A stretch of DNA of 20,557 nucleotides from Bdellovibrionia bacterium (GTDB lineage Bacteria > Bdellovibrionota > UBA1018). The DNA lies in the NCBI GenBank assembly GCA_045805065.1, contig JBJMMA010000012.1:1-20557 (forward strand), written 5' to 3'. Both the position numbers and the translations under genes were made by a program. Positions 1 through 20,557 of this stretch are shown here, piece by piece; the first letter of the stretch is position 1; each line of letters opens with the position of its first letter. The notes under the pieces were generated by a model that did not search any database, was not told where the DNA came from, and was given only the letters and a program-made list of their open reading frames with translations.

Positions 1-2
1 AA

Positions 3-935
3 ATCCGCGCTATGGTCGGTCCTGATCAGCATGTGATCTGCGGACTCTCGGGCGGAGTGGACTCGGCTGTAGCTGCGACGCTGGTTCATCAGGCGATTGG
101 TGATCGCTTGCACTGCATTTTTGTGGATCACGGTCTTCTTCGCTATCAGGAGCAAGAGCGCGTGATGAAGATGTTTGCTGAGAAGCTTCACCTTCCTGTG
201 ACCTGCGTCGATGCTTCGGATCGATTCCTGACAAAGCTTGCAGGAGTCACGGATCCTGAGAAAAAACGTAAAATCATTGGCGCGGAGTTTATTGCCGTAT
301 TTGATGAAGCGGCTACGAAAGTTTCCAATGAGATTGGCCATCAGCCAGCGTATTTGGTGCAGGGAACGCTATATCCCGATGTCATTGAATCCAGCCCAGG
401 CCATGGGCATTCGGTCACCATCAAATCGCATCATAATGTGGGTGGGCTTCCAAAGGACATGAAGTTCAAGCTCATTGAGCCACTTCGTGATCTTTTCAAA
501 GATGAAGTGCGTGAACTCGGTCGTCGACTTGGGATTTCAGAGGATTTCATTGGTCGTCATCCATTCCCAGGGCCCGGTCTTGCGGTTCGTGTGATGGGCG
601 AGATTACGCGTGAAAACCTGGATCTATTGAAACGCGTTGACGAAGTTTTCATTCAATCCATTCGCGAAGCAGGTCTTTATAACAAGATCTGGCAAGCGTT
701 TGCCGTTTTCCTTCCGGTTCGAAGCGTGGGTGTCCAAGGCGATGGTCGCACTCATGATTATGTCGTGGCTCTTCGTGCCGTGACATCCTCGGATGGAATG
801 ACTGCGGATTGGTATCCGTTTGAGCCTCAGTTTTTGGGCTATGTCTCCAATCGCATCTGCAATCAGGTGAGGGGCGTAAATCGCGTTGTCTATGACGTGA
901 CGTCTAAACCGCCTGCGACGATTGAGTGGGAATAG
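3..935 (+). CDS. guaA: GMP synthase (glutamine-hydrolysing), C-terminal ATP-PPase and dimerisation domains; 5'-truncated by window edge
   Basis: SGGVDS PP-loop, [34 protein letters not shown] and terminal KPPATIEWE; frame is open from base 3 (IRAMVGP...) and the GATase domain lies upstream of the window. Confidence 0.98.
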
Positions 936-937
936 CT

Positions 938-1753
938 CTACTGAGATAACCGCTCTTTTTTTGCATAAGCGTTTGGAGTGGTTCCAATCACCTTTTTGAA
1001 GTCGCGTATAAAATGCGCCTGATCAAAGTATCCAAGGCTCAATGCGATTTCGGACACGGACTCCTCTGGGGATCCATTTGCCAGGAGCTCAGCTGCTTCT
1101 TGAAGGCGGTATCTTTGGATAATCCATTTGGGAGAGACCCCAACATATTTGTCGAATTTTCGCTGCAAGGGGCGCATGCTGATTCCCAGAAACGAGGCAA
1201 TTTGCTCGACTCGTGTGATGGATCGGTCTTTTTCGATGCGCTCGACAGCGTCTCGGATTTTCTCAAAGAGAGGGTCCCGCTTTGGGAGTCTTGCCGTCAG
1301 AAATTCTTCCATATGCTTCACACGCGCGTTTTCATCGGATTCTCTGAGAATCAACGTTCTGAGCGTGGCTCCTTCCGCGCCGAAGACCTCGCGAAGACTT
1401 GTCGTTCGATCTGTTAACGATGAAATGGAAAATCTGAAAAAAGGATAAAAACCGGCGGGTCTGAATTTCACGCCAAATACCCGTCCGCAACCTTTCAATG
1501 TCCTAGTGAACCTACCTGTCGTTACACCATAGAGTTCCGGACGCTGCTTTTCGATAGCGATGTGCACTGAAGGAAAGGGCAGGGTTTCGGACACATATGG
1601 CTTTTCTCCCATGAGATTCCAGGAGACCATCCAGTACTGCTCAATGAAGGGACTCAGCAAAGAGGATGGAGGAATACGGGTCAGATTGAATTTCTGCTCA
1701 CCCGTCTTGGGTCGAAGGATTCCGCGGGTGTTACCGTGTTTGGGCTGAGCCAT
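938..1753 (-). CDS. AraC-family transcriptional regulator (DUF6597-like N-domain plus HTH_18)
   Basis: C-terminal double HTH (SMRPLQRKF...VGVSPK...RLQEA...IALSLGYFDQAHFIRDFKKVIGTTP); N-terminal PS-x-L-x-PFIEQYW...GVKFRPAG pattern. Confidence 0.93.
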   Translation of the reverse strand: MAQPKHGNTRGILRPKTGEQKFNLTRIPPSSLLSPFIEQYWMVSWNLMGEKPYVSETLPFPSVHIAIEKQRPELYGVTTGRFTRTLKGCGRVFGVKFRPAGFYPFFRFSISSLTDRTTSLREVFGAEGATLRTLILRESDENARVKHMEEFLTARLPKRDPLFEKIRDAVERIEKDRSITRVEQIASFLGISMRPLQRKFDKYVGVSPKWIIQRYRLQEAAELLANGSPEESVSEIALSLGYFDQAHFIRDFKKVIGTTPNAYAKKERLSQ

Positions 1754-1778
1754 CAGTTTTCCTCTCGTTCGAATAAAA

Positions 1779-1796
1779 GCCGCGTTTTTACAATAT
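1779..1796 (+). promoter_or_regulatory. Candidate AraC-regulator site/-35 region upstream of SRPBCC gene
   Basis: GCCGCGTTTTTACAATAT containing TTTACA in the 90-bp divergent intergenic region. Confidence 0.35.
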
Positions 1797-1843
1797 CCGG
1801 AATTCTACGCAAGATATTCTAGTTTTAAAGATTGGAGTCATTT

Positions 1844-2248
1844 ATGCAAATATCCGTGACGATTTCAGCATCCGTCGACAAGATTTGGGAAGCGTTAACC
1901 CGCCCGGAGCTGATCGAAAAGTACCTGTTTGGTACGACCACTGAAACCGACTGGCAACCAGGCAGCCCAATTTACTTCCGAGGAGTTTGGGAAGGAAAAC
2001 CTTACGAGGACAAGGGCAAAGTTCTCGAGTTTCAAAAGCCCCGCCGGATATCTTACACCCATTGGAGCAGCTTTTCCGGAAAACCGGATCTCCCAGAAAA
2101 CTACGTCACTGTTACCTACGAACTACGGGCTGGTTCAGATGCTACTGAGGTGAGCGTCAGTCAGGATTGCCTTGAGCAAGAGCAGGAGCGTTGTGAAACG
2201 AATTGGAAATTCGTCCTGGAAAGTTTGAAAAAACTACTCGAATCATGA
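1844..2248 (+). CDS. SRPBCC/AHSA1-like ligand-binding domain protein
   Basis: I-x-ASVDKIWEALT-x-PE...TDWQPGS...KGKVLEFQKP...ISYTHW...W-x-x-VL-x-x-LKKLLE; GGAG at 1834-1837 favours ATG 1844 over TTG 1832. Confidence 0.9.
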   Translation: MQISVTISASVDKIWEALTRPELIEKYLFGTTTETDWQPGSPIYFRGVWEGKPYEDKGKVLEFQKPRRISYTHWSSFSGKPDLPENYVTVTYELRAGSDATEVSVSQDCLEQEQERCETNWKFVLESLKKLLES

Positions 2249-2276
2249 AATTCAGGCCGAGGGAATATCCGGGAAT

Positions 2277-2293
2277 ATTACCCCTCAGGTAAT
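2277..2293. promoter_or_regulatory. Palindromic operator ATTACC-N5-GGTAAT, likely for the XRE-MmyB regulator
   Basis: Perfect 6-bp inverted arms upstream of the hydrolase; a 13/17 copy lies at 3161-3177. Confidence 0.6.
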
Positions 2294-2348
2294 TGTTTTG
2301 CTTTGTCCCCAATGAGATCTTCACTGAAGAAACTTAATGGAGGATAAA

Positions 2349-3164
2349 ATGCACAGCTTAGAAAAAAAGGTTGCACGCCCATTTATTGAAATCGCGGATG
2401 GACACCAGCTTTTCGTTCGAGACTGGGGAGCGGGCACCCCGGTAGTCTTGTTGTCAGGCTGGGCGATGGATAGTCGCGGCTGGGCAGAGACAATGATTCG
2501 GATTACCCATGCGGGGTTTCGCGCGATCAGTATGGATCGCCGGGGTCATGGTCGCTCCACGGATCCTGGCGTGATCAGTTATGATCTTCTTGCGGATGAC
2601 CTGGCGACCGTAATTGATCGTCTTGGTCTCGACAAGATCATCCTTGTCGCGCACTCAGGCGCCGGCGGAGAAGCCATTCGCTATCTCAGCCGATATGGTT
2701 CTACGCGAGTTGCCAGGCTGGTACTGGTCGGGGCTACCGGACCGAAGATGGTTGCGCAGAGTCCCGGAGACCCAGGAATTCCAAAAGATTTGGTAGAGCT
2801 TTCGGTGAATCAAATCGCGCACGATCTTGAGAGCTGGCTTCAAGAAAACCTCGCTCCCTTTGCACCGGGGGCTGATCAAGCCACGCTCGATTGGCTGGGA
2901 ACGATGGCGCGAGACTCGTCACGGCGATTACTTGTTGATTTCCAGCGCGCCATTCTCGAGACGGATTTCGTCGTTGAGGCCAGGAAAATCGATGTGCCGG
3001 TGCGGCTCATTCACGGAACAGAAGACGTGAGTGCTCCTATCGACCTGACCGCGCGGCATTACGCCAAGATCATTCCGAACGCCGAGCTCTTGGTCTATGA
3101 GGATGCGGCTCACGGTCTGATGATCACGCATGCGGGTCGGCTTGCAGAGGATATTATCAGATGA
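2349..3164 (+). CDS. Alpha/beta hydrolase, non-heme haloperoxidase/arylesterase-like
   Basis: LFVRDWG-x-G-x-PVV, DRRGHGRS, AHSGAGG (Ser), HGTEDVSAP (Asp), DAAHGL (His); GGAGG at 2339-2343 favours ATG 2349. Confidence 0.9.
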   Translation: MHSLEKKVARPFIEIADGHQLFVRDWGAGTPVVLLSGWAMDSRGWAETMIRITHAGFRAISMDRRGHGRSTDPGVISYDLLADDLATVIDRLGLDKIILVAHSGAGGEAIRYLSRYGSTRVARLVLVGATGPKMVAQSPGDPGIPKDLVELSVNQIAHDLESWLQENLAPFAPGADQATLDWLGTMARDSSRRLLVDFQRAILETDFVVEARKIDVPVRLIHGTEDVSAPIDLTARHYAKIIPNAELLVYEDAAHGLMITHAGRLAEDIIR

Positions 3165-3177
3165 CTTGAGGGGTTAG
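3161..3177. promoter_or_regulatory. Second degenerate operator copy
   Basis: ATGACTTGAGGGGTTAG matches the reverse complement of 2277-2293 (ATTACCTGAGGGGTAAT) at 13/17 positions; lies upstream of the DUF1330 gene. Confidence 0.45.
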
Positions 3178-3227
3178 CATGATGATCGAGTGCTTAAATA
3201 ACTGAACTCAAAATCGGAGAACTAGAA

Positions 3228-3551
3228 ATGCCTGCTTACGCCGTCGCCCAGCTGAGAAATGTCACCATGAACGAAGGACTTCAAGTCTACGTTAAAAGCA
3301 TTGATGAAACGCTGCGCCCCTACTCGGGTCGCTTCATCATTCATGGCGCCGAAAAAGTGCAGCTTGAAGGCTATTCCGCTGGCGATCTGATCATAATCAC
3401 GTTTCCTGACATCGCAGACGCCCGAGCCTGGTATCACTCTCCGGCTTATCAGGCGCTCATCCCGCTCAGGCAGCAGGCCTGTGAAGGCGAGCTGTTTCTC
3501 ATGAACGGCGTCGATGAAAATCACCGGGCGATCGACATTTTTTCAGGTTAG
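3228..3551 (+). CDS. DUF1330 domain protein
   Basis: MPAYAVA...PYSGRFIIHG...LEG...IIITFPD...ARAWYHSPAYQALIPLR; GGAGA RBS. Confidence 0.9.
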   Translation: MPAYAVAQLRNVTMNEGLQVYVKSIDETLRPYSGRFIIHGAEKVQLEGYSAGDLIIITFPDIADARAWYHSPAYQALIPLRQQACEGELFLMNGVDENHRAIDIFSG

Positions 3552-3571
3552 TATTGGATTCTGGAGTCTTC

Positions 3572-4384
3572 ATGGCGATGCAAAAGCAAGATTTTGGTAC
3601 ACTGCTGCGCTCATGGCGCCAGCGCCGACGCTTCAGTCAACTTGACCTGGCAAATGAAGCTGAGATTTCGCAACGGCATCTCAGCTTTATGGAGTCGGGT
3701 CGGTCTCAGCCCAGTCGCGACATGGTGCTGCGACTCTGTGAGTATTTGAACGTCCCGCTTCGGGAGCGTAATGCCATTCTGCACGCTGCCGGTTTTGCGT
3801 CATTTTACACGGAACCTGATTTTTCAGCACCGGAGCTCGAATCAGCAAGAGGCATCATCGAGCGCATTCTCAAGGGAAATGACCCGAACCCCGCTCTTGC
3901 TGTGGACCGGAATTGGAATTTGATTTCAGCCAACCAGGGTGTTGGCGTCTTGTTAAAAGGCGTGGCGCAACACCTGCTCGTGGGCAACGTCAATGTGCTG
4001 CGGTTAAGTCTTCATCCTGAAGGCCTTGCTTCGCGCATTTTGAACTATACTGAATGGCGCAATCACATTCTTCACCGGCTGGCTCGTGATATCGAGACGT
4101 CAGCCGACGATCAACTAGCCCTGCTTCGAGACGAACTTGCTTCCTATCCGGACCCTTTGCAAAAGAATCCTTCGCAAAAGGCGTCACGACAACCAGACTC
4201 GGAATCCTTGAAAGGCATCGCAGTGCCTCTTCGAATCAGCAGCGAAGAGAGAACTCTTGAGTTCTTGAGTACGACCACGGTTTTTGGGACGGCTGTGAAT
4301 ATCACATTGGCCGGTATAGTCATTGAGAGCTTTTATCCGAGCAACCCTGAAACCGCCGCGGCAATGAGAAAGTTGATTTCCTAG
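3572..4384 (+). CDS. XRE-family HTH regulator with MmyB-like ligand-binding domain
   Basis: FGTLLRSWRQRRRFSQLDLA...ISQRHLSFMESGRSQPS HTH; PNPALAVDRNWN, NVLRLSLHP, FLSTTTVFGT, IESFYP MmyB-type motifs; GGAG at 3563-3566. Confidence 0.92.
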   Translation: MAMQKQDFGTLLRSWRQRRRFSQLDLANEAEISQRHLSFMESGRSQPSRDMVLRLCEYLNVPLRERNAILHAAGFASFYTEPDFSAPELESARGIIERILKGNDPNPALAVDRNWNLISANQGVGVLLKGVAQHLLVGNVNVLRLSLHPEGLASRILNYTEWRNHILHRLARDIETSADDQLALLRDELASYPDPLQKNPSQKASRQPDSESLKGIAVPLRISSEERTLEFLSTTTVFGTAVNITLAGIVIESFYPSNPETAAAMRKLIS

Positions 4385-4451
4385 GAAGATGCTGAGATTT
4401 GCAAAATTCCCATTTGCGCAGGGTCCGGATCTTGCTGAAAAGAGCAAAATC

Positions 4452-4676
4452 ATGGCCCACCAAAGCAATGTGATTCAGGTAGGAAAAAAGATTGAAGACG
4501 CGTCTGAGACTTCAGAAGCAAAAGACGTGATTGATCCGGTTTGCGGGATGAAGGTTGACCGCAAGAGTTGTCGGCATATGCTTTTCCGTCCTGAGGACAC
4601 CTATTACTTCTGTTCAAAGGATTGTCAGCAGAAATTCATGACTCGCGGATTCAAACCCGCACAAAAAGCAGCCTGA
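4452..4676 (+). CDS. Small YHS-domain protein
   Basis: DPVCGMKVD...YYFCSKDCQQKF; start uncertain (4389 or 4452). Confidence 0.85.
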   Translation: MAHQSNVIQVGKKIEDASETSEAKDVIDPVCGMKVDRKSCRHMLFRPEDTYYFCSKDCQQKFMTRGFKPAQKAA

Positions 4677-4723
4677 TCCTTCCATTTGAGCCCGAAAATT
4701 GAATACCTCGCGCAAGGCTTCCT

Positions 4724-5410
4724 ATGGAAAAATTTGACGCGCTGAAATGGACTTCTCGGATTGCTCAAGATCGCAGAACTCTTGCCGCATGGGCCCATGC
4801 ACTGGGCTGCGGTAAGGTGCAAGTTGCGCATGGAATGCTCAGGCTCTTAGGTGCATCCGGTATTGAGCGCTCGCTTCATCTGCCTGTGAGCTTTGAGAAT
4901 CATTTGGAGAGTGAGCTCCAGCATTCGGAATGGCTTCATGCTGCAGTTGCAGCCGAGCGGCAGGAGCTCTCGTGCGACCCCGAATATGACCTCATGGAGT
5001 CTCGGATGGCTCAGGCCATGGAATCCTACGTTCGCGTCCTTTTGGGCTACGCTGAGCGGCAGACGCTTTGCCAGGAAGCTCAATACTGTACGGCCACGAT
5101 AGCCTTAGGATCTCGAATTTTCAGACATTCTTCGGAACTCAGGAAGGAATGCGGGGACTTGGAGCTATCGAGGGTTCTTTCCAGAATTGTTGAGGAAGAA
5201 TCGCGACATGTCAGGACCGCTCAGGCTCTTTTACAAAGCCTTCCTCGTGAGACGCACGGCATCTATCGGAGTGTTCGGGCTTTTGAGGAAATGCTCTTTG
5301 GCAGGATGATTCGGAAACTGTCCCGAGGTTTAGAATTGTACGAACGCTCCGCGTTAAAGAGACCGGCTAATCAGTCATCAAATCAGCAGCCGCTTGCGCG
5401 CTGTGTATAG
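4724..5410 (+). CDS. Hypothetical helical protein, probable degenerate ferritin-like fold
   Basis: 228-aa ORF filling the gap before dnaE; two ExxH motifs (E64-L-Q-H67, E159-S-R-H162) 95 residues apart. Confidence 0.55.
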   Translation: MEKFDALKWTSRIAQDRRTLAAWAHALGCGKVQVAHGMLRLLGASGIERSLHLPVSFENHLESELQHSEWLHAAVAAERQELSCDPEYDLMESRMAQAMESYVRVLLGYAERQTLCQEAQYCTATIALGSRIFRHSSELRKECGDLELSRVLSRIVEEESRHVRTAQALLQSLPRETHGIYRSVRAFEEMLFGRMIRKLSRGLELYERSALKRPANQSSNQQPLARCV

Positions 5411-5445
5411 CATTTTTACACGCCGTGCGTTACTGATTCGGTTCG

Positions 5446-8400
5446 ATGTCGTTTGTCCATTTGCACGTTCATACTCAGTACAGCCTTCTTCAGGGCGCCA
5501 TCTGGACAGATGCGCTCGTCGACAAAGTCGTGCAGATGACTCAGAACGAGTCAGATCCTCGCGCAAAAGCGGTCGCCATTACCGACACGCATAATCTTTT
5601 CGGCGCAATCGACTTCTATAATACGGCGAAAAAAGCGGGCATCAGGCCGATCATAGGTTGCGAGATTTACTACGCGCCTCAAGGCCGCGCGGGAATGAAC
5701 GCACAGACGGGCCCAGCGTCTGCGCAAACGGGTCCGAAGGTTCATCAACTTGTTCTTCTTTGCAAAAACTTAAAGGGTTATCAAAACCTCTGTCAGATGG
5801 TCACGCGCTCGTTTCTTGATGCGCCTCCTCCGCAGAAGGGACAGAACTTTGGTCCGCGCGCTGTGATTGATCGCGCACTGCTCGATCAATGGGGCGATGA
5901 TCTGGTCGTTCTCTCCGGAGATCTTCGCGGAGAAATTTCTTACAAGCTCTTGATTGGAGAGCTGGAAGCCGCCACCGAGACACTTCAATGGTTTAAGAAG
6001 CGCTTTGGAGAAGATTTCTATCTCGAGCTTCTGGACTCAGGGCTTGCTGAGCAAGAAAACGTCAATGAGCAGTTGAGAGCTTTAGGTGAGAAGTTTGGCG
6101 TAGGCTTGGTAGCGACGGCCAATGCACATTATCTATCGCCTGATGATGCTGAGGCTCACGAAGTTCTTCAGTGCATTGAAGGCGGAAGAAATCTTGATTT
6201 TGACCGCCCAAAAAGCCTGGTGCCTGCTGAGTTTTATCTCAAGCCACCTGAGCTCATGCGCGAGCGCTTTGAGCGTTTTCCTGGGGCTTGTGAAAATACC
6301 CTGGTCATCGCGGACAAGTGTGACCTGAAATTTAAATTTAAAGACGATAAAGGCAGAACGATTTACCAGTTGCCGAACTTTCGTCCGGACAATGTCGCCA
6401 AGGGCGATCCATTTGACTTGATCGCATACTTTAAAGAGCAGACTCGCAAGGGCCTGGTTGAGCGATTTGCAGAGCCCATCTTTGCCGATAAGGTGAGCGC
6501 TCCGGATTGGGAAGAAAAGAAAAAAGAGTACGAAGAGCGGCTTGAGTCCGAACTCTCGATGATTGAGAAGACCGGATTTGCTGGTTACTTCCTCATCGTT
6601 TCGGACTTTATTATTTGGGCAAAGTCTCAAGGCATCCCTGTGGGTCCAGGTCGTGGATCGGGCGCGGGCTCGCTCGTTGCCTATAGCTTGAAGATTACGG
6701 ACATTGATCCGATTCAATTTAAGCTGCTCTTCGAGCGTTTCATCAATCCTGAGCGTATTTCGATGCCCGACTTTGACGTCGACTTCTGCCAGGATCGTCG
6801 TGGCGAAGTCATCGATTACGTGAGGCGCAAGTACGGTGCTGAAAACGTTTGCCAGATTATCACATTTGGCAAGCTTCAGGCCCGTGCTGTCATCAAGGAC
6901 GTGGGCCGTGTCCTTGGCCTCTCATTTGGCGATACCGATGCCATCAATAAGCTTTTGCCGGATGAGCTCGATATCACGATTCAGTCGGCACTGGATCGTG
7001 AACCGCGGCTCAAAGAAAAGATGGAGACCGACCAGCGCGTCGCTAAAATCATTGAGTACGCGCTCAAGCTTGAAGGTCTTTATCGAAACGCAGGCATCCA
7101 TGCCGCAGGCGTCATCATCACCGAAGAGCCGGTGGTCACGTATTGCCCGCTTTACGCAGGTAAAGACGGCGATATCACGACTCAGTTTGATAAGGACTTC
7201 TCTGAATCCGTAGGTCTCGTGAAGTTCGACTTCTTGGGCCTGAAAACGCTCACTGTGATCGACAACGCCGTGAAGCTGGTTCGTCAGGTCGCAGAGCCAG
7301 GATCAGTGGATGCGGAGTTCGCGCTTGAGCGGATCAATTATAACGATCCCAAGGTCTTTGCTCTGATTTCTTCAGGCGATACGGACGGGATCTTCCAGGT
7401 CGAAAGCTCGGGGATGAAGGATCTTTGCTCGCGCATTGTTCCTAACTCCCTGGAAGACATCACCGCTATCAACGCTCTCTATCGTCCGGGTCCGCTTGGA
7501 TCCGGGATGGTTGATGACTTCATTGATCGTAAGCATGGTCGAAAGCCCATTGTTTATGACGTCGACATGCTCGAGAGCATCTTAAAAGATACTTACGGCG
7601 TTATTCTCTACCAAGAGCAAGTCATGCAGATTGCGCGTGAGCTTGCAGGGTATTCGCTTGGACAAGCCGATCTTCTTCGCCGCGCGATGGGTAAGAAAAA
7701 GCCTGAGGAAATGGCTGCGCATCGCGACTTGTTCGTGAAAGGCGCGACGGCGAAAGGGCTTCTGGCGCAAAAAGCTGAAGGCATTTTTGACCTCATGGCC
7801 AAATTCGCTGAGTACGGATTCAATAAATCCCACTCGGCAGCCTACGGAGTTCTCACTTATCAGACGGCGTATCTGAAAACCTATTATCCAGCCGAGTTCA
7901 TGGCAGCGCTCATGACGACTGAAATGGATAATACGGATAAGCTCACCAAGTACATCAATGACGCCAAGGCGCACGCCATTCCGGTTCTTCCGCCGGATGT
8001 GAACCATTCGCACAAACGCTTCAGCGTGGATCGACTCGAGGGAGGCAAGAAAGCCATCCGTTTTGGTCTTGAAGCCATTAAAGGCGTAGGTGGAATTGCG
8101 GTCGATGCGATATTGGATGCGCGCGCCGTAAGCCCATTCCTGAACGTGCTGGATTTTTGTCGCCGCGTTTCGACTCGCAAGGTGAACAAGAAGGTTCTGG
8201 AATCGCTCACGCTTGCCGGTGCGTTTGATACGATTGCGGAAGTCAATCGTGCAAGCCTCTTTGCATCGCTTGAAGATCTGTTGAAGCATGCGGGTGAAGA
8301 GCAGGAAGAGCGCGAACTGGGGCAGTCCTCGCTCTTTGATTCCTTCACGGCAGAAGAAGTGAAGCTTGTGACGCCTGCAGCGACGATCTTCAAAAAAGAA

Positions 8401-9156
8401 GAAGATTGGCCGATGTCGCGAAAGCTTGCACAGGAAAAACAAGTCGTGGGCTTTTACGTCTCCGGGCATCCGCTCGATAATTGGCAGAAGATCTGCGAGG
8501 ACTGGCTTGGCTGGACCACGGAGCGCATCAAGAATCATGCTGCTGAGAAGGCGGCGCGCAAAGCTGCGGCTCCTGCTCCTCAAGAAGGGGGTTGGGGCGG
8601 AGATTTTGGCGGTGGTGGATTTGGTCCAGGACGTTTCCGTGCGCCTAAGCAGGAAGTAAAACTTGTGGGCCTGATTGGCGGCATGCGTGAAGTCATGACC
8701 AAAAAGGGAAGCCGCATGGCCTTTGGCGAGATCGAAGATCTCTACGGAAGGCTTGAAGTCGTGTTCTTTCCTGAGGCCTACGCCAATAACCAGGAAATGC
8801 TCAAGCGAGCGGCCACTGAAGTTGAGGCGATTATCGTCACCGCCGATCTTGAGACCGCGGATGAAGCGCCAAAGCTTCTGGTGAAGACCCTCGAATGGGC
8901 CACTGAGGCTCATAAGGGAAAAGTCCAGCACGTGGTTTTGAAGATCACTCCAAGCGAAGTGAGTCCGGATCAGCTTCGCGAGCTGAAAAAGAATCTTCTT
9001 CAACATCGCGGCAAATGTCCGGTGCGGATTGATTTTATCGACTCGACGTTTAAAACGCGTCTGGATCTTCCTAAGGCCCTCATGGTTTCTGGCACGCCGC
9101 AGATGGTGCAATCCATCAACAAGATCTTCGGGCGCAATGTTGTTGTTCTGAGTTAA
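5446..9156 (+). CDS. dnaE: DNA polymerase III alpha subunit
   Basis: HLHVH PHP start, GPGRGSGAGSLVAY, LLFERFINPER-x-SMPDFDVDF, KFDFLGL, YGFNKSHSAAY, clamp motif QSSLF (8323-8337), OB and C-terminal domains. Confidence 0.99.
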   Translation: MSFVHLHVHTQYSLLQGAIWTDALVDKVVQMTQNESDPRAKAVAITDTHNLFGAIDFYNTAKKAGIRPIIGCEIYYAPQGRAGMNAQTGPASAQTGPKVHQLVLLCKNLKGYQNLCQMVTRSFLDAPPPQKGQNFGPRAVIDRALLDQWGDDLVVLSGDLRGEISYKLLIGELEAATETLQWFKKRFGEDFYLELLDSGLAEQENVNEQLRALGEKFGVGLVATANAHYLSPDDAEAHEVLQCIEGGRNLDFDRPKSLVPAEFYLKPPELMRERFERFPGACENTLVIADKCDLKFKFKDDKGRTIYQLPNFRPDNVAKGDPFDLIAYFKEQTRKGLVERFAEPIFADKVSAPDWEEKKKEYEERLESELSMIEKTGFAGYFLIVSDFIIWAKSQGIPVGPGRGSGAGSLVAYSLKITDIDPIQFKLLFERFINPERISMPDFDVDFCQDRRGEVIDYVRRKYGAENVCQIITFGKLQARAVIKDVGRVLGLSFGDTDAINKLLPDELDITIQSALDREPRLKEKMETDQRVAKIIEYALKLEGLYRNAGIHAAGVIITEEPVVTYCPLYAGKDGDITTQFDKDFSESVGLVKFDFLGLKTLTVIDNAVKLVRQVAEPGSVDAEFALERINYNDPKVFALISSGDTDGIFQVESSGMKDLCSRIVPNSLEDITAINALYRPGPLGSGMVDDFIDRKHGRKPIVYDVDMLESILKDTYGVILYQEQVMQIARELAGYSLGQADLLRRAMGKKKPEEMAAHRDLFVKGATAKGLLAQKAEGIFDLMAKFAEYGFNKSHSAAYGVLTYQTAYLKTYYPAEFMAALMTTEMDNTDKLTKYINDAKAHAIPVLPPDVNHSHKRFSVDRLEGGKKAIRFGLEAIKGVGGIAVDAILDARAVSPFLNVLDFCRRVSTRKVNKKVLESLTLAGAFDTIAEVNRASLFASLEDLLKHAGEEQEERELGQSSLFDSFTAEEVKLVTPAATIFKKEEDWPMSRKLAQEKQVVGFYVSGHPLDNWQKICEDWLGWTTERIKNHAAEKAARKAAAPAPQEGGWGGDFGGGGFGPGRFRAPKQEVKLVGLIGGMREVMTKKGSRMAFGEIEDLYGRLEVVFFPEAYANNQEMLKRAATEVEAIIVTADLETADEAPKLLVKTLEWATEAHKGKVQHVVLKITPSEVSPDQLRELKKNLLQHRGKCPVRIDFIDSTFKTRLDLPKALMVSGTPQMVQSINKIFGRNVVVLS

Positions 9157-9234
9157 GAGCGGCAAAAAACTGACGCTCAGCTCTGTTCGGACATTTTTTC
9201 TGACAGCTGTTTTTTCTGCCTTTTCTGAGCATCA

Positions 9235-9243
9235 TGCTAAAAT
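9235..9243 (+). promoter_or_regulatory. Candidate extended -10 promoter (TGcTAAAAT)
   Basis: TG-n-TAAAAT located 8 nt before in-frame ATG 9252. Confidence 0.35.
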
Positions 9244-9251
9244 TAGCTCAT

Positions 9252-10457
9252 ATGCACTCGATGCGTCAGATTGGCCCATTCCATTTCAGCATTTTAACTC
9301 TAGGTCTCTTGAGCAGTACTGCTTGGGCTGCGCAGACCACGACACCTCAAGCTCCCGCAAAAACTGTGATGGCTGCTCCATCTGCCACACCGAGCGCGAG
9401 TCCTGATCTGGGAAATCGAATCCAGGCTTACTTTTCTGATTCGAGAAAACAGCTGGGAAGCATGGAACCTTGGCAGCAAAGACTCTTCAACGAAGAAGCG
9501 GTACCTGACTATCAACGCTTTGTGCGCGGCTATCGCATGTCGAACACGACTCTCAATGCGGACATCGATCTTGAGAGCTTGAAAAATTTCTTGCGCTTTT
9601 ATGCGCCAAAATCCCTGAAGCGCGAAAAACCTTCGATTGTGGCCGTTTTAAAGCCTCAAGCCAATTGCTCAAAATGCGTATCTGGACTTCCTGAGTTGAA
9701 AACCATGGTCAGCTCTCGCCTGGAGCGCCGTGGGTTCAAAGTGGTTTGGGTTTCGGCTTCGGAGCTCGGTGAGGCAAGTCTCACGGGACAAGAGCTCGTC
9801 GCTGCCGCAAAACAATCCGCAACTCAGAAAGATGCTGTGGGAGCGCTTGTTGTGTATTGGCAGCGCTCGGTGGATGATGACGATGCCATGCATCCGGATG
9901 AGCGCCATTATACGATTCACTCCGCGCTTGAGCTCAGGGATCTGGCCAGCGCTCAGGAGCAGCTTGAAATCGCCGACAATGGAAGTTTTGAGCGCTCTGA
10001 AGGAAAGCTTCTGACCGATGCTTTTACGGAGATTGGCGCAAAGCTTGTGGATCTTGAAGTAAGCCAGGCTGAGATCAAGCGCGAAGAAACGACGATTGAT
10101 GTCATCGGCATCCATTCCTTTGCACAATATCAGGCTCTGAAAAACGCTTTTCAAGGCGCAATCAAAACCGGAACCCTGGAAGAACAGAAGATCTCAAGAG
10201 GTCGTGCGATTTTCGCGGTTTACTCCAGCGCGCCTGTTCAGAAGATTCAGCAAGCCATTGATTCGTCCAAGCCTGAGGGCTTGAAACTCGGTCCATCGAC
10301 GATCGAGGCCAATGAGATTCATCTTGAGGTCACGACCGCGCAAGCGGCGCCAAACTCAAGCCAGCCCCAAACTCAGCCGGCAGAGCAATCTGGAGCTCAA
10401 CCAAAAGCTGGCAAGCCAGCCCCCGCACAAGCCCCCGAAGGAGACCCCGAGGCATGA
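9252..10457 (+). CDS. Exported hypothetical protein (possibly DUF2066/FlgT-N-like), low-complexity termini
   Basis: Signal peptide ending TAWA; YQRFVRGY...ADIDLESLKNFL...KPSIVAV pattern; CSKC; Pro/Ala/Gln-rich ends; start 9234, 9252 or 9261; stop overlaps next ATG (ATGA). Confidence 0.7.
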   Translation: MHSMRQIGPFHFSILTLGLLSSTAWAAQTTTPQAPAKTVMAAPSATPSASPDLGNRIQAYFSDSRKQLGSMEPWQQRLFNEEAVPDYQRFVRGYRMSNTTLNADIDLESLKNFLRFYAPKSLKREKPSIVAVLKPQANCSKCVSGLPELKTMVSSRLERRGFKVVWVSASELGEASLTGQELVAAAKQSATQKDAVGALVVYWQRSVDDDDAMHPDERHYTIHSALELRDLASAQEQLEIADNGSFERSEGKLLTDAFTEIGAKLVDLEVSQAEIKREETTIDVIGIHSFAQYQALKNAFQGAIKTGTLEEQKISRGRAIFAVYSSAPVQKIQQAIDSSKPEGLKLGPSTIEANEIHLEVTTAQAAPNSSQPQTQPAEQSGAQPKAGKPAPAQAPEGDPEA

Positions 10458-11434
10458 AGTATTTTTTAGCATTGCCCCTCTGTCTATCTTTGATCGCGCT
10501 GGGAAGTACGTCTTGTCAGCGCTCACAGGCTTTCAAAAAGGATCAGGAGTATTACAAGCCTGAGGGTTCAACGAGCTATTACGACAAGGCAAATAGAAGT
10601 TCAGCCAGTCGCGTGGAATCCATGGGTCAGCCCAAGAAGAGAATCTTGGTGTTTGATTTCTGGAACGATACTCCAGTGAAGTCCGAAGTCGGAGGCTTTG
10701 CGGCTGATGAACTGAGGCGCGGGCTTTTCCTTACTCAGCGACTCATTCTTTCGCCTGAGATTAAAACTCAGTACGTGACTGAAGACTTTTTGGATGCTGG
10801 CCATGGCGGCACGCAGATCAAGGTCGCGCAACTGATTCGCGAAGGCAGAAAACTCGGCGTATCCGTTCTGGCCATTGGGCGCGTGACCAAGATCGTCTTT
10901 CGCCAACGCGGAGACGATGTCGGTTTGCTGAGACAAAAGCAATCCCTTGCAGGCGTTGACGTTGAAGTGAAGCTTTTTGATGTCTCAGGCGGTCGTGAGC
11001 TTCTGGCTGTTTCTCGCTCAGGCGATGCTTCGAGCAACTCGCTTGTGGCAGTGGAAGGTAAGAATCTCGAGTCGGCCCAATATCGCGCCGAGCTCGTTCA
11101 GATGGCTGTGCGGGATGCTGTCGCCAAGCTTGTGCCGGATGTGATCCGCGGCGTGGAAAAGCTTGCCTGGGAAGGGCGTATCGCTCGAGTCGTTGGAAAC
11201 AAGGTTTACGTGAACGCTGGACATGCTTCCGGGCTGATTACGGGTGATATTCTTCGTGTTCTTGCGCCAGGAGATGATATCTATGATCCAGCAACTGGAG
11301 CGTTTCTGGGCCGCACGAAGGGGCAACTCAAAGGAACGCTTGAAGTCGTAGATTTCCTGGGACCCGATGGATCGGTGACCGAAATCCATACCGGTGGGAA
11401 CTTCCAGGAGAATGACCTCGTTCAGCTCTACTGA
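10454..11434 (+). CDS. Lipoprotein with CsgG/TolB-N/FlgT-middle-like domain and FlgT C-terminal-like domain
   Basis: Hydrophobic leader ending STSC; PKKRILVFDF, V-x-VKLFDV-x-x-G; WEGRIARV-x-GNKVYVNAG-x-x-SG-x-x-x-GD-x-L-x-V...DPATG-x-FLG. Confidence 0.75.
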   Translation: MKYFLALPLCLSLIALGSTSCQRSQAFKKDQEYYKPEGSTSYYDKANRSSASRVESMGQPKKRILVFDFWNDTPVKSEVGGFAADELRRGLFLTQRLILSPEIKTQYVTEDFLDAGHGGTQIKVAQLIREGRKLGVSVLAIGRVTKIVFRQRGDDVGLLRQKQSLAGVDVEVKLFDVSGGRELLAVSRSGDASSNSLVAVEGKNLESAQYRAELVQMAVRDAVAKLVPDVIRGVEKLAWEGRIARVVGNKVYVNAGHASGLITGDILRVLAPGDDIYDPATGAFLGRTKGQLKGTLEVVDFLGPDGSVTEIHTGGNFQENDLVQLY

Positions 11435-11447
11435 AATACAATCTGAA

Positions 11448-12104
11448 ATGGAAATTGAGGTCAGAAGGCATTCGAAAGAATCGCCTTGGACTTACACGAT
11501 GCTGGATGCCCGCCAGCGCGAGATCGCCCGGCGTGTTCTTGAAGGCGGTCCTGGTGCGCTTCTCTTGTCCGAGCTCTCTCCCGTCATCACGGTGGGCAGA
11601 AGAGCTGCGGCTACGGATCTTCTGCTTCCTAAGGAAATGCTTGCGCGTGCAGGTGTGGAAGTCGTGCCGACGGATCGCGGGGGGCTTGCAACCTGGCACG
11701 GCCCAGGCCAATGGGTACTCTTTGCAGTCGATAGCCTCGAGCGCCTGACCGGGGATCGAAGAGGAGTTCGGAAAGCCGTCGATGCCTTGCTTGGCGTCGC
11801 GCTTGAAGTGGGAAAAACTTACGACCCTTCAGCAGAAATCCGATCGGGTGCTGAGATGGGTGTTTGGACTTCTCGAGGCAAGTTTGCTGCTCTGGGCGTC
11901 CACATCGATCATGGCGTGCTCTTGCACGGTCTATCTGTGAATGGCTTCAAATCGGAAACAAGCTTCATGGGGCTCAGGCCCTGCGGACTTGATCTTCCCG
12001 TGGACTATCTGGTGAAAGATCGTCCGTCCGAGTTTGATGAGCTCGGGCAGAAAATCTTGGCTCAGGCCCAAAGCAGGTTCACAAAGACGTTCACGAACAA
12101 GTGA
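11448..12104 (+). CDS. lipB: Lipoyl(octanoyl) transferase
   Basis: PVITVGRR, TDRGG-x-x-TWHGPGQ, KFAALGV, HG-x-x-VN, PCGL; ATG 11448 avoids overlap with upstream gene. Confidence 0.9.
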   Translation: MEIEVRRHSKESPWTYTMLDARQREIARRVLEGGPGALLLSELSPVITVGRRAAATDLLLPKEMLARAGVEVVPTDRGGLATWHGPGQWVLFAVDSLERLTGDRRGVRKAVDALLGVALEVGKTYDPSAEIRSGAEMGVWTSRGKFAALGVHIDHGVLLHGLSVNGFKSETSFMGLRPCGLDLPVDYLVKDRPSEFDELGQKILAQAQSRFTKTFTNK

Positions 12105-13017
12105 TCATTTCGACTTCCTGGATCGCGGTGTGCTCATCCAGATAATCCGTAATGTCCCAGATGCGTGGCTCGCTCCAGTCAGAGTCAATGACAACAACGC
12201 CTGGCCTTCCGTTCAAATCAAAAACAGATGCAGCAACAATGGAGTGGCCGCCGCCATTTCTCTCGCCAACCTTGCGTGGCACCCAAAGTCTTCGATCCAG
12301 TTTTGCGTAGGAAGCTGGTCGGATTCTCAAAAGATCAAAGGGCGAGGTTCTCATTTGAGTTCCGATATTGAATGAGATCAATACAGGGGCCCCTTGGGCA
12401 AGGCGACTCAGAAGGAAGTTACGGGCCCCTTGAGCGGAATCAAACCGATGGTTCTGGCAATGAAATCCAAAGCGTTTGCCATAACCATCCAGAATTCCAC
12501 GAATCGAATAACGATGCTGAAGGACCAGGTAATACTGATTGATGGAATCAGCCAGGAGAGAGGTGCGTCCTTCTTCTGTGGAAAGAGTTTTTAAGAGTGC
12601 GCCGTTTCCTCGGAATCCATCCATTGCCGTCTGAACCAGGAAATGGTTGATTGCGTAACCCGTGCAGGTGCCGCCCACTTGTGCGTAAGGATCCAGAACA
12701 TTCTCTAGCCCACGATCCGCGATCTGAATCAGTCCGGCTGGAACGTAAAGCACGTTCATGGTCTTTGGATCCAGGAGCATGTAGGAGTCGACTTGGCCAT
12801 TCGACTTTACGACGCGACCTAAGAACAATCCGGACCTTGGGGTGTTTTGATTGGGGAGCTCAAAGCGAAGCTGTGAGCCAACGGCAACCGGGTAAACGCC
12901 ACGCGAAACCGGATGATCCATCCGAACCTGAATCGCGTCTGGAGTTGAGCTTGCAATCGCAGGCAAGCCTTGGCTCAGAAGAAAGACCAGGCCCAGCAGA
13001 AACCGAATCGACTTCAT
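12091..13017 (-). CDS. Secreted papain-like (clan CA) cysteine peptidase
   Basis: Signal peptide MKSIRFLLGLVFLL...AIA; QVGGTCTGYA (Gln/Cys), GAPVLISF, GGHSIV (His), VVIDSDW (Asp in place of Asn of NSW). Confidence 0.7.
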   Translation of the reverse strand: MKSIRFLLGLVFLLSQGLPAIASSTPDAIQVRMDHPVSRGVYPVAVGSQLRFELPNQNTPRSGLFLGRVVKSNGQVDSYMLLDPKTMNVLYVPAGLIQIADRGLENVLDPYAQVGGTCTGYAINHFLVQTAMDGFRGNGALLKTLSTEEGRTSLLADSINQYYLVLQHRYSIRGILDGYGKRFGFHCQNHRFDSAQGARNFLLSRLAQGAPVLISFNIGTQMRTSPFDLLRIRPASYAKLDRRLWVPRKVGERNGGGHSIVAASVFDLNGRPGVVVIDSDWSEPRIWDITDYLDEHTAIQEVEMITCS

Positions 13018-13029
13018 TTGGGCCACTTT

Positions 13030-14214
13030 CTATTTATGATTGACCGTAAAGTCGTCCAGGATCTCGCCATGGATCGACAGAGTAACGGATCGGAGAACCT
13101 GATCGTTCACTTCAAAATGCGTGACTGTTCTTTCGCGGAACGAGTGAATGGAGTACGGGTTCTTCGCGCCGTAAACGCCCATTTTACCGCCGGCTGGGCC
13201 AGCAACAACATACTGAATTCCGTCTTTAACTGAGCGCTCGAAGATATGCGTATGTCCAGTCAGTACAACGTCTACGCCGTATGCTTCAAAAAGCGGCACG
13301 AATTGATTTCGCAAAACGATATGTTCCTTGCGGATCGCGCCCGGGCCATCAAAAAAGCCTTTGCTGTAAGGCGAGTGATGGAACATGACGATTTTCCATT
13401 GAGCGGGCTTGATGAGTTCGCTCTTCAGCCATTCCAGCTCAGGCTCAACCAGTGTCTTGTCGTCCTCAAAGTTTGAGTTGAGAGCCATGAGATGGATGCC
13501 ACCCAAGTAAGTGGAGTAGTGAGCGTCATGAGCTTTCAGCCTGAAAAAATTCTGCCAGTAATTGGTGTTCTCATCGGAACGATATTCATGATTTCCGATG
13601 ACAGCATAAGTGACGCGAGATCCGCCAATGATCTGAAGCGCGCGGAAGTAATCAAACCAATCCTGCATTTGCGCGCCTTCTTGCACCAGGTCGCCACCGC
13701 TGAAAATAGCGCTGCCAGGAAAAGTGGAGATCTCCTTGGCGATATCTTCTAAAAACTCGGGGCCTTCTTGCGCGTCCGCAATGAAAGAGAAGCGGACTGG
13801 CTGATGCTCGTCCGGGCATGGGATAGGAGCAATGACGTTTCTTTGGGACATGCCTGGAAGATAGTAGGAAACTTCGTTGCCGAATCCGCATTCAGCGACA
13901 GGGAGCTCGGCTGACCACGATACGCCATCGTGATGGGCTTCCACTTCGTTGAGCTGCGTGTTTCCGAGATAAGTCTGAACTCTTACAGGAGTCGTCGGGA
14001 GTCGGTTGCCGGTATAGCGCCAGCCAACAGCGATGTGACCAGTCCCGTGGGCAAAGAGGTAAGGCTCCACTTCAAAAACGGCGGCGTTTTGTTCCGCGAT
14101 TTCAACGTTTGTCGCTCTTTCAGAGTCGGCTAGGCCCAAGGATGAGCCCCAGACGCCACAGGCCAACGTAATGGCTGCAACAACGCCTAAAAGTGATCGA
14201 TGTTTTGTTGTCAT
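13030..14214 (-). CDS. Secreted metallophosphoesterase (purple acid phosphatase-like)
   Basis: Signal peptide; ADAQ, GGDLV, GNHE, HHSPY, GHTH motifs; ATG 14214 follows a G-rich RBS. Confidence 0.9.
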   Translation of the reverse strand: MTTKHRSLLGVVAAITLACGVWGSSLGLADSERATNVEIAEQNAAVFEVEPYLFAHGTGHIAVGWRYTGNRLPTTPVRVQTYLGNTQLNEVEAHHDGVSWSAELPVAECGFGNEVSYYLPGMSQRNVIAPIPCPDEHQPVRFSFIADAQEGPEFLEDIAKEISTFPGSAIFSGGDLVQEGAQMQDWFDYFRALQIIGGSRVTYAVIGNHEYRSDENTNYWQNFFRLKAHDAHYSTYLGGIHLMALNSNFEDDKTLVEPELEWLKSELIKPAQWKIVMFHHSPYSKGFFDGPGAIRKEHIVLRNQFVPLFEAYGVDVVLTGHTHIFERSVKDGIQYVVAGPAGGKMGVYGAKNPYSIHSFRERTVTHFEVNDQVLRSVTLSIHGEILDDFTVNHK

Positions 14215-14220
14215 GCTTTG

Positions 14221-14228
14221 CCCCCCCC
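14221..14228 (-). repeat. G8 homopolymer at the Shine-Dalgarno position
   Basis: Minus strand AAGGGGGGGG-CAAAGC-ATG. Confidence 0.7.
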
Positions 14229-14484
14229 TTACGTCTTCCAACTCGATGCCGCTACAAAACAGCGTGACAGGTATTGCTCTCGTAGCGGGCGGCGTTTGTC
14301 AAATCGGGGTTCTCTTGTAACTCCATGAGAACGTGGGCAAAACAGGGCGACGCGGGGTAATGATAGAATAAGTATCTGAAACTTCAGATTGTTTCTGCCT
14401 TTTTACTGAATCAGTGTAAGTGGATTTGCCGAAAGTAATGCAGTAACTCTGCGCGTTATTTTCCCGGCCCAAAGTACCCTGGTT

Positions 14485-15483
14485 TCAGTTGCTGCTGACA
14501 CTTAGTTGGCGATGATCTTTTGCAAACTCATTCAGCGAAGGATCATAGTACTTCAGTTTTGGATCTCGAACGAAAACGCGTTTGTCGAAGTCCACGTTTC
14601 CGCTGTCCCAGGTGGAGTCCAAGATGACCCAATGTCCGTCGATGAAGACTTGGTTCCAGGCATGAGTTTGAGTGGTGCCTGTTTGTTCCCAAGTCTGTCC
14701 TAACATCGGCCAAATGATTGCGCCGATAATCACCCGAGTTCTGAGTCCTGAGGCACGGGCTAGCGCCGCATAGAGATTTGCGTAGCCGTTGCAGATTGAG
14801 ACTCCCTCATGAAGCGTGGTCAAGGCATCGACAGACTTGGTCTTATAGGTGCCTCTGAAGTAGGAGTCCGTGTCATAAGCAATGTTATGAGTGATCCAAT
14901 CATGAATTCTCTGAGCCTTCTCGGAATCGCTTGAGGCACCCGCTGTGATATCGCGAGCCAGTGCCACAATCTCAGGATCATCGCTCTGCACGTCGCCACT
15001 TGGAAGAAGATAGCTCAGGTCGCGCGTGTCCGTGTTAGTTACGTCCACCTGACCGTAATAGGCTTGCTCTGAAGAAGATTGATATCGATTCGGGTTCTGG
15101 GAGTACCATGCCTTGATTCGGTAATTTCCCGGGCCATAAGGCAAATAGACGCGTCTTGAAAAATTTCCGCCCGTTGCTGACGCATAGACAGAAAGTGGCT
15201 TTTTGGTTTGATCGCTGAATTCGATTTGAATGTGCACAAGCGCAGTCCCTGATGGAAAGTTTGCGCTGAAAAGGTAGCTGCTATCGCTTGTCGATAGACC
15301 TCTGGAAAAGCTCTGCTCCTGAAGCGGAGGAGCTTGATAGGAGTCACTTGAATTGGCCGGAAGGGAATTCAAGACAGAGTTGAACGCGTCAAAGATTGAG
15401 CCCGCAAAACTTGGGCTTGCTACGAGCAGAGACAGGGTCGCTAATGAAAGCGTAGGTCCAATGAGCTTTTTCCGCAAAAACAT
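14485..15483 (-). CDS. Secreted transglutaminase-like (Cys-His-Asp) domain protein
   Basis: Signal peptide ending PSFA; IHDWITHNIAYD, GVSICNGYA, HAWNQV, WVILDSTWD; AAGGAG RBS before ATG 15483. Confidence 0.9.
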   Translation of the reverse strand: MFLRKKLIGPTLSLATLSLLVASPSFAGSIFDAFNSVLNSLPANSSDSYQAPPLQEQSFSRGLSTSDSSYLFSANFPSGTALVHIQIEFSDQTKKPLSVYASATGGNFSRRVYLPYGPGNYRIKAWYSQNPNRYQSSSEQAYYGQVDVTNTDTRDLSYLLPSGDVQSDDPEIVALARDITAGASSDSEKAQRIHDWITHNIAYDTDSYFRGTYKTKSVDALTTLHEGVSICNGYANLYAALARASGLRTRVIIGAIIWPMLGQTWEQTGTTQTHAWNQVFIDGHWVILDSTWDSGNVDFDKRVFVRDPKLKYYDPSLNEFAKDHRQLSVSSN

Positions 15484-15802
15484 CGTGGCTCCTTTTGGAT
15501 GTCGGGTGGGATCTGATTTCCCGAAATACGGCGTTACTTTCCTATAACGGACCAAAAAAGTCAAGTAACTAAAAATGGGTGAACTTTAGGTAAGTTATGG
15601 ATACTCAAGCGATAAAGTGGAAGCCTGGAGAACGCTGTAGGCCGGGTGTGGATATTTTTCCGTGATCTGCTTTGCGGCATATTCATGCCTGAAGTGAAAT
15701 TTTGAATGGATGGCGAAACTATTCTCCCGTCTCACTCGTAACACTGCACTCTGGCTATTGCGCGAACCCTATTGCCGGACAACCCTTTACGGAGAATTAC
15801 TG

Positions 15803-18130
15803 ATGAGTAGTACGTGGACAACCTCTGGGTTAAGTGCAGCCGCACTTGTCCTTTTAGCAAGCGGCTGTGAGCCCATCCAGCTTCCTAGCAACATCCAAAT
15901 TATAACGGCTTCCCCAAGTCCTTCAACAGACACGAAAGCCAGCCCAACACCGACTTCTACGCCTTCTGGGACTCCTACGGCAACTCCTTCGCCGTCGGCA
16001 TCGCCGACGAAGTCTCCTACGCCATCACCATCTCCTTCAGTATCGCCATCTCCTTCAGCATCACCTACGGTCACGCCCAAGCCAAGCCCGACTGTCACGG
16101 TGACCCCGACTCCTGCGCCTACTGTCTCGCCCCCGATTTCTGTCGGAGCAAAGATTACCGATATCAAAGTCAGCGCAACTTCTAGCCTGACTGCTCAACT
16201 CAATGTACCGATCACGTTTGGCATTCCATTTCCAAAAGGGGCGCTGCCATCTGGGAAAGTTGCGGTCTTGAGAGATCCAAGCACTCAGAGCGTGATTCCG
16301 ACTCAGTTTGAAATCAAACCCACGCATGATGACGGATCTGCAAGACATGCGATCGTCACAGCGATCCTGCCTCAAATTGGCGCAGGCGCTACAATGAATC
16401 TGGATCTACTCAGTGCTCAAGCTTCCCAGCAAACGCCAATGACCATCGCAACGCTTTTTAGCAAAGGTTTTACGACCTCCGTCAGCGTTACGATCAGCGG
16501 GACTGTCTATCAAGCCACTTTGAACACAAGTAACTATGCGTCCTTGCAAAAGGGAACCTGGCTTCAAGGACCGCTGGCAACAGAAGGGCTTTTCAAGGTT
16601 CCACTGACTGCAAATGGATCGGCGCATCCTCTTCTTCATGCGCGCTTTTATGTTCGTGCCTTCCAGGGCGGAACCAATGCACGCGTGGGTGTCTCCATTG
16701 AGAACACCGATGCTTACACGGCACCTGCCAACGTGACGTATGATCTGCAAGTGCAAGTGGGGGGAAAGACGGTTCTCTCGCAAGCAGCTGTCCCTCATTA
16801 CCATCACTCGCGTTGGTACCGGGTTTTCAACTACGGAGTGCAACCTAACGCAACTGTAGGACTCAATCCTCAGTTCCTCTTGAGCTCACCTGCGGTTCCT
16901 CACTACGATCCAGCACTCAAGATTGCCGACAGCGCAATTACCGATTGGGCAAATCGCTGGAGCTCGAGTAATGGGCTCATGCAAATTGGCCCTGTGAATG
17001 CGTATATGCCAACGACGGGTGGACGCCCGGACATTGGCCCTCTTCCTTCTTGGAGTGCAATCCATGTGCTCACACAGGATCCACGTGCTTATGATGTAGC
17101 TGTGGGCACGGGCTATCAGTCTGGCTCCTGGTCAATGCATTATCGCGATAAGGACACCGATCTTCCACTCAGCATTGATCGCTATCCTTATGCAACGATC
17201 CTGGGTCACACGGGCGATACAGTAAATCCTGCAACCAAGCAGGCTGAGGCATTCCCAGTATGTGCATCCGATTGCAGCACTCCGTACACGCACGATACTG
17301 CGCATACCCCATCGTTTGCTTACTATCCTTATCTCATTTCCGGGGACTATTTCCTCATGGAAGAGATGATGTTCTGGGGTTCCTACGAATTGTTCGAGGA
17401 TAATCCGTACTACCGCAACTTCGCGGATGGTCTTGTCAAAGCGGGTCAGGTTCGCGGTCAGGCATGGAACCTGCGCACCTATATGGAAAATGCGTATATC
17501 TTGCCGGATGATCATCCTTACAAGGCTTACTTCACGGATAAGCTCTTAAGGAATCTTGCCTGGTTCGATAAGACCTACGTTCAGAATACGGACAACGTAC
17601 TGGGTATCATTACGAATGGCTATGCCATGGCTTACAACAATGGAACCGGCATGGCGCCATGGATGCAGCACTTTTTTACGTGGTCCATTGGGAACGCGTA
17701 TAAAATGGGCTTCACGACTAGCAAGAGCTTCCTGACGTTTCTCTCGAAGTATCAAACCTCGATCATGACGGACCCGAGCTACTGCTGGATTGAGGCATCA
17801 TCCTATACGATGACGGTTCGTGCGTCCTCGACTTCTCCGTACTTCACGAACTTTGGAGACGTCTACAAAGCCACTGTCCCGTCCAACGTTTCCGGACTTG
17901 CTTGCGGAAGCCAGGAGATGGCAACTGCTCTGAGTCTCAAGGTGGGCGAGATGAGTGGATACGCTTCTGCAACGGAAGGCTATCCATCCAACTCGCAGCC
18001 TGCACTTGCGATCATCGTGGATGATGGAATGCCGAACGCCCAGGCGGCGTGGACTCAGTTCATGGCTCGTACCGTGAAGCCTGATTATTCCACGGACCCA
18101 GTTTGGGACATTGTGCCTGCTACGAAGTAG
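15803..18130 (+). CDS. Large lipoprotein: Pro/Ser/Thr linker plus PcRGLX/YetA-like (putative glycan-acting) module
   Basis: GGAGA RBS; lipobox LASGC; VPITFGIPFPKG...PTQ...DGSARHA N-domain; WLQGPL; aromatic-rich C-domain (YMPTTGGRPDIG, AHTPS, QVRGQAW). Confidence 0.7.
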   Translation: MSSTWTTSGLSAAALVLLASGCEPIQLPSNIQIITASPSPSTDTKASPTPTSTPSGTPTATPSPSASPTKSPTPSPSPSVSPSPSASPTVTPKPSPTVTVTPTPAPTVSPPISVGAKITDIKVSATSSLTAQLNVPITFGIPFPKGALPSGKVAVLRDPSTQSVIPTQFEIKPTHDDGSARHAIVTAILPQIGAGATMNLDLLSAQASQQTPMTIATLFSKGFTTSVSVTISGTVYQATLNTSNYASLQKGTWLQGPLATEGLFKVPLTANGSAHPLLHARFYVRAFQGGTNARVGVSIENTDAYTAPANVTYDLQVQVGGKTVLSQAAVPHYHHSRWYRVFNYGVQPNATVGLNPQFLLSSPAVPHYDPALKIADSAITDWANRWSSSNGLMQIGPVNAYMPTTGGRPDIGPLPSWSAIHVLTQDPRAYDVAVGTGYQSGSWSMHYRDKDTDLPLSIDRYPYATILGHTGDTVNPATKQAEAFPVCASDCSTPYTHDTAHTPSFAYYPYLISGDYFLMEEMMFWGSYELFEDNPYYRNFADGLVKAGQVRGQAWNLRTYMENAYILPDDHPYKAYFTDKLLRNLAWFDKTYVQNTDNVLGIITNGYAMAYNNGTGMAPWMQHFFTWSIGNAYKMGFTTSKSFLTFLSKYQTSIMTDPSYCWIEASSYTMTVRASSTSPYFTNFGDVYKATVPSNVSGLACGSQEMATALSLKVGEMSGYASATEGYPSNSQPALAIIVDDGMPNAQAAWTQFMARTVKPDYSTDPVWDIVPATK
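15911..16135 (+). repeat. Coding low-complexity (S/T-P)n linker
   Basis: SPSPSTDTKASPTPTSTPSGTPTATPSPSASPTKSPTPSPSPSVSPSPSASPTVTPKPSPTVTVTPTPAPTVSPP with diversified codons. Confidence 0.9.
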
Positions 18131-18137
18131 TGCGCAA

Positions 18138-19283
18138 TTAGTCGTGATACAGGCGATTGAGCCTGTTTAAAATGGACCGGCTGCAGTTTCGTTGTGCTTC
18201 GGCATAACGCTGCAGTCGGTTTTTTATTTCTGGAAATGCCGCGAGTCTTTCGTGCGGATTCAGTTTCAGACCATTGATGACAAACTCATGAAGCTCTTTG
18301 AGATGTTCCTCGTCGACTTTGGTTTTGAGCTGGTTTTGCAGATCGTTGAAGCGTTCATCGATGCTTTTGATGTACTCGTTATAAAGTCTTGGGTTGTCAA
18401 AGATGTTGTAGAGCTCGGCTTCAAACTGCGCAGGAGTTGCGGCGGATCCTTTCAGTGCCTTGAAATGTTTCTCAAAGGGGTGGTCCCCAAACATCAGAGT
18501 GTGAACCGCTACCGCGTGGCTATATAGATCACGAGAGGCTGAGGCGCGCTCCATGTCATCTACCACGAGTTCAGGTGGGGCGTATCCCTCGGTATGAACT
18601 CGTTGAAGCTGTCCGATATGCGCCAGGGTGTCGAAATCCGAGAGTGAGAAATGAAGTTTGGAGATATCGGGTTTCTCAAAATCAAACCCAGGCCTCGTCG
18701 TATAAAGAACATTCTCAGGTTTGATATCTCCATGGGCCAGTCCATGAGAGCTTAAGAGCGTGATCGCAGATAAAATGTCACGTTTGTATCTGAGCGCAAC
18801 TTCGAGTTTTGCACCAAAGTAGGGGTGTCTCGGATTGAGTTTTAGCGAAGGGGCGGCCGATTGCGCAGAACCGTTGGCAAGTTCCACAAGAACGACCTGC
18901 GATACGGACGGAGCGTGGTGAGGATCTTCTGAGATGAGTTTAAGGCCGGCAATGCCGTGTGAAAGAACGCTTTCTTTGTCTTCCGCGCGGGTGGGTTCCA
19001 GAAGCGCCCAGGATTCTTGGATGTCTTCTATGGTTGAGGAATGAATGGAGGGCTTAAATTCTTTCAGAGCTTTTTTGAGAACATGGCCTTGAGGATCTCG
19101 AAAGCTTACTTCATATACGTCGCTATAACCGCCTTTGCCGAGCTCACTTTTCACTTCCAGAACTTCACCGATCAACGTTCCGTCGCTGTAGAGCTTTCCT
19201 TTGGAGGCCGCAAAGGAGTGCCCCGTCGGCATGACAAGGAGCCATGCGAATAGAAGGAGAGCGTTATAACGCAGGCGGGGCAT
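18138..19283 (-). CDS. Hanks-type Ser/Thr protein kinase with N-terminal signal peptide
   Basis: LGKGGYSDVY, ALK74, HGD186IKPEN, D216FD, GYAPPE, RDLYS, PHER; leader MPRLRYNALLLFAWLLVMPTGHSFA. Confidence 0.88.
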   Translation of the reverse strand: MPRLRYNALLLFAWLLVMPTGHSFAASKGKLYSDGTLIGEVLEVKSELGKGGYSDVYEVSFRDPQGHVLKKALKEFKPSIHSSTIEDIQESWALLEPTRAEDKESVLSHGIAGLKLISEDPHHAPSVSQVVLVELANGSAQSAAPSLKLNPRHPYFGAKLEVALRYKRDILSAITLLSSHGLAHGDIKPENVLYTTRPGFDFEKPDISKLHFSLSDFDTLAHIGQLQRVHTEGYAPPELVVDDMERASASRDLYSHAVAVHTLMFGDHPFEKHFKALKGSAATPAQFEAELYNIFDNPRLYNEYIKSIDERFNDLQNQLKTKVDEEHLKELHEFVINGLKLNPHERLAAFPEIKNRLQRYAEAQRNCSRSILNRLNRLYHD

Positions 19284-19289
19284 AAGGTC

Positions 19290-19317
19290 TTATCGAAAGA
19301 AGGAGAGATTCAATTTA
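19290..19317 (-). promoter_or_regulatory. Sigma28 (FliA)-like promoter of the kinase gene
   Basis: Minus strand TAAA-N16-TTCGATAA, ending 6 nt before the ATG; no SD sequence in between. Confidence 0.5.
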
Positions 19318-19331
19318 AGGTGTTTACTTAT

Positions 19332-19353
19332 TTTATGTCAGATCCGACACAAA
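19332..19353. promoter_or_regulatory. Imperfect palindrome, candidate operator in divergent promoter region
   Basis: TTTATGTCAGATCCGACACAAA, 9 of 11 symmetric pairs. Confidence 0.35.
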
Positions 19354-19434
19354 TTGTTAATCGCTGCGTATACCTCTAGACTTGAAAAACACAAAGAGTC
19401 AAGCCTGCGTGGTTTGACGGGGTGGGGGATAAAT

Positions 19435-20556
19435 ATGAGTCAGGGAAAAAATAAGTTTAGGGGTATTGCGGGTTTTGCGCTGGTGAGCGGAATTGCTGCT
19501 ACAAGCGCGCAAGCTGCCGTGACTTCGGGACAGACCTATAAAATTGTCTCAGCTTGCAGTACATCCGGACAAGTCATGGCGGTTGCCAATGACAGTCTGT
19601 TGAATAATGCTTCGATTGTTCTTGCCGCAAGAAACGATTCAAAAAGCTCACAAGTTTTTAAATTCGACGCTTATGGAGGGGGTTACAAGATCACTGCGAT
19701 GAATAGCGGCAAAACGCTCAATATTGCCAACGCTTCCGCGGCAAGCAAAGCGCCTTTGGAGCAATACAAGTTCACTGCCGTGCCAAGCGAGATCTTCACT
19801 ATCGAATCCACCTCGGATGGTTATTCGCGATTGAAAAACGTTAACAGTGGCCTTTACCTGAATCTGGTCAAGGCCTCGATCGCAAACGGTACTCCGTTTG
19901 AGCAATACATCAGCAGCACGGCTTGCGCAGAGAAGTTCTCTCTCGTGGCGTTTAAAATGGCCTCACCAAGCCCGTCTCCATCGCCATCGCCGAGCGCGTC
20001 ACCTAAGCCGAGCCCATCACCGTCTCCATCGCCAAGTCCGTCACCCACCGTGGCAGCTCGCGATCCGCTCAAGCAACCTTTCGCAAGCAACAGTATCTGG
20101 AACATGCCGATCGGAAGCGGCGCCGTCTACGTGCCATCCAATCTGGCCCAGAACTCAAATCCTTCGAATAACATCTGGGCTCCGTTTCCGGGCATGGACG
20201 AAGATCTCATTGTTCTGACTCCAACGGCTCCCATGACTCAGGTCTACTACAGCAGTGCTGGCTGGAGCGGAGCCAATCGGTGCACGCCTACCGGAAGCTT
20301 GCAGACTTCCGTTCCTATGCCGAGCAACTTCATCGTCCCTAATGGAAACGGAAACGTCTCAGCTGCCTTCTTGATGGCAGACAAGCGCTCGATCGTTCAG
20401 ATGCAACCCGTTGCTCGCTGCACGTCCGGCGGCTACGCTACAAGCTATGCTTTCTGGAGTGCCGTGGATCTCTACGGCGATGGCCGTGCGGGCGCTCATG
20501 GTGGCTCAGGACTCTCGGCCATCGGCGGAACGATTCGTGTGGGTGAACTGAGACCT
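19435..20556 (+). CDS. Secreted ricin-B (beta-trefoil) lectin domain protein with Ser-Pro linker and uncharacterised C-domain; 3'-truncated
   Basis: Translated by hand (not in ORF track): MSQGKNKFRGIAGFALVSGIAATSAQA leader, YKIVSA/YKITAMNSGKTLNI/YSRLKNVNSGLYLNL repeats, (SP)n, RDPLKQPFASNSIWNMPIGSGA...GAHGGSGLSAIGGTIRVGEL; no stop before window end; GGGGG RBS. Confidence 0.88.
   Translation, partial: MSQGKNKFRGIAGFALVSGIAATSAQAAVTSGQTYKIVSACSTSGQVMAVANDSLLNNASIVLAARNDSKSSQVFKFDAYGGGYKITAMNSGKTLNIANASAASKAPLEQYKFTAVPSEIFTIESTSDGYSRLKNVNSGLYLNLVKASIANGTPFEQYISSTACAEKFSLVAFKMASPSPSPSPSPSASPKPSPSPSPSPSPSPTVAARDPLKQPFASNSIWNMPIGSGAVYVPSNLAQNSNPSNNIWAPFPGMDEDLIVLTPTAPMTQVYYSSAGWSGANRCTPTGSLQTSVPMPSNFIVPNGNGNVSAAFLMADKRSIVQMQPVARCTSGGYATSYAFWSAVDLYGDGRAGAHGGSGLSAIGGTIRVGELRP
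19963..20049 (+). repeat. Coding (SP)n linker
   Basis: SPSPSPSPSPSASPKPSPSPSPSPSPSPT. Confidence 0.9.
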
Positions 20557-20557
20557 G

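Follow-up and report, generated by a model that had tools for sequence, protein, structure and literature searches.

An uncultured soil bacterium of the Bacteriovoracaceae, related to Bdellovibrio and known from a MAG that is 94% complete, encodes a Hanks-type protein kinase whose intact catalytic domain stands directly behind a predicted Sec-type signal peptide. Export of this kinase is well supported by sequence criteria, and the kinase probably works outside its producer and perhaps inside attacked cells. The gene (18138..19283, minus strand) lies in a stretch of 20,557 nucleotides that was analysed as a whole and is here called the window; its reading frame of 381 amino acids with an ATG start is exactly that of the first-pass annotation (Table 1). 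Hanks kinases in bacteria are regarded as enzymes of cytoplasmic signalling, and those known to be secreted travel via injection systems. If a conserved family has a plain Sec leader straight before an intact catalytic domain, then protein phosphorylation is exportable by the general secretory route, and the source of ATP would become a question. In a predator on bacteria, such an enzyme would add post-translational manipulation of the prey to an arsenal that is described mainly as hydrolases. We infer the predatory lifestyle of the source organism from the family to which a record of the same genus is assigned.

It is quite possible, and is proposed here tentatively, that the kinase is exported by Sec, released by type II secretion and active on the proteins of another cell, most likely of prey. 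Sec would move the precursor across the inner membrane, and signal peptidase I would probably cut after Ala25 to yield a soluble, periplasmic Ser/Thr-type kinase of 356 residues, which the type II secretion system of the genome may then free from the cell. The released enzyme would phosphorylate the proteins of a second cell, for which a Gram-negative prey with its inner membrane breached by the predator is the likeliest candidate. Since the producer's periplasm has no known source of ATP, the kinase would draw on that of the other cell. What the data show directly is the gene with its leader, a kinase fold with the catalytic residues, the family and a type II secretion cluster in the genome; cleavage, release, activity and target are the parts of this scheme that we infer.

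Table 1. Positions in the window of the kinase gene, of its upstream region and of the features of its product
Feature	Residues	Window position	Strand	Remarks
Whole gene, precursor of the putatively exported kinase	1-381	18138..19283	-	381 aa; ATG start, stop codon included
Sigma-70-like promoter match CTGACA-18-TAAATT		19312..19341	-	Consensus match only; ends 29 bases 5' of the ATG
Sec-type signal peptide, MPRLRYNALLLFAWLLVMPTGHSFA	1-25	19209..19283	-	Predicted signal peptidase I site between SFA and AS; leader in 10/10 core rows
Hydrophobic core of leader, ALLLFAWLLVM	8-18	19230..19262	-	11 residues
Protein kinase domain, Pfam PF00069	43-349	18237..19157	-	64.6 bits vs cut-off 31.7, E 1.3e-17
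Gly-rich loop GKGGYSDV	49-56	19116..19139	-	Motif position
Beta3 Lys74 (ALK)	74	19062..19064	-	Lys in 35/39 family proteins, Arg in 3
Glu90, candidate alphaC Glu (E-x-x-x-L94)	90	19014..19016	-	Glu in only 12/39; N-lobe profile alignment to solved kinase weak
Catalytic loop HGDIKPEN, non-RD	184-191	18711..18734	-	H, D, N invariant in 39/39
Core-family-specific insert TTRPGFDFEKPDISKL	195-210	18654..18701	-	Between the catalytic loop and the metal-binding Asp
DFD for DFG	216-218	18630..18638	-	D216 in 39/39; D218 in 38/39, Glu in one
APPE, end of activation segment	235-238	18570..18581	-	P237 in 39/39, E238 in 38/39
C-terminal helix beyond the kinase fold	351-381	18141..18233	-	Basic, amphipathic, with Cys367
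Cys367, sole cysteine of the protein	367	18183..18185	-	Invariant in 10 core rows; 37/39 in wider family

Start codon and signal peptide

The anatomy of the leader is that described in the first-pass annotation: n-, h- and c-regions and a −3/−1 site are all found. The n-region MPRLRYN carries two basic residues (R3 and R5), and the hydrophobic core is followed by P19 and G21 and then by S-F-A/A-S, in keeping with the −3/−1 rule. Leaders were recognised by simple rules of our own (basic n-region, hydrophobic core of 7–15 residues, helix breaker, small residues at −3/−1, no further transmembrane segment), by which the precursor is a predicted substrate of Sec and signal peptidase I. A lipobox ending in Cys at +1 is absent, the sole Cys of the protein being C367, and so is a twin-arginine motif S/T-R-R-x-F-L-K from the n-region, where the two Arg are non-adjacent. 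It had also been claimed that a second transmembrane segment is lacking; indeed, the best 19-residue Kyte-Doolittle mean past residue 45 is 0.79, and it does not exceed 1.12 in any of the 10 core proteins. All ten core rows retain the leader, even though its sequence can barely be aligned from one paralog to another. The rules were passed by 33 of 39 family proteins, whereas 7 passed among 115 further proteins, one of these seven being a 107-aa N-terminal fragment of the kinase family, and the leader in this family is therefore not a matter of chance.

A start further upstream is impossible because an in-frame TAA lies two codons 5' of the ATG. Downstream, Met18 is the sole other in-frame start ahead of the conserved block (residues 28–43), and the possibility of a true start downstream had been raised before. 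If translation began at Met18, or if the leader were a reverse anchor with the kinase inside, the kinase would be cytoplasmic, which is where, to our knowledge, the bacterial Hanks kinases characterised so far keep their catalytic domain. No Shine-Dalgarno sequence is visible ahead of the first ATG, which would fit a start at codon 18; however, none is visible ahead of Met18 either, and among the 10 aligned family rows no more than 4 have Met in this column, so that in the remaining rows the leader must of necessity be translated. Besides, the paralogs and environmental orthologs keep the leader, as do most members of the wider family, each of the 12 core proteins has a leader whose N-flank is more positive than its C-flank, which would place the C-terminal domain outside, and the ordinary kinase of the same genome has ordinary topology. 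A cytoplasmic location is considered very improbable.

The evidence from the leader holds equally for a kinase that stays in the periplasm or on the surface of the predator, cleaved or anchored by its leader, where it would phosphorylate proteins of the envelope or of a shared compartment with ATP leaking from the prey. Such a resident kinase would parallel the secretory-pathway kinases of eukaryotes. Several relatives have an uncharged run of up to 21–24 residues, which could anchor the protein, whereas Pro19, Gly21 and the small-x-small site after a core of only 11 residues favour cleavage. The gene of one paralog follows a gene for an outer-membrane-barrel-like protein at a distance of 26 bases and precedes an ECF sigma gene by 404 bases, an arrangement consistent with residence in the envelope; however, when a conserved partner gene was sought around the other three paralogs, nothing in common with the 18138..19283 locus was found, and thus no conserved envelope partner. 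The lone conserved Cys could make an intermolecular disulfide in an oxidising compartment, but the lack of a known periplasmic ATP source speaks against a kinase at work there. All in all, an enzyme resident in the producer's envelope appears unlikely.

Kinase fold, active site and C-terminal helix

That a kinase domain follows directly behind the leader, as had been noted, is confirmed in that the complete domain begins 3 residues after it. The modelled kinase fold spans residues 25–355. The AlphaFold model (pLDDT 87.5, pTM 0.84) gives an E of about 1e-12 with Foldseek, and the solved folds nearest to it by VIA-align are those of CLK1, Sky1p/SRPK, ASK1 and ULK1 (Z 21, rmsd ~3.1 Å, ~270 residues aligned). 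In NCBIfam no family comes near its cut-off, the best match being the MADS6 defence kinase with 57 bits versus 460; a reading as part of a defence system was set aside on account of the leader.

All the motifs named in the first-pass annotation (Gly loop, Lys74, HGDIKPEN, DFD and APPE) are where it had placed them. All 39 family proteins have H184, D186, N191 and D216, while E238 (the APE Glu), D252 (the αF Asp) and R346 (the αH–I Arg) each occur in 38 and K188 of the HxDxKxxN loop in 37. In contrast, 38 of the 39 have Asp at position 218, where the DFG motif of Hanks kinases has Gly, and position 74 is Arg or Gly in four. The claim of a very short activation segment went too far: from D216 to E238 there are 23 residues, which is at the short end of normal, the activation segment of protein kinase PKA having about 25. 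The unusual feature near the activation segment is not its length but the 12-residue insert between N191 and D216.

The combination of a non-RD catalytic loop with intact K74, D186, N191 and D216 would fit an enzyme that needs no phosphorylation of its activation loop. Taken together, the non-RD loop, the compact activation segment, the Asp for the DFG Gly and the variable αC Glu suggest a kinase that may become active as soon as it is folded and meets ATP, without a switch at αC or the activation loop. It should be noted, however, that an αC Glu conserved in only 12 of 39 proteins would, in ordinary kinases, argue for weak or no activity. The signature of the family (D-x-D, no conserved αC Glu, Cys-helix) offers a natural experiment on how the active site of a kinase might hold together in the absence of the classical regulatory switch.

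The same departures could mean that the kinase fold serves unconventionally, as a pseudokinase, as a binding protein or in another chemistry or on another substrate, such as a lipid, a sugar or an envelope component of the target. Apart from the αC Glu, the Asp at the DFG Gly and the substitutions of K74, this reading can call upon two relatives that match APH or Kdo-kinase models of Pfam weakly, with scores no higher than the cut-off, and upon a compartment without ATP. On the other hand, the four residues present throughout the family and the nearly invariant K188 are those listed above, and the C-lobe can be aligned over its full length with protein kinases (Z 21). Moreover, a pair of APE Glu and Arg marks protein kinases, not small-molecule kinases, and the APE Glu, the αF Asp and the αH–I Arg are kept as stated. 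A function other than that of a protein kinase is held to be improbable.

The basic Cys-containing helix at the C-terminus is a family-specific module, for which one may guess at membrane targeting or at a redox latch. A far-reaching version of our proposal would be that the family is a class of Sec-exported bacterial kinases not described before, with a rewired active site (Asp for the DFG Gly, no αC-Glu switch) that is turned on merely by contact with ATP, which these enzymes would encounter only within or beside another cell, that the four copies rewrite the phosphoproteome of the prey during attack, and that the Cys-helix acts as a latch or targets the protein to a membrane when it passes from oxidising into reducing surroundings. 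This version is doubtful, but it is conceivable.

Family, release and delivery

Counting the similar signal-peptide kinases in the genome, which had been suggested as a check, gave four deep paralogs of the same build. The paralogs are 34–37% identical to the 18138..19283 copy and form deep, separate branches in the tree, two of them with environmental sister sequences at 100/100 support. The genome also encodes one conventional receptor kinase (C60) with a cytoplasmic kinase domain and a transmembrane segment. A profile search of 1.84 billion proteins revealed a rare wider family, with 36 members among the 150 matches listed; common to it are the leader, the non-RD HxD loop, D-x-D for DFG and a helix at the C-terminus in which one Cys is nearly invariant.

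Among 301 sampled Bdellovibrionota genomes only two have members of the family, both from the window's own genus; in the other 299 none was found, and the family is therefore not a general tool of predation. A scan of genome contigs followed by the family profile gave only the same-genus record as a member, the remainder being ordinary DFG kinases. A scan of metagenome contigs with the core alignment, followed by the family profile over 80 loci, gave no true member; three D-x-D matches in these loci are long unrelated proteins. A protein atlas yielded nothing more specific than generic kinase clusters, and the very few taxon labels among them were Spirochaetota and Pseudomonadota. Ten distant relatives that were looked up are metagenome singleton clusters without taxonomic placement, and the family may thus serve another purpose altogether. 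A predation-specific role is weakened both by the two genomes out of 301 in the phylum and by the unplaced singletons among the wider relatives. The paralog set and the patchy occurrence are nevertheless counted for an effector-like evolution. In the open-access literature searched, neither a Sec-exported bacterial Hanks-type kinase nor a kinase among Bdellovibrio-type secreted proteins was found (in PMC11656739, for example, the word 'kinase' occurs 0 times), and in that literature the family is undescribed so far.

With respect to release, the genome has a type II secretion cluster, gspC-D-E-F-G...J-K, which looks complete. The two-step export route that had been postulated is therefore available at the gene level, as Sec leader plus this cluster. 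Neither a T6SS sheath nor VirB4 was found in the 94%-complete genome. We know of no scorable sequence signal by which substrates of type II secretion systems can be recognised. Nearly all genes from window position 9234 to the window end carry leaders. For B. bacteriovorus it is reported that native Sec signal peptides alone sent a reporter to the supernatant and that Bd0468-mCherry was seen in the bdelloplast (PMC12622784). Delivery of the kinase into prey is plausible, although the passage of a folded 39-kDa kinase through the inner membrane of the prey weighs against it.

The other cell need not be bacterial. The kinase could be an effector against eukaryotes (protist grazers, fungi or oomycetes) that acts in the eukaryotic cytosol and not on bacterial prey. 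Its best matches in sequence and fold are all eukaryotic, namely CDPK (E 1e-8), MAPKAPK2/3, CLK1, SRPK and ASK1, but identity to any eukaryotic kinase is only 15–20%, as in many bacterial Hanks kinases. One distant relative (P0136) has a J domain between leader and kinase (Pfam E 2e-23), which makes sense only where Hsp70 is present and is a hint, no more, of action in a cytoplasm; this fusion is, however, confined to one two-member cluster, on a contig of 3.6 kb. The neighbouring genes, which code for a ricin-type lectin and for a protein that weakly matches a rhamnogalacturonan-lyase-like domain, would suit a eukaryotic target, as would the fact that the phylum as a whole does not carry the family. 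Against this stand the search for an injection system, which found neither a T6SS sheath nor VirB4, and the protein sequence, which has no motif for targeting within eukaryotic cells, for example a CaaX box at its end. An effector directed at eukaryotes has, in our estimate, a small probability, and bacterial prey are retained as the tentatively preferred target.

Comparison with known kinases

With Hanks-type kinases (PF00069) the exported kinase shares the bilobal fold, the Gly loop, the β3 Lys, HxDxKxxN, the metal-binding Asp, APE, the αF Asp and the αH–I Arg. It differs from the solved ones (CLK1, Sky1p/SRPK1-2, ASK1 and ULK1), to which it is only 15–20% identical, in that the DFG Gly is Asp, that the αC Glu is not conserved and that there are a 12-residue insert before DFD and extra helices in the C-lobe; the solved kinases have neither the Sec leader nor the C-terminal Cys-helix. 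The receptor kinases of the PknB/Stk1 type, for example C60 of the same genome, belong to the same Pfam family. C60 has an N-terminal, cytoplasmic HRD/DFG kinase, one transmembrane segment in mid-protein and a C-terminal domain outside, whereas the exported kinase is predicted to have the opposite topology. PASTA kinases of this type have a transmembrane segment and PASTA repeats after the kinase, and the exported kinase has no transmembrane segment there and no extra domain; its score with NCBIfam PknB_PASTA (NF033483) is 26 bits versus a cut-off of 450.

A further comparison is with the translocated effector kinases of bacteria, such as YpkA/YopO, LegK1-4/7, SteC, NleH/OspG, XopAU and CstK. 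These effectors carry signals for T3SS or T4SS and no Sec leader. They resemble the exported kinase in the kinase fold, in the proposed action outside the producer on proteins of another cell with the ATP of that cell, in the patchy distribution and in the expansion of paralogs. The route is different, since here there are a Sec leader and a type II secretion system, and a T6SS sheath or VirB4 was not found. The NCBIfam models do not connect them either: with XopAU (NF041408) the exported kinase scores 20.3 bits versus 450, and with LegK1 (NF043056) it gives no match, only two distant relatives scoring 21–28 bits versus 550. CstK is reported to travel by a T4SS route.

Among eukaryotes, the Toxoplasma ROP and WNG kinases follow the same logic of signal peptide plus kinase. 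Fam20C, VLK and the exported FIKK proteins are likewise kinases with a signal peptide directly before the catalytic domain that act in the secretory pathway or vacuole or in a host cell, and the FIKK kinases of Plasmodium share with the exported kinase a lineage-specific expansion. These enzymes depend on the ER and on eukaryotic export pathways, and a specific sequence relation is not seen, as Fam20C, VLK, ROP, WNG and FIKK are absent from the best fold and sequence matches of the exported kinase. The family is filed here as a variant among the secreted effector kinases.

Gene, leader and topology

The open reading frame that the first-pass annotation had read as a kinase is present, begins with ATG and encodes 381 residues (coordinates of this and the other features are collected in the table). 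Because a TAA stands two codons ahead of the ATG, a start further upstream is impossible. The next in-frame start is Met18, where the ribosome-binding sequence is no better and the column holds Met in only four of ten aligned family rows. Residues 28–43 are conserved in the family (Y32 is invariant), so translation starts before them, which in most members is only possible ahead of the hydrophobic stretch; the downstream start named by the first-pass annotation as a threat to its reading is thus not available to most of the family. The gene is convergent with an 806-aa gene, whose end is 7 bases away, and divergent from its upstream neighbour at a distance of 70 bases, which makes a transcript of its own probable. 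A sigma-70-like match lies upstream, its end 29 bases ahead of the ATG, and the gene has an unremarkable base composition.

The leader contains, in this order, two Arg, an 11-residue hydrophobic core, Pro19 and Gly21, and Ser-Phe-Ala, after which comes Ala26. By our own simple sequence rules, used for all leader and membrane-span calls, this is the anatomy that had been claimed, a Sec-type leader with an S-F-A site ahead of the kinase. The protein has no lipobox, since its sole Cys is C367, and no twin-arginine motif. As also claimed, there is no second membrane span: past residue 45 no stretch is hydrophobic enough, the best 19-residue Kyte-Doolittle mean being 0.79 (at most 1.12 in ten core proteins). 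The segment ahead of the hydrophobic run carries more positive charge than the one behind it in 12 of 12 core proteins, and the C-terminal part with the kinase is therefore predicted to be outside. We consider export of the kinase domain to be well supported and very probable; that the enzyme stays in the cytoplasm, with its leader unused, is the least likely of the alternatives.

Features of the kinase, its neighbourhood and its paralog loci (residue counts refer to the 39-protein family alignment)
Feature	Position	Strand	Remarks
Kinase gene	18138-19283	-	
Leader	residues 1-25		MPRLRYNALLLFAWLLVMPTGHSFA
GKGGYSDV	residues 49-56		
K74	residue 74		Lys 35/39, Arg 3/39
alphaC column (E90)	residue 90		Glu 12/39
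HGDIKPEN	residues 184-191		H184, D186, N191 39/39; K188 37/39
DFD	residues 216-218		D216 39/39; D218 38/39
APPE	residues 235-238		P237 39/39; E238 38/39
D252, R346	residues 252, 346		38/39 each
C-terminal Cys region	18141-18233 (residues 351-381)	-	Cys at C367 position 37/39
Stretch of genes with leader or lipobox	9234-20557		
Lipoate-ligase-like gene	11394-12104		no leader
806-aa gene	15710-18130	+	probable lipoprotein (LLASGC); Pro/Thr/Ser-rich linker of ~90 residues
Ricin-lectin gene	19354-20556	+	secreted, ricin-type beta-trefoil lectin (E 1e-24); interrupted by contig end
Tandem paralogs	contig C121, locus L182, 3379-5812		
Paralog beside barrel-like gene	contig C143, locus L181, 6618-10234		

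Kinase domain and conserved residues

By score (64.6 bits against a Pfam cut-off of 31.7, residues 43–349), fold and catalytic residues the protein is a member of Pfam Pkinase. All motifs listed in the first-pass annotation are found where it had placed them; only its "very short" activation segment is overstated, since D216 to E238 comprises 23 residues, which is short but normal, the segment of PKA having about 25. What is unusual is the insertion of 12 residues between N191 and D216. An AlphaFold model computed from the 10-row family alignment has a mean pLDDT of 87.5 and a pTM of 0.84, with values below 50 limited to the leader. By Foldseek and VIA-align, residues 25–355 of the model take the ordinary kinase fold, outside of which lies a long helix (residues 351–380). 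CLK1, Sky1p/SRPK, ASK1 and ULK1 tie as fold neighbours (Z ~21, rmsd ~3.1 Å, ~270 aligned residues) at only 15–20% identity, and the best solved relative by sequence is a calcium-dependent kinase from Cryptosporidium (E 1e-8 alone, 1.5e-12 with a profile).

In the family alignment, the residues of phosphotransfer and those that mark a kinase of protein substrates are under strong constraint. The DFG glycine and the Lys-Glu bridge, both parts of the classical on/off switch, are systematically altered. The window's kinase itself departs from Pfam Pkinase at the DFG glycine and probably also at the alphaC Glu. We suspect that it is the extra Asp that positions the Lys instead. It is with the altered switch on one side and the constraint on phosphotransfer residues on the other that the rival explanation of a kinase-fold protein with another chemistry should be weighed.

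A conserved Cys stands 10–37 residues before the C-terminus, with a basic amphipathic stretch behind it. It is a single Cys, kept in 37 of 39 proteins that otherwise share less than 30% identity; a conserved unpaired Cys is unusual for an exported protein.

Family and distribution

The count of signal-peptide kinases in the genome, proposed by the first-pass annotation, found five Pkinase loci, four of which have the same build, each with its own leader (364, 392, 399 and 381 aa, on three contigs; 34–37% identity to the window's copy). Two of the four stand in tandem on the same strand, 55 bases apart. The fifth is conventional: its HRD/DFG kinase stands at the N-terminus, a single membrane span lies mid-protein, and the C-terminal domain is outside. 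Both topologies are thus made by one genome.

Only six homologs (36–83% identical, 376–411 aa), all with a leader, came from a word-indexed search of 5.8 billion clusters. Searched with a profile, 1.84 billion representatives yielded 11 matches below 1e-30 and 141 below 1e-10. Among the 150 matches listed, 36 combine a non-RD catalytic loop with D-x-D for DFG; one of these, with 1358 aa, probably matches by chance, and the rule misses a few further members (e.g., D-L-E, fragments). The leader rule is passed by 33 of the 39 proteins assigned to the family versus 7 of the 115 others in the comparison, one of the seven being an N-terminal fragment of the family. A leader is visible by eye in four of the six misses; the homologs P0013 and P0029 have none by eye, and P0015 is doubtful.

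With the protein as query, real matches in 41 genomes were confined to the window's genome and its one same-genus relative (labelled uncultured Bacteriovoracaceae bacterium), whose copy is interrupted by a contig end; the other five matches were at E 1e-6 or weaker, in much longer proteins. The profile (E ≤ 1e-15) matched 2 of the 301 genomes in a sample of the phylum, both of the window's genus. The tree unites the core family in one clade (95/98), with the four paralogs on separate deep branches; the window's copy clusters with four environmental proteins (100/100), and the homolog P0007 is the sister of another paralog (100/100). The deep branches and environmental sisters indicate duplications older than the split from these relatives; rooting is unsafe because the outgroups are long-branched. 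Old paralogs, fast divergence and patchy occurrence are the pattern expected of effector families.

Export route, proposed function and known kinases

The genome encodes a GspD secretin above the NCBIfam cut-off (493 versus 351 bits), in a T2SS cluster ordered GspC (weak match), D, E, F, G, three further pseudopilins (one GspJ-like) and K; neither a T6SS sheath nor VirB4 was found in the 94%-complete assembly. In B. bacteriovorus, native Sec signal peptides of ~20 residues are enough to carry luciferase into the supernatant and a Bd0468-mCherry fusion is cited as secreted into the bdelloplast (PMC12622784), and secreted nucleases are described (PMC7925074).

In ~11 kb around the kinase every gene but one starts with a leader or lipobox; these encode an unknown 407-aa protein, a CsgG-like lipoprotein, a 311-aa protein (weak BtrH_N match), a metallophosphoesterase, a transglutaminase-like protein, the 806-aa Pro/Thr-rich lipoprotein, the kinase and the ricin-lectin protein. 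The leaders of the transglutaminase-like and lectin proteins are built like that of the kinase. Besides its lectin domain, the lectin protein has a (Ser-Pro)n linker and one more domain, for which Pfam gives no match. The 806-aa protein has a sub-threshold match (17 bits, cut-off 22) to the PcRGLX rhamnogalacturonan-lyase-like N-terminal barrel and no family match in its large C-terminal part. On contig C143 a paralog starts 26 bases past a gene for a 342-aa product without Pfam match but with an outer-membrane-barrel-like end (GVGYNF), and this locus may be an operon of barrel and exported kinase; 404 bases after the paralog come genes for an ECF sigma factor and for a membrane protein of 171 aa.

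The most economical account, we infer, is that the mature kinase would be released from the cell, probably by the T2SS, and would act where ATP exists, which for a predator of Gram-negative bacteria would be the attacked cell. Against a role specific to predation it should be noted that the family was not found in the remaining 299 genomes of the phylum sample, that the wider relatives are metagenome singletons without organism label (10 of 10 distant relatives looked up), that there is no conserved partner gene and that there is no known way for the kinase across the prey inner membrane. One rival explanation, that the kinase stays in the periplasm or at the cell surface, has to be weighed against the need for ATP. 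Another rival, an effector aimed at eukaryotes, is favoured by the best matches, which are all eukaryotic, and by the distant member P0136 (metagenome, 460 aa), in which a DnaJ J domain (Pfam E 2e-23) between signal peptide and kinase implies an Hsp70-containing destination; this fusion is, however, a single cluster on one 3.6-kb contig.

The window's kinase belongs to none of the curated bacterial kinase families tested (PknB-PASTA, 26 bits versus a cut-off of 450; XopAU, 20 versus 450; MADS6, 57 versus 460), and in the open-access literature searched no account of a bacterial Hanks kinase exported through Sec was found. In function the proposed released kinase would resemble the effector kinases of pathogens, which are injected by T3SS or T4SS (e.g., CstK) and are not known to carry a Sec leader such as that of the window's kinase. 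In architecture it is like the signal-peptide kinases of eukaryotes, such as Fam20C, VLK, FIKK and the ROP kinases.
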